Shown here: in pieces, positions 1-64,000 of the stretch
Layout: each line of letters opens with the position of its first letter
How positions within the stretch are numbered: position 1 is the stretch's first letter
NCBI GenBank assembly: GCA_963832655.1
Contig: CAWHUW010000005.1
Coordinates: 257,156 to 321,155 of the forward strand
Length of the DNA: 64,000 bases
Direction of reading: 5' to 3'
Origin: an uncultured Thermoleophilia bacterium
GTDB lineage: Bacteria > Actinomycetota > Thermoleophilia > UBA2241
The notes under the pieces: model-generated
Seen by the model: only the letters and a program-made list of their open reading frames with translations
Told to the model about the DNA's origin: nothing
The model's database searches: none
Translations under genes and position numbers: made by a program

Positions 1-2823
<2,823 letters not shown>

Positions 2824-2934
2824 CCCGGCGTCAGGCCGGCGGCGCCGGGTGCGCTGTCGAGCCGGCGGCCTTCGCCGAGGCGGTCGGCGCAACGCCGGCG
2901 GTGCCGCCACCGGAGCGCTGCCGCCCTCCTCCGC

Positions 2935-3888
2935 CACCCTCACCCCATCCGCGCTCACCGCGCGCAGCGACTCGACCTCGATGAAGATGCGGTTCACCTC
3001 GGGGTGATCGGCCGTGATGCGCTCCTCGATGCGGTGGATCGCGGCGTGGATCTCCTCGGCGCCCGTCCCCGGCGCGAACTCGACCTCGAGGTTGAGCAGG
3101 ACCTCCTCGGGGCCGAGGTGCATGGTGAGCACGGCGCCGACCCCGGTGACGACCGGGTCGTCACCGGCGAAGCGGCGCACGTCGTCGACAAGGTGCGGGT
3201 CGGCGCTCTCGCCGACGAGCAGGCCCTTGCTCTCCCAGGCGAGCCAGACGGCGACGACGCAGAGGATGCTGCCGATGACGATCGAGGCCGCGCCGTCGAT
3301 GTAGGGGTTCTCGAGCTCGTGGGCGAGGAAGATGCCGACGAAGGCGACGACCAGGCCGGCCAGCGCCGCCGAGTCCTCGAAGAGCACCGTGAAGAGGCTC
3401 GGGTCCTTGCCATGGTGGATGGCGCTGAGCGCGCGCCGGTCGCCCTTCATCGTCCTGAACGCCCGGTAGGCGACCGTGAACGAGATGCTCTCGAAGATCA
3501 TCGCCAGACCAAGGACGATGTAGTTGATGGTCGGGTTCGTCAGCTCGCTGGGGTGCTGGATGTGCAGGATGCCCTCGTAGATGGACATGCCGCCGCCGAT
3601 GCCGAAGATGCTGATCGCGACGATCAGGCTCCAGAAGTAGAGCTCCTTGCCGTAGCCGAACGGGTGCGTGGCGCTGGGCGGCCGCGAGCTGCGCTTGATG
3701 CCGAGGAAGAGCAGGGCGCCGTTGCCGGTGTCGACGAGGGAGTGGATGCCCTCGGAGAGCATGGCCGAGCTGCCGGTGATGGTGCCGGCGACGAACTTGA
3801 TGACGGCGATCGCGGCGTTGCCGATGATCGCCGCGATGACGGCCTTCTTCGACTCCTGATGTGCCATGGCGCAAGCGTACCGTGCCAT
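2935..3888 (-). CDS. Cation diffusion facilitator (CDF) family divalent-metal efflux transporter. The 3' end is uncertain because there is no in-frame stop before the homopolymer block.
   Basis: N-terminal ~315 aa of ORF 1180..3888(-) shows the CDF TM and cytoplasmic domain pattern (SEGIHSLVDTGNG, HPFGYGKELYFWS, HLGPEEVLLNLEVEF). Confidence 0.7.
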
Positions 3889-3973
3889 AGGGGCGGCGTC
3901 ACGGGGCGGGCGGGGGCGCGAGAGCGCCCGCCCCGCCCAGAGCCGAGCCGCCCTCTGCTACGCTACGGGCACG

Positions 3974-4708
3974 ATGCTGCGCGCCGTCACTCTCGACTTC
4001 TGGAACACCCTCTTCGTCGACCATCGCGGGCGCGAGCGCGAGCATCGGCGCGCGGCCTGGCTGCGCGCCGAGCTCGACGCGCTCGGCGCGCATCCCACTG
4101 ATGGCGCGATCGCCGACGCGCTGCGCGCCGGCTTCGACTACTTCGACCTCATCTGGCACGACGAGCAGCGCACGCCGCCGGCGAGCGAGACGACGGAGGC
4201 GACGCTCGCGGCGCTCGGCGTCCGCCTCCCCGAAGACCGCTTCGCGCGCACCGTCGAGCACTTCGAGCAGCTCATCCTCGAAGTGCCACCCGAGCCCGTC
4301 GCCGGGGCGGTCGGCGCGCTGACGACGCTGGCCGAGCGTTACAGGCTGGCCGTCGTGTGCGACACCGGCTACTCGCCGGGAAGCGTGCTCACCAAGCTCC
4401 TCTCCCGCCACGGGATGCTCGAGCCGTTCAGCTACCTCTTCTTCTCCGACGAGCACGGCATGTGCAAGCCTGACGTTCGCGTGTTCAAGCACACGCTGGC
4501 GCAGCTCGGCGTGCGCGCCGGCGAGGCGGCGCACGTCGGCGACATGCAGCGCACCGACATCGCCGGCGCCCAGGCCGCCGGCATGATGGCCGTCCACTTC
4601 GTCGGCGCCAACAACCGCGACTCCGGGCGCTCCACGGCCGACCTCGTCGTGCGCCACTTCGACGAGCTGCCCGCGGCCCTCGGCGGCCTCATCTGCGCCG
4701 GCTGCTGA
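3974..4708 (+). CDS. HAD-superfamily hydrolase (haloacid dehalogenase-like).
   Basis: MLRAVTLDFWNTLF (DxD-like motif I region), an FSDEHGMCKPD motif, and a C-terminal GDMQRTDIAGAQAAGMMAV motif IV. ATG at 3974. Confidence 0.65.
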   Translation: MLRAVTLDFWNTLFVDHRGREREHRRAAWLRAELDALGAHPTDGAIADALRAGFDYFDLIWHDEQRTPPASETTEATLAALGVRLPEDRFARTVEHFEQLILEVPPEPVAGAVGALTTLAERYRLAVVCDTGYSPGSVLTKLLSRHGMLEPFSYLFFSDEHGMCKPDVRVFKHTLAQLGVRAGEAAHVGDMQRTDIAGAQAAGMMAVHFVGANNRDSGRSTADLVVRHFDELPAALGGLICAGC

Positions 4709-5927
4709 TGGAGGCGCACAGCGCCCGGACGCCCGTGAGCCGGCGCGTCCTGCTCGTCGGTGCCAGCGCGGCGGCGCTCGTCTTCGTCGTCGCCGCCGCA
4801 CTCGCGCTCCATTCGCCGCGCTCATTGGACGAGCGCATCCTCACCTGGGTCGACGGCCACCGTACCGCCGGCCTGACCAGCGTCTCCCAGCTCCTCGCCG
4901 TCCTCGGCTCCTGGGTCGTGATCGCGCCGCTGACGATCCTCGTCGTCGCCCTCCTGCTGCGTTCCGGTCGTCGCTGGGCCGCGCTGCTCGTGGCGCTCTG
5001 CGTCATCGCCGAAGCCCTCATCGACCCGGCGCTGAAGTCCCTCTTCGGGCTCCCTCGTCCCGAGGCCGACCTTGCGGTGAAGCAGTTCTCCGGCCACGGG
5101 TTCCCGAGCGGCCACGCCATGGCGGCGGCAAGCCTCTCCCTGGCACTGGCCATGGTCGCCTGGCCGACGCGGTGGCGACGGCTCGCCCTCGCGGGCGCGA
5201 TCGCGTGGACCCTGCTCATCGGTCTTTCACGCGTCTACCTCGGCGCCCACTGGCCCTCCGACGTCGTCGGAGGATGGGCGGCGGGTGTTGCTCTGGCCCT
5301 CGGGATCGGCGCGATTCTGGCTGTCGCGCTGCAGAGAGAGACGCCGCCCTCCGCGGCGTACCCCCAGGCGCGGGATGCAGGGACGGTGGCCTCGGACGCT
5401 GCTGCCTCCGTCCGCGTCGTCCTCTTCGACTGGGGCAACACGCTGATGGTCGACGACGGGCGGCCGGGATCGATGGCGGAGTGGCCGCGGGTCGCCGCCG
5501 TGCCCGGCGCCGCCGAGGCGCTGGCGGCGCTGCACGGCCGCTATCGCCTCTGCGTGGCGACGAACGCCGACGATTCAGGCGCCGCAGAGGTGATGGCGGC
5601 GCTGGGCCGGGTGGGGCTGGCGCGCTTCATCGACCGCGTCTTCTCGTCGCGCGACCTCGGAGCGCGCAAGCCGGACCCGGCCTTCTACGCCGCCGTGCTC
5701 GAGGCCCTGCGCGCCGACGCGGCCGCGAACGGCGAGCCGCCGCTGGCGCCGACCACGTCGTCATGGTCGGCGACAACTTCGAGAACGACGTGGTGGGCGC
5801 GTGGTCAGCTGGCCTGGAAGCGGTCTGGTTCAATCCGGATCGCACCTCTCTGCCCGGGAAGCGGTCGGCCTCAGACGCCGAGATCCACGCGCTCGCGGAT
5901 CTGCCCTCGGTCCTGTTGCGCGGCTAG
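4708..5927 (+). CDS. PAP2 (phosphatidic-acid-phosphatase type 2) membrane phosphatase fused to a C-terminal HAD hydrolase domain. There is a frameshift near ~5745.
   Basis: PAP2 motifs KSLFGLPRP, PSGH, SRVYLGAHWPSD, then the HAD motifs VVLFDWGNTLM and KPDPAFY. The tail DHVVMVGDNFENDVVGAWSAGLEAVW continues in another frame (ORF 5172..5927). The ATG at 4708 overlaps the upstream stop. Confidence 0.6.
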
Positions 5928-5983
5928 GCCGGATCGGTGGCCGCGGCGTAGGCTGGTTCGGCGAGCCCTGGCGACGCGCCGGT

Positions 5984-7528
5984 TCAGCCGGCGAGCCCAG
6001 CGGCTTGCTCGAGCCGCGCGACGGCCTCGTCGCGGCCGAGCGCCCAGAGGCTCTCGAAGAGGCCCGGCGTGACGGCTTGGCCGCTCATACCGAGGCGCAG
6101 CGCGGCGAACACCGCCTTGGGCTTGACCTCGAGCAGCGCCGGCAGGTCGCGCACCAGCGCCTCGATCGTCTCTACGGACCATGGCTCGACAGCGCGCAGG
6201 TCGGCGGCGGCGCGCGCAAGCGTTGCCGCCGCCCCGGGCGTGCCGGCGAGCCGCTCCCGCGCCTCGTCGGTGAAGGCGAGCGGGCGGAAGAAGAAGCCGG
6301 CCATCGGGATGAAGTCGGCGAGCACGTCGATCTTCTCGCGCACCAGCGGAGCGACCGCCTTCGTCAGCTTCGCCTGCTCGGCCGTCGGCGCTGTCGCCGA
6401 CTGGTGCGCCGTCTCGGCGTTCTCAACGGCGGCGGCCAGGGCCTGCGGCCCCTCCGCCGCCACCTTCTCGACCGCCGCCGGCTCGCCGTAGAAGCCGACC
6501 CGCGTCAGGTAGGCGACGAGCCGCTCGCCGAGCTGCTCGTCGCTCATCTGCCGGATGAACTGCCCGTTCATCCAGCGCAGCTTGTCGGGGTCGAAGATCG
6601 ACGGGCTCGGGCTGAGCTTCTCGACATCGAAGTCGCGCGTCAGGTCCTCGAGCGTCCAGGTGATCATGCTCTCGTCGAACTCGGTGCTCAGGAAGCAGAG
6701 GTAGTTGCGCACGACCTCGACGAGCAGGCCTTGCGCCGTGAGCTGCTCGAGCTTGGTGGCGCCGTGCCGCTTGCTGAGCTTCTTGCGGTCGGTGCCGAAG
6801 AGCAGCGGCATGTGGAGGAACTTGGGCACCGGCGCGCCGAGCGCCTCGTAGATGACGATCTGCTTGGGCGTGTTGCTGAGGTGGTCGTCGCCGCGGATCA
6901 CGTGCGTGACGTCCATGGTGACATCGTCGACCACGACGGCGAGGTTGTAGACGACGGTGCCGTCCGAGCGCTGGACGATGAAGTCGCCGATGAGGTCGTT
7001 CTCGACTTCGACCGGCTCGCGGATGAGGTCCTCGAAGACCGTCTTGCCGGGAGGGACCTTGAAGCGCAGGGTCCACGGCTCCCCTGCCGCCCTGCGACGC
7101 TCGACTTCGTCGGCGCCGAGCCCGCGGCACTTCCCCGAGTACACCCAGTTCCGCTTCTCGGCCTGCGCCTTCTGGCGCTCGGCCTCGAGCTCCTCGGCGC
7201 TGCAGAAGCACGGGTACAGGTGCCTACTGGCGAGCAGCTTGTCGACGTACTCGCGGTAGATGGCGGTGCGCTCGGTCTGGCGGTAGGGCCCGTGGGGCCC
7301 CGGCACGCCCGGCCCCTCGTCCCAGTCGAGCCCCATCTCCTTGAGCGACGAGATGATCTGCGCGATCGCCTCGTCGGTGCTGCGTGAGGGGTCGGTGTCT
7401 TCGATGCGCAGGATCAGCGTGCCGCCGTGCTGCCGCGCGTAGATGTAGTTGTAGAGACCCGTGCGCGCGCTGCCGAGGTGCAGGTAGCCGGTCGGCGAGG
7501 GAGCGAAGCGAAGGATCGGGTGAGTCAT
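5984..7528 (-). CDS. gltX: Glutamyl-tRNA synthetase.
   Basis: RFAPSPTGYLHLGSARTGLYNY (HIGH region) and KLSKRHG (KMSKS), 515 aa, intact. The cat start codon is at 7526-7528. Confidence 0.9.
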   Translation of the reverse strand: MTHPILRFAPSPTGYLHLGSARTGLYNYIYARQHGGTLILRIEDTDPSRSTDEAIAQIISSLKEMGLDWDEGPGVPGPHGPYRQTERTAIYREYVDKLLASRHLYPCFCSAEELEAERQKAQAEKRNWVYSGKCRGLGADEVERRRAAGEPWTLRFKVPPGKTVFEDLIREPVEVENDLIGDFIVQRSDGTVVYNLAVVVDDVTMDVTHVIRGDDHLSNTPKQIVIYEALGAPVPKFLHMPLLFGTDRKKLSKRHGATKLEQLTAQGLLVEVVRNYLCFLSTEFDESMITWTLEDLTRDFDVEKLSPSPSIFDPDKLRWMNGQFIRQMSDEQLGERLVAYLTRVGFYGEPAAVEKVAAEGPQALAAAVENAETAHQSATAPTAEQAKLTKAVAPLVREKIDVLADFIPMAGFFFRPLAFTDEARERLAGTPGAAATLARAAADLRAVEPWSVETIEALVRDLPALLEVKPKAVFAALRLGMSGQAVTPGLFESLWALGRDEAVARLEQAAGLAG

Positions 7529-7731
7529 AGGTCGGTATGATACCCGCCCCGGCGCCAGGCCTCCGCGCGAGCTTCGCCAGACCCACTGTTGATGCCGGCC
7601 GCCTGCGAATCGCATAATGGGCTACATGCATCCACGGAGCCGTGCGGGAAGGAGGCGGCGACCAGCACGACGCTCCGCAGCCAAGGGGGAGCGGGCCTCC
7701 CGGCCCGGGAACGGCTACAAAGGAGCACGGG

Positions 7732-9133
7732 GTGAGATCTCGCATCGTCGCCGTCGCCGTCATCGCGCTGCTGATAGCGCTGGCCCTGGTCCAGGGGACC
7801 GCGGCGGCCTGCACCACCATCATCGTCGGCAAGGACCTGACCGCCGACGGGTCAGTCCTCATCTCGCACAACGAAGAAGACAGCGGCACTGTCGTGATGC
7901 ACTACGTCGTGGCGCCGGCCGGGCCGGGCAGTGACTACGAGCTGTACTCAGGGGGCGCAGTCGCTGAGCCCGCGCGCACCGTCGCCTACATGGGCTCGAG
8001 CGTCTGGGACAAGGGCTACATCCCCGGCGACTTCATCGGCGGGGTGAACAGCCATCAGGTCGCGATCTACAACAACATGACCTACAGCCGCGAGTACCCC
8101 GAGGATCCCTGGGAAGTCCATCCCGGGGGCGTCATCTGGACGGAGTTCAACCTTCTGGCTTCGCTGCAGGCCAAGACGGCGCGCCAGGCCGTGAAGATCA
8201 TGGGGAACCTGTCCGAGACCCTCGGGCTGAGCTCCGACCCCGGTACCTCGTTCGGCATCGCCGATGCCAAGGAGGGCTGGTGGATCGACATCGCCCGCGG
8301 TGGTCAGTGGGTCGCCCAGCGCGTGCCCGACGACGAGGCGCAGGTGATCGCCAACTGCTTCCGCATCGGCGAGGTGGACTTCGGCAACAAGCACGACTTC
8401 ATGTGGTCGTCGGACATCATCGGCTACGCGGTGGAGAAGGGCTGGTACGACCCCACGAGCGGCGCGCCGTTCAACTTCGCCGAGGTGTACGGCGAGGCCG
8501 AGAGTCTCGTGGACCCGTACAACACCGTGCGCCACGAGATGGTCCAGCAGCGTCTCGACTCGCTCGACGAGATCGGCGCCGGGGACCTCATGGACATCAT
8601 GAGCTGGCACTTCGAGGGCACCGAATATGACCTGAGCAACGGCTACGCCTCGTCGCCCCACACCATGCCCGGGGTGCGCAGCATCTGCCGGACCAACACG
8701 CAGGTGAGCGAGGTCACGCAGCTGCGCGGCTGGCTGCCAGCGCCCATCGGCGCGGTCGTCTGGACGAGCATGCGCACGCCGTGCAGCGGCGCCTACGTGC
8801 CCTGGTACATGGGCATCACCGACGTCCCGGAGCCGTACAAGACCGGGACGGACGAGATCAAGCGAGGGATCCGCCTGGTGGGCCTTCCGCGACCTCGACG
8901 CGTACGTGAACAGCCACTACAAGGACACGATCCCGACCGTCCGCGGCACGTGGCAGCCGTTCCAGGCGCAGATGCTCGCCGATCAGGCGGCCTTCGAGCG
9001 CGCGGTCCTCAAGCTCTACAAGAAGGACTCGAGAGCGGCGAAGGCGATGCTGACGGCATACTCGGGGGAGCTCGGGATGCAGGCCTACGAGACGGCCGGT
9101 TCCCTGCTCGAGCAACTGACCGCCGAGGAGTGA
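7732..9133 (+). CDS. Peptidase C69 family dipeptidase, secreted. There is a frameshift near ~8865.
   Basis: Signal peptide followed by the AACTTIIVGK Cys nucleophile motif. A strong AAGGAG RBS lies 7 nt before GTG 7732. The C-terminal segment AWWAFRDLDAYVNSHYKD... continues in ORF 8906..9133. Confidence 0.7.
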
Positions 9134-9195
9134 GGAGCGGAGAGGACGGCGGCTCGCCCATGCGAGCCGCCGTCCTCTCCTGACGTACAGCGGCC

Positions 9196-9546
9196 ATGAA
9201 CCGACGACGGCAGGTCGTCAGAGAGCATCAGGCGTCGCGCGAGGACCCGATCGCGATGCGCGCCGGCGACCCGGTGACGGTCGGCCGGCGCGACACGACG
9301 TGGCCGGAGTACGTGTGGTGCAGCGGCCGAGACGGGCACGAGGGCTGGGTGCCGGAGGCGTTCCTCGAGGCGCGGACGGACGGCAACTGGCACGCGAGCC
9401 GCGACTACGATGCGCGAGAGCTGGACGTCGCCCCCGGCGACGTCGTCCTCGCGCGCGAGGAGGCCGGCGGCTGGTTTTGGTGCGAGACCGCCGGCGGCCG
9501 CCGCGGATGGGTCCCTGCCGAGTGCCTGACGGCATCCGACGAGTGA
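9196..9546 (+). CDS. Small protein with two bacterial SH3-like repeats.
   Basis: Two similar ~45-aa halves (GDPVTVGRRD...EGWVPEAFLE and GDVVLAREEAGGWFWCETAGGRRGWVPAECL). The stop is followed after 3 nt by the next gene. Confidence 0.45.
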   Translation: MNRRRQVVREHQASREDPIAMRAGDPVTVGRRDTTWPEYVWCSGRDGHEGWVPEAFLEARTDGNWHASRDYDARELDVAPGDVVLAREEAGGWFWCETAGGRRGWVPAECLTASDE

Positions 9547-9570
9547 CGGATGAGATGTGAAGGGGGAGCT

Positions 9571-10110
9571 GTGACGGACGACCTGACGAAGTGGTGCGAG
9601 CGAGCGGTCGAGCTGGGCGCTGACAAGGCGACGGTCATCGGCACCGACCAGGTGGTCGCCGCCGAGTGGGTGCGCCTCAAGTGCCTCTACGGCTGCGACG
9701 AGCCCGGCGTGTACAAGACGTGCCCGCCGAACGGGGCGCCGAGCGTCGAGCAGACCAAGCGCGTGCTGGGCGAGTTCAAGCGCGCCGTGCTGCTCGGCGT
9801 CGGACCGATCTTCGGAGAAGACAAGTCCGACGCCGAGTCGCGGCGCCTCAACGACGCCGCCCTCGCGCTCGAGGGCGAGCTCTTCCTCGCCGGCTTCCAC
9901 AAGGCGTGGACGATGGGCGCCGGACCCTGCGACATCTGCAGCGCCTGCGCGCAGGGCAAGGACTGCCCGACCCCGGAGAAGGCGCGACCCTCGATGGAGG
10001 GCTGCGGCGTCGACGTCTTCACCACGGTGCGCAACGCCGACTGGCAGATCGACGTCGTGCAGACGCCCGAGTCGGAGTACCGCTTCTTCGCTCTCGTGCT
10101 CGTCGACTGA
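9571..10110 (+). CDS. DUF2284-type predicted metal-binding protein (Cys-rich).
   Basis: Conserved Cys pattern LKCLYGCDEPGVYKTCPP ... CDICSACAQGKDCP. GAAGGGGGAG SD before GTG 9571. Confidence 0.55.
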   Translation: MTDDLTKWCERAVELGADKATVIGTDQVVAAEWVRLKCLYGCDEPGVYKTCPPNGAPSVEQTKRVLGEFKRAVLLGVGPIFGEDKSDAESRRLNDAALALEGELFLAGFHKAWTMGAGPCDICSACAQGKDCPTPEKARPSMEGCGVDVFTTVRNADWQIDVVQTPESEYRFFALVLVD

Positions 10111-10191
10111 CGCCGGCGCTCAGGGCGTCGGCGTCAGTCCGCTCGCGCCGCCGTGACCGTCAGCAGGAGGCCCCGGCAGCCGGACGCGCGA

Positions 10192-10668
10192 TCACGCCGC
10201 CTTGGCGACCGGCCGGGCGACCGACGCCTCGGCCAGCAGCTTCAGATTCTCCAGGCTGTCCTCGAAGTCGCGGCGCACGCGCTTCTCGACGACGAGGCGG
10301 TCGAACAGCTTGCCGAACACCCCGCCGCCCAACGTGTACTCGAAGTCCGTGGTCGCCTCCACGTCTCCCTCACGGGGCTCGTGATGACACGCCAGCGAGC
10401 CCGAGATACCGCCCGCGTACTCCCACCGCCAGTCAGTGCTTCCGTCGGGGTTGTGCCTCTCCTCGACCGTACGCATGATGAGGCGCTGCCGCCTGCCCAT
10501 CATCTCCAGCGTGAACTCCGCCTTGGTCCCCGGGCCGCCGTCGCCGAACGCGCGGTGTGGCCCGCTCATGCCGACCCAGTACTCGGTGGCGCGATGGGGA
10601 TCGCGCACGATGTCGTTCAAGGTATCGGGTGACGCCTTGATGTACGTGGTCTGCTTCAGATGTGCCAT
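10192..10668 (-). CDS. SRPBCC superfamily protein (polyketide cyclase / AHSA1-like fold).
   Basis: ORF 10192..10731(-); start at MAHLKQ with a GGAGGGAGGG SD. ~158 aa of beta/alpha SRPBCC-like sequence. Confidence 0.5.
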   Translation of the reverse strand: MAHLKQTTYIKASPDTLNDIVRDPHRATEYWVGMSGPHRAFGDGGPGTKAEFTLEMMGRRQRLIMRTVEERHNPDGSTDWRWEYAGGISGSLACHHEPREGDVEATTDFEYTLGGGVFGKLFDRLVVEKRVRRDFEDSLENLKLLAEASVARPVAKAA

Positions 10669-10963
10669 GGACACCCTCCCTCCTGGGCGCTCACGCGCGT
10701 CCGTCACGACGCCCGGGCCTCCTGCAGTCACAGACTACTCCCGGTCAACGGCAGATCACCGTTGAGGAGAGGAGGAGACGGGCCGCATCTTGCCGCCGTG
10801 GCCGCCCAAAGCCAGAGTCCTCTCTCCTGCGACGGGCGCCACGCACATCGCCGACCTTCAACACCGAGCCTGTGAGTCCGCCGCGTTCGTGGGCAAACGT
10901 CAACTTAGTGATGCATTGATGTTATGATGATTCGCGACCATACTGGCGCCCATGGAGTACCTC

Positions 10964-11323
10964 ATGCGGACCACGCTGACGATCGATTCGCGAGTCCTGG
11001 CCGAGTTCAAGACGCGCGCGGCCGAGACGCACCGCACGCTGAGCGGACTCATCGAGGATGCGCTGCGTGAGCACCTGAGCCGTGGCCGCGATCAGCTCGC
11101 TACCAAGCCGCTCGACTTCCCCATCGTCGGTGGCGACGGCGTCGCGCCGGGCGTGGACCTCACGAGCAACACGGCCCTGGCCGACCGCGTCGACAGGGCC
11201 GACGGCACGTACGAACGGTTCACGGCGCCCGCCGGTGACCCCGCCGACGGATCTTCAGGCGGCGCGAACGAAGCGGCGCCCGCCGCCGGGGCCCGCGACA
11301 CACCGCGCAAGCGCGCGCGCTGA
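10964..11323 (+). CDS. vapB: Ribbon-helix-helix antitoxin (VapB/CopG-like).
   Basis: MRTTLTIDSRVLAEFKTRAAETHRTLSGLIEDALREHL is a classic RHH antitoxin N-terminus. It is preceded by an AT-richer promoter-like region (ttgatg...tatgat). Confidence 0.6.
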   Translation: MRTTLTIDSRVLAEFKTRAAETHRTLSGLIEDALREHLSRGRDQLATKPLDFPIVGGDGVAPGVDLTSNTALADRVDRADGTYERFTAPAGDPADGSSGGANEAAPAAGARDTPRKRAR

Positions 11324-11332
11324 ACGTCCGCC

Positions 11333-11490
11333 GTGCTGCTCCCCGACCTGAACGTCCTCATCGCCGCGCATCGCTCCGACAGCCCGCTGCACGAGCCATG
11401 TCGCGACTGGCTGCGCGGCGTCTACGCGGGGAAGGAGCCGTTCGGGCTGTGCGCTCCCGTGCTCATCGGACTGGTAAGAATCCTCAGCGG
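11333..11490 (+). pseudogene. vapC: Truncated PIN-domain toxin (VapC), N-terminal ~50 aa only.
   Basis: The GTG at 11333 follows the vapB stop. LLPDLNVLIAAHRSDSPLHEPCRDWL...EPFGLCAPVLIGLVRI matches a PIN N-terminus and is then lost into unrelated sequence. Confidence 0.45.
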
Positions 11491-11632
11491 GTACCGCCTT
11501 GTTGGCCGCCTCGTACAACACCAGCCACCCGACGGCGACGATGACCGGGATCATGCCGACGATCAGGATCGCGAAGAAGACGCGAGCGCGCAGCGAGCGC
11601 AAGGAGTCGGGGATGTGTGGCTTCGACGTCAT
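11490..11632 (-). pseudogene. N-terminal fragment (first TM helix) of the sensor histidine kinase cognate to the upstream response regulator.
   Basis: The ATG at 11632 overlaps the response-regulator stop (ATGA). MTSKPHIPDSLRSLRARVFFAILIVGMIPVIVAVGWLVLY is a typical histidine-kinase N-terminal TM segment, after which the kinase is absent. Confidence 0.4.
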
Positions 11633-12290
11633 GACCGCACCGCCTTGTAGCCGATGCCGCGGACCGTCTCGATCGTCAGGGCGCCGCCGAGCTTGGCGCG
11701 CAGTTGCGCGACGTGCTGGTCCACCGTGCGCGTGCCGCCGGGGAACTCGAGGTCCCAGACAAGCTCGAGCAGGCGCTCGCGCGAGAGGACGACACCGGGG
11801 TGCCGGACGAAGCAGGCGAGCAGGTCGAACTCCTTGAGCGTGAGATCGACCGGCGCGCCTGCGATGGAAGCTTCGCGCGCTGTGAGATCGACCGCGACGT
11901 CGCCGAGGAAGAGCACCTCGCGGCGTGCTGCGCCTTCGGTGCGGCGCAACACCGCCTTGACCCGCGCGACGAGCTCGCGAGGGCTGAACGGCTTGGGCAC
12001 GTAGTCGTCGGCGCCGAGCTCGAGGCCGACGACCCGATCGGCCTCCTCGTCGCGCGCGGTCAGCATGATGACCGGGACGGCGAATCCGGCCGCACGCGTG
12101 CGCAGGACCTCGAAGCCGTCATGCCGGGCAGCCGACGTCGAGGAGGACCATGCGGACCGGGTGACGGGTCAGCTCGGCGAGCGCCTCTTCGCCGCTGCGC
12201 GCCCAGACGACGCACGTGACCGTCGCGCTCGAGGTAGGTGCGCACCAGCGCGCCGATGTTGTGCTCGTCCTCGACCAGCAGAACCGTGAC
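11629..12290 (-). CDS. OmpR-family two-component response regulator. It carries single-base indels in the receiver domain.
   Basis: VTVLLVEDEHNIGALVRTYLERDGH ... (three indels) ... IMLTARDEEADRVVGLELGADDYVPKPFSPRELVARVKAVLRR + winged helix ETVRGIGYKAV. Confidence 0.75.
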
Positions 12291-12565
12291 ACCCAAGCCT
12301 CGACCCCTCCTTGGCGCCGCCGCCATGCTACGCCACGGCGGCGCTCGGCGAACGAGCCGGGCGCCGAGCCCGCTCAGCGCCGACCGCGATCTTCCGCCCA
12401 CGGTTCCCGGACCCTCGCCCATCTGCGCATGGCGCGGCGCGCCCGTCGAGCTCGCGTCGCACAGTGGCGGCGCGATGTCAGCCCTGTCTGTGGCGATCTC
12501 GTTCCGCGAGCCGACCCCCGTCCGTTTTTGCCGCTCACCGCCGCTTCTGGTACCGTACCGTCCCT

Positions 12566-13537
12566 ATGACTGCCCCGGCCCCCGATACCTCACGGCCGCT
12601 GCGCCTCGTCGTCCTCGTCAAGCAGGTCCCCGACACCGCCAACGTCACCGGGGACGCGATGAAGGAGGACGGCACCATCAACCGCGCCGCCCTGCCGACC
12701 GTGTTCAACCCCGAGGACCTGAACGCGCTCGAAGAGGCGCTCAAACTGAAGGACCGCCACGGCGGACGCGTGACCGTCATCACCATGGGCCCGCCGGCCG
12801 CCGTCGCCGTCCTGCGCGAATCGCTGTTCCGCGGCGCCGACGAGGTCATCCTGCTCACCGACAAGGCGTTCGCCGCCGCCGACACGCTCGCGACGAGCTA
12901 CGCGCTGGCACAGGCGGTCAAGAAGGCCGGCGAGTTCGACCTCGTGCTCTGCGGCCGGCAGGCGATCGACGGCGACACCGCCCAGGTCGGGCCGCAGACG
13001 GCCGAGAAGCTGGGCGTGCCGCAGATCACCTGCGTGAGCCGCATCGACGAGGTCGTGGCGGGCGGCGCGGCGAGGCGGAGGGCGGCCGACGTCAGTCGGG
13101 GCCGCGTCGTCGCGACGCGCTCGGTCGAGGGCGGCTTCGAGACCCTCGAGAGTACGCTCCCAGCCCTCCTCACGATCACGTCCGAGGCCAACGACCCGCG
13201 GCCGCCGAGCGTCAAGCTCGTCATGGTCTACAAGGACATCGCCGCCGAGGCGCTGCCGGAGTACGACGACACCTACCTTGATCCCGAGGCCAATGAGGCG
13301 CAGGTCTGCATGCTCGACCGCGGCGGACGTCCGGTCTGTCGCGCGAAGGTCGTGCAGTGGGACCACGCCGCCGTCGGCGCCGAACGCGAGCTGGTCGGCC
13401 TGCGCGGCTCGCCCACACGCGTGAAGGAGATCGAGAGCGTCGTGCTGGCGCAGAGCGAGGCGCGGATGGTCGAGCCTGACGAGACCGGCATCGCCGAGCT
13501 TGTCCACGAGCTGATCGAGGAGCACATCCTTGGCTAG
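12566..13537 (+). CDS. etfB: Electron transfer flavoprotein beta subunit.
   Basis: LRLVVLVKQVPDTANV..., ATG at 12566, overlaps etfA. Confidence 0.85.
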   Translation: MTAPAPDTSRPLRLVVLVKQVPDTANVTGDAMKEDGTINRAALPTVFNPEDLNALEEALKLKDRHGGRVTVITMGPPAAVAVLRESLFRGADEVILLTDKAFAAADTLATSYALAQAVKKAGEFDLVLCGRQAIDGDTAQVGPQTAEKLGVPQITCVSRIDEVVAGGAARRRAADVSRGRVVATRSVEGGFETLESTLPALLTITSEANDPRPPSVKLVMVYKDIAAEALPEYDDTYLDPEANEAQVCMLDRGGRPVCRAKVVQWDHAAVGAERELVGLRGSPTRVKEIESVVLAQSEARMVEPDETGIAELVHELIEEHILG

Positions 13538-13556
13538 CAGGCCCGAGGAGACGACG

Positions 13557-14721
13557 GTGAAGCCGGCGACCACCGGCCAGGTCGCGCACGGCCCCGGGGC
13601 CGGCGACGTCTGGGTCTTCGTCGAGCAGCGCGACGGCGTCGCGGCCGAGGTCAGCCTGGAGCTGCTCGGCCGCGCCCGCGAGCTCGCCGACCGGCTCGGC
13701 GTCAAGGTCGGCGCCGTGCTGGCCGGGGCGGGCGAGGCCGTCAAGGCCCTCGCGCCCGCCCTCGTCGCCCGCGGCGCCGACACCGTGTACCTCGCCGACC
13801 ACGAGCATCTCGGGCAGTACCTCGCCATGCCGTACACGAGCCTCGTCGCCGGCCTCGTCCGCCGGCATCAGCCGCAGATCGTCCTCTACGGCGCGACGAC
13901 CACCGGCCGCGACCTCGGCCCGCGCGTCGCCAGCACCCTGCGCACCGGCCTGACCGCCGACTGCACCGACCTGCGCATCGGCGACCTCGAGATGAAGGGC
14001 ATCGTCACGCGGGACCTGCTGTACCAGATCCGTCCCGCCTTCGGCGGCAACATCATCGCGACGATCGTGAGCCCCGAGCACGTGCCGCAGATGGCGACCG
14101 TGCGCGAGGGCGTCATGGTCATGCCTGAGGCGGACGAGGCGCGGACCGGCGAGATCGTCGACGGTGGCCGTCCAGCGCGGCCATGCGGCCGCGGCCGACG
14201 GCCCCATCCTGCTCCCCGACGCCGACTTCGCCGTGCGCGTCGTGCGCCGCGTCCAGGAGGAGAAGACGGTCGACCTCAAGGGCGCCCGCATCGTCGTCTC
14301 GGGCGGCGTCGGGGTCGGCTCGCGCGAGGGCTTCGCCCTCGTCGAGCAGCTCGCCGACGCCCTCGGCGGCGTGGTCGGCGCCTCGCGCGCCGCGGTCGAC
14401 GCCGGCTGGATCGCCCACGACCACCAGGTCGGGCAGACCGGCGTGACCGTGCGCCCCAAGCTCTACATCGCCTGCGGCATCTCCGGCTCGGTCCAGCACC
14501 GCGCCGGCATGGACCAGTCGGCGCGCATCCTCGCCATCAACAGCGACCCCGGCGCGCCGATCTTCGCGGTCGCGCACTACGGAATCGTCGGCGACCTGCA
14601 CAAGGTGATCCCGATGCTGATCAAGGCCTACCGGACGAAGGGCGCGGCGGCCGTGCCGGGCGCCGCGATGGCGACCGGAGCCGGGGCGGGCGCCGCAAGC
14701 GCAGCGGAAGGCGGCGCCTGA
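13557..14721 (+). CDS. etfA: Electron transfer flavoprotein alpha subunit. There is a frameshift near ~14160.
   Basis: [11 protein letters not shown]...[13 protein letters not shown]-terminus; the C-terminal FAD-binding part ([16 protein letters not shown]...[15 protein letters not shown]) is in ORF 14164..14721. A GAGGAG SD lies before GTG 13557. Confidence 0.8.
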
Positions 14722-16461
14722 TGCCCAACTTCTACACCGACAACCCGGACCTCGCCGCCCAGCTCGACCGTCTCGACCTCGGCGCGCATCGTCGCCTGGC
14801 GCGAGGACGACTACGCCCAGGCGCGCGACTTCGCCTACGCCCCGCGCGACTACGAGGACGCGCTCGACTCGTACCGGCGCACGCTCGAGATCGTCGGCGA
14901 CATCGCCGGCGACTTCGTCGAGCCCCGCGCCGAGGACGTCGACCGCGCCGGCAGCGTGCTCGCCGACGGCGAGGTCTGCTACGCGCCCGGCATCGCGGAA
15001 TCGCTCGAGCGCCTGCGCCAGGCCGACCTCATGGGCATCACCTTGCCGCGCGAGTACGGCGGCCTCAACTTCCCCATCACCGTGTCGGTGATGATCGTCG
15101 AGATGGTCTCGCGCGCCGATCCGGCGCTGATGAACATCTTCGGCCTCCAGGACATCGCCGAGACGGTCAACAAGTTCGCCTCCGACGAGATGAAGGCGGC
15201 CTACCTGCCGCGCTTCGCCAGCGGCGAGGTCACGGGCTCGATGGCGCTGACCGAGCCCGAGGCCGGCAGCGACCTGCAGAACGTCCAGCTCAAGGCGACC
15301 CCGGCCGAGGACGGCACGTGGCGGCTCAACGGCGTCAAGCGCTTCATCACCAACGGCTGCGGCCGCATCAGCCTCGTCCTCGCGCGTTCGGAGGAGGGGA
15401 CGACCGACGCCCGCGGCCTCTCGATGTTCCTCTACGAGCGCGACGAGCACATGCGAATCCGGCGCCTCGAGGACAAGCTCGGCATCCACGGCTCGCCGAC
15501 CTGCGAGCTGCAGTTCGACGACGCGCCGGCGCTGCTCGTCGGCGAGCGCCGGCGGGGGCTCACGACCTACGTCATGAGCCTCATGAACGGCGCCCGGCTG
15601 GCGATCGCGGCGCAGGCGCAGGGCATCGCCGAGGCCGCCTGCCGCGCCGCTGTGAAGTATGCCGGCGAGCGCGTGCAGTTCGGCGCGCCGATCGCGACGC
15701 TCACCCCGGTCGCGGCCATGCTGGCCGACATGAGGGTGAGCGTCGAGGCGGCGCGCGCCCTGCTCTACGAGACCGCGCTGATCGTCGATCTCAAGGAAGG
15801 GCTCGAGCACCGCATCGCGCAACTGGCCGGCGGCGACGCGCCCGAGAGCGCGGCCGCGGAGATCAAGGACCTGCGCGCCGAGCTCAAGCGCTTCAACCGG
15901 CTCGCGAGCCTCTACACCCCGCTCGCCAAGGCCTGCTGCACCGAGATGGCCAACCAGGTGACCTACGACTCGCTGCAGGTGCACGGCGGCTCGGGCTACA
16001 TGCGCGACTTCGCCGTGGAGCGTCACGCCCGCGACGCCCGCATCACCAACATCTACGAGGGGACGACGCAGCTCCAGGTCGTCGCCGCGATCGGCGGCGT
16101 GCTCTCGGGGACGCTCTCAGACCGGCTCGACCACTACGACGCCGGCGACTACGCGCGCACGCCGGAGCTCCTGGCGCGCGTGCGCCACGCCCGCGCACGC
16201 CTCCAGGCCGCGATCGACCACGTCCGCGCGCTCGACGACACGCGCTACCGCGACTTCCACAGCCGGCGTCTGGTGGAGATGGCGATCGACGTGACCTGCG
16301 GCTACCTGCTGCTGCGCGACGCGCAGGGGGACGCCCGCAAGCTGCTCGTGGCGCGGCACTTCGTCGCCGCGATGGCGGGACGCGTGGAGGGGGCGGCGGC
16401 GATGGTGATCGCCGGCGACCCCGGCCAGCTCGACGAGTTGGCCGCCCTCGCCGGCGACTGA
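14721..16461 (+). CDS. Acyl-CoA dehydrogenase (long, ~580 aa type), immediately after etfBA. There is a frameshift near ~14785.
   Basis: [11 protein letters not shown] start (ATG overlaps the etfA TGA). The body is ORF 14956..16461, with IYEGTTQLQV near the C-terminus. Confidence 0.8.
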
Positions 16462-16520
16462 CACGCGCCGCGCGGCGTCCTCGCGGCCTCGGCCGGGCCG
16501 GCTCCGCCCGCCGGCCTCGT

Positions 16521-18707
16521 CTACCCGTACGCCTCGACCCGGTTCTTGCCGCCGCGCTTGGCCTTGTACAGCGCCGCGTCGGCATTGCGGACCAGCTCCT
16601 CGACCGTATCGCTGAGGCCGGGGAACGAGGCCACGCCGACGCTCACCGTGAGGCAGGTGCCCGGACGCCCGGTGATGCCGACGAGGCAGGCGCGCTCGAA
16701 CCGCGCCCGCACACGCTCCGCGACCGCCTCGGCGCCGTCAAAGTTGCCCGGAGCCGGCTCGAGCGGAGCGGTCTCGCCTTCGACGGTCCCGGTCTCGGCA
16801 GGCACCGGCATCGCGAGCTGCGGATCGGCCGCGCCGTCGAGCGGCGTGTTGGGGAGGATGATCGCGAACTCCTCGCCGCCGTAGCGGGCCGCGATGTCGA
16901 TGTCGCGGCGCAGGGCCGCGCCGAGGATGCCGGCGACGGCGCGCAGCACCTCGTCGCCGGCGACGTGACCGCGGCTGTCGTTGAAGGCCTTGAAGTCGTC
17001 GATGTCGACCATCAGCAGTGACACCGGTGAGCCATACCGCTGCGCCCTTGCGACCTCCTGGCCGAGACGCTCGTAGAAGTAGCGGTGGTTGTACAGGCCG
17101 GTGAGGCCGTCGGTGATCGCCCGCTGCTCGCTGACGCGGTACAGACGGGCGTGCTCGATCGCCACCGCGGCCTGCTCCGCCAGCGCCTCCGCCAGTTCGA
17201 GTTCCTCGGGCGTGAACCGTCGCTCGCGCTCCGTCTCGATGAGCACGAGCAGACCGTACGGCTCGTCGTTGAACACCAGCGGCACGTTCAAGTAGGCCTT
17301 GTCGCCGAACTTCTCGAAGGAGATCCGCGCCCCGGGCGTGACGTCGGGGTCGGAGGCGATCTGCTCGACGGGGACCTTGCCGTCGATGATCGCCCGTTCC
17401 TCCGGTTCATCGTCGAGCGTGAACGTCTCGTGCAGCGACTCGAGAGCGGCGGGGTCGGGCTCGCGCATGTACATCGCCGACACCGTGACGGTGTTCGCGC
17501 CGGCGTCGAACTCCTGGATCTGGCACTGCTGGCAGTCCAGGGCCTCCGCCGCCGTGCGGGCGACAGTCTGCAGCACCTCCTCGAGGTCGACGGTGGAGGT
17601 GATCGCCTTCGTCGACTGGAGCAGCGAGTCGAGGCGCCGGTTCTGCTCCTCGAGGCGCTGAAGGACCTGGGCGTTGCGCATCGCGATCGCCGCCTGCTCG
17701 GCCAGCGCTCCGGCGATCTCGCGCTCGTCGCTCGTGAAGTGCCGCTCGGCTTCGGTCTCGACGAAGACGAGCAGGCCGATCGGCCGGCCTTCGTCCTCGA
17801 GCGGGACGCTCATGATCGTCTTCTCCCCGTTCTCGATCATGGAGCGGCGGTTCGCCTCGTCCAGCGTCGGGTCGGAGATCTGCTCCTCCTGTATCCGGCC
17901 GCCGTAGAGAGTGGCACGGTCGCTGGGGAAGTCCCGCAGCGAGTAGGACCGGCCGACCCAGTCCCTGTCGTCCTTGCCGGGGGTGCGCTGGTAGAAGGCG
18001 GCGATACTGATGGTCTCGCTCTCGGCGTCGTACGAGTCGATGGCGCACTCCGTCGTCCCCAGGGCTTCGGCCGCCGCCCGCGCGACCGTCTGCAGAAGCT
18101 CGTCCAGGTCAAGCGTCGAGGAGATGGCGCGACCGGCGTCGACCAGCGCGCGCAGCCGCCGGTTCTGCTGCGCCTCCCGGCGGAACATGCGCGCGTTGTG
18201 GATCGCGACGGCAGCCGGCACGGCGAGCTGTGCAAGCAGCCTGTGCTCCTCCAGGGTGAAGCAGCGCCGCGTACGCTTCTCGACAAGCGTGAGCAGCCCG
18301 ATCGCCTCGTCGTTGAAGATGAGCGGCGCCGACAGGTTGGTGTGCTCGTGCCACTGCTGCATCTCCCGCAGGTGAGCCGGGTCGAGACCCTGGTCGTCGA
18401 GCTGGAACTCATGGACGCCGCCGGTCTCGATGAGCTCGCGAAACGTGGGCCGCTCGGCGATGTCCACCGCCGTCCCTATCCAGGACCGGTCCGCGGCCGT
18501 GATCTCGCGCGCCCACAAGGCCGTCGCGAGGAGCCTTCCCTCGAGCGGCCTGTACTCGTAGACATTGCACTCCCAGACGTCGAAGAGCTCGGTCAGGCGA
18601 CGGGCGATGGTCGACAGCACGTCGTCGAGCTCGAGGCTCGACGACACGGCGGCGCCCACCTCGAGCGCGAGTTCCAGTTGATCGCGCTTGTCGCTGACCT
18701 GGGTCAC
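16521..18707 (-). CDS. Diguanylate cyclase with three N-terminal GAF domains (GAF-GAF-GAF-GGDEF).
   Basis: 728 aa; RYGGEEFAIILPNT (GGEEF motif) and DGLTGLYNHRYF; three repeated GAF-like blocks, each ending in ...AVAIHNARLY / MRNAQ-like helices. Confidence 0.8.
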   Translation of the reverse strand: MTQVSDKRDQLELALEVGAAVSSSLELDDVLSTIARRLTELFDVWECNVYEYRPLEGRLLATALWAREITAADRSWIGTAVDIAERPTFRELIETGGVHEFQLDDQGLDPAHLREMQQWHEHTNLSAPLIFNDEAIGLLTLVEKRTRRCFTLEEHRLLAQLAVPAAVAIHNARMFRREAQQNRRLRALVDAGRAISSTLDLDELLQTVARAAAEALGTTECAIDSYDAESETISIAAFYQRTPGKDDRDWVGRSYSLRDFPSDRATLYGGRIQEEQISDPTLDEANRRSMIENGEKTIMSVPLEDEGRPIGLLVFVETEAERHFTSDEREIAGALAEQAAIAMRNAQVLQRLEEQNRRLDSLLQSTKAITSTVDLEEVLQTVARTAAEALDCQQCQIQEFDAGANTVTVSAMYMREPDPAALESLHETFTLDDEPEERAIIDGKVPVEQIASDPDVTPGARISFEKFGDKAYLNVPLVFNDEPYGLLVLIETERERRFTPEELELAEALAEQAAVAIEHARLYRVSEQRAITDGLTGLYNHRYFYERLGQEVARAQRYGSPVSLLMVDIDDFKAFNDSRGHVAGDEVLRAVAGILGAALRRDIDIAARYGGEEFAIILPNTPLDGAADPQLAMPVPAETGTVEGETAPLEPAPGNFDGAEAVAERVRARFERACLVGITGRPGTCLTVSVGVASFPGLSDTVEELVRNADAALYKAKRGGKNRVEAYG

Positions 18708-20839
18708 GCGTCCTCCGCGTCCGGCGACGCCGAATCCTCGAAGACCTCGGTCCGGTTCTTGCCGGAACGCTTGGCCGCGTAGAGCGCCTTGTCGGCGTTG
18801 CCGACGAGCTCGGCGGCCTCGGGCTTACCCTGGCCGAAGGCGGCGACCCCGACGCTCACCGTGACGTGCGCGTATCGGCGACCGCCGCGTCCGGCGAACG
18901 CCTGCGTGGCGACCGCCTCGCGCAGGCGCTCGCCGACGATCGCGGCGCCGGCGCCGGGCGGCGGCAGTTCCTCGTCGAGACCCTCGAGCTTGCTGCACAC
19001 GCGGCGGCCCACGCACTGCGCGCCCGAGACCGTCGTATGCGGAAGGATCACGGCGAACTCCTCGCCACCGTAGCGCGCCGGGATGTCCACCCCACGGCGG
19101 ATCGAGTCGGCGAGGACACGTCCTACCTCACGGAGTACCTCGTCCCCCATTTGGTGCCCGTGCTCGTCGTTGAAGCGTTTGAAGTCGTCGACGTCGATCA
19201 TCAGCAGCGAGAGAGGAAGTCCATACCGCCACGCCCGCTTGCACTCCTGATCCAGCCGCTCCTGGAAGTGGCGGTGGTTGTAGAGCCCGGTGAGGCCGTC
19301 GCGGACGGCCTGCTCCTGGACCTGCCGGTACAGGCTCGCGTTCGCCAGCGCGACCGCCGCCTGGTTGGCAAGCACCTGCAGCGCCTCGATCTCGCCGACG
19401 AGGAAGGCCCGCCTGCCCGGGACCGCGACACGGATGAAGCCCTCGGCGCGGCCCTTGGCGACCAGCGGCACGACGAGAGACGAGCCGGTCACGTCGACGA
19501 CCTGGGCCGGGCGCAGCGCGTCGAGCGCCTCGCGGGCCACAGCCGGAGGCTCGACCGCGGACGCCGCCGCTTGCGGGCCGGCCCCCAGGTCCTCGCCGGC
19601 CGCGCCGGCGGGGGTGAAACCGCCGCCGCCGACGCGCAGCCAGACGTCGGCCTCGGCCCCGTCGACGAAGAGCTGCCGCGCGCCTTGAACCACTGCCTCC
19701 GCCACGGCCCCGGGGTCGAAGGTCGAGCTCAGAGCGCGACTGGTGTCGAACAGCCCGAGCAGCCGCGCACTCTGGACCTTGCGGGCGCGGTAGAGGCGGG
19801 CGTTGTGCAGTGCCGCGCTGGCGAGCTCTCCCATGCTTCTGATGAGCTCGATCTCCTCCAGTTCGAACGGCCGCTCCTCCACCATGTCGTACAGGCGCAG
19901 GATACCGACCGGCTCGCCGCGGAAGGCGAGCGGCACGCTGAGCACGGTCTTCTCATCCCACGCCGTCATCGATGCCTTGCGGTCGTCGGGCAGTTCCGGG
20001 TCGGACGCGTGCTCCACGACGACGGTGCCGCCGGCGAGGATCGCCCGGTCTCCGGGGTAGGCGTCGAGGGCGTACTTGGTGCCGAGCTCGTCGTCCGGCT
20101 CGACATCCGGCGGGGCGAAGCGCTCGTGGAGTGCGCGATAGACGATGCTGTCGGTCGCGGACTCGTACTCGTAGATGACGCTCTGCGACACGTCGGCGAC
20201 CTCGGCCACGGCGCGGCCCACGCTGCTGAGGACCTCGTCGAGGTCCATCGTCGCGGTGATGGCCAGGGTCGCGGCCAAGACGGCCGCGAGGCGCCGCGTG
20301 TGCTCGGCCCGGTCGCGATAGGCACGCGCGTTGCGCATCGCGATCGCCGCCGGGCCGGCGAGGAGCTCGAGCAGGTGCTTGTCCTCGGCGCTGAAACGGC
20401 GTTCGCGGCGCTCGCGCTCGGCGACGCAGAGCACGCCCAGTACCTCGTCGCCATACACGAGCGGCGCCTCGAGGCTGGCGAGCTCTCCCCACCGCAGCAT
20501 GAGATCGCGCTCCCCCTCGCGGAGGGCCGCGTCATCGACGTACTCCTCGAGCAGGACGCCGTCCTCGAGCACCGCCCGGACGCCGTCACGTTCGTCGATT
20601 GGCACGACGGTGCCCACGTAGGCCTCTTCGTCGGGGTCGGGCAGCGGCGTCCACTCCGCTGCACAGGTCATCGTGTCGTTCGCCGCGTCGTACTCGTGGA
20701 TGTCGCAGTACTGGACGTCGAGCGCCTCACCGACCTGTCGCGCGATGGTGGCAAGCACGCGCTCGAGGTCCAGGGAGCCCGTCAGCGTGGCGCCGACCTC
20801 GAGCACGGTCTCGTAGAGCCCGGCGCGGCCGCTAGTCAC
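18704..20839 (-). CDS. Diguanylate cyclase, second GAF-GAF-GAF-GGDEF paralog.
   Basis: RYGGEEFAVILPHT, DGLTGLYNHRHF. The GTG start is 4 nt after the stop of the upstream paralog, and the stop overlaps the downstream paralog's start. Confidence 0.8.
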   Translation of the reverse strand: MTSGRAGLYETVLEVGATLTGSLDLERVLATIARQVGEALDVQYCDIHEYDAANDTMTCAAEWTPLPDPDEEAYVGTVVPIDERDGVRAVLEDGVLLEEYVDDAALREGERDLMLRWGELASLEAPLVYGDEVLGVLCVAERERRERRFSAEDKHLLELLAGPAAIAMRNARAYRDRAEHTRRLAAVLAATLAITATMDLDEVLSSVGRAVAEVADVSQSVIYEYESATDSIVYRALHERFAPPDVEPDDELGTKYALDAYPGDRAILAGGTVVVEHASDPELPDDRKASMTAWDEKTVLSVPLAFRGEPVGILRLYDMVEERPFELEEIELIRSMGELASAALHNARLYRARKVQSARLLGLFDTSRALSSTFDPGAVAEAVVQGARQLFVDGAEADVWLRVGGGGFTPAGAAGEDLGAGPQAAASAVEPPAVAREALDALRPAQVVDVTGSSLVVPLVAKGRAEGFIRVAVPGRRAFLVGEIEALQVLANQAAVALANASLYRQVQEQAVRDGLTGLYNHRHFQERLDQECKRAWRYGLPLSLLMIDVDDFKRFNDEHGHQMGDEVLREVGRVLADSIRRGVDIPARYGGEEFAVILPHTTVSGAQCVGRRVCSKLEGLDEELPPPGAGAAIVGERLREAVATQAFAGRGGRRYAHVTVSVGVAAFGQGKPEAAELVGNADKALYAAKRSGKNRTEVFEDSASPDAEDA

Positions 20840-22958
20840 CGAACACCTCGACGCGGTTCTTGCCCATGCGCTTGGCCAGATAGAGGGCCTTGTCCGCCTC
20901 CCTGACGAGCTCGTCCGGGTCCGCGGCGCCGGGGTGGGCGGCCACACCGACGCTCACCGTCACACCGACGGCGCCGACCGCCGGCCACCGACGCGGCCTC
21001 GACGACCCGGCGGATGCGTTCGCCGACGATGCGCGCGCCCTCGCCCCGCTCTGACGGCAGCGCCGGGTCCCGGGAGGCGGCCACGCCTCGACGGCGAGCA
21101 GGCCGTCGAGCGCGGCGATCTCCCGGACGATGCGGTCGCCGACGACCTCGGCACCCTCGCGCGCCGTGTTGGGCAGGATCACGGCGAACTCCTCGCCCCC
21201 GTACCGCGCGGCCACGTCCACATCGCGTCGCAACTGCGTCGCGAGCAGCCGGCCCACCTGCGCCAACACCAGGTCGCCGGCCGGGTGGCCGTACTGATCG
21301 TTGAAGGCTTTGAAGTCGTCGATGTCGAGCATGAGCAGCGAGAGGGGCAGACCATAGCGCTGGGCGCGGGCGGACTCCTGCGCGAGCCGCTCGTAGAAGT
21401 AGCGGTGGTTGTACAGACCGGTGAGGCCGTCGGTGATCGCCTGCTCCTGCACGGTCCGGTAGAGGCGCGCGTTGGCGAGCGCCGCGGTCGCCTGGCTCGC
21501 GAGGATCTGGACCATCTCGACGTCCTCGGCGTCGAAGGGGCCCCGGCCGGCGACCGCGACCTCGACACAGCCTTCGACCTCGTCGCCGGCCGTGAGCGGA
21601 GCGACCAGGCGGACGCCGTCGGCTCCGGATTCCTGCGCCGGGCGGCGGTCGGCGACCGCGGTCCGACGCAGTTCGTCCTGCTCTTCACCGTCGCCGTCGG
21701 CCCTCGCTCCGAGCGACACCGTGACGCCCTCGTCCGGCGCCGCGAAGAGCTCCGAGATGGCAGCGCACGTGTCGTGGAGGACGGCCTCGACGTCGAGTGA
21801 CGCCGCCAGCGAGCGGCTCGTCTCGAGCAAGGCCAGGAGCCGGCGGTTCTGCTCCTCCTGCTCGCGGTGGAAGCGTGCGTGGACGATGGCCACGGCGGCC
21901 TGTTCGCCGAGGGCCCTCGCCAGCTCTGTCTCGTCCGGCGAGAAATGCCGTTCGCGATCGGCCTCGATGAGGATCAACTCGCCGACCGGCGTCCCCTCGA
22001 AGAGCATCGGCACGTTGAGGCACGTTCTCTCGCCCCAATCTGTCATGGCCTCGCGGACGAAGGGATCAAGCGAGGGATCCGAGACGCGGTCCTCGACGAT
22101 CGCTCCTGAATGCAGCATCTCGCGATCACCAGGCCGCTCGTCGACATCGTACTCGGCGCCGATCTGTGCTTGCGCGTCCTCGCTCGGCTCGGCCTGGTAG
22201 ATGGCGCGGAACACGAAGACCTCGCGCTCCGCGACGTACTCGTAGATCACGGCCTCGGCGGTCTCGAGCGCCGAGGCCGCCTCGCGGCAGACGACGTTGA
22301 GGATGTCCTCGAGGACGACGGCCGACGTCAGGGTCCGGCTGGAGTCAAGCAGCGACGCCAGATGACGCGCCTGGTCCTCCTCACGACGATAGAGGCGGGC
22401 GTTGTTGACCGCGACGGCCGCAGGGATCGAGAGCAGCCGGACGAGTTCCTTGTCGTCCGCCGTGAAGTGCCGGACCTCGCGCTTCTCGATGAGCGTGAAG
22501 CACCCGATCACGCGATCCTCGAAGACCAGCGGCACCGACATCGTCGCCAGCTCGCCCCACTCCTCCATGAGCTGGCGGTCGAGCGCGTCGGTGCCCTCGG
22601 TGTCGTCGTAGCTCTCGTCGGTGGCGCCTTCGAGCAGGACCCGATGGTAGCTCGGACGATCGGCCAGCGACCATGCGGTGCCGATCCAGTCGTGGTCCTC
22701 CTGCGTCATCTCGCGCGCCCAGGCCGTCGTGGCCACGATGGTCTCGCTGTCGGGGTAGTACTCGTAGATGTCGCACTCCCAGACGTCGAGCGCCTCGGCG
22801 ATGCGGCGAGCCACGCTCCCCAGGACCTCTTCCAGCGCGAGACTGGAGGTGAGGGCGGCCCCCACCTCGCAGGCGATCTCGTGATGACTCTTGACGGCCG
22901 CGTGTCCACGCACGGGCGACGCTCCTGTTCGTACTCCTGCGAGTATCGGCACGCGCAC
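20832..22958 (-). CDS. Diguanylate cyclase, third GAF-GAF-GAF-GGDEF paralog. An imperfect internal duplication causes a local frame disturbance near the C-terminus.
   Basis: RYGGEEFAVILPNT, DGLTGLYNHRYF, 708 aa. Confidence 0.75.
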   Translation of the reverse strand: MRVPILAGVRTGASPVRGHAAVKSHHEIACEVGAALTSSLALEEVLGSVARRIAEALDVWECDIYEYYPDSETIVATTAWAREMTQEDHDWIGTAWSLADRPSYHRVLLEGATDESYDDTEGTDALDRQLMEEWGELATMSVPLVFEDRVIGCFTLIEKREVRHFTADDKELVRLLSIPAAVAVNNARLYRREEDQARHLASLLDSSRTLTSAVVLEDILNVVCREAASALETAEAVIYEYVAEREVFVFRAIYQAEPSEDAQAQIGAEYDVDERPGDREMLHSGAIVEDRVSDPSLDPFVREAMTDWGERTCLNVPMLFEGTPVGELILIEADRERHFSPDETELARALGEQAAVAIVHARFHREQEEQNRRLLALLETSRSLAASLDVEAVLHDTCAAISELFAAPDEGVTVSLGARADGDGEEQDELRRTAVADRRPAQESGADGVRLVAPLTAGDEVEGCVEVAVAGRGPFDAEDVEMVQILASQATAALANARLYRTVQEQAITDGLTGLYNHRYFYERLAQESARAQRYGLPLSLLMLDIDDFKAFNDQYGHPAGDLVLAQVGRLLATQLRRDVDVAARYGGEEFAVILPNTAREGAEVVGDRIVREIAALDGLLAVEAWPPPGTRRCRQSGARARASSANASAGSSRPRRWPAVGAVGVTVSVGVAAHPGAADPDELVREADKALYLAKRMGKNRVEVFGD

Positions 22959-23075
22959 GCGTATCCATAAGAGGCGACACTAGGAGAACCGTCTAGGCGC
23001 AGGCTGCGCCGGCAGGGACGGCGGCGAGCTCGCGGGCCTCGCGCCGCGCCGGGAGGCGCCGCGCGCCCGAAGCGG

Positions 23076-24464
23076 CTAGACGCGCGGCGCCGGCGGGCGG
23101 GGGTGCGCCGGGCGGAACCGCTCGCGTACTGCGTCGAGGGTGCAGAGAAGCGCGGCGAGCTGCGCCTGCACCAGCGTGCGCACCGGCACGGGCTCGATCG
23201 CTCCGGCGGACGCGAGGCGCGAGGCGCGCGTCCGCACCCTGTCCTCGGCCGCCGCCTGGACCGCGGCAAGCCTGTCGGTCTGCCGCGTCTCGGCGGCGGC
23301 CATGCTCGCAAGGTGCCCGACGCGGGAGAGCACATCGAGCTCGCGCAGATAGACCGAGCTGAAGAGCTGGGCGACCGTCGCCTCCTCCGCGAACTGAGGC
23401 TCGCGGGCGACCATCTCGGCCTCGGCCCGCAGGTCGTCGTTGCTGCCCACCAGATAGGCGTGCAAGGACCGCTGCCAGGGCGACTCGCCGGTGAGCTCGC
23501 TCGCCGCCTCGACGTAGCGCTCGTGCAGCCAGGCGGCGTACTCGCGCTCCATCTCGATGCCGCGCCTGACGGCCTCGCCCCGGGTCACGCCCGCCGGGCT
23601 CAGGTCGGCGGCCTTCGCGCTCGTGAAGAACGGCACCTCGGCGACGAGCGTGAAGCAGTCCCACACGGCCTCCGCGTAGGCGTCGCTCGAGGTGCCGCCC
23701 TGCAAGGCGACGGCCGGCTCGACGCCGTAGCGGGCGAAGTACTCGTAGTCGTCGGAGAGGTCGAACGCCTCGAGGACGGCATCGCCGAAGGCGTTGAGGT
23801 AGGGCATCTCGGGCTCGCCGCGGTGAGGCGGCAGCCCCGCTGCCGCGAGCACCGCGGCGAGCTCGTCGGTGAGCTTGGGATCGTCGTGCGAGACGTAGAA
23901 GTAGGCGCCGCTGCAGTGGCTGTTGTGCAGGCCCATGTAGAGGTCGAGCGGCGCGCGGCCGACGACCTCCATGACCGCGCGCGCCTCCGGCAGGGGCCTG
24001 GCGAACGCGTACCGCTTGTAGTCGAAGGGGAACGTCCACTCGAACTGCTCGACGAACGGCGGCCGGTACTGGCGGAGCAGGAAGCCGGCGAGGTCGCCCG
24101 GCTCGGCGAACCAGTCCTCGTTGAGCCGCATGCCGTCGGGATCGCAGACCTTCACGACCGAGAACGAGAAGCCCAGCCGGTCGGCCAGGTCGGTCTCGGC
24201 CAGCAGCGGCAGGAGGTACTCGAGCATCAGGGTCCCGATGGGCTCTTCGGGGTGCGGGGCGCCGACAAGAGCGGCGCGCAGAGGCCCTCCGCCGACCTCG
24301 AGGCAGCGGATCTCGTGCCCGCTGCGCGACGCGCCCGCGCGCCAGACCTTGACGGCGGGGTGCGCGGCGATGAGGCGGTCGGTCGACGCCTCCAGCGCCT
24401 CGAGGGGCAGGTACCGCTCGTACGCCGGCACGCCGGCGACGATGTCGTCGTAGCGCGGGAACAT
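23076..24464 (-). CDS. M14-like zinc carboxypeptidase / succinylglutamate-desuccinylase-fold protein (DUF2817-like).
   Basis: GAPHPEEPIG (HxxE zinc-motif region) and MGLHNSH second His. AAGGTGG SD before ATG 24464. Same strand as, and ~117 bp upstream of, the three diguanylate cyclases. Confidence 0.5.
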   Translation of the reverse strand: MFPRYDDIVAGVPAYERYLPLEALEASTDRLIAAHPAVKVWRAGASRSGHEIRCLEVGGGPLRAALVGAPHPEEPIGTLMLEYLLPLLAETDLADRLGFSFSVVKVCDPDGMRLNEDWFAEPGDLAGFLLRQYRPPFVEQFEWTFPFDYKRYAFARPLPEARAVMEVVGRAPLDLYMGLHNSHCSGAYFYVSHDDPKLTDELAAVLAAAGLPPHRGEPEMPYLNAFGDAVLEAFDLSDDYEYFARYGVEPAVALQGGTSSDAYAEAVWDCFTLVAEVPFFTSAKAADLSPAGVTRGEAVRRGIEMEREYAAWLHERYVEAASELTGESPWQRSLHAYLVGSNDDLRAEAEMVAREPQFAEEATVAQLFSSVYLRELDVLSRVGHLASMAAAETRQTDRLAAVQAAAEDRVRTRASRLASAGAIEPVPVRTLVQAQLAALLCTLDAVRERFRPAHPRPPAPRV

Positions 24465-24795
24465 CGCGGGACCACCTTTCCTCCGCCCTCCAGGATGCCG
24501 CCGGACAGCTGGCCGCCCGCGGCGCGTACGAGCCTATCAAAGCGGAGCCTTTGTCGGATTCGGCAGACTTCTGGGAATCGCTAAAGGTTTCTCCGTGGGT
24601 GCCGATGAAGAGACCGGTACCCCCTTCAGAGGGCCGGGATCGCCCGGGACGACCTGCGAGAGCAGGCGTCACGGATGGTCCCGGCCCTCCCCCTTTGTCG
24701 CGCCCCTTTCCCTTCACCCCTCCGGGGAGCCGTTTCGCTCTGGCGGCCTGCCGACGGCATTTGCTAGAGTGGGGCTGTCTGGGAGGGAGAGCGAG

Positions 24796-24993
24796 ATGAT
24801 CTACTGCGTGGTGCCGCCCGAGCTCGGCGAAGAGGCATACCTCCGGCTCGTGGAGCACTACAGTGACAACCCGAACGTAAAGGTCATCATGGACCGGCGT
24901 CACAGCGAGCGGCGCAAGGACCGCACCCACGGCGGTGAGCGCGCCACCCGCGACCGTCGCCGGCGCCGCCTCCCCGGCGACTTCGACGTCTGA
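24796..24993 (+). CDS. Small basic hypothetical protein (65 aa).
   Basis: MIYCVVPPELGEEAYLRLVEHYSDNPNVKVIMDRRHSERRKD..., preceded by a GGGAGGGAGAG RBS. A ~330-bp lower-GC leader lies upstream. Confidence 0.4.
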   Translation: MIYCVVPPELGEEAYLRLVEHYSDNPNVKVIMDRRHSERRKDRTHGGERATRDRRRRRLPGDFDV

Positions 24994-25050
24994 CGGGACG
25001 CGGCCCCGGCCGCTCCTCCGCATCCAGCCAAACCCGACCCCCCGGAGCTA

Positions 25051-25530
25051 ATGCCCCAGCAGCGCCCCCGAGGCACCCAGACCAGCGTCGTCCTCTCGTC
25101 CCTCATGATGCCGGCCGACGCCAACTTCATGGGCAACATCCACGGCGGCGTCATCATGAAGCTCATCGACGAGGCGGCGGGCACGTGCGCGTTCCAGTTC
25201 TGCCGCACGCTCGTGGTCACCGCCGCGATCGACCGCATCGACTTCCACTACCCCGTGCAGGTCGGCAACCTCATCACGCTCAAGGCCAACATGAACTACG
25301 CGGGCACCAAGTCGATGGAGGTGGGGGTCCGCGTCGAGGCCGAAGACCTGAGCACCGGCGTCATCACGCACTGTGCCTCGGCCTACCTCGTGTTCGTGGC
25401 CTTGGGCGACAACGGACTGCCCATCCGGGTTCCCCGGTTGACGCCGCGCTCGGCGCAGCAGAAGCGCTGGTACGAGGAGGCGCAGGCGCGCCGCGCCAAA
25501 CGGCTCGCCGAGCGTCAGCCGGCCGACTGA
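25051..25530 (+). CDS. Hotdog-fold acyl-CoA thioesterase (YciA-like).
   Basis: MPADANFMGNIHGGVIMKLIDEAAG ... VFVALGDNGLPIRVP. Confidence 0.7.
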   Translation: MPQQRPRGTQTSVVLSSLMMPADANFMGNIHGGVIMKLIDEAAGTCAFQFCRTLVVTAAIDRIDFHYPVQVGNLITLKANMNYAGTKSMEVGVRVEAEDLSTGVITHCASAYLVFVALGDNGLPIRVPRLTPRSAQQKRWYEEAQARRAKRLAERQPAD

Positions 25531-25539
25531 CCCCGCACG

Positions 25540-26382
25540 TCAGGCTGCGGACGGCTCCGCGGCGCGACCCTCGAGACGCAGGAGCTCCTGCAAGGCGGCA
25601 TGCGCCACGTCGAGCTGGTCGTCGCTGGGCTCGCTGGTCGTGAAGAGGCGCTGGAGCTCGATGCCCGGCCGGCCGAGCGCGCCCGCCAGCGGATGCCCCT
25701 GATGCCGGGCCATCCACGAGAAGACCTCCATCGCCGTCCCCAGCGAGACCAGGCTGGCGACGAGCGTCGCGAGCGGCTGGCGCTCCTTGCCGGCGGCGCG
25801 CAGCAACAGGCCGGCGACGATGTTCGTCACCACCAGCGGCGCGACGAGGTTGGTCCCGCAGCGGGCGTGCTCGCGGGCGGCGTCGTGCAGTGATGCGTCG
25901 TCGACCGCGCCACCCTCGAAGGCGGCGACGCTCTTGTGCTCCGCGCCGTGGTAGCGCGAGAGCTTCGAGTCCCGCAGCGCGAGGAACACGGGCAGCAACG
26001 AGACGCCGGCGACGACGAGTTCGCGAACGACCGGCGCGCGACCCCCGACGCGGCGCAGCGCCACCGTGGCGGCGGCGCTGCCGACGGATGCCGCCAGCAG
26101 GCGCGGGTCCTCCTGGGGCAGCACCGGCCCGCCGGTCGCGCGGCGCACCGCGGGAAGCACGGCGAGCGCTTCGCCGAGGCGCACGAGCCCGCGCGCGAAC
26201 GGCACGCGCTGCAGACGCTCGCGCCCGGGGAGCTGCCCCTTGCGGCCCGAACTCACCTGGATGCCGCCGTCGTCGTCGCGCACCGCCGCCGCCCAGTAGG
26301 CGGGGCTCTGCAGCAGGACGCCGTCGCGCAGCGCCATGCCGCCGAGCTGCAGCGGATCTCGCGCGTCTGTCTCACCCATCAC
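25540..26382 (-). CDS. DUF1385 family protein.
   Basis: YHGAEHK motif characteristic of DUF1385, 280 aa. Confidence 0.55.
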   Translation of the reverse strand: MMGETDARDPLQLGGMALRDGVLLQSPAYWAAAVRDDDGGIQVSSGRKGQLPGRERLQRVPFARGLVRLGEALAVLPAVRRATGGPVLPQEDPRLLAASVGSAAATVALRRVGGRAPVVRELVVAGVSLLPVFLALRDSKLSRYHGAEHKSVAAFEGGAVDDASLHDAAREHARCGTNLVAPLVVTNIVAGLLLRAAGKERQPLATLVASLVSLGTAMEVFSWMARHQGHPLAGALGRPGIELQRLFTTSEPSDDQLDVAHAALQELLRLEGRAAEPSAA

Positions 26383-26527
26383 GGCGCTCCATCGATCGCT
26401 TCATTGCCCGCACAGCTTGACCCATCCCTCGGCCGATCGCCACCGGTACGCACTGATAGGATTCCCGCGAGCCCCCATCGCCACGAGGAGACGCCCCCTG
26501 ACCGGACTCGACCGTGACCTCAAGCTC

Positions 26528-27658
26528 ATGGCCACGGCCATCCTGCTCTACGCGTTCGGCTTGGGCCTCTATTACCAGCTCCTGTTCGTCTACGCCCTCG
26601 AGCTGGGCGCCTCGCGCTTCGACATCGGCGTGCTCACCGCCGTCCTGCTCGCGTCGACGGCAGCCAGCAGCCTGCCCGGGGCCTGGGCCGCGGACCGCTT
26701 CCGGCTCAAGCCCGTCATCGCGGTCGTCTGGTGGCTGGCCGTACCGGCCTCTCTCTTCTATCTCGCCGCACCGACCTGGGAATGGCTCATCCCCGGCCTC
26801 GCGCTGACGGGGCTCTCGATGGCCAACAATCCGGCCATGAAGGCATACGTCTTCTTGCGCTCGGACGAGGGTCGCGTGGCGCGCAACCAGACCCTCGTCT
26901 ACAGCAGCCTGCCGATCGGCCTGATCGTCTCCCCCCTCCTCGGCGGCTACCTCGCGGACACGTTCGGCATGCGCCTGGTGTTCGCGTTGAGCACCGCGTT
27001 CTACGTCGCTTCCGCGGCCGTCGCATCGCTGCTCGCCGACACGCCCGACCACACGGCGGCGGCCCGATGGACCTTGGCCGAAGTCCGTCGCAACCGGCGG
27101 TTCTGCCGCTACGTGGCCTTCTTCCTCCTCGGCTTCCTCGCCGTGTACGTGGGCCAGGCGTTCCTCACGCCGTACCTCGCGCAGGTGCATCACCAAGGCT
27201 ACGGCGCCCTCGGCGTCTACGCTTCGCTGGCCGCCGCGGGCGCCGCCGTCATGACCCCCTTCTGGGGCCGGGTGGCCGACGTGCGCGGCGCCCGGCGCGG
27301 CATCGCCGGCGTGCTCGTGCTGATCGCGCTCGGCAGCGCGCTCCTCATCGGCGGGTCGACGCCCGTCGTCTGGGGCCTCGCGATGTTCTGCTGCGGCGCC
27401 TTCGACGCGCTGCGCTTCGTCACCACGGGGGTGGTCGCCCGCTCGTTCGGCGCCGTGCCGCTCACCTGGGGCTACGCGCTCTTCGACACGGCCATGGGGC
27501 TGCCCATGGCGGGCGGCGCCCTCATCGGCGGGCTGCTCTACCAGACCGCCTACTGGCTGCCGTTCGTCTTCGCCATCGCGGTCGCGCTGGTCCTGCTGGC
27601 CGTGCTCGCCGCGGTGCCGCGCGACGTGGCGTGCGATCCGCCCGGTCCGGGTACCTGA
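26528..27658 (+). CDS. MFS transporter.
   Basis: 12 predicted TM segments and a GxLaDrfGrR-like motif (WAADRFRLKP). Confidence 0.7.
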   Translation: MATAILLYAFGLGLYYQLLFVYALELGASRFDIGVLTAVLLASTAASSLPGAWAADRFRLKPVIAVVWWLAVPASLFYLAAPTWEWLIPGLALTGLSMANNPAMKAYVFLRSDEGRVARNQTLVYSSLPIGLIVSPLLGGYLADTFGMRLVFALSTAFYVASAAVASLLADTPDHTAAARWTLAEVRRNRRFCRYVAFFLLGFLAVYVGQAFLTPYLAQVHHQGYGALGVYASLAAAGAAVMTPFWGRVADVRGARRGIAGVLVLIALGSALLIGGSTPVVWGLAMFCCGAFDALRFVTTGVVARSFGAVPLTWGYALFDTAMGLPMAGGALIGGLLYQTAYWLPFVFAIAVALVLLAVLAAVPRDVACDPPGPGT

Positions 27659-27733
27659 TACGTGCCCGCTGGAGCCCGCGTTGCGGTGGCGCCGGCCGTG
27701 ACGCGCTCCGATGCGATCGACCGAGGAGGGGAC

Positions 27734-28012
27734 ATGGGCATCTTCGACACCATCAAGGACAAGGCCGGCGACCTGGCCGGCGACGCCGAGAAGGCCGGCA
27801 AGGTCGGGGCCGCGCAGGTCAAGCTCAAGTCGCTGCAGGGCGGCGTCGACGACGCCATGAAGATGCTGGGCCGGGAAGCGTTCGAGCTCGTCGACAAGGG
27901 CGAGCTGGTGCACCCCGGCCTCGAGCCCGGCATCGCCCGCGTCCGCGACGCGCAGCGTCTGGTCGACGAGAAGAAGGCCGAGATCGAGGCGATCAAGAGC
28001 GCCGGCGCCTGA
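27734..28012 (+). CDS. Small hypothetical protein (92 aa).
   Basis: MGIFDTIKDKAGDLAGDAEKAGK... with a GGAGGGG RBS. Confidence 0.45.
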   Translation: MGIFDTIKDKAGDLAGDAEKAGKVGAAQVKLKSLQGGVDDAMKMLGREAFELVDKGELVHPGLEPGIARVRDAQRLVDEKKAEIEAIKSAGA

Positions 28013-28099
28013 GCGCGGCTGGGCGGTAACGTCACCCCGCGCGGCAGCGACGGTCGCCGGCGTCGGTCTGGTAGGCTCGCCCGCGACCAAGGAGGCCGG

Positions 28100-29252
28100 A
28101 TGAAGCTCAGCGACGCGTGGCCCGAGGCGGCGAGAGACGGGAGCGACCCCGAGGGCGAGCCCAGGACCAACGTGAGCGACCTCGTCGACGGCGAGACCGT
28201 GACGAGCTCCTACGTGTGCTCGGAGCGCGACGTCAGGACGACGAAGAACGGCGGGACGATGGTCAACCTCACCCTGCTCGACGCCACCGGGCAGGTCAAG
28301 GGGGTCCACTTCGACCCGTCGGAAGAGGTCGTCGCGACGCTCGCGCCGGGTAGCGTCGTCAAGGTGCGGGGCACGGTACAGGGTCGACCCCAAGTGGGGG
28401 CCGCAGCTCGTCGTCGACAGACTGCGCACGCTGAGCGAGGGCGAGTACGACCCCGCCGCCCTGGTCCCCGTGTCGCCGATCGGGGTCGACGAGCTCCGCG
28501 CCCGGCTCGCGGCGCTGATCGGGAGTGTCACCGAGCCACACGTGAGGGCACTGCTCGAGCGCGCCCTGGACCCGGACCGCGAGCCGGGCGCGACCTACGC
28601 CGTCGCCCCCGCGGCGGTGCGCATGCATCACGCGTATCGGCACGGGCTGCTCGAGCACTCGGTGATCGTCGCCGAGGTAGCCGCCGGCGTGGCCGAACGG
28701 CTGCCGACCGTCGATCGCGACGTCGTCGTCGCCGGCGCCCTGTTGCACGACATCGGCAAGGTCGTGAGCTACTCGAGCGACCCCTTCGCGCCCGGCTTCA
28801 CCGACGTCGGGCGCCTGCACGGCGAGATCGTGCTCGGACACGACATGGTGCGCGGCCTCATCGGCGAGGTCGACGGCTTCCCGGAGGAGCTCTCCTCGCG
28901 TCTGCGCCACGTCATCGTCGCCCACCACGGCGAGAAGGAGAAGGGAAGCCCCGTCATTCCGATGACGCGCGAAGCGATCGTCGTCCACTACTGCGACGAC
29001 ATGACGGCGCGGGTGGCGGCGGTCGACGACGCGGAGCGCGCGACCGCCGCCGGCGAGCGCTGGTCGGCCTTCAGCCGCATGCTCGACACCTTCGTCTACC
29101 TCGGCGACGGGGAGGCGGGAAGCGAAGGCGGACGCGTTGCGGAGGGCGTCGCCGGCCGGACGGCGGAGGAGGATCCGGCGCCCGCGAGGCCGCGCGACGA
29201 CGCGGAGCCCGTCGCGGCAGACGACGAGCCGCCGTCGCTGTTCACGGAGTAG
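28100..29252 (+). CDS. OB-fold + HD-domain 3'-5' exoribonuclease (YhaM-like). There is a frameshift near ~28385.
   Basis: N-terminal OB-fold segment (TKNGGTMVNLTLLDATGQVKGVHF), HD motifs HHAYRHGLLEHS ... ALLHDIGK ... HVIVAHHG, AAGGAGG RBS. Confidence 0.6.
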
Positions 29253-29307
29253 GAGAGGGCGGCCGGCGGCGGGCTCACGCCCGCCTCGCCGCCGCCCTCT
29301 CACTTCT

Positions 29308-29759
29308 TCAGCCCCAGACCTCCCGCGCCGCGGCGAGCACCTCGGCCGCGTGGCCCTTGGGGGTCACCTTCGGGTAGATCCTGCGCAGCGTCCCGTCGGC
29401 GTCGATCAGCCAGGTCGTGCGCTTGGCGACCCCGACCATGGGCCGCGCCACGCCGAACGCGCCGGCGACGGCGTGCTCGTCGGGTTCGCTGATGAGCGGC
29501 ATGCGCAGCTCGTACTTCTGCGCCCACTTCTGATTGGCGGCGGGCTTGTCGACGCTGGCGCCGACCACCTGTACGCCGAGCTTCTCGAACTCACCCAGCA
29601 GGCCGTTGAACTCAACGGCTTCCGTCGTTCAGCCCCCGGTGTTGGCCTTGGGGTAGAAGAACAGGACGGTCCGCCTGCCGGGGGCGCCGATGTCGAACAC
29701 GGTCCCGTCATACGACGTGCCGGTCACCGCCGGCGCCTTGTCACCCTCCTTGAGCATCG
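29308..29759 (-). CDS. PrxQ/Bcp-type peroxiredoxin with an in-frame TGA (29629-29631) at the peroxidatic-Cys position. It is a candidate selenocysteine-containing peroxiredoxin.
   Basis: The two ORFs 29629..29985 and 29308..29568 are in the SAME frame, separated only by TGA. Translation reads VLFFYPKANTGG-[UGA]-TTEAVEFNGLLGEFEKLGVQVVGASVD, i.e. the PrxQ P-x-x-x-T-x-x-C-T-x-E motif with UGA replacing Cys. Confidence 0.6.
29602..29619 (-). promoter_or_regulatory. SECIS-like hairpin 10 nt downstream of the in-frame UGA of the peroxiredoxin.
   Basis: mRNA 5'-GCCGUUG AGUU CAACGGC-3' forms a perfect 7-bp GC-rich stem with a 4-nt apical loop containing G-U. The spacing from UGA to the apical loop is ~17 nt, within the bacterial SECIS range. 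Confidence 0.4.
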
Positions 29760-29819
29760 CCTCCCCCTTCGTCGTCGGGACTGCCGGCAGACTCCACCGC
29801 CGGCCGGCCCGCTCGCCTC

Positions 29820-30272
29820 TCAGTAGCCGCCCCAGAGCTGCTCCGCCTCGGCCAGCACGTCCCTCGCGTGGCCGTACGGCGGCACCTCGCTGAAGATCCG
29901 TTTGACGAGCCCCGTCCGGTCGATCATGAAGGTCGCCGCCCGCGGCCGTCCCTTCTTGGTGCCGACCAGGCCGAAGGCGAAACAAGCCTTGCGATCGGCG
30001 TCGCTCACGAGCGGGTAGTGCAGGTCGTAGCCCGAGGCGAAGGTCGCGACCAGCGCCGCACGGTCCACGCCGATGCCGATCACCTGCACGCCGAGCTGCT
30101 TGAAGCCGAAGAGCTGGTCGTTGAAGTCGGAGGCCATGCTGATGCTGCGCGCGCTCATGGCCTCCTCGAAGAAGAAGAGGACGAGGTGCTGCCCCGGGGC
30201 GGCGAGGTCGTAGTACTGGCCGTCGCTCGTCGCCAGCGTCACCGCCGGGGCCTCTTCGTCGATGCCGATCAC
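29820..30272 (-). CDS. Peroxiredoxin-fold paralog lacking any active-site cysteine.
   Basis: A clear paralog of the adjacent PrxQ (EAPAVTLATSDGQYYDLAAPGQHLVLFFF vs KAPAVTGTSYDGTVFDIGAPGRRTVLFFY, and matching C-termini ...RIFSEVPPYGHARDVLAEAEQLWG). The catalytic segment reads EEAMSARSISMASDF with no Cys in any frame. Confidence 0.6.
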   Translation of the reverse strand: MIGIDEEAPAVTLATSDGQYYDLAAPGQHLVLFFFEEAMSARSISMASDFNDQLFGFKQLGVQVIGIGVDRAALVATFASGYDLHYPLVSDADRKACFAFGLVGTKKGRPRAATFMIDRTGLVKRIFSEVPPYGHARDVLAEAEQLWGGY

Positions 30273-30300
30273 GGTGACCTCCTCCGTCCCTCCGGGGCGC

Positions 30301-30648
30301 TCAGCCCGCTTCGATCTCGGCGTCGTCCGCGATCGGCGGCGCCGCCACGACCACGAAGGTCAAGGGCCCGACACCCACGTTCGAGACGCGGTGCCAGGCG
30401 CCCGACGGGACGACGAGCGCGTCGCGCTCCCCGAGCTTGTGGTGGGCCTCATCGATGTCGACCATGGCCGTCCCGTCGAGGACCACGTAGAGCTCTTCCT
30501 GCTCGCGGTGGAGATGCCGCAGCATCGATCCTTCGGCCAGCGTGAACACGTTGGCCCGCATCTGCGTCAGGCCCAGCTTGTCGCCGATCCGCTGGACACT
30601 CAGCTTCTCGGACAGGTTCTCGGTCGGCACGGCGTGAACGACGTCCAT
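30301..30648 (-). CDS. Cupin domain protein.
   Basis: HLHREQEELYVVLDGTAMVDID ... GAWHRVSNVG cupin motifs. Confidence 0.6.
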   Translation of the reverse strand: MDVVHAVPTENLSEKLSVQRIGDKLGLTQMRANVFTLAEGSMLRHLHREQEELYVVLDGTAMVDIDEAHHKLGERDALVVPSGAWHRVSNVGVGPLTFVVVAAPPIADDAEIEAG

Positions 30649-30685
30649 GTCCTCCTCCTCGCGCGACAGCTGCCGGCGTGTCGTT

Positions 30686-31324
30686 TCAGCCCTTCTCTGG
30701 TTCGAGGATCGACACCGGGATCCCGCAGAGCTGCTTCAGGCGCCACGCGTCGTCTTCTGACCCGACGATGTCGCCGAAGTGCATGGGCACCACGACGGCG
30801 GCCTTCAACATGGTGCAGGCCTGGGCCGCCTCCTCGGCCGTCATGGTGTAGGTACCGCCCACCGGGAGCAGCGCCACGTCGACGTCGATGTCCCGCATCT
30901 CGGGGATCGCGTCGGTGTCGCCGGCATGGTAGATGCGCACCCCGTCCATCTCGACGATGTAGCCGACGTGGCACTCGCCCCGAGGGTGGTAGACGACGCC
31001 TGGCTTCTTGTACTTGTTCACGTTGTAGGCGGGCACCACGGTCACCTTTGCGGTGCCCGCGTCCACGATCTGCCCCGGCTGCGCGGTGAAGCCGGCGCGC
31101 CGGCCGATCTTGCCGGTGACGCAGGGCGGGCCGACGATCACCGTGCCGGGTCCGGTGACCTTGTCGATGTCCGCCAGGCTGAGATGGTCGTAGTGATCGT
31201 GGGTGACGAGGATCGCGTCCGCGGGGGGCTGACCGGCAGGAAGCTTCCACGGGTCGACGTACAGCGTGCTGCTGCCGTCGATTCGGAACGAGTCGTGGCC
31301 GAGCCAGTGGACGTGCTCAAGCAT
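30686..31324 (-). CDS. MBL-fold metallo-hydrolase (UPF0173-like).
   Basis: ILVTHDHYDHL and HAGDTD motifs. Confidence 0.7.
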   Translation of the reverse strand: MLEHVHWLGHDSFRIDGSSTLYVDPWKLPAGQPPADAILVTHDHYDHLSLADIDKVTGPGTVIVGPPCVTGKIGRRAGFTAQPGQIVDAGTAKVTVVPAYNVNKYKKPGVVYHPRGECHVGYIVEMDGVRIYHAGDTDAIPEMRDIDVDVALLPVGGTYTMTAEEAAQACTMLKAAVVVPMHFGDIVGSEDDAWRLKQLCGIPVSILEPEKG

Positions 31325-31384
31325 CGTGCCCCTCCTTCGAAGACGCGCCACGAGCATCGTACCCGAAGAAGCGGAGAATACAGC

Positions 31385-31428
31385 GGGGCGGCCGCCGGAC
31401 CGGCCGAGCCCGGTCCGGCGGCCGCCCC
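31385..31428 (-). terminator. GC-rich hairpin downstream of the cold-shock gene.
   Basis: Inverted repeat ggggcggccgccggaccgg-ccgagc-ccggtccggcggccgcccc. Confidence 0.45.
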
Positions 31429-31454
31429 GCCGCCCACTGCGTCTGCGCCCGAAG

Positions 31455-31901
31455 TCACTCGGCGCTTGCGCGCTCCTCGTCGGCCTCGGGCTCCGCGACG
31501 GCCTCTTCGACCTCGACGGCCTCCTCGACCTCTTCGGCCACGATCTCCTCGGCGACCTCTTCGGCCACGATCTCCTCGGCGACCTCTTCGGCCACGATCT
31601 CCTCGGCGACCTCTTCGGCCACGATCTCCTCGGCGACCTCTTCGGCCACGATCTCCTCGGCGACCTCTTCGGCCGGGGCCTCCGCAGCCGGAGCGGCTGC
31701 GGCCGCCACCGGCCGCACGTTGGCGGCCTGGTCGCCCTTGCGGCCCTGGGTGACCTCGAACTCGACCACCTGGTCGGTCTCGAGCGACGTCACGCCCTCG
31801 GCGAGGCCGGTGACGTGCACGAAGATGTCGCTGTCGTTGTCCTGCGCGATGAACCCGTAGGCCTTCTCGGTCGAGAACCATTTGACTTTGCCTTGAGGCA
31901 C
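31455..31901 (-). CDS. Cold-shock-domain protein (CspA family) with an acidic C-terminal tandem-repeat tail.
   Basis: VPQGKVKWFSTEKAYGFIAQDNDSDIFVHVTGL (cold-shock domain), then (EEVAEEIVA)x5 and an EEAVEVEEAVAEPEADEE tail. Confidence 0.8.
   Translation of the reverse strand: MPQGKVKWFSTEKAYGFIAQDNDSDIFVHVTGLAEGVTSLETDQVVEFEVTQGRKGDQAANVRPVAAAAAPAAEAPAEEVAEEIVAEEVAEEIVAEEVAEEIVAEEVAEEIVAEEVAEEIVAEEVEEAVEVEEAVAEPEADEERASAE
31527..31674. repeat. Five and a half tandem copies of a perfect 27-bp repeat (gacctcttcggccacgatctcctcggc) inside the csp gene.
   Basis: Seen directly. It encodes the 9-aa acidic repeat and causes the shadow ORF 30779..31753 with PRRPLRPRS repeats. Confidence 0.9.
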
Positions 31902-32049
31902 TGCTTCCTCCCGGTGTTCTGTGAAGCGGGTCCTCGGCGGCGCTCGGGCCTACGGACTGCGCTCCCCTTGTGTTGTGCAGACTGTTATACCCGCGGTCCC
32001 GCAAGTACGCGACCCGCGCGCCGTGACGGCGCTCGCGCCACCGTCCGGC

Positions 32050-32650
32050 TCAGCAGCGCGTGACGGCGAAGATGGCGATGCGCGCCATGAAGTCCGGCGC
32101 GAGGGGCCGCGCCGGCGGAGGGGCATCGACCGAGCGCAGATACAGCTGGTTCTCGATGCAGAGCCCCTCCTCGCGACACAGCTTGCGAAAGTCCCGGATG
32201 GTGCACAGGTGGATGTTGGGCGTGTCCCACCACTGGTAGGGGATCTCTTTGGACACCGGCATGCGGCCGAGGAAGAAGAGCTGTGCCCTCACGCCCCAGT
32301 GGGCGAAGTTCGGGAAGCTGACGATCGCGAGCCGGCCGACGCGGACCATCTCGCGCACGATCATCCGCGGCCGCCGCAACTGCTGGAGACTGAGACTGAG
32401 GATCACGACGTCGTGGGAGCCGTCCTGGAAATCGGCGAGCCCCTCGTCGAGGTCGCCGTGGAAGACCGAGAGGCCCTTGGCGACGCAGGACTCGACCGCC
32501 GCCTGCGAGATCTCGACGCCGCTGCCGTGGACACCCTTCTCGCGCACCAGCTCGGCGAGCAGCTCGCCGTCGCCGCAGGCGAGGTCGAGCACCGTGGCGC
32601 CGTCGGGCACCAGATCCTCGATGAGCTTGTAGTCGATGCGGCGCACGATG
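32050..32650 (-). CDS. metW: Methionine biosynthesis protein MetW.
   Basis: [30 protein letters not shown] ... methyltransferase-like. Last gene of metYXW. Confidence 0.8.
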
Positions 32651-32669
32651 GGTATCCTACGCCGCCCGC

Positions 32670-33879
32670 TCAGGCGGGCGGCGCGAACGTGCGCGCGCCG
32701 CTGGTGAGAAAGGCACCGATGACGCCTTCCATCTTCTCGCGCTCGAGCAGGAAGGCGTCGTGGCCGTAGTGGCTCGCGACCTCGTAGTAGCTGACGTGCT
32801 TGTGGGTCGCGCGCAGGGCGCTGACGATCTCCTTGAGCTGATACGGCGGATGGAGCCAGTCGCTCGAGAACGCCAGCACGAGGAAGCGGGACTTCACGTC
32901 GCGGAAGGCGGAGACCAGGCTCCCGTGACGGCGCGAGAGGTCGAAGTAGTCGAGCGCCCGCGTGATGTAGAGGTACGTGTTGGCGTCGAAACGGTTCGTG
33001 AACGCGAGTCCCTGGTGACGCAGGTAGCTCTCGACCTCGAAGTCGGCGTCGAAGGTGAAGGTGTACTGCTGGATGTCCTGCAGACGGCGGCCGAACTTCT
33101 CCTGCATGGCCTCGTCCGAGAGATAGGTGATGTGGCCGACCATGCGGGCGACGGCGAGCCCCTTGGACGGCGGCTTGCCGCCGTAGTAATGGCCGCCGCG
33201 CCAGTTCGGGTCGGCCATGATCGCCTGGCGCCCGACCTCGTTGAAGGCGATCGCCTGAGTCGGCTGCCGGGCGGCGGTCGCCATGGCGACCGCCAGGTGC
33301 AGCCGGTCCGGGTGCGACACGGCGAGCTCGAGGACCTGCATGCCGCCCATCGAACCGCCCACGGCGGCGAGCAGCTTGCCGATGCCGAGGTGGTCCAGCA
33401 GCAGAAGGTGAGCGTCGACCATGTCGGCGATGGTGATCATCGGGAAGGCCGTGCCGAACGGCTTGCCGGTCGCGGGATCGATCGAGGACGGGCCCGTCGA
33501 GCCGCTGCAGCCGCCGAGCACGTTGGCGCGAGATCACGAAGTACCTCTCGGTGTCCAGTGCCTTGCCCGGCCCGATGAGAACGTCCCACCATCCGGCACG
33601 CTGGTCCCTCGCGGTATGCCGGCCGGCCGCGTGCGCGTCGCCGGACAACGCGTGAAAGACCATGATCGCGTTGTCGCGCGCCGCGCTCAACGTGCCATAC
33701 GTCTCGTAGGCGAGGGTGACCGGCCAGAGTCCGCCGCCGCCCTCGAGCGCGAGCGTCCGGCCCGGCTCGTCGAACGTGACGTGCTTCGTGCGCACGATGC
33801 CGGCCGAGCCGGCGTCGTCGCCAAGGCTGGCCGGCACGTCGCCGATCTCGATCTTCTGCGTCTGCTTCGCTTCGCTCAT
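32670..33879 (-). CDS. metX: Homoserine O-acetyltransferase. There is a frameshift near ~33515.
   Basis: N-terminus [14 protein letters not shown]...LAYETYGTL...[20 protein letters not shown] in ORF 32050..33954. The C-terminal alpha/beta-hydrolase body with GGSMGGMQ is in ORF 32670..33521. Confidence 0.8.
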
Positions 33880-34006
33880 GACAGCGAGAACCTTACCACC
33901 GGCCGTCGCGGCGTAGAGGGACCGCTGCGATGCACTGACGCCGCGGCGATGCACTCCGCGGTGATGCGCGGAGGCCGCGGCGCGCCGCGGCTTCCGTCAC
34001 GCGAAC

Positions 34007-35314
34007 TCAGGCTTTCGCCAGCGCCTGGTCGAGGTCGGCGATGATGTCCTCGATCGACTCGAGGCCGATCGAGAGCCTCACGAAGTCGTCCGTCACGCCG
34101 GTCTCGAGCTGCTCCTCGGCGGTGAGCTGCGAGTGGGTCGTCGTCGCCGGATGGATGCACAGCGACTTGGCGTCGCCGATGTTCGCGAGGTGCGAGAACA
34201 GCTTCGTGCTCTCGACGAACCGCCGGCCGGCCTCGCGCCCGCCCTTGACGCCGAAGCCCACGATCGCGCCGTACAGCCCGCGGTAGTGGTACCGGTTGGC
34301 GACCTCGCACGAGCGGTGCGAACACAGGCCGGGGTAGCTCGCCCAGGCCACCTTGTCGTGCCTCTCGAGGTGCTCGGCCACAGCGAGCGCGTTGGTGCTG
34401 TGCCGCTCCATGCGGAGCGGCAGGGTCTCGAGGCCCAGCAGGAAGAGGAAGGCGTTGAAAGGCGACAGCGCGGCGCCGATGTCGCGCAGCAGGCTCACGC
34501 GCAGCTTGACGATGTACGTGATCGGCCCGAGCGCATCGTAGAACTTGAGGCCGTGGTAGCTTTCGTCGGGCTCGGTGAGGCCGGGGAACTTGGCGTTCTG
34601 AGACCAGTCGAAGCGGCCTCCGTCGACGACCACGCCACCGATCGACGTGCCGTGCCCGCCGATGAACTTGGTCGCCGAGTGGACGACGACGTCGGCGCCG
34701 TGGTCGAGTGGTTTGATCAGGTACGGCGTCGCCATCGTGTTGTCGACGATCAGGGGGACCCCGGCCTCGTGGGCGATCTTCGCCACCGCCGCGATGTCGA
34801 GCGTGTCGAGCTTGGGGTTGCCGACGGTCTCCGCATACAGCGCCTTCGTGTTCGGCTTGATCGCCCGGCGGAAGTTCTCGGGGTCGATCGGGTCGACCAG
34901 GTCGATCGCGAGGCCGAAGCGCGGCAGCGTGTGCACGAAGAGGTTGTGGGTCCCCCCGTACAGGCTGTTGGCGCTCACCACGTGATCGCCGGCCCCGGCG
35001 ATGTTGAGGATCGAGAAGGTCACCGCCGACGAGCCCGAGCCGAAGGCAAGAGCCGCGACGCCGCCCTCCAGAGCGGCGACGCGCTTCTCGAAGACGTCGT
35101 TGGTCGGGTTCATGATGCGCGTGTAGATGTTGCCGGACTGCCGCAGGCCGAAGAGGTCGGCGGCGTGGTCGGCGTCATCGAACACGTACGATGTGGTCTG
35201 GTAGATCGGCACGGCGCGCGAGTTCGTCGCCGGGTCGGGCTCCTGGCCCGCGTGCAGGGCGAGGGTCTCGAACCCCTGCGACGAGGGCGCTTCGGTCTGG
35301 CTGTCGTCGGTCAT
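34007..35314 (-). CDS. metY: O-acetylhomoserine sulfhydrylase (PLP-dependent).
   Basis: 435 aa, [11 protein letters not shown] (PLP lysine region), intact. AGGAGAAG SD. Confidence 0.85.
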
Positions 35315-35392
35315 GGCTTCTCCTGTGAGCGTGACCTGCGAAGCATACCCACGGCGGCGGCGGCGCAAGCGGGGCGATGCTACGATGCCCGC

Positions 35393-36337
35393 GTGGACGA
35401 CGTGCGCGAGATCCTTGGGCGCGAGCTGCCCGGCCTCGAAGAGGCCGTGCCTCTCGCGCCGCTCTGCGCCTATCGCGTCGGCGGCCCCGCCGAGTTCCTC
35501 TACGCGGCCCGCGACACGAACGCGCTCGCCTACGCGGTGCGCCTCGCGCGCGAGCTCGAGGTGCCGCTCACAGTCCTCGGGCGCGCGACGAACGTGCTCG
35601 TCGGCGACGACGGCCTGCCAGGACTCGTCGTGCTCGCCCGCAACGAGCGGTACGCACTCGAGGGCGACGTGCTGCGCGTGGAGGCCGGCGCCGAGCTGCC
35701 CGGCCTGGTCGCCGACCTGGCCGGGCAGGGGCTCGCCGGCCTCGAGTTCGCCGGCAACATCCCGGGTTCGGTCGGCGGCGCCGTCGTCGGCAACGCCGGG
35801 GCCTACGGGCGCGCCGTCAGCGACGTCCTCGTCGAGGTCCAGCTCCTCGACGGCCGCTGTCGAGCGCGCCGCGGCGCCCGGCGAGCTCGCCTTCGCCTAC
35901 CGCACCAGCCTGCTCAAGTCGCGGCCCGACCTCATCGTCCTGGCCGCGACCTTCGCCCTGTCGCGCGGTCGAGTCCGCTGCGCTGCTCGCCGAGATCGCC
36001 CGCGACGCCGAGCTGCGGCGCAGCAAGCACCCGCTCGAGTACGCGTCCTGCGGCAGCTACTTCAAGAACCCGTCACGGGAGCTGCCGGCCGCACGCCTCA
36101 TCGAGGACGCGGGACTCAAGGGCCTCAGGGTCGGACGCGCCCAGGTGAGCGAGAAGCACGCCAACTTCCTCGTCGCCCTCGACGGCGCGGCGACGGCCGA
36201 CATCCTTGCCCTCGCCGCCGAGGTCAAGCGCCGCGTCCGCGAGCACAGCGGCCACGCGCCTCGAGGAAGAGGTCCGCCTGCTCGGCATCGTGCCATCCGG
36301 CCCCGACGGGCCCGCCGGGCTCCTCGCCAGGGCCTGA
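35393..36337 (+). CDS. murB: UDP-N-acetylenolpyruvoylglucosamine reductase. There are at least 3 frameshifts.
   Basis: FAD-binding N-terminus ([31 protein letters not shown]), middle (FAYRTSLLK) and C-terminus ([31 protein letters not shown]) recovered from three frames. Confidence 0.7.
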
Positions 36338-36465
36338 CCGCGCGTTGCCGCTCATCCGGCGGGAACGCGACGCGGCTATACTTCTGCCGTCGCGGCGAAC
36401 CCTCGCCGCGGGCCGGGCGTCCCTCTCCCTGGAGGAAGGAAATCGACGAGCTGCCGGTCGGTCTC

Positions 36466-36981
36466 GTGGACCGGATGCGCCGGGCGCAGCCCGAGGCGCG
36501 CGCGGAGTTCTTTCGCCGCTACGCGCCGCAGGTGCGCCGCATCCTCTTCCTCCAAGGACTCTGCGACGAGGTGGACGACGCCGTGCAAGAGGTGTTCATC
36601 AAGGTGTTCCGGGCGGACCTGCCCGGCGAGGAGCGCTTTCTCGCCTGGTTCTACCGCCTCATCCTCAACGCGGGGCGCGACCAGGGCCGGCGGCGCAAGA
36701 CGCGTCGCGGGCTGGCGGAGCGCCTCGAGGGACTGGCGCCCGCGGAGCGCGCGCAGGCCGAGCCGTCCGCTCTCGGTGATCCGGCGCTGCGACGGGCGCT
36801 GGATGGGCTCGCGCCCGACTTCCGCGAGGCGGTCGCGCTGCGCTTCTTCGCCGACCTGTCGCTGGAGAGCATCGCGGCCGCGCAGGACGTGCCGCTGGGC
36901 ACCGTGAAGTCACGCCTGCACGGAGCGCTCGCGCGCCTGCGGCAGGCACTCGCCGAGGCCGGCTACGAGCGCGAGAGATGA
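36466..36981 (+). CDS. ECF-type RNA polymerase sigma-70 factor.
   Basis: Region 2 (FFRRYAPQVRRILF, VQEVFIKVFR) and region 4 (FREAVALRFFADLSLESIAAAQDVPLGTVKSRLHGAL). The start codon is uncertain (GTG 36466 or ATG 36475). Confidence 0.7.
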   Translation: MDRMRRAQPEARAEFFRRYAPQVRRILFLQGLCDEVDDAVQEVFIKVFRADLPGEERFLAWFYRLILNAGRDQGRRRKTRRGLAERLEGLAPAERAQAEPSALGDPALRRALDGLAPDFREAVALRFFADLSLESIAAAQDVPLGTVKSRLHGALARLRQALAEAGYERER

Positions 36982-36988
36982 GAGGCGA

Positions 36989-37842
36989 GTGATGATGGGT
37001 GACCACGACGACATGACGCCGAAGGTCGAGACCTTCGACGACGACCGCCTGCTCGCGTACGCGCTAGGGCTCGAGGATGACCCGGGACTCGAGGCGGCGG
37101 CGAAGGCCGACGCTGGCGCTCCGCGCCCGCATCGCGGCGATGCGCGCCGACGTCGGCGCCGTCACCGCGGGGCTCGACCGCGTCGTGCCCGCGCCGCCCG
37201 ACGAGTACACAGAACTGAGCGGCGCGCGGTGGGGCGAGCTGCGCGAGCTCGTGGCGGCGCCGGCGCCGGCTGCGCCGCGCCGGCGTCCCGATGTGGCTGC
37301 GCGTCCTCGTCCCCGCCGCCGCGATCGCCCTCGTGCTCGTCGCGGGAGTCGTCGGCTTGCAGCGACTCGGCACCGTTGGAGGCAACGAAGCGGCGACGGT
37401 CGCTGATGACGAGAAGACCGTGGAGAGCTACGACCGGCAGAGCGGAGCGACCGAGAGCGGCGGCGCGGAAGTCGCCGGAGCCCCGTCCCTCGATGCGACG
37501 ATCCCCGACCCCGCCGCATACGAGACGGTCGTCGTCGCCCGCGCGGAGCTGCCCTTCGACGGCCGCCAGCGCTTCGAGGTCCTGCGCGTGCTGCGCGGCG
37601 AGGCCGGGACGCAGGTCTCCCTGACGATGATCGACCGCGCGCTCGCCCCCGACACGCTCGCCATCCTGTACCTGCGGCCGATCGGGGACGCCCACGACGC
37701 TCCGTCGGCGCCGAGTCCCGCCTCGACGGGGACTCCCCCCGGCGTCGCCGGCAAGGTCCTCGCGTACACCTTCAAGGGGGAGCCGGCGCTGGCGCGCCGG
37801 CTGCCGGCCGACACCGACCTCGAGACGATCACGCTGCCGTAG
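36989..37842 (+). CDS. Putative anti-sigma factor (N-terminal cytoplasmic domain, one TM helix, extracytoplasmic domain). There are 2 frameshifts.
   Basis: Its start overlaps the stop of the ECF sigma gene. The TM helix is MWLRVLVPAAAIALVLVAGVVGL. The pieces are spread over ORFs 36989.., 37077.. and 37291..37842. Confidence 0.45.
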
Positions 37843-38006
37843 GCCGGCCGCCCGTGCGGCCTCCTTACTGTCGGCGCAGACCGGCCCGTACCGCGCCCCC
37901 GGAGCGTCCTCCGGGGGCGCGGTTCGTCAGTCACCGGCACGCGGGTACACTTGCGGCGACGCGGCCGTCGCACGGCCGCCCACGACGGTCGATGCGGGAG
38001 GGCACC

Positions 38007-38775
38007 GTGGCTGGCCTGCTTGCCGGCAAGAACATCCTCGTGATGGGCGCCGCCAACCGGCGGTCGATCGCCTGGTCCGCGGCCGAGGCGATCCACCGCG
38101 AGGGCGGCGCCGTCGCGCTCACCTACCAGGCCGAGCGACTCAAGGGCCGCGTCGAGCGCCTCAGCCGCCGAGCTCGGCGGCGCGCCGCTGATCGAGTGCG
38201 ACGTGGCCAGCGACGCGGCAGTGCGCGCCGCCGTCGACGACCTCGCCGAACGCATGCCCGTGCTCCACGGCATCGTGCACAGCATCGCCTGGGCGCCCGC
38301 CGAGGACCTGCAAGGCGAGTTCGTCGACACGTCGCGCGACGGGTTCGCCGCCGCCAACGACATCAGCTCGTACTCGCTCATCGCCGTGGCGCGGGAGGCC
38401 CGACGACTCATGACCCAGGGCGGCGCGATCGTGACCATGACGTACGCCGGCTCGTGGCGCGTGATCCCGAACTACAACGTCATGGGCCCGGCCAAGGCGA
38501 GCCTCGAGAGCTCGGTGCGCTATCTGGCCGCGGATCTCGGGCCGGCCGGCGTCCGCGTGAACGCGGTCTCGGCCGGCCCCATCGCGACCGTCGCCGCGCG
38601 CACGATCAAGGACTTCAGCGGCATGCTCGACCTGCTCGAGAGCCACACGCCGCTGCGGCGTAACGTCACTGCCGGTGAGGTCGCCGACGCCACGGTGTTC
38701 CTGCTCAGCGACCTGTCGCGCGCGATCACCGGCGAGGTCGTGCACGTCGACGCCGGCGCGCACGCGGTGACGTGA
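38007..38775 (+). CDS. fabI: Enoyl-[acyl-carrier-protein] reductase (NADH). There is a frameshift near ~38165.
   Basis: VAGLLAGKNILVMGAANRRSIAW (GAAxxxSIA motif), YAGSWRVIPNYNVMGPAKASLE (Tyr-x6-Lys region), GGGAGGG SD. Confidence 0.8.
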
Positions 38776-39279
38776 ACGGACGGCGCGCGCCATGGACCTG
38801 CCGATGATTCCGGGCACGGTGCTCTTCACCGCCGCGCAGGTCACGATCAGCGACCTGGAGGTCGACGTCGCCTGCACCTGTCTCGGCCAGCGCGTGAAGT
38901 ACAGCTGAGCGGCGCCGGTCGGGCCATTCCGTCCTGTCCCCGCTGGCTTTACGCGACCCGCCCTTCCCCCGTAGACTTGTCCACTGTGGTGCTCCGCCAG
39001 GCGCGCCTTGCTGGAACGAGATGGAGTCAAGGCTCTCGTAGTGCTCCTCCGAACCCGAGCCCCGGTGGGAGGTGGTAACGTCGTGCGGCGCCGGACGAAC
39101 CCCGGCGTACGGACGCATGAGACACGCTGACCGAAGCCTCGCTCACCCCGCCGGCCGCTCCCCTGTGCGCGAGCGCCGCACGCTGACCGAGGCGATGCCT
39201 GTCAAGGCGTGGGAGGAACCCTGCTGCTCCGCGACCCATCCGAAGTCGCGCGGAGAGCCGACGATACGAGAGGAACGAG

Positions 39280-40807
39280 ATGGCAGAAGAACCGAAGAGA
39301 CTCAAGTACTTCATGAACGGCGAGTGGCATACGTCGAAGACCGACAAGTACATGCCGGTCGACGACTCGAGCACCGGAGAGGTGATCGCCGAGGCGCCGT
39401 GCTGCACCAAGGACGAGGTGGAAGAGGCCATCCAGAACGCGCAGTGGGCGTTCGAGACCTGGGGGCGTCTGCCGATCCAGAAGCGCACCCAGGTCATCTT
39501 CAACTGGAAGCGCCTGCTCGAGCAGCACGCCGAGGAGATCACCTACCTCTGCTCGCGCGAGCTCGGCAAGAACCTCGACGAGGCCCGCGGCGAGGTCATC
39601 AAGATCATCGAGGGCTGCGAGACCGCCGTCTCCGCCCCAATGGTCCTGAAGGGCGAGTCGCTCATGAACGTGTCCACCGGGCACGACACGGTGAGCTACC
39701 GCGAGCCGCTCGGCGTGTTCGCCGGCATCGCGCCCTTCAACTTCCCGGCGATGATCCCGTTCGGCTGGATGCTCCCGCTGTGCATCGTCAGCGGTAACAC
39801 GTTCGTCCTCAAGCTGGCCAGCATGGTGCCGACCACCGGCATGCGCCTGACCGAGCTTCTGCACGAGGCCGGGCTGCCGGCCGGCGTCGTCAACGTGCGT
39901 CACCTGCAGCCGCAACGAGGCAGAGCTGCTCATGACGCACCCGCTGGTCCGCGGCGTGAGCTTCGTCGGCTCGACCAAGGTCGGCCTGCACGTCTACTCG
40001 ATGGCCGCCGCCCACGGCAAGCGCGTCCAGGCCCAGACCGAGGCCAAGAACCACGGTCTCGTACTCGCCGACGCCTCGCTCGAGCGCGCCGCCGCCGGCA
40101 TCATCAACTCGACCTTCGGCTGCGCCGGCATGCGCTGTATGGCGCTGCCGGTCATCGTGGTCGAGAACAAGGTCGCCGACGAGTTCATCGGCTACATGGT
40201 CAAGTACGCCAAGGAGCGCGTCGTCGGCTGCTCCTACGACCCCAAGACCGAGCTCGGCCCGGTCGTGTCGGCCGACCATGCAGGCCTTCGTCAAGGGCTG
40301 GATCGACAAGGGCGTCGAAGAGGGCGCCGACCTGCTCCTCGACGGCCGCGACCTCGTCGTCCCGGGCTTCGAGGGCGGGCACTTCGTCGGCCCGACGATC
40401 TTCGACAACGTGACCGAGGACATGGAAGTCGGCCGCGAAGAGATCTTCGGCCCGGTGTGCTGCATCAAGCGCGTCGAGGACTTCGAAGAGGGCATCACCA
40501 TCATGAACGACAGCCGCTTCGCCAACGGCTCGTGCATCTTCACCGAGAGCGGCTACTACTCGCGCGAGTTCGCCCGCCGCACGCACGCCGGCATGGTCGG
40601 CATCAACGTCGGCATCCCGGTGCCGGTGAGCTTCTTCCCGTTCGCCGGTCACAAGCAGTCGTTCTTCGGCGAGAGCCACGTCTTCGGGCTCGACGGCTTC
40701 CGCTTCTACACCGAGTCCAAGTGCGTCACCTCGCGCTGGTTCACCGAGGCGGAGAAGAAGGAGACCAAGGTCGGCACCTGGGAAGGTACCGTCAACAAGC
40801 AGTGGTG
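39280..40807 (+). CDS. mmsA: CoA-acylating methylmalonate-semialdehyde dehydrogenase. There are 2 frameshifts.
   Basis: KYFMNGEWHTSKTDKYMPVDDSSTGEVIAEAP..., catalytic FGCAGMRCMA, and C-terminus ...FFGESHVFGLDGFRFYTESKCVTSRW. The pieces are in ORFs 39280.., 39932.. and 40278..40808. Confidence 0.8.
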
Positions 40808-40836
40808 AGAGCCGCGTAGCGCTCCCGGCACGTCTG

Positions 40837-40885
40837 GAGCGGGGGCGCTCACCTGCGAGCAGGTGAGCGCCCCCGCTCTTCTTGG
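40837..40885 (+). terminator. Intrinsic terminator after mmsA.
   Basis: Perfect 18-19-bp inverted repeat gagcgggggcgctcacctg-cgagc-aggtgagcgcccccgctc followed by ttctt. Confidence 0.7.
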
Positions 40886-40931
40886 GTAGGCTGCCGGTCG
40901 ACCTGCACCGCCGACGCACAAGGAGGCCCTG

Positions 40932-41381
40932 TTGGCCCGCGACTTCCCACCCATCACGGACCTCGGTTCCGCCCTCCGGTTCGCCCTCGAGGCCGAGCTG
41001 GCCGGCGCCGACTTCGCCGCCGCCGCCGAGGTGATCGCCCCGGACGAGGCCTGGCGCGAGAAGCTCGAGGAACTGACCTGCGCCCACGACGACCGCCTGC
41101 AGAAGCTGCGCAAGGCGAGCGGGCAGATCAGCGACGCGCCCGCGCCGGGCCTGCGTGACCTCGACGGCGCCGCGCTCGCGCGCGAGCTCGTCGCGGAGCC
41201 GGCGACGAGCTGGCCGCCGGCGGCCGAGCAGATGGCGGCCGTCGAAGACAGCATCGCCGCGTACCACGAGGCCCTCATCGCCAGCGCGGGGAGTGCCCTC
41301 GGTGACAGAGTCCGCCTGTTCGCCAAGTCGGCGGAGCAGGCGCGAGCCGCGAGTCGCGAGCTGCGCGCCATGCTCACCTGA
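40932..41381 (+). CDS. Hypothetical protein (149 aa, Ala/Leu-rich helical).
   Basis: ORF only; no recognisable motifs. Confidence 0.35.
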   Translation: MARDFPPITDLGSALRFALEAELAGADFAAAAEVIAPDEAWREKLEELTCAHDDRLQKLRKASGQISDAPAPGLRDLDGAALARELVAEPATSWPPAAEQMAAVEDSIAAYHEALIASAGSALGDRVRLFAKSAEQARAASRELRAMLT

Positions 41382-41465
41382 CCTCTCTGCACCTGCGAAG
41401 GTGAGCCGGCGCGCCGGCGCCCGCCGGCGACCGCGACGGCGCGCAAGAATGGCGCGGCGCCGCGC

Positions 41466-42638
41466 CTACCCGCGCGCGCGGCGGGGGAGTCTGGCGTACA
41501 CGTCGAGCAGCTTCGCCTGCTCGCGCTCCCAGTTGTAGCGGGCGAGCGCCGCGGCACGCCCGCGCTCGCCCTTCACGTGCGGCGGCTCCTCGTCGTCGAG
41601 CAGCCGCCGCACGGCGTCGGCGATGGCGGCGGGATCCTCCGGGTCGGCGATCAGCGTGCCGACCCGCTCGCGGCTCACCACCGACGCCATGTCGGGGAGA
41701 TCGCTCGCGACGACCGGGATGCCCGCCATCATGTCCTCGAACAGCTTGTTGGGCGCCGCGTACACGTAGCTCAGGCACGAGCCGACGATCGGCATGACGC
41801 CCGCGTCGCAGGCTGCCGTCATGCGCATCATCTGCTCGTGGGGCACGGCGTCGCGGATGCTGACCCGCCCCTCCAGCCCGAGATCGGCCACCTGCCGCCG
41901 CAGCGCGTCGCGCAGCTGGCCCATCCCCACGAGGACGAGAGCGCAGTCGTCCAGCCGCTGCATCGCCGTCACGAGCTCGGGTAGTCCGCGGTTCGGCAGC
42001 AACGCCCCCTGGTAGATGAGCAGCCAGCGCCGCCCGGCGAGCGTCTGCTCGCGAAAGGCCAGGTCGGGATCGAGCGTCTCGACGACGTCGGGTACGTTGA
42101 GCAGCACCACAGGGCGCGGGATGCCGTACTCGGCGGCCAGGACGTCCGCGCGTCCCTCGTCCGAGGTGATATGGGCGGCGGCGCGACGAAGGAAGAAGCC
42201 CTCGTAGGCCTTGGCGACCGGCTTCCACCATCGTGCGCCGGTCCAGGGCCAGTTGCGGTACAGATTGAGCTCGTCGGAGTCGGTGACGACGACCGCGCCG
42301 CGCAGCCAGGCCGCCAGCTGGCCGACCAGCATCGGATAGATGTCGCGCGGGTTGTAGACGTCGGCGTCCTCGCGCCAGGCGGCCCAGAACGTCTTGCCGA
42401 TCGCCTCGACGAAGCGCAGCGGCCGGGACCAGTCCGGCAGAGACCGCGAGGACAACGTGACGCGCTTCACGGTGTACCCTTCGCATTGCTCGACGGCGGG
42501 CGTCTCCTCGTCCCTGATGCCGACGACGACGACCTCCCAGCCGTTCGTGGCGAGCGTGCGGGCGCCGCGCTGGGCGCGACGCAGGTAGCGTGCCGGGCCG
42601 TAGACGACCAGGCAGACCTTTGGGCGCTCGCCCGGCAC
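41466..42638 (-). CDS. GT4-family glycosyltransferase.
   Basis: C-terminal GT-B fold with an EDMMAGIPVVASDLP motif (E-x7-E region). Confidence 0.7.
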   Translation of the reverse strand: MPGERPKVCLVVYGPARYLRRAQRGARTLATNGWEVVVVGIRDEETPAVEQCEGYTVKRVTLSSRSLPDWSRPLRFVEAIGKTFWAAWREDADVYNPRDIYPMLVGQLAAWLRGAVVVTDSDELNLYRNWPWTGARWWKPVAKAYEGFFLRRAAAHITSDEGRADVLAAEYGIPRPVVLLNVPDVVETLDPDLAFREQTLAGRRWLLIYQGALLPNRGLPELVTAMQRLDDCALVLVGMGQLRDALRRQVADLGLEGRVSIRDAVPHEQMMRMTAACDAGVMPIVGSCLSYVYAAPNKLFEDMMAGIPVVASDLPDMASVVSRERVGTLIADPEDPAAIADAVRRLLDDEEPPHVKGERGRAAALARYNWEREQAKLLDVYARLPRRARG

Positions 42639-42642
42639 GCCC

Positions 42643-43434
42643 TCAGCCGGCTGTGCGCCGCCGGCGCAGCCACTCCCGCACGAGGGCGACGATCACGCCG
42701 GCGATCGTGCCGAGCAGCAGGCCCTGGAGCATCGTCGCGATCTGGAACCCGCCGAGCGACGAGGACGAGACGCGGGGCACCGGCTCGACGTAGACGGAGG
42801 CGGCGATGGCCTCGCTGTCCTGGCGCGCGTCGAGCACGTTCTGGAGCGCCTCGTTGCGCTCCTTCTTCGCCTCGACGGCAGCCATGTAGTACTCACCGCG
42901 CTGGGCCAGAGGCAGGGAAGCGGCGGCCGCTTCGAGGCGGGCGATGTCCTTCTCGAGGTCCTTCGCCCGCTGCTTGTTGGACTCGATCCCCGACGCCAGG
43001 ATGTCGAGGTACTCCTGGTACGGCGCAAGCACGTACTGCACCGCCTGCCCGCTCACCGCCGTGACGCGGCGCGCGGCTTCGGCCGTCGTCGGCGCGGTGA
43101 CCGTGATGCTCACGTTCGCCTTGTCCGCGGTGACGAGCCTCGTGCTCACGGTGCCGGTCAGCGCACCCCGCGGGAGATCAAGCTCGCGCTCGGCGGCGCG
43201 CAGGACCGTCGGCGAGGTGGCGGCGGTGACGAAGACCTCGGCCTTGGTGACGCCGGCGATACCGCCGGGCAACGTCGTGACCGTCACCTGCTGGGTCGCC
43301 TTGGAGCGATCGACCGTCTCGTTGCGCCCCACCAGGCCGGCGACGACGAGGCCGATGAGGGCGGCGACGAGGACGATCACCCACTGACGCCGCACGGCGG
43401 CGATCAAGCCGACCGGCTCTCCAGCTTCGGTCAT
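42643..43434 (-). CDS. Wzz-like polysaccharide chain-length determinant (two terminal TM helices and a coiled-coil periplasmic region).
   Basis: N-terminal TM WVIVLVAALIGLVVAGLVG and C-terminal TM LLLGTIAGVIVALV with the coiled-coil KDLEKDIARLEAAAASL between them. Confidence 0.5.
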   Translation of the reverse strand: MTEAGEPVGLIAAVRRQWVIVLVAALIGLVVAGLVGRNETVDRSKATQQVTVTTLPGGIAGVTKAEVFVTAATSPTVLRAAERELDLPRGALTGTVSTRLVTADKANVSITVTAPTTAEAARRVTAVSGQAVQYVLAPYQEYLDILASGIESNKQRAKDLEKDIARLEAAAASLPLAQRGEYYMAAVEAKKERNEALQNVLDARQDSEAIAASVYVEPVPRVSSSSLGGFQIATMLQGLLLGTIAGVIVALVREWLRRRRTAG

Positions 43435-44807
43435 GACACCTCCTTGGTCTCGGCGGCGCGGGCGATGCCGGCGACCGCGAGGCTGGCTCCCACCAGGAAC
43501 CAGAGAAACTTGCTCGTCTCGAGACTATAGGTCATGGACTGTACCAGCAGGACCACCAGACCCGCGAGCGCGGCGGACGCGAGGGTGCGCAGCTCGACCG
43601 TCACCGCGCCCAAGGCCGTCCTGATGACGCCCCACAGCGCGACCACGATGCCGGCCATCATGCCGATGAGCCCCAGAAAGCCCGTCTCGGCCAGGATCGT
43701 GAGCAGAGCGGTGTGAGGAGCCAGCAGACTGGCCGGGACACGAGTGTTCCTGTACGCACCGATGGCCGCTTCGAAGTTGCCGGGCCCGACGCCCAGGGGA
43801 TGCGCGCCGAACATGCGCCAGGCGCTGTCGGCGAGATAGAGACGCAGGCGGGCCGAGGGATCGGAGGCGATGCCGGTGATCTTGGCCGCGACCCACTCCG
43901 GGCTGAGGACGACGAAGACGAGCAGCAGGGCGGCGCCGACTCCGGCCACGACGAGCGCCACGCGCATGCTCCAGCGCATGGGGGCGACGAGCACCGCCAC
44001 GACCGACCCGGCGGCGAGACCCACGAAAGCGCCTCGCGAGAGCGTCATGGCGACACCGATCGTGGCGGCGCCGACGAGGCACCAGAACAGGGCGGCGCGG
44101 CCAGGGCGGCGCTCGGCGGCGGCCAGCGGGATCCCCAGGGCCGCCGCCGCCGCCAGCACGCCGCCGAACACGTTGGGGTCCTCGAACGTGGTGCGGGCGC
44201 GGATGCCGTCGACCCAGGTGATGTAGTACGGCTGCAGCGTGAAAAGCTGGAAGCGCTCGAGCACGGCGAGCCCGCCGAGCAGCGCGCCGATCGTCAGGAA
44301 CGCGACCAGGGCGACGCGCAGGCGTGCCGTCGTGGTCGCGACGCCCACCACCAGAAAGGCGAGAAGGACGCTCGAGACCAGGCTGATGAAGGACACCAGC
44401 CCGTGGCGGACGTCCTGTGCGCCGACCAGCGCCGTGAGCGCCGCCGCCAGGAACAGCAGCAGCCACAGGTCGGCGGGCGTGCGGCGGAGCCGCTCCCTGC
44501 CGGCGACGACCATCCAGCCGTACAGGCCGAGCGAGACGAAGAAGACCCCCTGGTAGATGGTGAGCTCGGCGGCGCCGACGGCTGAGACGCGGCTGAAGTT
44601 GCCCAGCGCCGCGGCCGTCAGCGAGCCGACCAGCAGCAGCTCGGGGCGGCGCCACGACCAAGTCATGAGCGCGTAGACGAGCAGCAGGGCGCCGATCGCC
44701 ATCCCCACCCTGGGCATGGCGACCACGAACACCAGCGCCGTCGCGGCGGCGGCGGCCGTCCAGGCGAGCGTGGAGCGCAGCAGCGGCTGTGCGGTCGGGC
44801 CGTTCAT
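43431..44807 (-). CDS. O-antigen ligase / polymerase family (Wzy_C-like) integral membrane protein.
   Basis: ~12 TM helices with a large periplasmic loop (AMTLSRGAFVGLAAG), 458 aa. Confidence 0.6.
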   Translation of the reverse strand: MNGPTAQPLLRSTLAWTAAAAATALVFVVAMPRVGMAIGALLLVYALMTWSWRRPELLLVGSLTAAALGNFSRVSAVGAAELTIYQGVFFVSLGLYGWMVVAGRERLRRTPADLWLLLFLAAALTALVGAQDVRHGLVSFISLVSSVLLAFLVVGVATTTARLRVALVAFLTIGALLGGLAVLERFQLFTLQPYYITWVDGIRARTTFEDPNVFGGVLAAAAALGIPLAAAERRPGRAALFWCLVGAATIGVAMTLSRGAFVGLAAGSVVAVLVAPMRWSMRVALVVAGVGAALLLVFVVLSPEWVAAKITGIASDPSARLRLYLADSAWRMFGAHPLGVGPGNFEAAIGAYRNTRVPASLLAPHTALLTILAETGFLGLIGMMAGIVVALWGVIRTALGAVTVELRTLASAALAGLVVLLVQSMTYSLETSKFLWFLVGASLAVAGIARAAETKEVS

Positions 44808-46189
44808 GCGTCCGAGCCGGCGGACGGCGCTACGACACCGTCGAGGATCGCGGCGAGCTGACCGGTCAGGGCCCGGCGCTCGTACTTGGCGACCACTTCA
44901 GGCGCGGCGCCGCGCCGGACGACGCCGCGCCGCTTGTCGTCGGCGAGGGCGCCGATACGGGCGGCGATGGCGTCGACGTCGTGCGACGCGACGGTCCAGC
45001 CCGCGTCGTTCGCCGCGACGAGATGTGCCGCGTCGCCCTGGAGTGGCGCGAGCGCCAGCACGGGCAAGCCGACGGCGAAGTACTCGAAGAGCTTGCCCGT
45101 CACCACTCCCCGGGTGCCGGGGCGGTCGGCGACGATCACCAGCGCCACGTCGGCAGCGGCGACGCGGGCGATGGCCTCGGCGTGCGGCAGGTAGCCGGAG
45201 AACTCGACCGCGGACGAGAGGCCCTGTCTCTCGGCGGCAGCCTTGATGTGGTCGGGAGCGTGGCCGACGATCTCGAGGCACACGTCCAAATCGGGCCGCT
45301 CGGCCCTTACCCGGGCAAGCGCCTGGAAGAGGTCCCACGGCTCAGTGAGCCCTCCGTACATCTGGCCCATGAACACCAGCCGCAGCGGGCCGCCCTCCCG
45401 CGGAGACCACGGCACGATGTCGGCGGGGTCGAAGCCGTTCGGCAGGACACGAACGTCACGGCCGCCCAGCTCGACGGCTTCGACCGCCGTGCCCGGACTG
45501 ACCATGAGGACGGCGGCGGCCGACGCAAGGACGGACAGCTCCGCCCGCAGGGCGCGACGCCTGGCCGCCGCCGACGGGTACCAGGCGAGCGGGTTGTCGC
45601 GCCAGCCGTCGCGCAGGTCGGCGACCAGCGGGACGCCGAGCTCGCGCGCGACGGCCTCCCCGGCGACGAGCACGGAGAACGGCGGCCCCGAGGCGAGCAC
45701 GACGCGGGCGTCGCGCTGGCGGCCCAGCGCGACGCCGCGCGAGCGTGCGCTGCGCGCCCACAACGCGGCGTCGTCGAGCGCGAAGTACAGGGGGATGCGC
45801 GACGAGACCGGCGGGGCCGCGCGATCGACGACCGGGCCGGCCGGACCTGCGGCCGCCGTCGCTGGGAGCGCGCCGGCACCGGCTGGGGACGCGCCTGTCG
45901 AGGGGCGTCCGCGGCGCAGCGCTGCGCGGGCCTTCCTGACGGGCACGAACGACCGGGCGGCGAGGGCGGAGACGCTGCGCGCCGGCAGCCGCACGGCCGG
46001 CACGCCGGCGACGTCGGCCAGGAGCGTGTCGTCGGCGAGCTTGCCCTGCCCCCGCCGGAAGTCGCTGGTGAGCACCACGGGGTCCCAGCCGAACTCGGGG
46101 AGATAGCGCGCGAACTTGGCGACGCGCTGCACGCCGCTGCCGCCGGCGGGGGGGAACTCGTAGGTCATGATCAGCACGGTGCCAGACAT
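44804..46189 (-). CDS. GT4-family glycosyltransferase.
   Basis: MTYEFPPAGGSGVQRVAKFARYLPEFGWDPVVLT N-terminus typical of GT4; C-terminal VVTGKLFEYFAVGLPVLA. Confidence 0.7.
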   Translation of the reverse strand: MSGTVLIMTYEFPPAGGSGVQRVAKFARYLPEFGWDPVVLTSDFRRGQGKLADDTLLADVAGVPAVRLPARSVSALAARSFVPVRKARAALRRGRPSTGASPAGAGALPATAAAGPAGPVVDRAAPPVSSRIPLYFALDDAALWARSARSRGVALGRQRDARVVLASGPPFSVLVAGEAVARELGVPLVADLRDGWRDNPLAWYPSAAARRRALRAELSVLASAAAVLMVSPGTAVEAVELGGRDVRVLPNGFDPADIVPWSPREGGPLRLVFMGQMYGGLTEPWDLFQALARVRAERPDLDVCLEIVGHAPDHIKAAAERQGLSSAVEFSGYLPHAEAIARVAAADVALVIVADRPGTRGVVTGKLFEYFAVGLPVLALAPLQGDAAHLVAANDAGWTVASHDVDAIAARIGALADDKRRGVVRRGAAPEVVAKYERRALTGQLAAILDGVVAPSAGSDA

Positions 46190-46300
46190 CCTCGGGAACC
46201 TAGTCTACAGCGCTCGCGCGCCCGGTCTCGGCCGCGCGCTGTGCGGTGCGAGGACCCGAGTGGCTCGCGACGCCGCGCCCCGGCGCGAGACCCCCTCAGC

Positions 46301-47782
46301 TCAGCGCACGAATCTCAGGAGCCCGCGCCGGTCCGCCTTGGACATCCAGTATCTGGTGGTCGCATTGCCGTAGACCATCGCCTTGAACCATGCCTCGCCG
46401 GGGTTGATCGGCTCCGACATCGCCTCCGGCCACAGATCGGAGATCAGGCGGCGATAGAACGTGTACGGCGGCGCCTTGCGTTCCTTGCCGTCGACGCTCA
46501 GAAACGTGAGCAGCAGGCCGCGGTTGTTGAAGGGCGACATCTCCTCGACGACGATGTCCTGCTCGAAGGGGTACTGCGCCCCCCAGTGGCCCATCCGTTG
46601 CTCCCAGAGGAACAGGTCCAGCACGCGCAGCCCGAGCTCCTGCTCGCAGGCGAGAGCCTCCGTGTACCACCTCTTCATCACGTCGTTCACATATGGGCTC
46701 CTGGTGCCGTAGGGCGTGCACTCGCACACCAGGTCGAGAGAGGGCGGCCGTCGGCTCCAGCCGTATCGGCAACGCGCGACCTCGCCTCCGTTGCCGTTCA
46801 CGTTCACGACGTTCGCGTCGTAGCGCTGCAGGGAGTGATAGTAGAAGTTCGCCGTCTTGGGCAGGATCCGCGGCATGACGTGCTCAGCCCTGTACAGCTC
46901 GAGGAACTCCTCGCTGGGCGGCACCGGCTCGACCACCGCGAACCGCAGACCCAGGCGCTCACTCAAGGCCGTCGACACCCGCGCGTCGTCGTTTCGCCCG
47001 GAGGACCTGTCGAAGACGAAGTAGTCGATCCGCCCGCTCAGGTCCCGGCTCGCCGCGAGCAGCAGCCGTGAGTCCCAACCCGCCGTCAGCGGCTGGACGA
47101 GCCGGTATCGCCGAGCCAGGCCGGCATACGTGCCGCGAAGGATCGCCGACGCATGGTCGATCACCTTCACCTCATCGTCGGCGCGTTCCAGGGGCGAGAA
47201 CGGGACTCGTCTCACTTCTCTCGTCCCCAGGTCCAGGAGATGGTTCGGCAGCAGCTTGAGGAGGCGGTCGTCCATGGACTCGTCGCCATACCAGTGGTGC
47301 TCGTGGTCGAGGTACTCTGGGAGCTGGAGCAGCGCCTTCTTGGCTTCGCTGAGCTGCAGCTCGTAGCCGAAGAAGGAGAGGAAGAGCTTCGGCGAGGACG
47401 TCATGGCGAGTTCGTGGTCCGGGGCGGCGTGGTAGATGTGACGGAAGTGGAACGCGTCCCCGGTGACGATGAACGCGCTCGCCGTCTTGAAGAGCAGGAC
47501 GTAGCGGCCCGTGGTGCACTCGATGTTCTCGTGCAGCTGCTCCGGTGAGGCGGACGTGGCGGTGAGCCGTTGCACGATCGTCTCGTCGGTGTCGTCGGGA
47601 CGCTGCGGGTCGATGATATAGCCGAGCAGAGCGACCTGCGTGGACTCGGTCGCGGCGATCGTGACCTTCAGCTTCGCGTGCGCGTGGATGCGCAGATCGG
47701 CGAAGTCGAAGCTCGCGAAGTCCGGAAGGTCGCACCTCGGCTCCGCGCCGCAGTGAGTGACGATGTACTGGTTCGTGAACAT
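46301..47782 (-). CDS. Asparagine-synthetase-like PP-loop ATP-pyrophosphatase family protein without a glutaminase Cys2. Function unknown, in the polysaccharide locus.
   Basis: LVQPLTAGWDSRLLLAAS resembles the SGGxDS PP-loop. The N-terminus MFTNQYIV lacks the Ntn Cys. 493 aa. Confidence 0.45.
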   Translation of the reverse strand: MFTNQYIVTHCGAEPRCDLPDFASFDFADLRIHAHAKLKVTIAATESTQVALLGYIIDPQRPDDTDETIVQRLTATSASPEQLHENIECTTGRYVLLFKTASAFIVTGDAFHFRHIYHAAPDHELAMTSSPKLFLSFFGYELQLSEAKKALLQLPEYLDHEHHWYGDESMDDRLLKLLPNHLLDLGTREVRRVPFSPLERADDEVKVIDHASAILRGTYAGLARRYRLVQPLTAGWDSRLLLAASRDLSGRIDYFVFDRSSGRNDDARVSTALSERLGLRFAVVEPVPPSEEFLELYRAEHVMPRILPKTANFYYHSLQRYDANVVNVNGNGGEVARCRYGWSRRPPSLDLVCECTPYGTRSPYVNDVMKRWYTEALACEQELGLRVLDLFLWEQRMGHWGAQYPFEQDIVVEEMSPFNNRGLLLTFLSVDGKERKAPPYTFYRRLISDLWPEAMSEPINPGEAWFKAMVYGNATTRYWMSKADRRGLLRFVR

Positions 47783-47935
47783 CCTGCGCAGTATGCGTGC
47801 TGCTCGCCGACGTCACAAGGCGCGCGTCCCGCCAGGCCGGGCGGCGGGCGATCGGGCGGGCCGCGCCGACACGACGCGGCGCCGACGTGAGATGCGCCGC
47901 CTCATGTCACGGCACCCGCCGGTATACTCCCGCCG

Positions 47936-48643
47936 ATGAGCCCCGGACCCGCACAGACCCTCCTTGACCTGCGCGAGGCTGAGCTGTTCGCGCGCCTCGA
48001 CGGGGACGAGCTGGCCAGAGTGGCGGCGCTCGCCCGCCCGTTGGAGCTGCCGGGCGAGCGCCTGCTCTTCCTGCAGGGCGACGAGGCGGCGGCCTTCTAC
48101 ATCCTCGCCGCCGGCCAGGTCAAAGTCTTCAAGATGCTGCGTGACGGACGCTCGGCGACGATCCGTCACGTCCGGCCTGGTCAGTCCTTCGCCGAGGCGG
48201 CGCTCTTTCGCGAGACGTACCCGTCGAGCGCCGAGACCCTGGCCGCCAGCCGGCTCTACAGGTTCGACACCAACGAGTTCCGCAAGTTGCTGCTCGCCGA
48301 GCCGCAGCTCGCCGTCAGCCTGCTGGCCGCGATGGCCGAGCTGCTCGGCCTGCTCAATCGCCGCGTCGAGGAGTTGCTGCTCCCCGTGCCGGCCCGCCTG
48401 GCGCGCTACCTGCTGGCGCTCGCCGAGGCCCAGCTCGCACCTCCCTCGCAGGACGGCGGGCCGAGGGTCGTGCATCTGCCGACGACCAAGCGCGAGCTCG
48501 CCGCGCGCCTCGGCACCGTCCCCGAGACGCTCAGCCGTACCTTCGACCGCTTCAAGCGCGCCAAGATCATCCGCATGAGCAGCGGCCACGAGCTCATCGA
48601 GATCCTCGACTTCGGCGCCCTGCGTCGCCTGGCACAGGAGTAG
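47936..48643 (+). CDS. Crp/Fnr-family transcriptional regulator (no FNR Cys cluster, no obvious CooA heme ligands).
   Basis: cNMP-binding-like domain (FLQGDEAAAFYILAAGQVKVFK) and C-terminal HTH (TKRELAARLGTVPETLSRTFDRFK). Confidence 0.8.
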   Translation: MSPGPAQTLLDLREAELFARLDGDELARVAALARPLELPGERLLFLQGDEAAAFYILAAGQVKVFKMLRDGRSATIRHVRPGQSFAEAALFRETYPSSAETLAASRLYRFDTNEFRKLLLAEPQLAVSLLAAMAELLGLLNRRVEELLLPVPARLARYLLALAEAQLAPPSQDGGPRVVHLPTTKRELAARLGTVPETLSRTFDRFKRAKIIRMSSGHELIEILDFGALRRLAQE

Positions 48644-48772
48644 GGCGACCGCAAGGCACGCACCGGGCGGCCGACGCGGCCGTGCCTTCGCCAGGCGACG
48701 CGGCTCGCTCATGCTCCTCGCCGCGCAGCCGAGGAGTACCATGATGCGCACAACGGACCCCGGGGGTGGACG

Positions 48773-49741
48773 ATGGCACGCGAACCTCTCACTCGCGCTG
48801 ACTTCCTCAAGATCCTGGCCGCCGGCGCCGGCGGCGTCGTGTTCTTCCGCGGGGCCGAGGACGCGCTCGCCGGCATCGCCGGCGCACACGACGACATCGA
48901 CCAGGCTGCTCTCAGCGGCGACCTCGCGGCGGCCCTCGCTTACCCCCACATGACCGTCGTCAAGGGTACCCCGATCGGCACGAACGTGAGGACGGCCATC
49001 GCGAAGCTCGGCGGCATGCGCCGCTTCGTCGCCGCCGGCGCCGACGTGATCATCAAGCCCAACATCTGCACCGCGCGCACGCCGGGGTACGCGGCGACCA
49101 CCAACCCCACCGTCGTCGCGACGCTCGTGCGCCTGGCGCTCGGCGCGGGAGCGAGCCGGGTCCGGGTCATGGACAACCCGATCTCGGTGGCCCCGCTCGG
49201 CGCCTACACCACCAGCGGGATCAAGAGCGCCGTGGAGAAGGCCGGGGGGGCCATGCAGATCATGAGCGGCACCCGCTATCGGGACTACTACGTCGGCGGC
49301 CTCCTCGGCTACCACCCGCTCTACAGCGACATGCTCGCCTGCGACGTCCTCATCAACGTGCCGGTCGCCAAAGTGCACGGGGCCACCGGCCTCACGCTCG
49401 CCGGCAAGAACATGATGGGCGCCACGAACGACCGCGGGGCGATGCACACCAAGGGACTCAGCAGGAGCATCGCCGAGATCAACCGCAAGCTGAAGCCGGA
49501 CCTCACGGTCATCGACGCCATCCGGATCCTCGTCGCGCACGGCCCGACCGGCGGCAACCTGTCCGACGTGCGCCGCAAGGACACCGTCATCGCCTCCAAG
49601 GACTGGGTGGCGGCCGACGCGTACGCGACGCGGCTGTTCGGCAGGACGCCCCGCTACGTCCCCTACATCGCGGCCGCGCACCGCATGGGCCTCGGGGAGA
49701 ACGACCTGTCGAAACTGACCATCCGGAAGTACTGGGTCTGA
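48773..49741 (+). CDS. DUF362 family protein with a Tat-like N-terminus.
   Basis: LTRADFLKILAAGAGG followed by VIIKPNICTAR...AATTNPTVVATLVRLALGAG, typical of DUF362. Confidence 0.55.
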   Translation: MAREPLTRADFLKILAAGAGGVVFFRGAEDALAGIAGAHDDIDQAALSGDLAAALAYPHMTVVKGTPIGTNVRTAIAKLGGMRRFVAAGADVIIKPNICTARTPGYAATTNPTVVATLVRLALGAGASRVRVMDNPISVAPLGAYTTSGIKSAVEKAGGAMQIMSGTRYRDYYVGGLLGYHPLYSDMLACDVLINVPVAKVHGATGLTLAGKNMMGATNDRGAMHTKGLSRSIAEINRKLKPDLTVIDAIRILVAHGPTGGNLSDVRRKDTVIASKDWVAADAYATRLFGRTPRYVPYIAAAHRMGLGENDLSKLTIRKYWV

Positions 49742-49748
49742 GCGAGCC

Positions 49749-51383
49749 GTGAGGGACGAGGCCGAGGCGGTGCGCCGGTCGACGGGCGGCTGGAAGGCCG
49801 CCCGCTGGGCCCGGCGCGCCACCCAGATCGCCGCGTTCGCCGTCTTCGTGTACCTGCTGTTCGCGGGGCTGCAGCGCCTCGAGCCGCTGCCCTACGCGAA
49901 CATCTTCTTCCGCTTCGACCCGCTGGCGGCGTTCGCGACCATGCTGGCCGCCCGCGTCTGGATGCCGGACTTCGCTCTCGCGCTCGTCACGCTGGCGCTG
50001 GCCGTCGTCGTGGGCCGCGTCTGGTGTGGCTGGATCTGCCCGCTGGGCAGCCTGCTCGGGTGGCTCCGGTTCCGCTCCGCGCCGCGGCGGGCCGGGCGTG
50101 TGCCCCCGGCCCTGCGGCGCGTCAAGTACGTGCTCCTCGGCGCCGTCGTCGTGCTCGCCGCCCTCACCGGCCTCACCCTTCTCGTACTCGACCCTGTCGC
50201 CCTGCTCACGCGCACCGCGACGACGTCGCTCATCCCCGGCGCCGTCTTCATCGTCGACAGTCTCGAGGAGGCAGGGATGCGCTGGGAGCCGACGGTCGGC
50301 GCCGTGACGTGGGTCGAGGACCACTTCCGCGGCAACGTCCTCCCGACGATCCAGCCGCGGTACGGGCAGGCGGTCCTGCTCTTCCTGGTCCTGCTCGCGG
50401 TGATCCTTCTCAACGCCTTCGCGCACCGCTTCTGGTGCCGGTACCTGTGCCCGCTCGGAGCGCTGCTCGGCCTGGTCGCCAAGGTGCAGGTGCTGCGCCC
50501 CGTCGTCGGCGACGCCTGCGACCGCTGCGGCGCCTGCGCTCGCGCCTGCGGCGTCGACGCCATCGAACTGGCGTCGGACGGCGGCGCCGTGGCGCCGGCT
50601 GCCGACTCGCCGAACGGCGGCACCGCCCGCGTCGTCACCTCGGAGTGCACGATGTGTCTCGACTGCCTCGTCGCCTGTCCCCGACCCGGCGCCATGAGCT
50701 TCGGCGTGGCGCGGCGGCCCGGGCCGTGGGCGCCGTACGATCCGGGGCGCCGCGAGGTCGTCATCGCGGCGGCGGCCGGCGTGGGAGCCGCGGTGCTCTT
50801 CGGCACCGGCGTCGCGCGCGCCGTGCCGCGCCCGGGCCTGATCCGCCCGCCGGGCGCCCAGGACGAGGCGCGCTTCCTCTCCCGCTGTCTGCGCTGCAGC
50901 GAGTGCATGAAGGTCTGCCCCACGTCCGGCCTGCAGCCGACGCTCGCCGAGGCCGGCCTCGAGGGGCTCTGGACCCCCGTCCTCAAGTCGCGCCTCGGCT
51001 ACTGCGACTACGCCTGCACCGCCTGCGGACACGTCTGCCCGTCCGGCGCCATCCCGAAGCTGGGCCTCGAGGAGAAGCGCGTGCAGGTCCTCGGCGTCGC
51101 CGTCATCGACCGCGACCGCTGCCTGCCGTGGGCGTCGGACACACCCTGCATCGTCTGCCAGGAGATGTGCCCCGTCCCCGACAAGGCCATCGAGCTCGTC
51201 GGGCAGCACCTGGTCACCCGCCCCGACGGCTCGCAGGACTACCTCTCGCGGCCGAAGGTCATCGCCGACCGCTGCATAGGCTGCGGTATCTGCGAGTACA
51301 AGTGCCCGCTCGAGGGGACTTCGGCGATCGTGGTCCTGCCGTCGAACCCCGACCTCGCCGGCGGCACGGTGCCTCTCGGCTGA
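49749..51383 (+). CDS. NapH/MauN/CcoG-like membrane polyferredoxin (4 TM helices and four [4Fe-4S]-type Cys motifs).
   Basis: Two CGWICPLG / CRYLCPLG motifs plus CDRCGACARAC, CTMCLDCLVACP, CLRCSECMKVCP, CTACGHVCP and CIGCGICEYKCP. Confidence 0.7.
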   Translation: MRDEAEAVRRSTGGWKAARWARRATQIAAFAVFVYLLFAGLQRLEPLPYANIFFRFDPLAAFATMLAARVWMPDFALALVTLALAVVVGRVWCGWICPLGSLLGWLRFRSAPRRAGRVPPALRRVKYVLLGAVVVLAALTGLTLLVLDPVALLTRTATTSLIPGAVFIVDSLEEAGMRWEPTVGAVTWVEDHFRGNVLPTIQPRYGQAVLLFLVLLAVILLNAFAHRFWCRYLCPLGALLGLVAKVQVLRPVVGDACDRCGACARACGVDAIELASDGGAVAPAADSPNGGTARVVTSECTMCLDCLVACPRPGAMSFGVARRPGPWAPYDPGRREVVIAAAAGVGAAVLFGTGVARAVPRPGLIRPPGAQDEARFLSRCLRCSECMKVCPTSGLQPTLAEAGLEGLWTPVLKSRLGYCDYACTACGHVCPSGAIPKLGLEEKRVQVLGVAVIDRDRCLPWASDTPCIVCQEMCPVPDKAIELVGQHLVTRPDGSQDYLSRPKVIADRCIGCGICEYKCPLEGTSAIVVLPSNPDLAGGTVPLG

Positions 51384-51444
51384 GACGGCGGGAGGAGGCG
51401 GCGAGCGCGGCGCACCGCCTGAGCGGCGGCCGAAGGCGCTGCGA

Positions 51445-52338
51445 TCAGCGGTACCCGGCCGCCCGGAACAGCTCCGGCAGCGAGACGGGCTGTAAATTGC
51501 GCGCCCGGAGCCCCCGCAGGATCGCGGGGAGCGCCGACGCGGTCCGTCGCTTGATGTGGAGCAGAACGATGGATCCGGGTCGCACGTTGCGGAGCACACG
51601 CCGCGTGATGACTGCGGCGCGCGGCGAACGCCAGTCCTCGGGATCGACGTCCCAGAGAACGAGGCGTGTGAAGCCGACCGCGCCGGCGACGCGGCGCATC
51701 CGTCGGTCGTACCTGCCGTAGGGCGGTCGAAGGTAGGGCGCCGGCGTCGCGCGCGCGGCCGTCCACCACGGCCGGCTGCTTCGCGCCAGCTCACGGCGCA
51801 TCTGTGCGGTCGTCAAGCCCGTCATCACCGCGTGCGACCAGCCGTGGGAACCCACGGCGTGCCCCTCCGCGAGCGTACGACGCGCCAGCTCCGGGTTGGC
51901 GCTCACGTAGGGCCCGAGGACGAAGAACGTCGCGCGGACCCCCCATGCCTTGAGCGTCCGCAGGATCCGCCTCCACGGGCCGGCGGCGCCGTCGTCGAAC
52001 GTCAGCGCGACGCGCCTTCCTGCGCCGTCGATGCGACGCCATGCCTGGGCGATCGTGGCGCCGGATCCGTCGCCCGCAGCCGCCCGAGCCACCTCGGCGT
52101 TGGCGCGGCGCGACCCAGGCCCGGCGCTTGCGGCGACGGCCGACGATGACGTTGGGCCGTCGGACGGCGCTGGTGGCGACGGTGTGAAGGGCGAGACGAC
52201 AGCCGCGGATGGGCTCGCGACAGCCTCCCGACGTGCGTCCGCGCCGACGGGCGCGCCGGCCATGCTCGTCGTCAACAGGAAACCGCCAAGGGCGAGCGCG
52301 GCCAGGACGACGGCGATGAGGATGGCGTTTCGCTGCAC
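51445..52338 (-). CDS. Polysaccharide deacetylase (NodB homology domain), secreted.
   Basis: Signal peptide; VALTFDDG (TFDDG motif); HGWSHAVM. Confidence 0.7.
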   Translation of the reverse strand: MQRNAILIAVVLAALALGGFLLTTSMAGAPVGADARREAVASPSAAVVSPFTPSPPAPSDGPTSSSAVAASAGPGSRRANAEVARAAAGDGSGATIAQAWRRIDGAGRRVALTFDDGAAGPWRRILRTLKAWGVRATFFVLGPYVSANPELARRTLAEGHAVGSHGWSHAVMTGLTTAQMRRELARSSRPWWTAARATPAPYLRPPYGRYDRRMRRVAGAVGFTRLVLWDVDPEDWRSPRAAVITRRVLRNVRPGSIVLLHIKRRTASALPAILRGLRARNLQPVSLPELFRAAGYR

Positions 52339-52655
52339 GGGTGCCTCCCGGACGCCGGGTCGTCTGCCCGGCAGGCGCGATCGACGCGCGACGTCGGGAC
52401 TGTGTTCGCACGCGACGTCTCACGACCTTCCCGTGGGCCGACGTCCGGGGGCAGCGCGCGACCTCCGCGTCCTCGCGGTTGACCCAGGTCAATGCACCGA
52501 CGGCCCGGTGCCGGTACAGTAACCACCACGGCGGCAGTGTTTACTGCGCCGTGACCCACCAAACCGACACACCCGGCCGCCGGCGCTCGCGCGACGATCC
52601 CCCGTCGTGACAACGGCTTCGGCGGCGGCAGATCCGGAAAGAGGTCACATAGCCA

Positions 52656-53036
52656 TGGCAGTCCGCAACATCGTGAAGATCGACGAGGAGCTCTGCAACG
52701 GGTGCGGTCTCTGCGTCACCCCGTGCGCCGAAGGCGCGATCGAGATGGTCGACGGCAAGGCCAAGGTCGTCAAGGACGAGCTCTGCGACGGCGCCGGCTT
52801 CTGCCTCGCAGTGTGCCCGACCGGCGCCCTCACCGTCGAGGAGCGCGAGGCGCCGGCGTTCGACGAGGAAGCCGCCGCCGAGCGCGTCGCCGAGAAGCTC
52901 GCCGCCGCCGTCGCCATCCAGCAGAACTGCTTCAACTGCGGCCGCAGCGAGATGGACGCCGTCCTCTTCCCCTGCCGCAACAAGGGCGCAAGCACCTGGG
53001 TGTGCGTCAAGTGCCTGCCCGCCCTCATCCACGGTT
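52656..53036 (+). CDS. Ferredoxin-like protein with one canonical and one atypical Cys motif plus a Cys-rich C-terminal tail.
   Basis: [11 protein letters not shown] (CxxCxxCxxxC), [12 protein letters not shown] (C-x5-C-x3-CP), then NCFNCG...FPC...WVCVKC. Confidence 0.65.
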
Positions 53037-53086
53037 GACCGGCGCCCTCGGCGCCTGAACGTTCCCAACTCTCCCAGGAGGAGTCC

Positions 53087-54952
53087 ATGGCCGACAGTTA
53101 CCACGCATCAGTCCACACGATGCTCGAAGAAGCCCGGGAGCAGGGCGAGGACACGGCGTTCGACCGCATGGACGCCATGGGCCGCCGCTGCACCTTCTGC
53201 GAGCAGGGCATCCGCTGCTCGCTGTGTTCGCAGGGTCCCTGCCGCATCACCGAGAAGGCGCCGCGTGGCGTCTGCGGGATCGACGCCGACGGCATGGCGA
53301 TGCGCAACTTCCTGCTGCAGAACACGATGGGCACCGCCACCTACACCTACCACGCGACCGAGGTGATGAAGACCCTCCGCGAGGCGAAGCCCGGCGGCAC
53401 CTACGAGATCAAGGACTGGAGCAAGCTCGAGACGCTCGCCTCCGTGGTCGGCGAGCCCGCCGAGCCCAGGGACACGTTGCCCAAGCGGGTCGCCGACGCG
53501 ATCCTCGCCGAGTTCAACCGCGACCACCAGAGCCCCTCGCCCTTCGTCGAGAAGATGGCGCCGGCTCCGCGCGTGGCCAAGTGGAAGGAGCTCGGCATCA
53601 TGCCGGGCGGCATCTTCCACGAGAGCATGTTCGCGACCTCGAGCTGTCTCACCAACGTCGACGGCAACTACGTGAGTCTCGCCCTCAAGGCCCTCCGCCT
53701 CGGGATCGCCACCGCCTACGGCGCGCAGATCCCGCTCGAGCTCGCCCAGGACGCGCTCTGGGGCACGCCGACGCCGCACCCCATCAAGGTCGACCTCGGC
53801 ATCATCGACCCCGCCTACGTCAACATCGTCGTCAACGGCCACGAGCCCATGGTCGGCGCCGCCCTGATCGCCGCGGCCCACGAGCCGGCGGCTCAGGAGA
53901 AGGCGAAGGCCGCCGGCGCCAAGGGCCTGCGCATCGTCGGCTCGATCGAGACCGGCCAGGAGCTCGTCCAGCGCTTCGAGGTCGACGACGTCTTCGTCGG
54001 ACTCACCGGCAACTGGCTCACCGAGGAGCTCGCCGTCGCGACCGGCGGCCTCGACGTGTTCGCCGCCGACATGAACTGTACCGTGCCGACCCTCGGCGCC
54101 ACCTGCGCCGCCCACGGCACGCTCCTCGTGCCCGTCAGCGACCTCGTCGGCATCGACGGCGCCGAGACGCCGATCGTCTTCGACCCGGCCAAGGCCGGCG
54201 ATCAGGCGAAGCAGCTCATCGAGCTGGCCGTAGCCAACTTCCCCAAGAGGAAGGCCCTCGGCCAGACCACCCCCGCGCTGCGCACGGGCGACGCCGTCGC
54301 CGGTTTCAGCACCGAGAGCATCCTCGGCGCCCTCGGCGGCAGCCTCGACCCGCTGCTCGACGTCATCAAGAACGGCACCCTCAAGGGCGTCTGCGGCCTC
54401 GTCAGCTGTACCACGCTGCGCGACTCGGACCAGGACAGCCACACGGTCGCGATCGCCAAGGAGCTCATCAAGAACGACGTCCTCGTACTGGCCATGGGTT
54501 GCGGCAACGCCGCCCTGCAGGTCGCCGGTCTCGAGGCCGCCGAGGCCAAGGAGATGGCCGGCCCCGGCCTCAAGGCGGTCTGCGAACTGCTCGGCATCCC
54601 GCCGGTCCTGAGCTTCGGCACCTGCACCGATACGGGCCGCATCTTGCTGCTCGTCGGCGCCATCGCCGACGCCCTCGGCGTCGACGTCCCGGCGTTGCCC
54701 GTCGTGGCTACGGCACCCGAGTACATGGAGCAGAAGGCGACCATCGACGCCATGGCGGCGCTGGCCTTCGGCCTGTACGTGCATGTGAACCCGGTGCCGT
54801 TCGTCACCGGCGCGCCGAACCTCGTCAAGCTGGTGACCCAGGACCTCCCGGGCGTCACCGGCGGCAAGCTCGACGTCGAGACCGACGCCAAGAAGGCCGT
54901 GGCGAACATGATGGCGTGGATAGCGGACAAGCGCCAGGCACTCGGGATTTGA
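53087..54952 (+). CDS. CooS-family (anaerobic Ni-CO dehydrogenase catalytic subunit) homolog. It has a CxxC-type D-cluster motif, and the CooS Cys-Cys pair containing Cys295 aligns to Ile-Glu.
   Basis: 621 aa, collinear from my memory of the CODH-II sequence: CTFCEQGIRCSLCSQGPCRI, GVCGIDADG (B-cluster Cys), NIVVNGHEP (His261 equivalent), DMNCTVPT (Cys333), GVCGLVSCTT (Cys446), AMGCGNAAL (Cys476), FGTCTDTG (Cys526), EQKA (Lys563). GICCTGNE in CODH-II aligns to GSIETGQE. Confidence 0.75.
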   Translation: MADSYHASVHTMLEEAREQGEDTAFDRMDAMGRRCTFCEQGIRCSLCSQGPCRITEKAPRGVCGIDADGMAMRNFLLQNTMGTATYTYHATEVMKTLREAKPGGTYEIKDWSKLETLASVVGEPAEPRDTLPKRVADAILAEFNRDHQSPSPFVEKMAPAPRVAKWKELGIMPGGIFHESMFATSSCLTNVDGNYVSLALKALRLGIATAYGAQIPLELAQDALWGTPTPHPIKVDLGIIDPAYVNIVVNGHEPMVGAALIAAAHEPAAQEKAKAAGAKGLRIVGSIETGQELVQRFEVDDVFVGLTGNWLTEELAVATGGLDVFAADMNCTVPTLGATCAAHGTLLVPVSDLVGIDGAETPIVFDPAKAGDQAKQLIELAVANFPKRKALGQTTPALRTGDAVAGFSTESILGALGGSLDPLLDVIKNGTLKGVCGLVSCTTLRDSDQDSHTVAIAKELIKNDVLVLAMGCGNAALQVAGLEAAEAKEMAGPGLKAVCELLGIPPVLSFGTCTDTGRILLLVGAIADALGVDVPALPVVATAPEYMEQKATIDAMAALAFGLYVHVNPVPFVTGAPNLVKLVTQDLPGVTGGKLDVETDAKKAVANMMAWIADKRQALGI

Positions 54953-55088
54953 CGGACGCCTGGCGCTCAGAGCTGTCGAGCGTTGCGGCGAAGCGTCACT
55001 GCTCCTGCGGAGAGAAGCGAGCCGCGCTGGGCATCTGATCGCGGAGCATGCGACGCCGCTGGCTGCGGCGTCGTCACACAACAGAACG

Positions 55089-55118
55089 CGACGGGGCGGG
55101 CCTCACGACCCGCCCCGT
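55089..55118. terminator. Bidirectional GC-rich hairpin between the cooS-like gene and the convergent small membrane gene.
   Basis: gacggggcggg-cctcacga-cccgccccgtc. Confidence 0.45.
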
Positions 55119-55129
55119 CGCCCGTTCAC

Positions 55130-55426
55130 CTACCCGGCGATGAGGGCGGTCGCGATCGCGCCGACGTAGATCCCCACGCAGCCGGCGGCGAGCCGCGCGG
55201 CCGCACTGGACGAGTCGGCAGTGTGCCCGTAGTCGTCGAGGCTCCTGACGGCGATCGGGTTGCCAAGGTTGACACCCAAGGCGAGGGCCCCCGCGATCAC
55301 GAGACCGATGCCGGCGATGGAGACATCGACGGTCCACACACCCTCGGCCTCTCCAAGGACGGCGGCCACCGTCGCGATGACGGCCGCAAGCGCAAGGCCG
55401 CCGCAGAGCCAGCGGAGGAGCGTCAC
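55130..55426 (-). CDS. Small integral membrane protein (98 aa, 3 TM).
   Basis: Hydrophobic, Gly/Ala-rich; ORF only. Confidence 0.4.
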   Translation of the reverse strand: MTLLRWLCGGLALAAVIATVAAVLGEAEGVWTVDVSIAGIGLVIAGALALGVNLGNPIAVRSLDDYGHTADSSSAAARLAAGCVGIYVGAIATALIAG

Positions 55427-55451
55427 GACCCCGTCCTCTTCTGCCCTGCGC

Positions 55452-56564
55452 TCACGGCACGTTCCAGATGCGCGTACCGACGTGGACCCGGGCGTAGAGC
55501 CAGAGGACGTTCTTGTTCGCCAGCCGCGTGCATCCGTGAGAGTAGGCGCGCGGGAAGCGGGTCAGGAGCCACGGCTCGTTGGTCCCGTGGATCGCATAGG
55601 CGCCCAGGTAGCGCATGCGGCGCGGCCCGTAGGGACCGCCGACCCAGTCGTCCTTGGCGTAGATGCGGAAGCCGCCCTGCGGCGTCGGCGTCGACGGCTT
55701 GCCCAGCACGCAGTCGAAGACGCGCACCACGCGCCCGTACTCGTGGTAGTAGAGCTTGTACTGCGACTTGTCCACGACGACGAAGTGAGCCTCGCGTCTG
55801 GACACGCCGTACGGGTTGGGATCCTTGACGAGGACGACCTCCTCGGGGCCGGCGCCGGCGACGTGATCGGCGTCGGCGGTCATCGCCAGGCGAAAGCGGA
55901 CGTATCCGCGCTCGTCACTGACCCAGCGGAAGAACACTCGGGACTCGTCGTTGAGCGTCACGGTCCGCCATCGGGTCCAAACGCCGTCGACGCGCCGCTG
56001 CACGTCGATCGCCGAGCCCGGATGGGCCGGCTCCACCTGCGCCGTGAACGCGACCTTCCACCCCTGGTACACGGAGCTTGTCGCGGTCATCGAGAGGCGC
56101 GGCCGGACCGAGACCGTCGTCTCGGCGGAGGCCGCGCTCCAGACCGCGTCGCCGGCGAACTCCACGCGATACGTCGCCGTCCGTCGCGGGCTCACAGTCC
56201 ACGACGCAGCGCCCACGACATCGGTCACGACCGTTTGCACGAGCGAATAGACCGCCGGCCCGGTGCCGCGCGAGACCGTCAGGACCGCGCCCGGGACGCC
56301 GAGTTGCGCGGTGAGGGTCGTCGTGCGCCCGGCGGTGATCGAGGATCGCGCCGCGCTGAGGGTGAGGGCAGGTGACGCGACGTCGCCCGCGGACGGCAGC
56401 TCGGCAGCACGTACCGGAGCCGGGCCGCAGACCGCGCCGACGACCATCGCCCCGCAGGCGATGACGCACGCCCGGACGAGGATGGCGCGAGCTGCCGACC
56501 CTGGATGAACGTGCACGACGACCCCTTTCTCCGGCCGGCGATCGCCGGCGGCGTTCGTCATGAC
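55452..56564 (-). CDS. L,D-transpeptidase (YkuD domain) with an N-terminal signal peptide and Ig-like domains.
   Basis: C-terminal YkuD motifs GAYAIHGTNEPW and SHGCTRL. Confidence 0.7.
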   Translation of the reverse strand, partial: VMTNAAGDRRPEKGVVVHVHPGSAARAILVRACVIACGAMVVGAVCGPAPVRAAELPSAGDVASPALTLSAARSSITAGRTTTLTAQLGVPGAVLTVSRGTGPAVYSLVQTVVTDVVGAASWTVSPRRTATYRVEFAGDAVWSAASAETTVSVRPRLSMTATSSVYQGWKVAFTAQVEPAHPGSAIDVQRRVDGVWTRWRTVTLNDESRVFFRWVSDERGYVRFRLAMTADADHVAGAGPEEVVLVKDPNPYGVSRREAHFVVVDKSQYKLYYHEYGRVVRVFDCVLGKPSTPTPQGGFRIYAKDDWVGGPYGPRRMRYLGAYAIHGTNEPWLLTRFPRAYSHGCTRLANKNVLWLYARVHVGTRIWNVP

Positions 56565-56642
56565 GATTCTCAGCCGGCGTGCGGATTCCTCGGTGGGCCA
56601 CGGGACACCCCCGGCGACGCGAGCCGGTGATAGCCTTGTCCC

Positions 56643-58967
56643 GTGGGCCTTTCCTTGTTCGCCACGGTGCCCAGGGGCATGGAGTCTCTGCTGGCCGGCG
56701 AGCTGCGCACGCTCGGCGCCGGCAAGATCCGACAGCTGCGCACCGGCGTGTCGTTCACGGGTTCGCTCGAGACCGCGTACCGGGTCTGCCTGTGGTCGCG
56801 CCTCGCCGGACGCGTGCTCGTCACGCTCGCCTCGGGGCCCGCCTATGACGCCGAGGCGCTCTACGCGACGGCGCGCCAAGTCGACTGGAGCGACCACCTC
56901 GGCCCGGACGAAACCCTCGCCGTGGACTTCACCGGCGTCAGCGCGGAGATCCGCGACACACGCTTCGGCGCGGTGCGTGTCAAAGACGCGATCGTCGATC
57001 AGCTTCGCGAGCGTCACGGCGGGCGGCGGCCGTCCGTCGACGCGCGCGCGCCCGACGTGCGCGTCAACGCGCACCTGGCGCGCGAGCACGTGACGATCTC
57101 GCTCGACCTCGCCGGCGACAGCCTGCACCGGCGCGGCTATCGCGTCGACAAGGAGCAGGTCGAGGCGCCGCTCAAGGAGACACTGGCCGCCGCCGTGCTG
57201 CGCTTCGGCGCCTGGCCGCAGGAGGCCGCCGCCGGGGGCAGCCTGCTTGACCCGCTGTGCGGGTCGGGCACGCTGCTCATCGAGGCGGCCTGGATGGCGG
57301 CCGACGTCGCGCCCGGGCTGCTGCGCGCGGAGGCGGCGGATCCGTCACTGGCGGAAGACGATCGGGCGCGGGGCGGGGCGCCCCGCGCCGCGGAGGGCTC
57401 GAGCCCTCGCGGCTTCGGCTTCACGCGCTGGAAGGGCCACGACGCCATGATCTGGGCGGTGCTCGTCGCCGACGCCCAGGGGAGCAGGAGAGTCGGACTC
57501 TCGCGGCTGCACGCGGCCGCGCCCAGCCTCGTCATCCGCGGCAGCGACAGCGACAGTCGCGCCGTCCGCGTGGCGCGGGCGTGCGTCGAGCGCGCCGGTC
57601 TGCACGGCATCGTCGCCGTCGACCAGGCAGACCTGGCCGACGTCGTCCCACCCGCCGCGCACGGTCTGGTCGCCGCAAACGCGCCGTACGGCGAGCGGAT
57701 GGGAGACCCCGAGAGCGCCGAGGCCGTCTGTCGCCTGCTCGGCGAGCGGCTCCGCGCCGCCTTCGGCGGCTGGCGAGCCGCCGTGCTCGCCGGCGACCCC
57801 CACCAGGCCGCGGCCATCGGCTTGCCGCTCGTCCGCGACACCGTGCTCCGCAACGGCGCTCTCGACTGCACGCTGAGCTACTTCGATCTCGACGCGGCAG
57901 CGGTGGCGCGCACCGCCCGCGCCGCCGCCCGGTCTTCAGCACACAAGGCGCACGCAGACGCGCCATCGGCGCGTGCGTCCGCCCCAGGTCCCGAGCAGCT
58001 CGCCAACCGACTGCGCAGGAACCTGCGCCACATCGGCCGCCTGATGCGCCGCCAGGACGTGACCTGCTACCGCCTGTACGACGCCGACCTTCCTGAGTAC
58101 AGCGTCGCCGTCGACGTCTACGAGCAGCGTCTCCACGTACAGGAGTACGCCGCGCCGTCGGAGATAGACCCGGTGCGCGCGGAGGAGCACCTGGACGAAG
58201 CGGTCGCCGCCATCGCCGACGTCCTTCAGGTCGACCGCCACGACATCGTGGTCAAGCAGCGCCTCCGGCAGCGCGGCGCGGCGCAGTACGAGCGCCGCGC
58301 CGGCAGCGGCGCCCTCCAGCGCGTGACCGAGGACGGGCTCGCCTACCTCGTGGACCTCGAGAGGTACCTCGACACCGGCCTCTTCCTCGACCAGCGCGAG
58401 ACGCGACGCCTCATCCGGCGCCTCGCCGGCGGACGCCGCTTCCTCAACCTGTTCGCCTACACGAGCACGGCCACGGTCTGCGCCATCGCCGGGGGCGCCG
58501 CGACGACGACCTCGGTCGACCTCTCGGCCACCTACCTCGACTGGTCGCGGCAGAACCTCGCCGAGAACGGCGTGACCGACGTGAGCGTGGAGCGCGCGGG
58601 TCGCGACGCCGGCACGACCCGCGCCGCCCACCGGCTCGTGCAGGCGGACTGCCTCACGTGGCTCGCCCAGGCCGAGGGCCAGTACGACCTGATCCTGCTC
58701 GACCCGCCGACATTCTCGAACTCCAAGCGCATGGGGGGCGCGACGTTCGACGTCCAGCGCGACCATCCGGACTTGATCCGCATGACGGCGCGCCGCCTGC
58801 TCGCCCCCGGCGGGGTCCTCCTCTTCGCCTGCAACAGGCGCGGCTTCAAGCTCGACCCCGCCGCGCTTCCCGGCCTCACCGTCAAGGACCTCTCGCGCGC
58901 CACCCTCGCCCCCGACTTCGCGCGGCGCGCCAACGCCCATCACGTCTGGCGGATCGAGGCGCGCTGA
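56643..58967 (+). CDS. rlmL: Bifunctional 23S rRNA methyltransferase RlmKL (THUMP domain and two methyltransferase domains).
   Basis: 774 aa; DPLCGSGTLLIEAA, PYGERMGD, C-terminal LILLDPPTFSNSKRM. Confidence 0.7.
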   Translation: MGLSLFATVPRGMESLLAGELRTLGAGKIRQLRTGVSFTGSLETAYRVCLWSRLAGRVLVTLASGPAYDAEALYATARQVDWSDHLGPDETLAVDFTGVSAEIRDTRFGAVRVKDAIVDQLRERHGGRRPSVDARAPDVRVNAHLAREHVTISLDLAGDSLHRRGYRVDKEQVEAPLKETLAAAVLRFGAWPQEAAAGGSLLDPLCGSGTLLIEAAWMAADVAPGLLRAEAADPSLAEDDRARGGAPRAAEGSSPRGFGFTRWKGHDAMIWAVLVADAQGSRRVGLSRLHAAAPSLVIRGSDSDSRAVRVARACVERAGLHGIVAVDQADLADVVPPAAHGLVAANAPYGERMGDPESAEAVCRLLGERLRAAFGGWRAAVLAGDPHQAAAIGLPLVRDTVLRNGALDCTLSYFDLDAAAVARTARAAARSSAHKAHADAPSARASAPGPEQLANRLRRNLRHIGRLMRRQDVTCYRLYDADLPEYSVAVDVYEQRLHVQEYAAPSEIDPVRAEEHLDEAVAAIADVLQVDRHDIVVKQRLRQRGAAQYERRAGSGALQRVTEDGLAYLVDLERYLDTGLFLDQRETRRLIRRLAGGRRFLNLFAYTSTATVCAIAGGAATTTSVDLSATYLDWSRQNLAENGVTDVSVERAGRDAGTTRAAHRLVQADCLTWLAQAEGQYDLILLDPPTFSNSKRMGGATFDVQRDHPDLIRMTARRLLAPGGVLLFACNRRGFKLDPAALPGLTVKDLSRATLAPDFARRANAHHVWRIEAR

Positions 58968-59134
58968 ACGAACCCGGCGACTCGCGCGTCATACGTTCCG
59001 ATGGGTGCCGTCCGCGCGCCGTCCTCCGGCTGCGACGACGTTTCGCAGGCGAGTCTGGACGTGTGCGTGGAACGGCATAGTATGAGCGACAGATGACGGC
59101 CGCCCGGCCGTCGGAGGGGAAGGAGATGGGGTCC

Positions 59135-61565
59135 ATGAGCACATGCACGAGTCGCAGGCGCGTCCCCGCGCGCGCGGCGATCCTGGCAGCCCTGGCAGTC
59201 GTCGTCCTGCTGGTCTTCGCGACATCGGCGGTCGCCGCGCCCACGGAGCCGACGCTCACGGTCGACGAGTTGCGCGCCAAGCTCGAGAGCGGACCGCTCG
59301 ACGGCTACCTCAAGACCGTCGTCAAGGGCTACACCATCGAGAAGATCCCAGTCACGGTCCAGGACATCGTCGAGCTGTCCTGGGGCAACCTGATCCTCGC
59401 CGAGGCGAGCGGTCCGGTGATCGACCAGCTCGGCAGCATCGCCTCCGGCATGAGCGGCAGCCCCGTCTTCGTCGACGACGGCGGGGTCGACAAGCTCGTC
59501 GGCGCCCTGTCGTACGGGAGCGACTTCACCATCGGCGGCACGTTCATGGCGACGCCGATCCAGTACATGTCGGCGATCGAGGCCGACTACGTCAAGCCGC
59601 CGGCGGCGGGCACGTACAAGCTGGCGGAGCCCGTGCAGACCGATGGCGGCCGCATCGACAGCGTCGTCATCGCCCGCGGCGTCAAGGCGGCGACGCAGAT
59701 CGACGCCAGGGCGGGTCAGCTCGTCATGGCCCCGCTCGGACTCATCGAGATCGGCGGCCTCGCGCCCCAGACCCGCGCCTACAAGGAGCTCGCCGCGAGG
59801 CTCGAGAAGCAGACCGGACTCCCGGTGGTGGCCGCGAGCGGCGGCTCCCTGGCGCCGCCCGAGGCGCCGCCCCTCGAAGGCGGCTCGTCGATCTTCCAGC
59901 TCTTCTCGCAGGGCGCCGTCTGGTACGGCTCGGCGGGGACGGCGACGTACGTCAACGGCGACGTCGTGGTCGCCTACGGCCACCCCGCCTGGTGGACCGG
60001 CCCCTGCGGCGCCGCCATGGCCGGCGGCTACGTGAGCGGCATATGGCCCAGCCAGTGGGCGCCGTTCAAGCTCATGGCCCCGCGCGACATCAAGGGCACC
60101 ATCGTCCAGGACCGCAACTGGGGGATCGCCGGCATCGTCGGCCAGGACCCCGAGATGGTCTCGGTCACCTCGACGGTGACCTTCCCCGAGCAGGGTGACC
60201 GCGTCGTCTCGACCACGTCGACCGCTGCGGAATGGGCGTTCAGGACCGACGGCTACCAGGACCTGGCCGGTTACCTGATCATGCAGGCGCTGTGGGATGC
60301 GTGTGACGTGTCCTTCATGCCCGGCAGCGCCGAGACGACGACGACCGTCCACGTCTCCGACGAGACCGGCCCCTATGTCGTCACGATCGACAACACGTGG
60401 GATTCCTTCGACATCACCTTCGAACCGGTCTTCGACGTCATGGACGCCCTCTGGGCCCTCGGTTCCGACCCGGACGGCGTGCTCGACGTGCGCCTCGACT
60501 CGGTCGACTTCCAGGCGACCATCTCCACGGCACGCAAGTCCGGTCGCCTCGTCGACATCGCGCTGCCGAACGGCCTCAAGACCGGCGACAACATCGTGAG
60601 GCTCAGCTACTACGGGTACGGCTCGCGCGAGCTGAAGACGCAGGATGTGACGCTGACGCTCCCCGCGGGGATGCCGGTGAACGGCGACATCGAAGTCATG
60701 CCGGCGAACTGGTCCTCCTGGGAGGACGGCATGGAGGGCGATGTCGCGGTCGCCGATCCGTCCGCGCCGGCCACCCTCGCCGAGATCGTCGACGCTCTCA
60801 ACAGCCGGCCGAAGAACACCGACCTGATCGTGACCTTCTACCCCCGCGAGGAGGGTGGCGGTCCGGAGCCGATGGGAGAGCAGAGCAGACCCACGGCGAG
60901 GGTCGGCGAACCCTCCGGCGGCGACGCCTCGAATCTCGAGCCCGTCGAGGTGACGGTGTCCACAGCCTGGGTGTTCCAGGACATGCTGGGCATCTCGACC
61001 ATCCCGGTCACGCTCGACGCCATGCCGGCGCGGGTCGACCTCGGTGAACCGGTCATGCTCAGCGGCACGGTCCAGGGTATCGCCGCCGACGTGCCGGTCT
61101 CGATCTTCAGGGTCGACGCCGCGACCGGCAAGGAGACCCTCGTCGACACGGTGACGGCCGCCTACTCGGAGGGCATGGCCTGGTTCGAAGCGACGGCAAG
61201 GCCGACAGCTGCACAACACGACCTTCGTCGCCCGCGTCGGGGAGCTCGAGGGCTGGCTGCCCGGCAGCGCCGAGGACACGGTCAAGGTGCGCGCCGAGGT
61301 CCGCCTGGCGACGGTCGGTGGAGGGCCGGCGCGTCCTTCTGGCGCCCATGGTTCGGCCGTCCGACACCGGCGGCAAGGTCGCCGTGCAGCGCTATGTCGG
61401 CGGAAGCTGGCGGACCGTGGCGACCCTCACGCTGAACTCGTCGGGCAGCGCCGTGAAGGTGTGGACCGCGCCCGGCGCCGGCACCTACCGCTTCCGGGCC
61501 AAGTTCCTCGGCAGCGCGCTCAACGCCGCCGGCACTTCCGCAGTCGCGCGCGTGGTCGTGCGCTG
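59135..61565 (+). CDS. Secreted S55 (SpoIVB-like) serine peptidase family protein with C-terminal Ig-like/beta domains. There are frameshifts near ~61200-61300.
   Basis: Signal peptide (AAILAALAVVVLLVFATSAVAAPT); GSIASGMSGSPVFV resembles the SpoIVB catalytic Ser motif. The C-terminal segment is in ORF 61318..61566. Confidence 0.45.
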
Positions 61566-61748
61566 ACGGAGGCGACGCCTGAGGCCGGGGACCTCGAACC
61601 CCGGATGAGACGCCGGGGGCGGGCCTTGCGGCCCGCCCCCGGCGTCTCCGCGAGCGGCCAAACGGCGCCGGCCTTGCTCAAAGTCAATGCTGAGGCATGA
61701 TCCCACCATGTGGAATGGAGTATCGAGTCATCGTCCTGGGGGTGCTGA

Positions 61749-63564
61749 ATGAAGCGGTCCGTCCTGCTCGCGAGCCTGGTTCTCGCGAATCTGTCTGCTC
61801 TGGGCGCCCGGGGTCGCCCTCGCGCTCACGCAGCAGCAGTGCCTCACCTGCCACACCGAGATCACGCCGGGCATCGTGACCCAATACCAGTCGGGCGCCA
61901 TGGGCGACGACGTCGCCTGCCTCGACTGCCACGGCGACGACCACAGCGTCATCACCGCCACCGAGGGCAAGGTCCCGGCCGGGAAGTGCGCCGGTTGCCA
62001 CCCCGACCAGTACGCGGAGTTCACCGTCAAGGACGCGACCGGGTCGTACATCAACAAGCACGCGCAGGGCTGGACGCGAATGCTCGCCGGCGCCCGCTAC
62101 AAGGTCATGCCCGAGGCCGAGCGCTACGAGATGTGCGAGCGCTGCCACAACATCGGCTACACCTACGTGGACGGCTCGGTCGGCAAGTGCGACTCGTGCC
62201 ACACGCGGCACGTCTTCTCTGCCGAAGAGGCGAGAGAGCCGGCCGCCTGTGGCACCTGCCACATGGGCCCCGACCACGAGCAGATCGACATGTGGGAGAA
62301 GAGCAAGCACGGCGTCGTCTACATGACCGAGAAGGAGCGCCCCGGCGGCGATCCCGGACGAGCGCCGACCTGCGTCACCTGCCACCAGCCTGAGATGGTG
62401 AACGGTGCCGGCCAGCCGCTGACGCACAACGTGTCGACCAACCTGACGTACGGCACCGTCGCCCAGGGCGCCCGCCTCGTCGGGACGCCACTGTCGGTGC
62501 CGATGCGCACGATGACCGAGTCCGAGTTCTCCTCCCGGCGGGCGAACATGCTCGGAGTCTGTGGCGACTGCCACTCCTCGACGTGGGCGCGCAAGAACCT
62601 CGAGCTCGCCGACCAGATCAAGATGGACGTCGACGAGCTGCTCTGGGACCCGGTCATGCGCATCCGCGGCCTCTGGTACGACGGCCTGCTCGACCCGATG
62701 CCCGAGAACCGGCCGCCGAACCCGGTGTACGCCGCCGCCGGACCCAACTTCGTCAACGGCGGCTACGTGCTCGTCCTCGGCGGCCAGCAGCTCTACAGCG
62801 ACACGTCGGCGATCGAGCAGTGGCTCTTCTACACCTACAAGTACGACCACGTGAACACGTTCAAGGGCGCCTACCACATCAACCCCGACTACAGCCACTG
62901 GTTCGGCTGGTCGGAGGTCAACCAGGACATCGGGATGATCAGGGGCGAGGAGGCCTCGCTGCGCCGCGGTGAGGACCCGGGTTTCGCGGCCAGCCCGACG
63001 CGGCCCGTGGTCGGACAGCCGACGACGTTCGACGCGAGTGCCCTCGCGGCGTGGGGCGACGCGAGCGCCAACGTGTATGCGTGGACCTTCGGCGACAAGG
63101 CGTCTGCTGCTGCCGCGGCCGAGACGAGCGTCGCCCATACCTACGCCGCCCCCGGCCGCTACACGGTGCAGCTCACCTGCTCCGACGGCGACCTCGTCAA
63201 CAACGTGCTTCAGCCGCTGAGCTGCTCCGGGAAGCGCACGAGCAGCCTGCGAACACAAGCCAAGTACGGCGCCACGTTCGGGCTCTACGAGATCGCTCGC
63301 GTGAAGAAGGGCAAGCAGGTCACCATCAAGGGGTCGCTCAAGACCGACGACTCCAACGCCGCCCTCGTCCAGCTCTGGGAGAAGGTCGGCTCGGGATCGT
63401 GGAAGATGGTCAGCTCCAAGACGGTCGCCACGACGGCCGGCGTGTCCCTGACCGTGTCCTTCAAGCGCACGCTGAACTCCAAGACGTCCTTCAAGCTGAC
63501 CTACGTCGGCGACGCCGACACGTGGGACGTGACCACCAAGACGCGGACCATCTCACCGCTCTGA
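61749..63564 (+). CDS. Octaheme c-type cytochrome (HAO / octaheme nitrite reductase-like heme arrangement) with a C-terminal PKD-like domain and beta-rich tail. There is a frameshift near ~61800.
   Basis: Signal peptide MKRSVLLASLVLANLSAL. Eight CxxCH motifs: CLTCH, CLDCH, CAGCH, CERCH, CDSCH, CGTCH, CVTCH, CGDCH. PKD-like VYAWTFGDKASAAAAAETSVAHTYAAPGRYTVQLTCSDGD. Confidence 0.7.
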
Positions 63565-63613
63565 CGAAGCGGCCGGTCGTCGTGCAGGACGCACGGCGAC
63601 CGGCGCAAGACGC

Positions 63614-63657
63614 GAACGGCCGGGCGACGGGCCCCAGGGCCCGTCGCCCGGCCGTTC
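63614..63657 (+). terminator. GC-rich hairpin after the octaheme cytochrome gene.
   Basis: gaacggccgggcgacgggccc-cagg-gcccgtcgcccggccgttc, a perfect inverted repeat. Confidence 0.55.
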
Positions 63658-63912
63658 GCACATGGGCCGGCTCAGACCCTCGTCACTCGAAGAAGCACGC
63701 CAGCGCCAGGCCGACGATCATGAGCGCGATCGAGAGCGTCGCGAAGAGGGCGATGCAGCAGGCTGAGTTGAGACGCGGCAGCGCGTGCTTCATGGGCTCC
63801 TCCAAACGAGTGTGCCCCTCCACTTGCATGGTACCACCGGAGGGCCCTGTTTGGACGGTTCACGCGAGTTTCGCCGGGGTAGGCTGCGCGCGGAGATACC
63901 GCGAGGAGGAAA

Positions 63913-64000
63913 GGTGAAGGCACCGTATGGTTCGTGGCGATCGCCCGTCGACGCGCGGCGGATCGCCGAGGGCGGGATCGGCCTCGCCTGGCCGCAGGCC
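63913..64000 (+). CDS. N-terminus of an S9-family (prolyl oligopeptidase / acylaminoacyl-peptidase-like) peptidase, 3'-truncated by the window end.
   Basis: VKAPYGSWRSPVDARRIAEGGIGLAW resembles the S9 N-terminal beta-propeller start. Confidence 0.35.

Follow-up and report, generated by a model that had tools for sequence, protein, structure and literature searches.

A cluster of four minus-strand genes, a gene for an M14-like metallocarboxypeptidase relative (pepX) followed by three head-to-tail diguanylate cyclase genes (DGC3, DGC2 and DGC1), lies in a 64,000-nt stretch of DNA (the window) from an uncultured soil or sediment actinobacterium of the class Thermoleophilia. The cyclase array is real and is conserved in relatives, and the kind of enzyme it encodes is already well known. 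The account given below is likely to be right as a whole: the four genes would form one operon, the cyclases would be anciently diverged copies sharing one signalling mechanism, the array would be a reduced form of a larger one, and an irregular segment of DGC3 would be an artefact of assembly.

Gene order and boundaries of the cluster

An ORF check gives the order pepX, DGC3, DGC2, DGC1, and all the reading frames are of the coding type (GC3 0.89–0.94). The convergent gene beyond DGC1 encodes an acyl-CoA dehydrogenase that is 90–93% identical to the proteins of loci L002 and L007 (tblastn), and its position is kept in all loci examined. Coordinates are collected in Table 1.

The most likely start of DGC3 is the GTG at 22913, which has AGGAG 8 nt upstream and is identical to the start of its ortholog P0121. 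DGC2 starts at the GTG at 20839 and not at 20947; the longest ORF was rejected as the gene because its first 36 codons are a wrong-frame overlap with the end of DGC3, as judged by the GC3 pattern. The proteins are 693, 711 and 728 aa long, against the approximately 710–750 aa given in an earlier note on this DNA. That note had also described 4-nt overlaps or gaps between the genes, which holds for DGC2/DGC1 (GTGA), but not for DGC3/DGC2, where the overlap is 8 nt. The start codons of DGC2 and DGC1 thus overlap the preceding stops, and Shine-Dalgarno-like motifs lie upstream.

These junctions are widely kept. Of the 17 arrays examined, the window counted, 12 have the DGC3/DGC2 junction (GGTGACTAG or GGTGACTGA), and locus L015 has the variant GGTGGCTGA. 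DGC2 ends in TGA in all 17 arrays (again including the window), and a G or A precedes most of these stops, so that a candidate 4-nt overlapping start for DGC1 is available. Co-transcription of pepX with the cyclases across the 162-nt gap is putative in this genome; a promoter/terminator scan of the cluster, including the pepX-DGC3 spacer, scored no usable site. An Rfam search of the whole window returned no match.

Table 1. Positions of genes, domains, motifs and junctions in the window
Feature	Position	Strand	Details
pepX	23076-24464	-	462 aa; cytoplasmic M14-fold metallocarboxypeptidase-like protein
pepX-DGC3 spacer	22914-23075	-	162 nt to preferred start; 117 nt to longest-ORF start 22958
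DGC3	20832-22913	-	693 aa
DGC3 GAF1	22407-22835	-	Pfam
DGC3 GAF2	21885-22313	-	Pfam
DGC3 GAF3 (reduced)	21477-21791	-	Pfam
DGC3 GGDEF domain	20844-21440	-	Pfam
DGC3 I-site RDVD	21216-21227	-	motif
DGC3 GGEEF	21186-21200	-	motif
Out-of-frame patch in DGC3 GGDEF domain	20979-21086	-	36 codons, residues 610-645
DGC3 stop/DGC2 start overlap	20832-20839	-	8 nt, GTGACTAG; GAGG 6 nt upstream
DGC2	18704-20839	-	711 aa
DGC2 GAF1	20339-20770	-	Pfam
DGC2 GAF2	19805-20248	-	Pfam
DGC2 GAF3 (reduced)	19346-19708	-	Pfam
DGC2 GGDEF domain	18740-19309	-	Pfam
DGC2 I-site RGVD	19085-19096	-	motif
DGC2 GGEEF	19055-19069	-	motif
DGC2 stop/DGC1 start overlap	18704-18707	-	4 nt, GTGA; GGAGG 4 nt upstream
DGC1	16521-18707	-	728 aa
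DGC1 GAF1	18201-18632	-	Pfam
DGC1 GAF2	17679-18110	-	Pfam
DGC1 GAF3 (full)	17157-17588	-	Pfam
DGC1 GGDEF domain	16533-17120	-	Pfam
DGC1 I-site RDID	16896-16907	-	motif
DGC1 GGEEF	16866-16880	-	motif
Acyl-CoA dehydrogenase gene	14785-16461	+	convergent, outside operon; conserved downstream boundary of array slot

Cyclase domains and the out-of-frame patch in DGC3

From their sequences, all three proteins are predicted to be active, soluble GAF-GAF-GAF-GGDEF diguanylate cyclases. The GGDEF domain is matched by Pfam at E-values of 1e-43 to 1e-45, scoring 147–155 bits with PF00990 (cut-off 23.8) and 160–168 bits with TIGR00254. Pfam also bears out the three GAF stretches per cyclase that had been proposed earlier: when scored singly, all nine segments pass the PF01590 cut-off of 22.4 bits, at 28–59 bits. 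The third GAF of DGC1 is full, and those of DGC3 and DGC2 are reduced to the C-terminal half of the profile (positions ~78–133). In the PDB, GAF matches by sequence are weak, with 6OAP at 1e-7 and the GAFs of DevS, phosphodiesterases and cyanobacteriochromes at 1e-4 to 1e-3. The conserved GAF1 block cited as a sign of paralogy is found in all three cyclases (DVWECDIYEY, DVQYCDIHEY and DVWECNVYEY). It was considered as a special cofactor site and rejected; since an hIYEYD-type strand recurs in GAF2 and GAF3, the block is taken to be the first beta-strand of the fold.

The catalytic residues are strongly conserved. GGEEF is invariant across all orthologs of the three cyclases examined, and each cyclase carries DxDDFKxFND..GH..GD (more fully, D(I/V)DDFKxFNDxxGHxxGD) and AKRxGKNR. 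Both motifs are invariant in an alignment of 105 family members, as are D530, D532, D533, K535, N538, H543, D547 and R570–F576 in P0121 numbering. The metal- and GTP-binding residues among the conserved positions are the equivalents of PleD D327, N335, D344 and the C-terminal Lys/Arg. In work on GacA, the cGAMP-forming Hypr-GGDEF enzymes reportedly have Ser in place of the guanine-reading Asp, at the PleD D344 position. This Ser is absent from all three cyclases, which keep Asp (GHPAGD, GHQMGD and GHVAGD). The I-site motif, which the earlier note had suggested looking for, occurs in each cyclase, with RxxD placed five residues ahead of GGEEF (RDVD, RGVD and RDID). It loses conservation in distant orthologs of DGC3 and DGC1, and product inhibition is thus not a fixed property of the family.

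The domain also has features of its own. An insertion of 25–45 residues after the GGEEF strand, a Pro-rich loop, splits the Pfam GGDEF match in two, and in DGC3 and DGC2 it also holds a duplicated helix. DGC1 and DGC2 keep the helix that links the GGEEF strand to the VTVSxG strand. An AlphaFold2 model of a DGC3 ortholog has three GAF domains joined by helices (residues 152–197, 326–371 and 462–495), followed by the GGDEF domain; its GAF3 is small and five-stranded. Besides its best full-length match, discussed below, this model matches the tandem GAFs of PDE2A and CyaB2.

Such an architecture suggests how these enzymes might work. Each cyclase would be a parallel dimer, in which a ligand bound in the GAF modules would signal along the long, unbroken linker helices and through the helix that precedes DGLTG. 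This signal would set the relative position of the two GGDEF domains and so synthesis of the second messenger c-di-GMP, as in the phytochrome-activated IsPadC. The three copies may channel different intracellular signals into one c-di-GMP pool, with translational coupling keeping them co-expressed.

The active site had been described as intact in each copy, which is true of the motif, but DGC3 as assembled contains 36 codons that are out of frame relative to every ortholog. This patch is visible in the frame-0 translation and as a shift in GC3. Nucleotide alignment to locus L087 places a 1-nt indel at either end: a base is missing at ~21088 (GTCGA[C]GG) and an extra base is present at ~20980 (GCCGG[C]GG). 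The out-of-frame stretch takes the place of a helix conserved in orthologs, GARxVGERIRxxVE, which has a pLDDT of ~94 in the ortholog model.

The patch was first read as a genuine compensated frameshift, in which a 1-nt deletion is made good by a 1-nt insertion located 107 nt downstream. The helix after the GGEEF hairpin would then be replaced by an Arg/Ser/Ala-rich peptide, and DGC3 would either be impaired or have the duplicated upstream helix (GAEVVGDRIVREIAAL) as a substitute. The compensation is indeed exact, leaving the C-terminal 48 residues in frame, and neither indel is a simple change in homopolymer length. Compensation within 107 nt by independent random errors has a chance of ~5%, by our estimate at the window's error density. 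Tolerance could come from the near-duplicate helix that lies just upstream within the family, and the linker surrounding the patch is hypervariable among closely related strains. However, the helix is kept in 47 of 47 other sequences examined, and the closest full-length ortholog has the normal frame in five independent contigs, as does L092. This reading was downgraded once further frameshifts were found in the window, and it is now considered unlikely.

The assembly is prone to indels: within 20 kb, at least three housekeeping genes, those for ETF-alpha, an HD/OB-fold protein and a MetX-like protein, are each disrupted by a 1-nt frameshift. Of the five indels, two (that of ETF-alpha and the first of DGC3) fall at GTCGAC, a motif that covers just ~1% of positions, and the placement of a third would allow the same site. 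Long-read sequencing is known to produce consensus errors at methylation motifs (PMC6591954). Given the frameshifted neighbours, the shared motif and an 809-nt poly-T/poly-G block in the window, the patch is probably a consensus error of the assembly and DGC3 is probably intact in the organism. It follows that odd ORF stretches on this contig need to be checked against orthologs first.

History of the array and its peptidase-like neighbour

The three orthogroups are older than the divergence of the clade. The paralogs share 39–43% identity, and a phylogeny of the kind proposed earlier for dating the duplications places these far back, with each orthogroup monophyletic (bootstrap 99 for DGC3, 100 for DGC2 and 100 for DGC1). 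Recent tandem amplification was rejected on this basis, as each copy groups with its orthologs from other genomes. GAF domains are 23–45% identical between paralogs versus 49–62% within orthogroups, and the catalytic halves are 66–71% identical between paralogs. Diverged sensors joined to conserved catalytic halves fit the sensory sub-functionalisation that had been suggested for this triplet. All copies are under purifying selection (dN/dS 0.20–0.36). Between the window and L087, DGC2 is the fastest-evolving, with a dS of 0.46 versus 0.08 for its neighbours; DGC1 is 96% identical to its L087 ortholog.

In many Thermoleophilia metagenome-assembled genomes, the array occupies a fixed slot flanked by pepX and the acyl-CoA dehydrogenase gene. 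Gene order is kept in about 20 Thermoleophilia loci, down to ~45–60% pepX identity, and the slot holds from zero to four cyclases. Most relatives add a fourth paralog with a dead GGDEF domain, which is missing from the window genome; the ancestral array had four members, this dead-GGDEF paralog being the last, and that of the window is a reduced version of it. A relative with 76% pepX identity has no cyclase and one with 91% has a single cyclase. Since 35 residues of DGC3 survive as a remnant in the latter and full arrays occur in more distant genomes, differences in cyclase number are losses, and a recent insertion of the array was rejected. DGC3 and DGC2 have a common fate, retained or lost as a pair, at all loci where enough sequence is available, with at least three to four independent losses. 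DGC1 is kept or lost on its own and is the sole copy in several genomes.

This pattern of loss bears on the idea that the paralogs form hetero-oligomers, in which DGC3 and DGC2, and perhaps DGC1, being translated from a single coupled message, would pair in mixed dimers, one GGDEF pair integrating two different sensor stacks. The shared fate of DGC3 and DGC2, independent of DGC1, would be expected of such partners, as would stop/start overlaps maintained over deep divergence, chiefly at the 8-nt junction. DGC3 and DGC2 of the window share 71% identity in the helix before DGLTG, and the dead fourth paralog of relatives is most readily understood as a partner or a regulator. However, single deletions also remove adjoining genes together, which makes co-loss weak evidence, and conservation of the linker is expected from common ancestry. 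Furthermore, DGC1 persists alone in several genomes and so must work without the other copies. Mixed dimers are accordingly rated improbable, and homodimeric cyclases remain the preferred reading.

The gene upstream of the array had been called M14-like and placed 117 bp away. The fold stands, as do the catalytic residues, but the distance to the preferred DGC3 start is longer. The AlphaFold2 model of PepX (pLDDT 96.7) has a catalytic domain at ~1–295 and a helical bundle at ~296–455. Foldseek aligns it with M14 carboxypeptidases (probability 1.0, E 1e-9), those of the D, N, M, A, B and T types on top; it matches 91 PDB chains at E ≤ 1e-3, and the best 50 listed comprise only M14 carboxypeptidases and putative metallopeptidases of M14-like type. 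By sequence, PepX has no match in Pfam or NCBIfam, none to PF00246 even at E ≤ 10, and none in the PDB. Its homologs P0085, P0117, P0119 and P0120, at 31–57% identity, do pass PF00246 with 29–48 bits. Among 49 homologs, R134 and E276 never vary, and conservation of H71, E74 and H180 is 90% or higher; the carboxypeptidase A roles of these residues are assigned by position and order, without residue-level superposition.

Whether pepX acts with the cyclases is a separate matter. All loci with an array have pepX upstream in the same orientation; in L093 the two genes overlap by 4 nt at the DGC3 start, and in other distant relatives they are ~2–5 nt apart. Together with the retained catalytic residues, this would suit a coupling in which an amino acid or trimmed peptide produced by PepX, as a peptidase or amidase, is the ligand of one of the GAF stacks, or in which the helical bundle docks on the linkers. 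Yet pepX is kept without any cyclase in UBA2241-type genomes, and in L094 the array is kept with pepX reduced to a 98-aa remnant. Its homologs in Streptomyces, Amycolatopsis, Kutzneria, Nonomuraea and Kitasatospora (~26–38% identity) have no adjoining relative of these cyclases; one distant GGDEF gene next to an actinomycete homolog is the sole exception. With a 162-nt gap in the window, and with the conserved slot explaining adjacency equally well, such coupling is decidedly doubtful. PepX is best described as a conserved, often co-transcribed neighbour with a putative link to the cyclases.

The boldest reading combines these ideas into one machine, comprising pepX, DGC3, DGC2, DGC1 and, where present, the fourth cyclase. 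The M14-like enzyme would make or remove a small peptide or amino-acid signal for the GAF stacks to sense, DGC3 and DGC2 would be an obligate co-translational heterodimer, and the dead member would be a regulator. If true, this would be a peptide-turnover-to-c-di-GMP circuit, described in no phylum; it is very unlikely.

Significance and comparison with known systems

Thermoleophilia is a deep, mostly uncultured branch of the Actinomycetota in which c-di-GMP signalling is almost unstudied; the sole characterised c-di-GMP target of the class is the RsiG-WhiG sigma/anti-sigma switch (PMC8325347). The locus leaves the understanding of how such enzymes work unchanged. It does offer a natural series, with zero to four cyclases per slot, stable orthogroups, kept junctions and diverged sensors, which is convenient for asking how sensing is divided among paralogous cyclases and whether paralogs that are translated together also mix.

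In structure, the DGC3 ortholog model is matched best over its full length by IsPadC of Idiomarina sp. (PDB 5LLW, 5LLX and 6ET7; Foldseek E 3e-24), which likewise has a linear stack of GAF-like sensors, long helices and a C-terminal GGDEF domain. In its published structures, IsPadC is a parallel dimer whose helical linker transmits the signal. Sequence identity is only ~16%, and IsPadC has a PAS-GAF-PHY sensor with a bilin, in contrast to three plain GAFs with no PAS and no identifiable chromophore site. Another GAF-GGDEF cyclase, Lcd1 of Leptospira interrogans, has cAMP as its ligand. For the catalytic domain, PleD and WspR (PDB 1W25, 3BRE and 3I5C) are the best sequence matches (E 1e-28 to 4e-35). 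They share GGEEF, the upstream RxxD and the same GTP/Mg residues, but differ in having receiver-domain rather than GAF input and in lacking the post-GGEEF insertion.

PepX has its fold in common with carboxypeptidase D domain II (1QMU), carboxypeptidase T (1OBR), a putative metallopeptidase (2QVP) and MpaA-like amidases, and it has the conserved HxxE...H zinc triad with an Arg and a Glu. Its actinomycete homologs show weak NCBIfam similarity to MpaA. It differs from these M14 enzymes in falling below PF00246, in having no signal peptide and in its extra 160-residue C-terminal helical bundle.

Lastly, to call the triplet unusual, as the earlier note did, was an overstatement, as the array is ancient and clade-wide and tandem cyclase arrays are known from Leptospira. 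In L. interrogans, LIC_11125–LIC_11131 is a tandem array of seven PAS-GGDEF paralogs whose members have been lost differentially between lineages (PMC12943098). Both loci hold head-to-tail paralogous sensor cyclases with variable membership. The Leptospira array, however, belongs to another phylum and uses a PAS sensor, whereas the Thermoleophilia copies are triple-GAF, old (39–43% identity), translationally coupled and set in a fixed syntenic slot.

Gene boundaries and junctions of the cluster

Four long minus-strand open reading frames are flanked by two plus-strand genes, a convergent one ending at 16461 and a divergent one starting near 25051. In order of transcription they are pepX, which encodes a 462-aa M14-like protein, followed by DGC3, DGC2 and DGC1, which encode paralogous GAF-GAF-GAF-GGDEF diguanylate cyclases. 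Overall G+C of the window is ~70%, and analysis of codon positions gives third-position G+C (GC3) of 0.89–0.94 across the four genes.

DGC2 starts at GTG 20839 within GGTGACTAG, an 8-nt start/stop overlap with DGC3, with GAGG 6 nt upstream, and DGC2 is called from the identical start on the related contig L087. The longest-ORF start was rejected, as the GC3 pattern shows that its initial 36 codons overlap the end of DGC3 in the wrong frame. The DGC1 start codon is the GTG in GCGTGA; it overlaps the DGC2 stop by 4 nt and is preceded by GGAGG. The most likely start of DGC3 is GTG 22913, which has AGGAG 8 nt upstream and agrees with the start of P0121, the closest full-length ortholog. Owing to these revised start codons, the products measure 693 aa (DGC3), 711 aa (DGC2) and 728 aa (DGC1), and the gap between pepX and DGC3 becomes 162 nt, replacing the 117 bp of the earlier, sequence-only note. 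The lengths of ~710–750 aa given there hold for DGC2 and DGC1 but not for DGC3, and its 4-nt overlaps or gaps describe the DGC2/DGC1 junction but not the DGC3/DGC2 one.

Of the 17 arrays examined (window counted), 12 have GGTGACTAG or GGTGACTGA at the DGC3/DGC2 junction, mostly preceded by GGAGGTGTTC, although their proteins share just ~50% identity; the variant in L015 is GGTGGCTGA. The DGC2 stop is TGA in 17 of 17, mostly with G or A just before it, and therefore a 4-nt overlapping start is available as a candidate start of DGC1.

Coordinates of features in the window, or in a named contig of a relative
Feature	Position	Strand	Remark
pepX, long ORF	24464..23076	minus	coding-type GC3
DGC3, long ORF, longest form	22958..20832	minus	coding-type GC3
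DGC2, long ORF, longest form	20947..18704	minus	coding-type GC3
DGC1, long ORF	18707..16521	minus	coding-type GC3
GGDEF insertion, DGC3	20979-21170		
GGDEF insertion, DGC2	18830-19040		
GGDEF insertion, DGC1	16640-16850		
Stretches diverged from L087	20273-20871, 21671-22070, 18681-19872		by nucleotide identity
Uncompensated 1-nt frameshift, ETF-alpha	~14163		versus orthologs; extra G directly after GTCGAC
Uncompensated 1-nt frameshift, OB-fold/HD protein	28374-28402		versus orthologs; shift zone holds GTCGAC at 28383
Uncompensated 1-nt frameshift, MetX-like hydrolase	~33531		versus orthologs; after GATC
T/G run	1771-2579		636 T then 173 G directly (TRF)
Tandem repeat	31475-31674		27-nt unit x 7.4, 90% identity; in-frame 9-residue repeat within overlapping minus-strand ORFs
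DGC4	L093 14358-15866		
DGC3 N-terminus remnant	L001 11322-11426		contig has many frameshifts, typical of noisy long-read assembly
pepX remnant	L094 7708-8004		
Second pepX paralog	L014 1124-2455		

Domain architecture and the out-of-frame patch in DGC3

The earlier note had read three GAF domains and a GGDEF domain in each cyclase, and the Pfam search bears this out. All three proteins have a GGDEF domain (E 7e-43, 2e-45 and 4e-43) and three GAF stretches, and nine of nine GAF segments, scored singly, exceed the PF01590 cut-off. In the two upstream proteins, DGC3 and DGC2, the match of GAF3 is limited to the C-terminal half of that profile. The conserved block previously picked out in the first GAF domain is present in each protein. 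The cyclases share GGEEF and a D(I/V)DDFKxFND..GH..GD block, and the RxxD I-site for which the note had proposed a check lies five residues ahead of GGEEF, as RDVD (DGC3), RGVD (DGC2) and RDID (DGC1).

The Asp that reads guanine separates c-di-GMP synthases from Hypr-GGDEF proteins. Because DGC1, DGC2 and DGC3 retain it (GD), they are predicted to be ordinary c-di-GMP synthases rather than of the Hypr type.

In the AlphaFold2 model of P0121 (pLDDT 87.7), three GAF domains, of which GAF3 is a small five-stranded version, are connected by continuous helices (residues 152–197, 326–371 and 462–495) running into the GGDEF domain. The best PDB matches are IsPadC, a phytochrome-activated cyclase that ranks first (E 3e-24), and the tandem GAFs of PDE2A, CyaB2 and PDE5/6; by sequence, the catalytic domain is nearest to WspR and PleD. 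The fold suggests that the proteins form parallel dimers, in which ligand binding to the GAF domains would change the linker helices and, through them, how the two GGDEF domains pair.

Throughout the family, an insertion with a Pro-rich PPPxG-type loop separates the GGEEF strand from the VTVSxG strand. In DGC3 and DGC2 it contains an extra helix, GAEVVGDRIVREIAAL, which resembles the canonical helix GARxVGERIRxxVE just after it and looks like an internal duplicate. In DGC1 the first helix copy has decayed to QLxMxL.

The active sites had been described as intact, and the GGEEF motif is so in all three, but the GGDEF domain of DGC3 as assembled holds a patch of out-of-frame codons. Residues 610–645 of the window ORF read AWPPPGTRRCRQSGARARASSANASAGSSRPRRWPA, while the neighbouring frame reads ...GEGARIVGERIRRVVEAASVAGG, the conserved helix present in every other sequence examined. 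This helix is modelled in the ortholog with pLDDT ~94, and the extra helix ahead of it with 52–70. When aligned at the nucleotide level with L087, for which five independent contigs give an identical DGC3 protein, the window lacks one base at ~21088 (GTCGA[C]GG) and has an extra one at ~20980 (GCCGG[C]GG).

These indels cancel exactly within 107 nt, which favours a genuine compensated frameshift, the first reading of the patch. That reading was set back by the uncompensated frameshifts in three housekeeping genes of the window. The first DGC3 indel lies directly after GTCGAC, as does the one in ETF-alpha, and GTCGAC with its flanks makes up only ~1% of the window. This suggests that the 1-nt frameshifts are motif-linked consensus errors, and nanopore assemblies are known to concentrate such errors at methylated motifs (PMC6591954). 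The T/G run accounts for the odd composition of the 2001–4000 bin; it is almost certainly filler or an artefact of sequencing or assembly, and it may mark a mis-join. Given the three nearby frameshifts, the shared GTCGAC context, the T/G run and the known nanopore errors, the DGC3 patch is probably an assembly artefact, with some residual doubt in favour of a real double frameshift.

Array variation and sequence divergence among relatives

The nearest genomes are MAGs that come from uncultured Thermoleophilia. DGC1, DGC2 and DGC3 are 39–43% identical to one another, in keeping with their earlier description as paralogs. Neighbour joining of 48 proteins, drawn from 20 loci and the window, places each of them in a monophyletic group (bootstrap 100, 100 and 99). 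Because the groups are monophyletic and identity is higher within them (~0.6) than between them (0.38–0.43), the triplication is older than the clade; the phylogeny proposed in the note thus points to ancient duplications.

A map of all loci places the cyclases in a fixed slot between pepX and a convergent acyl-CoA dehydrogenase gene, which holds a variable array. DGC3-DGC2-DGC1-DGC4 occurs at 13 loci, DGC3-DGC2-DGC1 in the window, L087, L007 and L013, DGC3-DGC2-DGC4 in L015 and L024, DGC1-DGC4 in L028 and L038, DGC1 alone in L001/L009 and L012, and DGC4 alone in L017, L021, L022 and L037. The slot is empty in UBA2241-type genomes and in L014, where a remnant is left. Wherever enough of a locus is covered, DGC3 and DGC2 are kept together or lost together.

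DGC4, a protein of ~500 aa, has a GAF-GAF part and a degenerate, dead GGDEF domain (GGGRF for GGEEF, LDGEEE for DIDDFK). It is found in most related genomes (L093, L016, L018, L020, L094 and others), and is the sole array member beside pepX in four. It overlaps the DGC1 stop by 8 nt, as in L093, where pepX and DGC3 overlap by 4 nt. The window lacks DGC4, and there DGC1 and the next gene are just 59 nt apart. In L001, a 91% relative, 35 residues of the DGC3 N-terminus (74% identical) persist just upstream of the sole cyclase, DGC1, and for this reason its single-cyclase state is ascribed to internal deletion of DGC3-DGC2.

Comparison of the window with L087 gives dN/dS values of 0.30 for pepX, 0.25 for DGC3, 0.36 for DGC2 and 0.22 for DGC1; purifying selection therefore acts on all copies. 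Paralogs share 66–71% identity in the N-terminal half of the GGDEF domain; in the GAF domains they share 23–45%, versus 49–62% within orthogroups. Such domain-wise divergence would be expected if output was conserved and inputs diverged.

Compared with L087, the cluster is a mosaic. Nucleotide identity is 93–99% in pepX, most of DGC3 and all of DGC1, 79–89% in parts of DGC3 GAF2 and the C-terminal half of DGC2, and 56–81% in DGC2 GAF1; dS is 0.46 in DGC2 versus 0.08 in its neighbours. The window allele of DGC2 recurs nearly unchanged in the independent contig L092. Together, these patterns suggest that recombination has replaced alleles in the sensor domains.

The upstream gene pepX and comparison with known systems

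Members of the pepX family are 'hypothetical proteins' of Thermoleophilia MAGs. Neither Pfam nor NCBIfam finds a domain in pepX, and the window protein does not match PF00246 even at E<=10. AlphaFold2 models the protein with very high confidence (pLDDT 96.7, pTM 0.94), and the first ~300 residues match M14 carboxypeptidases D, N, M, A, B and T (Foldseek prob 1.0, E ~1e-9); residues ~296–455 form a helical bundle without a Foldseek match. Across 49 aligned members, R134 and E276 never vary, and conservation reaches 90% or more at H71, E74 and H180. Since homologs at 31–57% identity do reach PF00246, the term 'M14-like fold' is correct. The fold assigned in the earlier note thus stands, but strict Pfam membership does not. 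A second, more distant paralog (44–50% identity) occupies a separate locus in L014, L034 and L036, with neither a cyclase array nor an acyl-CoA dehydrogenase neighbour.

Wherever the array occurs, pepX lies upstream of it and co-directional, abutting or overlapping DGC3 in many genomes, and it is kept in genomes without any cyclase. In L094 it is cut down to a 98-aa remnant, of which the first 64 residues align and the rest diverges, and the four-member array downstream is intact. Homologs of pepX in other actinomycetes (~26–38% identity) have no adjacent relative of these cyclases, apart from one distant GGDEF case. A functional tie between pepX and the cyclases is possible, its support being limited to conserved synteny.

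The sole characterised c-di-GMP target in Thermoleophilia is the RsiG-WhiG switch (PMC8325347). Cyclases of the GAF-GGDEF type are already known, and so are I-site control and arrays of paralogous cyclases in tandem; in Leptospira, for example, seven consecutive genes encode PAS-GGDEF proteins, some of which particular lineages have lost. Specific to the present system are the triple-GAF input, the deeply conserved coupled junctions, a fixed slot with zero to four members, and its occurrence in Thermoleophilia.

Follow-up and report, generated by a model that had tools for sequence, protein, structure and literature searches.

A putative selenocysteine-containing BCP/PrxQ-type peroxiredoxin with a conserved SECIS-like hairpin in uncultured Thermoleophilia

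In a 64,000-nucleotide stretch of DNA from an uncultured Thermoleophilia bacterium (the whole stretch analysed, hereafter the window), a peroxiredoxin-like reading frame is interrupted by a UGA codon, raising the question whether this codon is a stop, an error or a selenocysteine (Sec) codon. The initial annotation had described two minus-strand ORF pieces (29629..29985 and 29308..29568) lying in a common frame with one TGA between them, and translation confirmed this arrangement: a single in-frame TGA occurs in the context ...VLFFYPKANTGG*TTEAVEFNGLL..., and the read-through product reads ...RTVLFFYPKANTGG-U-TTEAVEFNGLLGEFEKLGVQVVGASVD...KRTTWLID.... The predicted features are collected in Table 1. 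As detailed below, nt 29308–29757 of the minus strand very probably represent a genuine selenoprotein gene, coding for a Sec-containing peroxiredoxin of the BCP/PrxQ type. This reading is based on the position of the UGA, its conservation throughout the clade, selection on the adjacent hairpin at the RNA level, the orthology of Sec and Cys forms and the persistence of TGA as a stop codon.

Table 1. Coordinates of the predicted features of the locus, counted from the first letter of the window
Feature	Position	Strand	Details or basis
Complete CDS, 149 codons, predicted BCP/PrxQ-type peroxiredoxin	29308..29757	-	ATG 29757-29755; Sec codon 43; terminal TGA 29310-29308
UGA, predicted to be read as Sec (U43), at the peroxidatic position of P-x3-T-x2-U	29629..29631	-	Orthologs and Cys homologs
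Shine-Dalgarno-like purine-rich AGGGGGAGG, 2 nt 5' of the ATG, with putative function	29760..29768	-	Read from the sequence
Putative SECIS core hairpin	29602..29619	-	5' arm GCCGUUG 29619-29613; loop AGUU 29612-29609; 3' arm CAACGGC 29608-29602
Possible extended SECIS: lower helix UGAAC 29631-29627 / GUUCG 29590-29586, including the UGA	29586..29631	-	48-nt MFE fold
Upstream tandem AhpC/TSA-fold paralog, 150 aa, degenerate active site FFFEEAMSARSIS	29820..30272	-	Pfam AhpC-TSA 1.1e-19

The interrupted gene and its protein family

When Cys was put at the UGA, the translated protein matched the Pfam family AhpC-TSA with an E-value of 1.8e-29 (102.6 bits, against a gathering cutoff of 26), and Redoxin was matched as well. 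The nearest PDB chains were of the BCP/PrxQ type (5enu, 6e-24; Xanthomonas BCP, 1e-19), as were all the top eleven PDB rows (6e-24 to 9e-15), with the first Prx1-type chain at 3e-14 and AhpE at 1e-10. The segments FYPKxNTxGCTTE and R-(S/T)-T-(F/W)-LID align residue by residue with the PDB BCP/PrxQ chains, catalytic Arg included. The active-site motif reads P36-K-A-N-T40-G-G-U43, conforming to PxxxTxxU, and is accompanied by R113; U43 is aligned with the peroxidatic Cys of the PDB BCPs and of three Cys-containing homologs (P0001, P0002 and P0118). A PrxQ active-site signature with the stop exactly at the peroxidatic Cys had been claimed from the window alone, and the claim is borne out by the Pfam match, by the alignment with PDB and Cys-PrxQ homologs, in which both the motif and the Arg agree, and by the TGC found at this codon in close orthologs.

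Scores against the curated NCBIfam models were lower. The protein reached 75.5 bits with Bcp (NF006960, cutoff 140) and 75.6 bits with PrxQ (NF053650, cutoff 260), in both cases below the equivalog cutoff, and is best described from these profiles as a BCP-type relative rather than an equivalog of the NF006960 or NF053650 enzymes. The model for Prx-SUH (NF045827), a CxxU protein, gave 37.8 bits against a cutoff of 298, the corresponding motif being here TGGU, with no Cys.

The resolving Cys of atypical 2-Cys BCPs, located either at Cp+5 or in helix alpha3, is missing, position Cp+5 being occupied by Val48. Among 56 distinct intact orthologs, no Cys at all was found in 22 (including the window protein), C144 was present in 24 and C90 in nine, with no conserved second Cys. 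In its predicted sequence the protein is thus of the 1-Cys/1-Sec type and not an atypical 2-Cys enzyme. BCPs of the 1-Cys type exist.

Conservation of the UGA and of the downstream hairpin

A scan of species-representative genomes retrieved 66 related loci, mostly from MAGs labelled Thermoleophilia and some labelled Actinomycetes or Actinomycetota. The gene neighbourhood is collinear with the window, at 90% nucleotide identity over 20 kb in the closest locus (L060) and 71–74% in other loci, which places the window in the Thermoleophilia lineage. TGA was found at codon 43 in all the 65 loci covering the site, in full-length collinear genes with protein identity down to 43–44% (L065 and L066), and accordingly in every one of the 56 distinct intact orthologs, whereas outgroup 2-Cys peroxiredoxins carry Cys codons at the U43 site. 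Divergence at codon positions 1/2/3 was 0.16/0.17/0.41 upstream of the TGA and 0.21/0.18/0.38 downstream; since the first two positions are far less variable than the third on both sides, both halves appear to be translated, and in one frame. The terminal stop of the 56 orthologs is TGA in 30, TAG in 25 and TAA in one. TGA is therefore not reassigned and serves as an ordinary stop in these genes, so that the internal TGA needs a local signal.

These data bear on the possibility that the TGA arose by faulty sequencing or assembly, or that a TGC/TGT codon has recently mutated with loss of gene function, the gene being then an ordinary Cys-PrxQ or a pseudogene. Indeed, the window and its relatives derive from long-read MAGs affected by indel errors, as seen in the neighbouring HD gene (28100-29252) and in the frameshifted peroxiredoxin copies of L045 and L059-L063, and Cys versions of the protein do exist. 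However, 65 independent species-level assemblies, produced in many different studies and on many platforms, have TGA at this codon, the flanking sequence is under purifying selection on either side, and the adjacent hairpin is constrained at the RNA level (see below). We thus assign a virtually negligible probability to this explanation, in agreement with the initial annotation, which did not favour a TGC-to-TGA error.

When homologs were sought among 5.8 billion proteins, 117 of the best 120 were C-terminal fragments of 81–113 aa and the remaining three were full-length proteins with Cys. The fragments, publicly named 'peroxiredoxin Q/BCP' or 'redoxin domain-containing protein', start at internal GTG, ATG or TTG codons that vary between orthologs, a pattern which we read as the signature of genes cut by gene callers at the conserved TGA. 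More than 100 database clusters of such fragments could also be taken to mean that two products are made with no recoding, namely a 42-residue N-terminal peptide and an independently initiated C-terminal fragment. This is extremely unlikely: no internal start is conserved, as the called starts differ between orthologs; the fragment is devoid of the whole active-site loop and of beta1–beta3 of the thioredoxin fold; conservation at the protein level, in one frame with the rest, extends to the N-terminal part; and the Cys orthologs are single proteins of 149–152 aa.

The hairpin that had been proposed 3' of the UGA was found at its place, with a 7-bp stem and a folding energy of -10.2 kcal/mol. 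The 5' arm begins after a spacer of 9 nt and the apical loop lies 16 nt from the UGA. According to the bSECIS model, bacterial SECIS elements have a loop of 3–9 nt, a stem of 4–16 bp, a G at loop position 1 or 2 (usually then G or U), a UGA-loop spacing of 16–37 nt and an MFE of -7.5 kcal/mol or below (PMC13188914). Checked one by one against these values, the present element falls within all of them, with a 4-nt loop (AGUU) having G at position 2 and then U. The bacterial SECIS geometry put forward in the initial annotation therefore agrees with the published criteria, and is further sustained by the RNA-level constraint described hereafter.

Folded alone, the 18-nt hairpin is more stable than expected (z = -4.5), but it is not by itself beyond chance. 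Perfect 7-bp hairpins with loops of 3–9 nt occur 171 times in the window, whose GC content is 70%, a SECIS-like hairpin follows 34 of its 1272 TGA trinucleotides, and the 81-nt region around the UGA and the hairpin shows no better fold than shuffled sequences (z = -0.6). Thermodynamics thus does not single the hairpin out; since chance hairpins of this kind are common and the 81-nt fold is unremarkable, the case rests on conservation and on the position of the UGA at the catalytic codon.

Conservation of the hairpin is indeed marked. Codons 46–52, which contain it, are frozen across the 56 distinct intact orthologs: Val48 is GTT in 56 of 56, while the other Val columns use GTT in 0–3 sequences; Glu46 is GAA in 53, while Glu49 and Glu56 are all GAG; and Ala47 is GCC in 55. 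Pairwise divergence at third positions was 0.044 in the hairpin codons, compared with 0.405 upstream and 0.38 downstream, approximately nine-fold lower. The RNAalifold consensus of 53 distinct sequences corresponded exactly to the 7-bp hairpin. Covariation consisted of one compensatory change (C-G to G-C, in L065); two further pairs show G-U wobbles, and two cells of the alignment are broken. That covariation is thin is due to the near invariance of the hairpin and to its overlap with the conserved residues EAVEFNG. The synonymous-site pattern argues that the hairpin is under selection at the RNA level.

The MFE fold of a 48-nt segment additionally contains the lower helix UGAAC/GUUCG, which would enclose the UGA in a stem, in the manner of E. 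coli fdhF, although with a z-score of only -1.6. Its pairs are kept in 98% of the cells with no covariation, all the bases being also fixed by the coding sequence, so that this extension is at most a weakly supported possibility.

Comparison with the Cys orthologs provided a further view on the hairpin. The closest two full-length homologs, P0001 and P0002, are Cys forms with TGC at the site and are syntenic with the Sec forms, the common neighbourhood comprising MetW, CSD, metallo-beta-lactamase fold, Cupin (absent in the P0002 contigs), Prx and HD genes. In P0001 (L081-L083) the hairpin is gone, GAA GCC GTT ... GGC being replaced by GAG GCG AAG ... GCC, with a shift to GC-rich synonymous codons, and the segment folds worse than shuffled sequences. 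On the contrary, in P0002, recovered from two independent samples (L084 2514-2963 and L085 1094-1543), TGC is found together with an intact, unchanged hairpin; the most plausible reading is that Sec was recently converted to Cys here and that the SECIS persists as a fossil. The locus L057 contains two tandem Sec-Prx genes (9430-9843 and 10001-10441), both of which carry a TGA (at 9532 and 10127, respectively) and an identical GAAGCCGTTGAGTTCAACGGC hairpin. Taken together, P0001, P0002 and L057 show that the hairpin is kept up only where the codon is UGA.

Decoding of the UGA and the selenocysteine machinery

Sec insertion calls for a dedicated machinery, and its genes were looked for in the window and beyond. 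ARAGORN and Rfam gave no hits in the window, and ARAGORN run on 60 related loci found one tRNA-Asp only. A tblastn search with E. coli SelA/B/D, serving only as probes, and with Thermoleophilia SelA/B/D recovered no selA, selB or selD in the window and 80 loci. Overall, the 64-kb window and approximately 1.3 Mb of sequence from the 66 related loci contained none of selA, selB, selD and tRNA-Sec, consistent, as regards the window, with what had been noted from its sequence. A scan for in-frame TGA codons with coding signal on both sides returned no other candidate selenoprotein gene in the window or the 66 loci.

The Sec trait of the class was then addressed in metagenome contigs, which were scanned for a GC-rich SelA PLP-site motif and picked by composition closest to the Thermoleophilia loci. 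The contig closest in composition, L164, carries a sel operon with selA, selB (with winged-helix and beta-barrel domains), selD and tRNA-Sec. The named SelA homologs of L164 and of a second contig were Solirubrobacterales, Solirubrobacteraceae, Capillimicrobium, Baekduia alba and Conexibacter sp., all belonging to Thermoleophilia. In two megabase-scale, long-read, Solirubrobacterales-like contigs (L207, 2331-11347, and L208, 2340-11353), a selD-selB-selA cluster adjoins an NrfD/4Fe-4S/molybdopterin formate dehydrogenase whose catalytic subunit, FdhA, has been annotated as two separate genes on either side of the Sec UGA, in the classical ...ARI-U-HSSTVPGLG... context. This UGA is followed by a hairpin, GGUCCCC-GGUCU-GGGGACC, with 7 bp and a loop beginning 18 nt after the UGA. 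From these contigs, found separately from the Prx-bearing genomes, we conclude that class Thermoleophilia possesses the Sec trait and also a SECIS of the 'xGU-loop' type. The sel operons found are of Solirubrobacterales, while the MAGs carrying the peroxiredoxin are labelled only 'Thermoleophilia' and may belong to a different order. In a further Thermoleophilia-like contig of 2.3 Mb (L210, 2968-4858), selA occurs alone and adjoins genes for the RuBisCO large and small subunits and for a CbbX-like AAA protein.

Since no sel gene was found in the window or the related loci, and orthologs tolerate Cys at codon 43, decoding of the UGA without selenium was considered, either by near-cognate read-through or as Trp, Cys or Gly, with the hairpin stimulating read-through in genomes that possibly have no Sec machinery. 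We regard this as very unlikely. The UGA lies exactly at the redox-active Cys position and the geometry of the hairpin, with its xGU loop, fits the bSECIS model; the same loop type occurs in the Sec-FdhA of other Thermoleophilia; a sel operon exists in the class; Sec-peroxiredoxins of the TxxU type are well documented; and these very genes use TGA as a normal terminator. A more radical version, in which the carrier lineage has none of the canonical selA/selB/selC/selD genes and the UGA with its frozen hairpin is decoded non-canonically, by stimulated read-through or by an unrecognised factor, is raised because no sel gene was found in any sequence tied to the lineage; it is highly unlikely. 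More likely than non-canonical decoding is a milder version, in which this 1-Sec PrxQ has become fixed throughout a soil lineage that is abundant and largely aerobic, and counts among the main reasons why the Sec machinery is kept there.

With the UGA read as Sec, the hairpin downstream of UGA43 would act as a bacterial SECIS, recruiting the SelB-GTP-Sec-tRNA(Sec) complex and leading to insertion of Sec with no termination, while the gene's own end is an ordinary TGA with no hairpin. The selenolate of U43 would be the peroxidatic residue in P36-x3-T40-x2-U43, acting with R113, and would reduce the peroxide with formation of a selenenic acid. With no conserved second Cys in the orthologs and none at all in the window protein, an external thiol reductant would be required; the selenenic acid would be recycled by a thioredoxin-like protein or by a low-molecular-weight thiol, making the protein a '1-Sec' enzyme. 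We infer, then, that SelB binds the hairpin, that selenium is incorporated, that such a reductant operates and that selABCD are present in the genome of the window.

Relation to known selenoproteins and to neighbouring genes

Sec-containing peroxiredoxins (PF00578, TxxU) are a long-known and common bacterial family, with 12 members in a 2006 survey and 253 in the GOS data; in 2016 they amounted to 91 proteins in 78 organisms, ranking seventh among selenoprotein families (PMC1794560, PMC2398784, PMC5029168, PMC13188914). The protein described here has in common with the Prx selenoproteins of the Zhang/Gladyshev surveys the AhpC-TSA domain, Sec in PxxxTxxU, abundant Cys homologs and an in-CDS SECIS just downstream of the UGA. 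On these family-level features it can be placed as a new, unannotated member of Prx. It differs in that its clade is formed by uncultured Thermoleophilia, in its BCP/PrxQ type with no second Cys, in falling outside the curated NCBIfam models and in being truncated in public annotation. Literature searches retrieved no description of a Thermoleophilia, Conexibacter or BCP-type selenoprotein.

A comparison with PrxU of Eubacterium acidaminophilum, suggested in the initial annotation, holds as an analogy, both being thioredoxin-fold peroxidases with Sec in place of the peroxidatic Cys, but not as a family assignment: the PrxU model (NF040737) gave 37.2 bits against a cutoff of 270 and its profile has approximately 233 positions, compared with the 149 residues of the present protein, and the host of PrxU belongs to Clostridia whereas the present one belongs to Actinomycetota. 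PrxU, which was reportedly described by Sohling et al. in 2001, is taken here to be Prx1/AhpC-like. A review regards it as the only Sec-Prx with protein-level evidence.

Cys-type BCP/PrxQ enzymes, including E. coli Bcp (NF006960) and those of Xanthomonas campestris (3gkk/5iiz) and Burkholderia (5enu), are much closer, with the best matches (6e-24 to 1e-19), the FYPKxxTxGCTTE segment and the Arg in common, and differ in having Cys where Sec is predicted here, Val48 at Cp+5 and no resolving Cys being peculiar to the present protein. With respect to the SECIS of E. coli fdhF/fdnG and to the bSECIS model, the common features are an in-CDS hairpin after the UGA, G and then U in a small loop and, possibly, a UGA embedded in a lower helix. 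Unlike these, the present element has its spacing at the model minimum and a 4-nt AGUU loop, with no bulged U evident, and its sequence is unrelated to those of the fdhF element and of the SECIS found in FdhA from other Thermoleophilia.

If read as proposed, the gene would add to the known selenoproteins a large clade, carried by uncultured Thermoleophilia/Actinomycetota in no fewer than 65 species-level genomes and represented by more than 100 metagenome clusters, many of soil and peat origin. Among the carriers are the MAGs with the 2.1-Mb contig CAVXXF010000004.1 and with CAVPRQ010000009.1 (MFD00032.bin.2.201), CAWHHT01, CAWAPD01 and three MAGs from Stordalen Mire (L050, L053 and L064). Public pipelines currently render these proteins as 'redoxin' fragments of 81–113 aa, and their correction would benefit gene calling as well as censuses of selenoproteomes and estimates of how far these communities depend on selenium. 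The near-invariant 18-nt SECIS, together with Sec-to-Cys revertants with and without the hairpin, may offer a natural series in which to follow how a SECIS decays once Sec is lost. The finding leaves what is known of Sec decoding and of peroxiredoxin chemistry unchanged.

The paralog lying immediately upstream (Table 1) is outside the recoding signal. In its active site Pro is changed to Glu, Thr to Ser and Sec/Cys to Ser, its single Cys being elsewhere, and it probably arose by tandem duplication of the Sec-Prx gene followed by decay. A comparable paralog was present in only six of the 66 related loci (L002, L026, L042, L055, L057 and L060), with another in the L036 translation, and a role of this Ser variant as an obligatory partner or resolving subunit was ruled out by its occurrence in only about seven of the 66 loci. 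The upstream copy of L057, a second intact Sec gene in the place of this paralog, shares only 36% identity with the paralog of the window and resembles the Cys form P0118.

A few observations concern single contigs and genes. A Sec-Prx sharing 79% identity with that of the window, and having the same hairpin, occurs on contig L030 (JBLMXT010000053.1), which was assigned to a 'Deltaproteobacteria bacterium' bin but is probably a mis-binned Thermoleophilia contig. In the convergent downstream gene of the window (28100-29252, plus strand), the OB-fold domain (PF01336, 28100 to approximately 28420) and the HD domain (PF01966, 28470-29252) lie in different frames, while the orthologs are single HD proteins of 329–332 aa; either a long-read indel error or a pseudogene would account for this. 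On the other side of the locus, nt 31455-31901 of the minus strand encode a cold-shock-domain protein in whose acidic C-terminal tail the unit AEEVAEEIV is repeated in tandem about five times, its orthologs in L081 and L084 being 71–77 aa in length.

Follow-up and report, generated by a model that had tools for sequence, protein, structure and literature searches.

A conserved PrxQ paralogue without peroxidatic Cys or Sec is encoded beside a predicted Sec-containing PrxQ in uncultured Thermoleophilia

Introduction

Peroxiredoxins (Prx) are defined by a peroxidatic Cys or Sec. Well-known members of the PrxQ/BCP type are E. coli BCP, Xanthomonas campestris PrxQ, and Bcp1 and Bcp4 from Sulfolobus solfataricus. 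Sec-containing Prx with a TxxU motif constitute a known selenoprotein family (PMC13188914, PMC1794560), and an engineered Prx deprived of both its peroxidatic and resolving Cys was shown to have no detectable activity (PMC6617597). We found no natural Cys-less Prx paralogue and no Prx pseudoenzyme in the literature, the sole match to 'lacks the peroxidatic cysteine' being an engineered mutant.

Here, we analysed a 64-kb stretch of DNA from an uncultured Thermoleophilia bacterium, referred to as the window, in which a gene encoding a PrxQ paralogue without Cys or Sec at the peroxidatic position lies next to a putative Sec-PrxQ gene. The paralogue has shed the defining residue together with three of its four supporting residues, and is nevertheless, as far as can be judged from its orthologues, still under selection.

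Results

The paralogue gene and its active-site segment

The gene of the Cys-less paralogue is found on the minus strand at positions 29820..30272 and, according to the ORF list, encodes 150 aa followed by a stop codon, with a GTG start and an in-frame GC3 of 0.93. A ribosome-binding site read from the sequence, GGAGGAGG (30278..30285, minus strand), is located 5 nt before the GTG, and the orthologues have ATG at the same start codon. The former active-site segment was delimited by profile alignments to solved PrxQ structures. It corresponds to codons 33-50 (30123..30176, minus strand) and reads FFFEEAMSARSISMASDF, as described in the first-pass annotation, with the AGC codon of Ser43 (30144-30146, minus strand) at the peroxidatic Cys/Sec position. 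That annotation had concluded that the catalytic Cys was lost entirely and that neither Cys nor UGA was present in any of the three frames of the segment. The peroxidatic residue is indeed gone, but the protein retains one Cys, Cys97, whose TGT codon (29982..29984, minus strand) lies outside the segment; similarly, the segment contains no in-frame Cys or UGA, but an out-of-frame TGA (ccATGAgc) is present in an alternative frame. This TGA was rejected as a meaningful signal, since it is gone in orthologues having ACC or ACG before AGC there. In line with the proposal that the gene is a duplicate of the UGA-containing PrxQ, whose N- and C-terminal blocks had been noted to match, the two proteins of the window align end to end and not just in those blocks, with 40% identity and one 1-residue gap (E = 2e-38).

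Genomic context

On the minus strand, the gene order is MBL-fold hydrolase (PRK00685-like, 30686..31357), cupin (30301..30648), paralogue, and Sec-PrxQ (149 codons, 29308..29757), the last one starting 62 nt downstream of the paralogue. The gaps measure 28-62 nt, and no terminator-like site was detected between the paralogue and Sec-PrxQ genes in the window. A strong terminator-like hairpin of 20 pairs (31383..31430, minus strand), placed after a cold-shock-domain gene, marks the upstream boundary, with the MBL-fold hydrolase as the first gene. The four genes form an apparent single transcription unit. The cold-shock-domain protein itself (31455-31901, minus strand) ends in an acidic C-terminal tail made of tandem repeats (AEEVAEEIV, about 5 or more copies), and its orthologues range from 71 to 157 aa with a widely variable tail length.

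The window and its relatives also agree in their wider synteny: MetY, MetX, MetW, the cold-shock-domain protein, the MBL-fold hydrolase, the cupin and the Prx genes are followed by an HD-domain protein on the opposite strand and then by MFS, DUF1385 and 4HBT genes. Wherever enough downstream sequence is available (19 out of 19 loci), the next gene after that of the paralogue is a PrxQ gene whose codon 43 is TGA. We found the pair in L001-L010, L012-L025 and L035/36; the spacers, 14-72 nt long, each contain a ribosome-binding site. The pair is kept in the distant loci L005, L025 and L035/36 even though their paralogues are only 43-46% identical to that of the window. As this lineage conserves the gene order of the region as a whole, the strict adjacency of the two genes is a weaker sign of functional coupling than it would seem. 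One subclade differs by a small ferredoxin gene (Fer4_13/15), lacking in the window, that lies on the opposite strand and separates the cupin gene from the Prx gene or genes (L005 1885-2127, L029 3466-3678, L031 2485-2697 and L035 2635-2847).

Elsewhere in the window, three consecutive paralogous genes encode GAF-GAF-GGDEF diguanylate cyclases of about 715-770 aa each (16521-22979, minus strand). On the plus strand (49719-54952 and 61753-63564), we observed genes for a polyferredoxin, a prismane/CO-dehydrogenase family protein and a multihaem cytochrome with a PKD domain. Such anaerobe-type redox genes fit an anaerobic or microaerophilic Thermoleophilia host that uses Sec.

The paralogue belongs to the PrxQ/BCP group

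As the first-pass annotation had suggested a check against the AhpC/TSA profile, we note that the paralogue scores 71 bits with Pfam AhpC-TSA (PF00578), above the gathering score of 26, over profile positions 1-123 of 124; Sec-PrxQ scores 102.6 bits. With the NCBIfam equivalogs for thiol peroxidase/PrxQ, the paralogue remains far below the cut-off (54.7 bits vs 140 for PRK09437, and 48.3 vs 260 for PerredPrxQDein), and neither Pfam nor NCBIfam searches revealed any similarity to a non-Prx family. When the profile of the paralogue family was compared with the PDB, the best matches were the BCP/PrxQ structures 5enu, 3gkm, 3hjp, 5iiz and 3drn (E about 1e-16). An AF2 model built with 32 homologues reached a mean pLDDT of 90.7 and a pTM of 0.87, and its top PDB matches by Foldseek were again of the BCP/PrxQ type (9a4d_B, 3drn, 5enu, 3gkm and 5iiz, with TM scores of 0.85-0.89). 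By descent and fold, the Cys-less protein is a true PrxQ-derived paralogue.

Catalytic positions are replaced by family-specific residues

We compared 33 members of the paralogue family with 154 other PrxQ-like domains, all aligned to the family HMM, the latter taken as the top representatives when 1.84 billion proteins were searched exhaustively with the profile. In the window paralogue, four of the five core catalytic positions are replaced (Pro by Glu36, Cys/Sec by Ser43, Glu by Met46, and Arg by Ala112), and the change at the remaining one, Thr to Ser40, is conservative. The peroxidatic site thus reads E36-E-A-M-S40-A-R-S43 and does not correspond to PxxxT/SxxC with a Cys or Sec. These replacements hold across the family. 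Position 36 is Pro in 128 of the 154 other domains and Glu in 29 of the 33 family members; position 40 is Thr in 122 of the former and Ser in 27 of the latter. At the peroxidatic position 43, Cys is found in 135 of the other domains, and the family has Ser (28 members), Ala (3) or Gly (2). Position 46 is Glu or Gln in 144 of the 154 and Met or Thr in the family, and the catalytic Arg at position 112, in the R-x-T-F-h-I-D strand (123 of the 154), is Ala or Pro in every one of the 33.

The family also has conserved residues of its own: Asp/Glu37 (33/33), Arg42 (30/33), Arg94 (33/33), Tyr133 (32/33), and the motif Arg109-Pro110-Arg111 (29940..29948, minus strand), which directly precedes Ala112 and whose first two residues are invariant, with Arg111, one residue before the catalytic Arg position, in 31 of 33 members. 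The codons at position 43 are AGY in the main clade, TCG in a distant clade and GCG in the L001 group, and a Ser, Ala or Gly codon was found there in 16 independently assembled loci. From these codon classes, an ancestral UGA could not be told from an ancestral UGC. As position 43 drifts among small residues with differing codon classes, it is not a nucleophile under selection. The paralogue would be unable to reduce peroxides via Prx chemistry.

Cys97 is present in 32 of the 33 family members and is replaced by Ser in L021/P0024. In other PrxQ-like proteins, the same column contains mostly small residues (A64/C28/S25/T14), so that a redox role of Cys97 is unlikely. It matches Cys99 of E. coli BCP, which is not known to be needed for catalysis.

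Loss of the peroxidatic Cys is not restricted to this family. Among the top representative matches, 16 other PrxQ-like domains lack it, and metagenomic proteins such as P0036, P0041, P0042, P0044, P0045, P0084, P0088 and P0089 have Ser, Ala, Asn or Gly at this position. Such domains belong to separate lineages, and Cys loss with retention of the fold is recurrent among PrxQ-like proteins. P0036, P0042 and P0089 are multi-domain proteins with two or three PrxQ-like domains, none of which has a peroxidatic Cys; P0042 has a eukaryote-like look with acidic low-complexity stretches, and P0045 is encoded on a contig of 1.3 kb.

The paralogue is conserved under relaxed constraint

A homologue search of 5.8 billion proteins returned 33 clusters homologous to the paralogue. 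In the main group, the full-length proteins show 62-91% identity, with a length of 150 aa in nearly all cases; one distant member is 46% identical. All of them come from uncultured Thermoleophilia or metagenomes, the source habitats being represented by freshwater and sediment samples from JGI and by Microflora Danica soils, and the genome matches are all Thermoleophilia-labelled MAGs. In the exhaustive search of representatives with the family profile, the full-length members scored 288 and 181 bits and two truncated or frameshifted ones 158 and 116 bits, with all non-members at or below 105 bits, indicating a narrow family. The Cys-less form, whose conservation in related genomes had been left to be checked, is therefore kept in about 33 clusters.

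For 66 ortholog pairs, the median dN/dS estimated by the Nei-Gojobori method (NG86), a crude measure where genome GC3 exceeds 0.9, was 0.30 for the paralogue vs 0.22 for Sec-PrxQ, and within the main clade both genes gave similar values of about 0.13-0.45. Non-synonymous divergence of the paralogue is 2-3.5 times that of Sec-PrxQ, and identity between subclades is 43-46% for the paralogue vs about 80% for Sec-PrxQ. These values indicate that the paralogue is under purifying selection, with a constraint that is relaxed and yet clearly there.

The neighbouring PrxQ is a predicted selenoprotein

The Sec-PrxQ gene has an in-frame UGA at codon 43 (29629..29631, minus strand), the peroxidatic position of PrxQ, within the motif FFYPKANTGG*TTE, and the protein contains no Cys. 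A SECIS-like hairpin, GCCGUUG-AGUU-CAACGGC (29602..29619, minus strand), begins 9 nt past the UGA. TGA occupies codon 43 in 20 distinct orthologous sequences, in which the hairpin is near-identical and adjacent synonymous sites vary; its two one-sided changes (L012 and L024) keep the pairing as G-U. Judged by the UGA and the hairpin, the neighbouring PrxQ is a real selenoprotein gene. Searches of the 64-kb window gave neither a tRNA-Sec nor an Rfam match, and selA, selB and selD were absent from it as well. Most Sec-PrxQ orthologues have no Cys at all, and a search with Sec-PrxQ yielded more than 100 clusters of post-UGA fragments and only two full-length Cys forms.

Two independent conversions of Sec to Cys were observed in relatives. 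In L026 (3001-3459), the codon is TGC and the SECIS hairpin is destroyed (GCGAAGG...CAACGCC). In L033 (2514-2963), the hairpin is intact despite the TGC codon, and the conversion is therefore probably recent. Another relative, L018 (1748-2194), has Leu in place of the Pro of PxxxTxxU (WFYLKAATGG*) and retains the UGA and the hairpin. Some Sec- or Cys-PrxQ orthologues (L025 2994-3440, P0183, P0260 and P0283) have a lone extra Cys near the C-terminus (..DCRE[LI]W..), which could be a lineage-specific resolving residue. Finally, in a comparison of the window with L012, a near relative, identity per 100 nt was 96-100% for the flanks and the Cys-less gene and 81-90% for the Sec-PrxQ gene, except for the block of the UGA and the hairpin (94%). 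Synonymous divergence was 0.35 for Sec-PrxQ vs 0.04 for the neighbouring gene, which looks like an allelic replacement or a recombination restricted to the selenoprotein gene.

Compared with TxxU selenoproteins, the paralogue has AGC at codon 43 in the window and AGC, AGT, TCG or GCG in the orthologues, and the stretch equivalent to the hairpin, ATGGCCTCCGACTTCAACGAC, is not self-complementary, so no SECIS hairpin was detected in it. Judging from these features, the paralogue is not a selenoprotein.

Distribution and origin of the pair

Sister lineages were found to contain PrxQ without the paralogue. Sec-PrxQ occupies the same syntenic slot in L029, L030, L031 and L032, where the paralogue is absent, and two Cys-PrxQ lineages (L026-28 and L033-34, the latter from gene calls alone) also lack it within that synteny. 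A tblastn search gave no trace of the paralogue in L026, L028 and L029-L032. Because these lineages keep a Sec or Cys PrxQ without it, the enzyme does not need the paralogue, which appears to be an accessory dispensable in sister lineages. The first-pass annotation had called the pair unusual, a statement to be tempered, as Cys loss recurs in the 16 other domains and Sec-PrxQ also occurs alone.

Neighbour joining recovered the paralogue family and the Thermoleophilia PrxQ clade with 100% bootstrap support each, and their sister relation with only 18%. By HMM score and identity, the closest canonical relative of the family is the adjacent Sec-PrxQ, and the two genes most likely share one ancestral gene. 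The partner genes branch in roughly the same pattern as the members of the paralogue family. In the Sec-PrxQ tree, loci that have the paralogue are intermingled with loci that lack it, L005 being placed, for instance, beside L029 and L025 beside L030. The simplest history looks like an old tandem duplication of a Thermoleophilia PrxQ, followed by co-inheritance and repeated loss. We found no Sec-PrxQ residue by which genomes having the paralogue could be told from genomes lacking it, which argues against an obligate heteromer.

Discussion

The paralogue has lost catalytic residues yet is preserved by selection, and a helper or binding protein is therefore likelier than a decaying gene. On balance, we favour, by a little, a selectively maintained and non-catalytic pseudo-peroxiredoxin that would be accessory in the Sec-PrxQ unit. 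Two hallmarks of a pseudoenzyme were found, the loss of residues that the ancestral chemistry requires (four of the five core positions) and purifying selection with conservation across lineages (median dN/dS of 0.30, 33 clusters). The suggestion of a pseudo-enzyme made in the first-pass annotation fits the conserved orthologues, their nearly equal lengths and a dN/dS of about 0.3. As the peroxidatic Cys/Sec and the catalytic Arg are missing, the label 'peroxiredoxin Q/BCP', used by JGI, should not be given to the paralogue, which does not have the features that define the enzyme.

The remodelled and charged pocket of the former active site, made of Glu36, Asp/Glu37, Arg42, Arg109-Pro110-Arg111 and Tyr133, would be the functional surface of this non-catalytic accessory protein within a peroxide-stress unit. 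The paralogue might bind Sec-PrxQ, in a heteromer that goes back to a self-associating ancestor, or it might bind a small ligand or a substrate, and within the accessory reading we consider these two modes roughly equally probable. Paralogues of self-associating proteins often associate; PrxQ enzymes are often monomers, which counts against the heteromer. In either mode, the paralogue would tune the selenoenzyme and not enable it.

A decaying pseudogene, that is, a tandem duplicate drifting after the loss of its Sec or Cys codon, had been the other suggestion of the first-pass annotation. It would agree with the paralogue evolving faster than Sec-PrxQ and with its loss in several lineages. However, we abandoned it as very unlikely, since the frame is intact, about 33 independent clusters are nearly all 150 aa long, dN/dS is about 0.13-0.45 in the main clade, the replacement residues are themselves conserved, the in-frame GC3 is 0.93, and both the start codon and the ribosome-binding site are conserved. 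An artefact has a probability close to nil. Frameshift errors do occur in the relative P0031 and in L007, and an assembly or frame error could in principle hide a Cys or Sec codon in the window as well, but a Ser, Ala or Gly codon is repeated in the 16 independently assembled loci. Neither does the protein come from a thioredoxin-fold family devoid of a peroxidatic Cys from the start, the objection foreseen by the first-pass annotation, as Pfam, NCBIfam, PDB-profile and fold searches all led to PrxQ/BCP.

The paralogue may have been neofunctionalised independently of Sec-PrxQ, its pocket (Glu/Asp, Ser, three Arg and Tyr) binding or converting a new, probably anionic, ligand, perhaps together with the upstream cupin and MBL-fold hydrolase. 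This is possible, although we regard it as doubtful. The family-specific conserved residues do cluster in the former active-site loops, the gene is found only where the cupin is also present, and there are other Cys-less PrxQ-like domains that occur singly or joined to one another (P0036, P0042 and P0089); against this, no similarity outside Prx was found, the paralogue was never seen away from Sec-PrxQ, and the distant subclade retains neither Arg42 nor Glu36. Redox activity via Cys97, which would serve as a peroxidatic Cys at a new place or, in trans to Sec-PrxQ, as the resolving thiol, is improbable. What speaks for it is that Cys97 is the only Cys of the paralogue and almost invariant, that the window Sec-PrxQ has none, and that the two genes, wherever both occur, are always adjacent. 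But the column has a small-residue pattern in other PrxQ-like proteins, one family member has Ser, Sec-PrxQ manages without the paralogue in L029-L032, and the equivalent Cys99 of E. coli BCP is not known to be required for catalysis. A split Prx, in which the paralogue would heterodimerise with the Cys-free Sec-PrxQ and Cys97 would act as the resolving thiol through an intermolecular selenenylsulfide, is a long shot; if true, it would be a selenium-based counterpart of typical 2-Cys Prx chemistry, divided between two genes.

If the non-catalytic accessory paralogue that we favour does modulate or partner Sec-PrxQ, it would represent a new mode of Prx regulation; if it does not, it would be a modest evolutionary curiosity confined to uncultured Thermoleophilia. 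The family offers a clean natural system for studying the function of the Prx fold without redox chemistry. It also bears on the evolution of selenoprotein-gene duplicates, where the UGA and the SECIS both need maintenance.

Comparison with known systems

The paralogue has the same domain, fold and length as the PrxQ/BCP enzymes from E. coli, X. campestris and S. solfataricus, and it shares their framework motifs PLVSD, FG, TF-ID and GHA-VL. In contrast, their PxxxTxxC motif has become ExxxSxxS, and the Glu at +3 from the peroxidatic Cys, the catalytic Arg and the resolving Cys are all missing. With its TGG-U-TTE motif and its hairpin, the window neighbour belongs with the Sec-containing bacterial Prx of the TxxU family, such as PrxU from Eubacterium acidaminophilum, whereas the paralogue has AGC (Ser) for UGA at codon 43 and no hairpin downstream. 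The metagenomic Cys-less PrxQ-like proteins listed above form separate lineages with their own replacement motifs, and score at most 105 bits with the family profile vs 181-288 bits for full-length members of the paralogue family. A further parallel is the AdoMetDC 'prozyme' of trypanosomatids, a dead-enzyme paralogue that regulates its active partner. Like it, the Thermoleophilia protein is a duplicate without the catalytic residues, kept under selection and co-occurring with an active paralogue; unlike in the prozyme case, the active Sec-PrxQ exists without the dead copy in sister lineages, and the regulatory role of the paralogue is a putative one.

Follow-up and report, generated by a model that had tools for sequence, protein, structure and literature searches.

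Two separable gene units, one of them a probable hcpR-frdX-hcp analogue, around a CooS-V-type gene of an uncultured Thermoleophilia bacterium

In the window analysed here, a stretch of 64,000 nucleotides from an uncultured Thermoleophilia bacterium, a CooS-like gene lies downstream of genes for a Crp/Fnr-family regulator, a DUF362 protein, a polyferredoxin (PFD) and a small ferredoxin. A first-pass annotation had suggested that this neighbourhood may be a membrane-anchored electron-transfer system feeding the enzyme, and the locus raises the question whether its genes form a single system or several. We regard it as rather probable that the region comprises a regulator gene and two functional units that can be separated. 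Unit A, with crp, fdx and cooS-V and hence a core of Crp-family regulator, ferredoxin and CooS-V, would be an analogue of the hcpR-frdX-hcp nitrosative-stress module, and unit B, with DUF362 and PFD, an independent and widely conserved two-gene module. The features are as follows.

47923-47928, + strand: TATACT, a -10-like box 7 nt before the crp ATG, read from sequence
47936-48643, + strand: crp, Crp/Fnr-family regulator, HcpR-like, 235 aa (Pfam cNMP_binding 1.1e-18, HTH_Crp_2 3.6e-18)
48653-48688, + strand: inverted repeat I1, GC-rich palindrome AAGGCACG...CGTGCCTT, just 3' of the crp stop
48694-48742, + strand: conserved DUF362 promoter region with GGCGACGCGGCTCGCTCA (48694-48711) and GAGGAG-TACCAT (48731-48742, -10-like)
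48773-49741, + strand: exported DUF362 protein, 322 aa (Pfam DUF362, E = 2.7e-44)
49749-51383, + strand: polytopic PFD, NapH-NapG fusion, 544 aa (NCBIfam NapG 5e-32, NapH 1.2e-27, both below cut-off)
51445-52338, - strand: polysaccharide deacetylase with N-terminal membrane anchor (Pfam Polysacc_deac_1, E = 3.4e-31)
52479-52492, + strand: HcpR-type operator TTGACCCAGGTCAA, a perfect palindrome inside the 52339-52654 intergenic region
52515-52520, + strand: TACAGT, -10 box, read from sequence
52655-53038, + strand: fdx, ferredoxin, 127 aa (Fer4 family matches; the ATG start agrees with all homologues)
53087-54952, + strand: cooS-V, CooS-V-type enzyme of clade D, 621 aa (PDB 7b7q, ChCooS-V, E = 2e-204)
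55088-55121, no strand assigned: GC-rich hairpin with a 15-bp stem, a terminator-like site between the convergent cooS and - strand genes

The genes are real; the four that precede the CooS-like gene on the + strand have a GC3 of 0.90-0.95, and Pfam and NCBIfam matches bear out the genes and domains of all five proteins, with corrections to details that are given below. The four upstream genes do share the strand of the CooS-like gene; their run, however, is split between PFD and fdx by the polysaccharide deacetylase gene on the opposite strand. The latter is missing at this site in L034, the closest relative, and in other loci, and is considered an unrelated insertion between units A and B. 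The fdx-cooS transcript probably ends at the hairpin at 55088-55121, which would then act on the + strand.

The CooS-like protein matches 7b7q over its full length with all cluster ligands aligned: Glu replaces the first C-cluster Cys (Cys295) in the motif GSIETGQE, and the CX2C D-cluster motif and the remaining hybrid-cluster ligands are kept. Judged by sequence, the gene is an ortholog of Carboxydothermus hydrogenoformans cooS-V (clade D; group D-1 of Inoue et al. 2019). ChCooS-V carries a hybrid Fe/S/O cluster, has no CO/CO2 activity and turns over hydroxylamine as a slow substrate; NO reductase activity was not detectable and its cluster potentials lie ~300 mV below those of HCP (Jeoung et al. 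2022), so that the substrate of CooS-V may not be an N-oxide.

The ferredoxin combines a CxxCxxCxxxC motif with a second cluster motif lacking one Cys (C-x5-C-x3-CP) and a C-terminal CxxC...CxxC module. Wherever upstream sequence is available for a Thermoleophilia locus, fdx stands immediately 5' of cooS; L051, from an unrelated bacterium whose CooS is 60% identical, has the same order, and in the Bacillota locus L072 fdx directly follows cooS. Neither Fdx nor CooS-V has a signal peptide, and we consider this ferredoxin dedicated to CooS-V. Crp/Fnr-type palindromes had been suggested as worth seeking in the intergenic regions before crp and fdx. The region before fdx yielded the perfect match at 52479-52492, whereas 47783-47935 held no HcpR-type palindrome with up to two mismatches. 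Perfect copies of TTGACNNNNGTCAA number one in the 64 kb window against 0.00 expected (100 shuffles). Copies with 0-1 mismatch stand upstream of fdx in L051 and in 33/33 Thermoleophilia loci that reach 88 bp or more upstream, all compared loci being from uncultured MAGs and phylogenetically non-independent, some possibly from near-identical genomes (e.g. L018 and L084). The operator is identical to the published HcpR consensus (wyTTGACnnnnGTCAArw / ATTTGACCNNGGTCAAAT), which is found before hcp and frdX. Its centre lies 29.5 bp upstream of the TACAGT box, at about -41.5, and a TAnnnT-type hexamer follows 22-23 nt after the operator in nearly all of ~37 related loci; this placement corresponds to class II activator geometry, and activation rather than repression would be expected.

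The regulator contains no Cys at all (residue map), and its recognition helix, LGTVPETLSRT, is of the FNR type (E-x-x-S-R); ETLSR is invariant among 25 orthologues, in which H78 is conserved to at least 90%. P. aeruginosa DNR is among its best PDB matches. The earlier view of the protein as HcpR/Dnr-like rather than FNR- or CooA-like is upheld by the missing cysteines, the helix and the HcpR-consensus operator before fdx-cooS, and we assign it as HcpR-like on these sequence features. The TATACT box predicts a leaderless crp transcript from an own promoter, and the motif GGTATACT precedes the crp start in L034 and L022 too. The palindrome at 48653-48688 may separate crp from DUF362 as a terminator or insulator.

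Turning to unit B, the DUF362 protein had been called Tat-like. The Tat-like signal stands (T-R-A-D-F-L-K), but R-A occupies the place of the twin arginine; the second arginine is replaced in all Thermoleophilia homologues, and RR is present in distant orthologues. No Cys is conserved in the protein, and the AlphaFold model (pLDDT 88) finds PDB fold matches with E <0.001 only among LarA-type nickel-pincer enzymes. Its promoter region (48694-48742) holds no Crp/Fnr palindrome (no TTGAC-N4-GTCAA), and of 10 loci compared, most show both promoter blocks before DUF362, whichever the gene order. For the PFD, the CX3CPLG pair reported earlier is present, but the helices number five instead of four and the Fe-S motifs six instead of five: four TM helices with the two CX3CPLG motifs are followed by RR334-335 and TM5 (aa 337-355), and the Cys-rich Fe-S motifs (2 + 4) come in addition to the CX3CPLG pair. 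Across 30 diverse members of the family the internal RR hardly varies, and Tat-dependent export of the C-terminal domain has been shown experimentally for the family (Tooke et al. 2017). Two Fe-S motifs are predicted to be cytoplasmic and four external; the DUF362 protein and four of the six PFD clusters would accordingly lie outside the membrane.

Across genomes the two units were found to occur independently of each other. Six distant PFD genes have a DUF362 gene (300-aa product, RR signal) directly upstream in 6/6 lineages, the DUF362 protein of the window being 38-41% identical to these partners, and the flanks of the six pairs contain no crp or other regulator, fdx, CooS or prismane gene (0/6). 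Conversely, no CooS-V orthologue from outside Thermoleophilia has DUF362-PFD within 10 kb. The neighbourhood itself is kept in other genomes with a CooS-like ortholog, so that the conservation check suggested in the first-pass annotation does not refute it. Of the CooS-centred loci, 25 extend 8 kb or more upstream; crp was present within 10 kb in 19 of these and PFD upstream in 10, and all five DUF362-centred look-ups in Thermoleophilia showed crp adjoining DUF362-PFD and fdx within 1-6.5 kb. This closeness of DUF362-PFD to crp and fdx is greater than chance placement would give and may point to a functional link, which we discount here. As a rule crp comes last, in the order DUF362-PFD-crp, and in most loci it begins 8-30 bp after PFD, where it is probably co-transcribed with the pair. 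In Thermoleophilia crp is physically attached to unit B, having moved in front in this window, and therefore both units stay close, with variable unrelated genes between them.

The same proximity speaks for the reading of the first-pass annotation, in which a quinol or external donor would feed the membrane polyferredoxin, the ferredoxin and finally CooS-V, with DUF362 as accessory or donor and the Crp-family protein co-regulating all. The probable co-transcription of crp with DUF362-PFD fits this as well, the two cytoplasmic Fe-S motifs of PFD could dock a soluble ferredoxin, and a predicted HcpR site before the NapH-like yccM polyferredoxin of Desulfuromonas indicates that polyferredoxins can belong to HcpR regulons. 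We nevertheless consider a single chain unlikely: the units occur separately and DUF362-PFD is missing within 10 kb in about half of the Thermoleophilia crp-fdx-cooS loci; each unit has its own conserved promoter, and of the two only fdx-cooS carries the operator (TTGAC-N4-GTCAA); the intervening genes, one in this window and five in L091, are unrelated, variable and in part on the opposite strand; and DUF362 and most PFD clusters are predicted on the other side of the membrane from Fdx and CooS-V.

Proximity might also be synteny without functional meaning, the neighbouring Crp-family gene regulating something else or DUF362-PFD, and the box being served by a global Fnr/Crp-family protein encoded elsewhere. 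The conserved loci all belong to one class, the genes between the units vary freely, and six loci (L002, L010, L015, L020, L026, L032) keep the box with no crp within 10 kb. Yet crp, fdx and cooS adjoin each other directly in one subclade of Thermoleophilia (L023, L027, L029-L031), and in the distant L051 they form a three-gene island with the operator box amid unrelated genes, which is hard to explain by synteny alone; moreover, the invariant recognition helix is of the type reading TTGA-N6-TCA, and no other target site was found near crp. This explanation, too, has in our estimate a low probability. By far the least probable is a true CO-oxidising coo system with an unusual ferredoxin for CooF and a Crp-family CO sensor for CooA. 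The protein does pass TIGR01702 (NCBIfam CooS; 738 bits against a cut-off of 478), and it is listed in public sources as a CODH catalytic subunit; however, its Cys to Glu exchange is exactly that of the CO/CO2-inactive ChCooS-V, the genes annotated from 37291 to 63564 include neither CooC, CooF, CooT nor CooJ, and the operator is of HcpR, not CooA type. The regulator has no Cys and lacks the Cys/His heme ligands of CooA. The first-pass annotation was right in setting the locus apart from canonical coo operons.

Under the preferred reading of two units, the TTGACC-N2-GGTCAA palindrome at about -41.5 is the predicted binding site of the Crp/Fnr-family protein without cysteines, which, possibly upon an NO-type signal, would then switch on transcription of fdx-cooS as a class II activator. 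From the ferredoxin (127 aa), low-potential electrons could reach the [2Fe-2S] D-cluster at the surface of the dimeric CooS-V, from where they would pass via the B-cluster to the hybrid Fe/S/O cluster, which may reduce an N-O or O-O compound and would not interconvert CO and CO2. Separately, the internal Tat signal would place the four C-terminal PFD clusters outside, and unit B probably links the quinone pool, or the two cytoplasmic PFD clusters, to an exported DUF362 enzyme.

Compared with known systems, PFD resembles the dual Sec/Tat polyferredoxin Q1NSB0 of the delta proteobacterium MLMS-1 (Tooke et al. 2017) in its five TM helices, the twin arginine directly before TM5 (aa 338-359 in MLMS-1), the NapH-like N-terminal half with CX3CP motifs and the NapG-like C-terminal half with four clusters. 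It differs in having six instead of seven predicted clusters and a DUF362 gene directly upstream, no partner being named in that study. The NapGH quinol dehydrogenase of periplasmic nitrate reductase likewise consists of a membrane part (NapH) and a periplasmic tetra-cluster part (NapG); in PFD, however, these are fused in one polypeptide that scores far under the model cut-offs (111 vs 269 for NapG, 97 vs 213 for NapH), and the partner is DUF362, with no napA, napB or napC nearby. DUF362 shares Pfam clan CL0471 with the LarA superfamily of nickel-pincer nucleotide enzymes (DUF2088), and its model resembles LarA (Foldseek probability 1.00, E ~1e-5 to 3e-6), but at ~11% identity and a TM-score of 0.33-0.46, and DUF362 is shorter, is exported and has an Fe-S membrane protein as its partner.

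The arrangement as a whole had been held to be undescribed. This applies to the DUF362-PFD pairing, for which our literature search found no paper, and not to the combination of regulator, ferredoxin and prismane-family enzyme, which follows the hcpR-frdX-hcp pattern of Desulfovibrio, Geobacter/Desulfuromonas and Clostridia (Rodionov et al. 2004/2005; C. difficile 2026). In both, the gene of a Crp/Fnr-family regulator neighbours an operon of two genes, for a small ferredoxin and an enzyme of the prismane family, and the operator sequence TTGACnnnnGTCAA in activator position is identical; in C. difficile the gene order, ferredoxin then enzyme, is also the same, and HcpR activates frdX-hcp ~200-fold upon NO exposure. 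The likening is based on gene arrangement and operator; in place of HCP, the enzyme here is a CooS-V dimer on a CODH scaffold (clade D), and in vitro ChCooS-V showed no NO reductase activity. Bacillota L072 has an Rrf2 regulator followed by cooS-V and then fdx, and NsrR, of the Rrf2 family, regulates hcp in bacteria without HcpR. With C. hydrogenoformans CooS-V (7b7q) the enzyme shares the GSIE(S/T)GQE motif, Glu for Cys295, the other ligands and the CX2C [2Fe-2S] motif. That gene, as other clade D genes, was reported as lone and without informative neighbours; unlike these, CooS-V here is always accompanied by a ferredoxin gene and an operator, and ferredoxin, operator and regulator together provide the first consistent context clue for the "lone" CooS genes of clade D.

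Within positions 47936-54952 of the window, the G+C content of which is about 70% and the closest relatives of which are Thermoleophilia MAGs (Actinomycetota), five genes were located on the plus strand. GC3 values (0.90-0.95) and domain searches confirmed that the genes named by the first-pass annotation are real and carry the domains assigned to them, although corrections were needed. Four genes do lie 5' of the CooS-like gene on the same strand, but a sixth gene, a deacetylase on the minus strand, had been overlooked:

47936-48643, plus strand: Crp/Fnr-family regulator (gene crp), 235 aa
48773-49741, plus strand: DUF362 protein, 322 aa
49749-51383, plus strand: NapH-NapG-type polyferredoxin (PFD), 544 aa
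51445-52338, minus strand: polysaccharide deacetylase with membrane anchor (Pfam E = 3.4e-31), between PFD and fdx
52655-53038, plus strand: ferredoxin (Fdx, gene fdx), 127 aa, the ATG start of which agrees with all homologues
53087-54952, plus strand: CooS-like protein, 621 aa

The locus is surrounded by cell-envelope genes (glycosyltransferases, O-antigen ligase, L,D-transpeptidase). About 7 kb downstream of cooS a multihaem cytochrome with a PKD domain is encoded (61876-63564; Multi-haem_cyto 4e-28), which could belong to a system for extracellular electron transfer. Two ORFs at 38203-38775 and 40278-40808 matched only the C-terminal portions of short-chain dehydrogenase (model positions 53-236) and aldehyde dehydrogenase (320-461), respectively, and may represent frameshifted genes or assembly errors. 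The stretch 1771-2579 consists of 636 consecutive T and then 173 consecutive G; it breaks the surrounding reading frames and is almost certainly artefactual, stemming from assembly or sequencing.

The CooS-like protein possesses the Prismane/CODH fold (PF03063, 2.1e-138) and passes the NCBIfam CooS model with 738 bits; with hydroxylamine reductase models it reached 36 bits where about 360 are required, and the enzyme is a CooS-V, not an HCP. The closest solved structure by far was CooS-V of C. hydrogenoformans (ChCooS-V, PDB 7b7q; E = 2e-204 over residues 4-621), the next CODH following at E = 3.5e-116. The motif GSIETGQE aligns with GSIESGQE of 7b7q, so that the first cysteine of the C-cluster (Cys295 of ChCODH-II) is replaced by glutamate, an exchange regarded as a defining feature (Inoue et al., 2019; Jeoung et al., 2022). 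Since the remaining cluster ligands (His252, Cys331, 441, 472 and 513, aligned with 7b7q) and the CX2C motif of the [2Fe-2S] D-cluster are kept as well, the protein belongs to structural group D-1 of clade D. ChCooS-V was reported to harbour a morphing [4Fe-3S-nO] hybrid cluster with potentials about 300 mV lower than those of HCP, to be devoid of CO/CO2 activity and to reduce hydroxylamine slowly, NO reduction not being detectable (Jeoung et al., 2022). From the identity of the ligands with those of ChCooS-V we infer that the window enzyme would likewise hold an Fe/S/O hybrid cluster and would not interconvert CO and CO2. Since 2005 and 2012, clade D genes, CooS-V among them, have been described as standing alone, with surroundings that give no hint of what they do, and a genomic-context survey of 2026 listed 64% of clade D as solitary and found no clear pattern.

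The comparison set consisted of the best 80 loci encoding relatives of the CooS enzyme, all of them MAG-derived and many closely related, in which neighbours were detected by tblastn (E <= 1e-5, query coverage thresholds of 40-50%). Conservation of the neighbourhood in other genomes was found for several of its parts: among these CooS-centred loci fdx lies directly 5' of cooS in every Thermoleophilia locus with upstream sequence, and within 10 kb crp was present in 19 and PFD in 10 of the 25 loci with at least 8 kb upstream. About ten CooS-centred loci carry crp and lack DUF362-PFD, and the compact order crp-fdx-cooS occurs in one subclade (L023, L027, L029-L031). In all five look-ups centred on DUF362 in Thermoleophilia, one or two DUF362 genes were joined by PFD and crp at gaps of 8-30 bp; beyond crp, variable genes occupy 1-6.5 kb before fdx(-cooS) is reached. 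Many of these variable genes (OmdA, ThrE, CorA, glycosyltransferase, OTCase, PFOR subunits) are on the other strand; locus L091 stops at the start of fdx. The rearranged order crp-DUF362-PFD is displayed by the window and its closest relatives L034 and L022, the former (CooS identity 95%) differing from the window by 1.4 kb of extra sequence between crp and DUF362 and by the missing deacetylase. In another locus (L092, 9980-12417) PFD was called with 617 aa and crp as a 71-aa HTH fragment next to an intact fdx-cooS, which suggests frameshifts or decay of the PFD/crp part of the cluster.

Outside the Thermoleophilia, a Bacillota MAG (L072, 7041-9931) shows the order Rrf2-family regulator, cooS-V, fdx, with a ferredoxin 72% identical to that of the window, and judging by gene order the fdx/cooS-V pair would here stand under another regulator family. 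NsrR, the hcp regulator of bacteria that have no HcpR (the Crp/Fnr-family regulator of hcp and frdX), is a member of the Rrf2 family. Archaeal CooS-V orthologues, which come from Methanoperedens and others and share 56-62% identity, had neither crp nor DUF362 nor PFD as neighbours. Ferredoxin relatives near them were limited to partial matches: L057-L059 have theirs on the other strand, and in L070 and L073 they share the strand of cooS and lie 0.7-1.2 kb upstream.

Two intergenic regions had been proposed by the first-pass annotation as places for Crp/Fnr-type palindromes. The one before crp lacked such a palindrome, whereas the one before fdx (52339-52654) contains one perfect match, TTGACCCAGGTCAA at 52479-52492, which is the sole perfect TTGAC-N4-GTCAA (hereafter box) in the 64 kb window (expected 0.00 in 100 shuffles). 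With 0-1 mismatch the box was recovered upstream of fdx in 33/33 Thermoleophilia loci having enough upstream sequence among the best 80; the two loci without a copy offer merely 64 and 14 bp. Before crp and PFD, isolated matches with two mismatches were found at most, and before DUF362 one match with one mismatch and one with two (L018 and L017), both unconserved in sister loci. Six CooS-centred loci possess the box with no crp nearby. A copy was also detected in an unrelated bacterial MAG (L051, CooS identity 60%), in which a crp-fdx-cooS island with box is set between sulfatase and carbohydrate-binding genes, while the archaeal loci have a single box, a perfect but isolated match in L049 located 410 bp 5' of cooS. 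Locus L020 bears two fdx-cooS copies with boxes 8 kb apart on one contig (1573-3156 and 9569-11863), the first cooS match being partial. In L081 (14272-14916) fdx with its box is followed by just a 66-aa ORF, this locus having apparently lost its cooS gene.

The distance from the centre of the palindrome to the first base of the TACAGT hexamer (52515-52520) is 29.5 bp in the window, so that the box is centred at about -41.5, as in class II promoters activated by Crp/Fnr proteins. A TAnnnT-type hexamer, mostly gTACCTt, follows the box after 22-23 nt in nearly all of about 37 loci; these -10 boxes were identified by comparison across loci, a generic sigma-70 promoter scan having returned 0 matches. 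Many loci continue directly after the -10 box with tgTCACTGTCAC, in place of which the window (52517-52550) and L034 have an inverted repeat, CAGTAAC...GTTTACTG, possibly an additional operator specific to their lineage, or else an element of the 5' UTR. In sequence the window box equals, in activator position, the HcpR operator published for hcp and frdX genes as wyTTGACnnnnGTCAArw, also given as ATTTGACCNNGGTCAAAT, with single sites such as ccTTGACCTgGGTCAAtT before hcp (Rodionov and colleagues).

The crp product combines a cNMP-binding-like sensor domain with a Crp-type HTH (Pfam), and DNR was among its top PDB matches. That it would lack the FNR cysteines, as previously annotated, was borne out: the protein has no cysteine at all and none is conserved across 25 orthologues, which excludes an FNR-type Fe-S sensor. 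Judging by alignment with CooA, the heme ligands Cys75/His77 are presumably missing too. His78 is conserved in at least 90% of the orthologues, and the recognition helix LGTVPETLSRT is invariant in all 25, L051 among them. Helices of this E-x-x-S-R type read TTGA-N6-TCA. A TATACT box was found 7 nt upstream of the crp ATG, from which a leaderless crp transcript is predicted.

The N-terminal half of PFD comprises four helices (24-42, 75-93, 128-146, 208-226) and two CX3CPLG motifs, followed by two Fe-S motifs, the arginine pair RR334-335, a fifth, weakly hydrophobic helix (337-355) and four more Fe-S motifs. A polyferredoxin with two CX3CPLG motifs had thus been recognised rightly, but instead of four transmembrane helices and five 4Fe-4S motifs there are five and six (2+4). 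The protein has the layout of dual Sec/Tat polytopic proteins (even number of transmembrane helices, RR, a last weakly hydrophobic helix, C-terminal poly-Fe-S domain), and among 30 diverse family members the internal RR shows almost no variation. For the NapH-NapG fusion family, Sec and Tat were described to insert the protein jointly with the C-terminal domain outside, the experiment on Tat-dependent translocation of this domain referring to the MLMS-1 protein only (Tooke et al., 2017). By analogy, the C-terminal domain of the window PFD is predicted to lie outside. The family is large (1038 representatives at 50% identity, E below 1e-30), and PFD failed both the NapG and the NapH equivalog model (111 bits vs 269 and 97 vs 213, respectively).

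The DUF362 protein scored 152 bits against PF04015 (cut-off 24). Its annotation as a protein with a Tat-like signal holds in part: in the window (N-terminus encoded at 48773-48870) and all 34 Thermoleophilia homologues the signal reads T-R-A/S-E/D-F-L-K with R8 and F11 invariant, but of the twin-arginine consensus S/T-R-R-x-F-L-K, which precedes a mildly hydrophobic h-region, the second arginine has been lost, whereas distant orthologues keep the RR. A lipobox (LAAC) occurs in some paralogues (the second DUF362 genes of L081 and L083). In a fold search with the predicted structure (pLDDT 88), LarA-type nickel-pincer enzymes were the sole solved resemblance at E below 0.001; the LarA-like fold suggested by this model agrees with the common Pfam clan CL0471 (LarA N-terminal domain). 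Sequence searches against solved structures, single and profile, gave no meaningful match. Invariant residues are K95, N97, D134, K200, H202, K212, H225 and D248, conserved cysteines being absent. Under either gene order, DUF362 is preceded by conserved blocks (GGCGACgccg-tCGCTCa and GAGGAG-TACCAT) that are free of a Crp-type box. A leader peptide at the conserved GAGGAG-TACC-ATG was rejected, for frames and peptides are unconserved, in favour of a -10 box. Riboswitch control was dismissed too: the cobalamin riboswitches in the intergenic region beside DUF362 (minus strand, 100-105 bits; L081 7675-7856, L083 6525-6708, L084 7666-7848) are oriented against DUF362 and belong to the divergent cobalamin salvage (cob) and transport genes, and the window has no Rfam match.

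A profile of distant PFD members led to six genes in Nitrospirota, Desulfobacterota-like and other MAGs (L085-L090), all six with a DUF362 gene (300-304 aa) directly upstream on the same strand. These partners share 38-41% identity with that of the window and bear canonical RR signals, MHRREFIK, MERRDFIK, SRRDFM and MNRRDFIK; no Crp, ferredoxin or prismane gene was found in the flanks of the six pairs. Fusions of PFD with DUF362 were not encountered among PFD representatives of about 800 aa, 10/10 tested carrying a C-terminal DUF6599 instead, and in L090 DUF6599, DUF362 and PFD are three separate genes. DUF362-PFD(-DUF6599) looks like a conserved extracytoplasmic module.

Taken together, the evidence probably fits two units, unit A with crp, fdx and cooS-V, and unit B with DUF362 and PFD. 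In unit A the regulator would activate fdx-cooS, and Fdx would serve as electron donor to CooS-V; the low cluster potentials of ChCooS-V and its missing NO reductase activity call for caution as to what the enzyme reduces. Unit B is a separate module predicted to face the cell exterior. The first-pass annotation had read the locus as possibly a single chain, a membrane system feeding the CooS enzyme. Its HcpR-like regulator and non-canonical coo context were retained, but a single chain appears unlikely because the units are separable: the six distant pairs stand on their own, and in Thermoleophilia crp is found at about ten loci lacking DUF362-PFD, the upstream blocks of DUF362 being free of a Crp-type box. 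It is favoured, on the other hand, by the persistent proximity of both units in Thermoleophilia, by the likely co-transcription of crp with DUF362-PFD and by a predicted HcpR site upstream of the NapH-like polyferredoxin yccM in Desulfuromonas.

Quite improbable, too, is a variant in which the regulator gene ties both systems together in Thermoleophilia as a single redox response and PFD acts as a transmembrane wire from an exported LarA-fold DUF362 enzyme via its two cytoplasmic clusters to Fdx/CooS-V; if true, an electron path across the membrane would have CooS-V at its cytoplasmic end. We assign a much higher probability to DUF362 being the dedicated exported partner of dual Sec/Tat polyferredoxins, forming with them a widespread, undescribed extracytoplasmic oxidoreductase. 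Under the two-unit reading, clade D CooS genes obtain their first consistent regulatory and partner context: throughout the class Thermoleophilia the ferredoxin partner is fixed and the HcpR-type operator, placed as for an activator, is perfectly conserved, and a second lineage (L072) uses a regulator of the Rrf2 family, to which NsrR belongs, HcpR and NsrR being two of the regulators that control hcp. Conserved ferredoxin, operator and Rrf2 parallel bring a stress role, as proposed for CooS-V, within direct reach of experiment. The DUF362-PFD pairing, in turn, provides a candidate catalytic partner for a polyferredoxin family otherwise known for its unusual Sec/Tat biogenesis.

With regard to known systems, the NapGH quinol dehydrogenase is encoded together with napA, napB or napC, whereas a search of all annotated genes from 37291 to 63564 showed neither nap nor CooC, CooF, nir or hcp. 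Apart from lacking CooC and CooF, the locus deviates from the canonical coo operon by the exchange of Cys for Glu in the C-cluster of CooS, by a 127-aa Fdx with two cluster motifs where CooF is a tetra-cluster ferredoxin, and by a cysteine-free regulator in place of the heme-based CO sensor. The arrangement had been considered undescribed, which applies to the DUF362-PFD pair, no published description being found in the literature searched, but not to unit A, which is probably a variant of the HcpR-type regulon. Unit A matches hcpR-frdX-hcp in architecture, in its operator and in promoter geometry, and activation of hcpR-frdX-hcp by NO was shown in C. difficile; the targets of the HcpR regulon are hcp and frdX, whereas here a ferredoxin is accompanied by the prismane-family CooS-V in the place of HCP.
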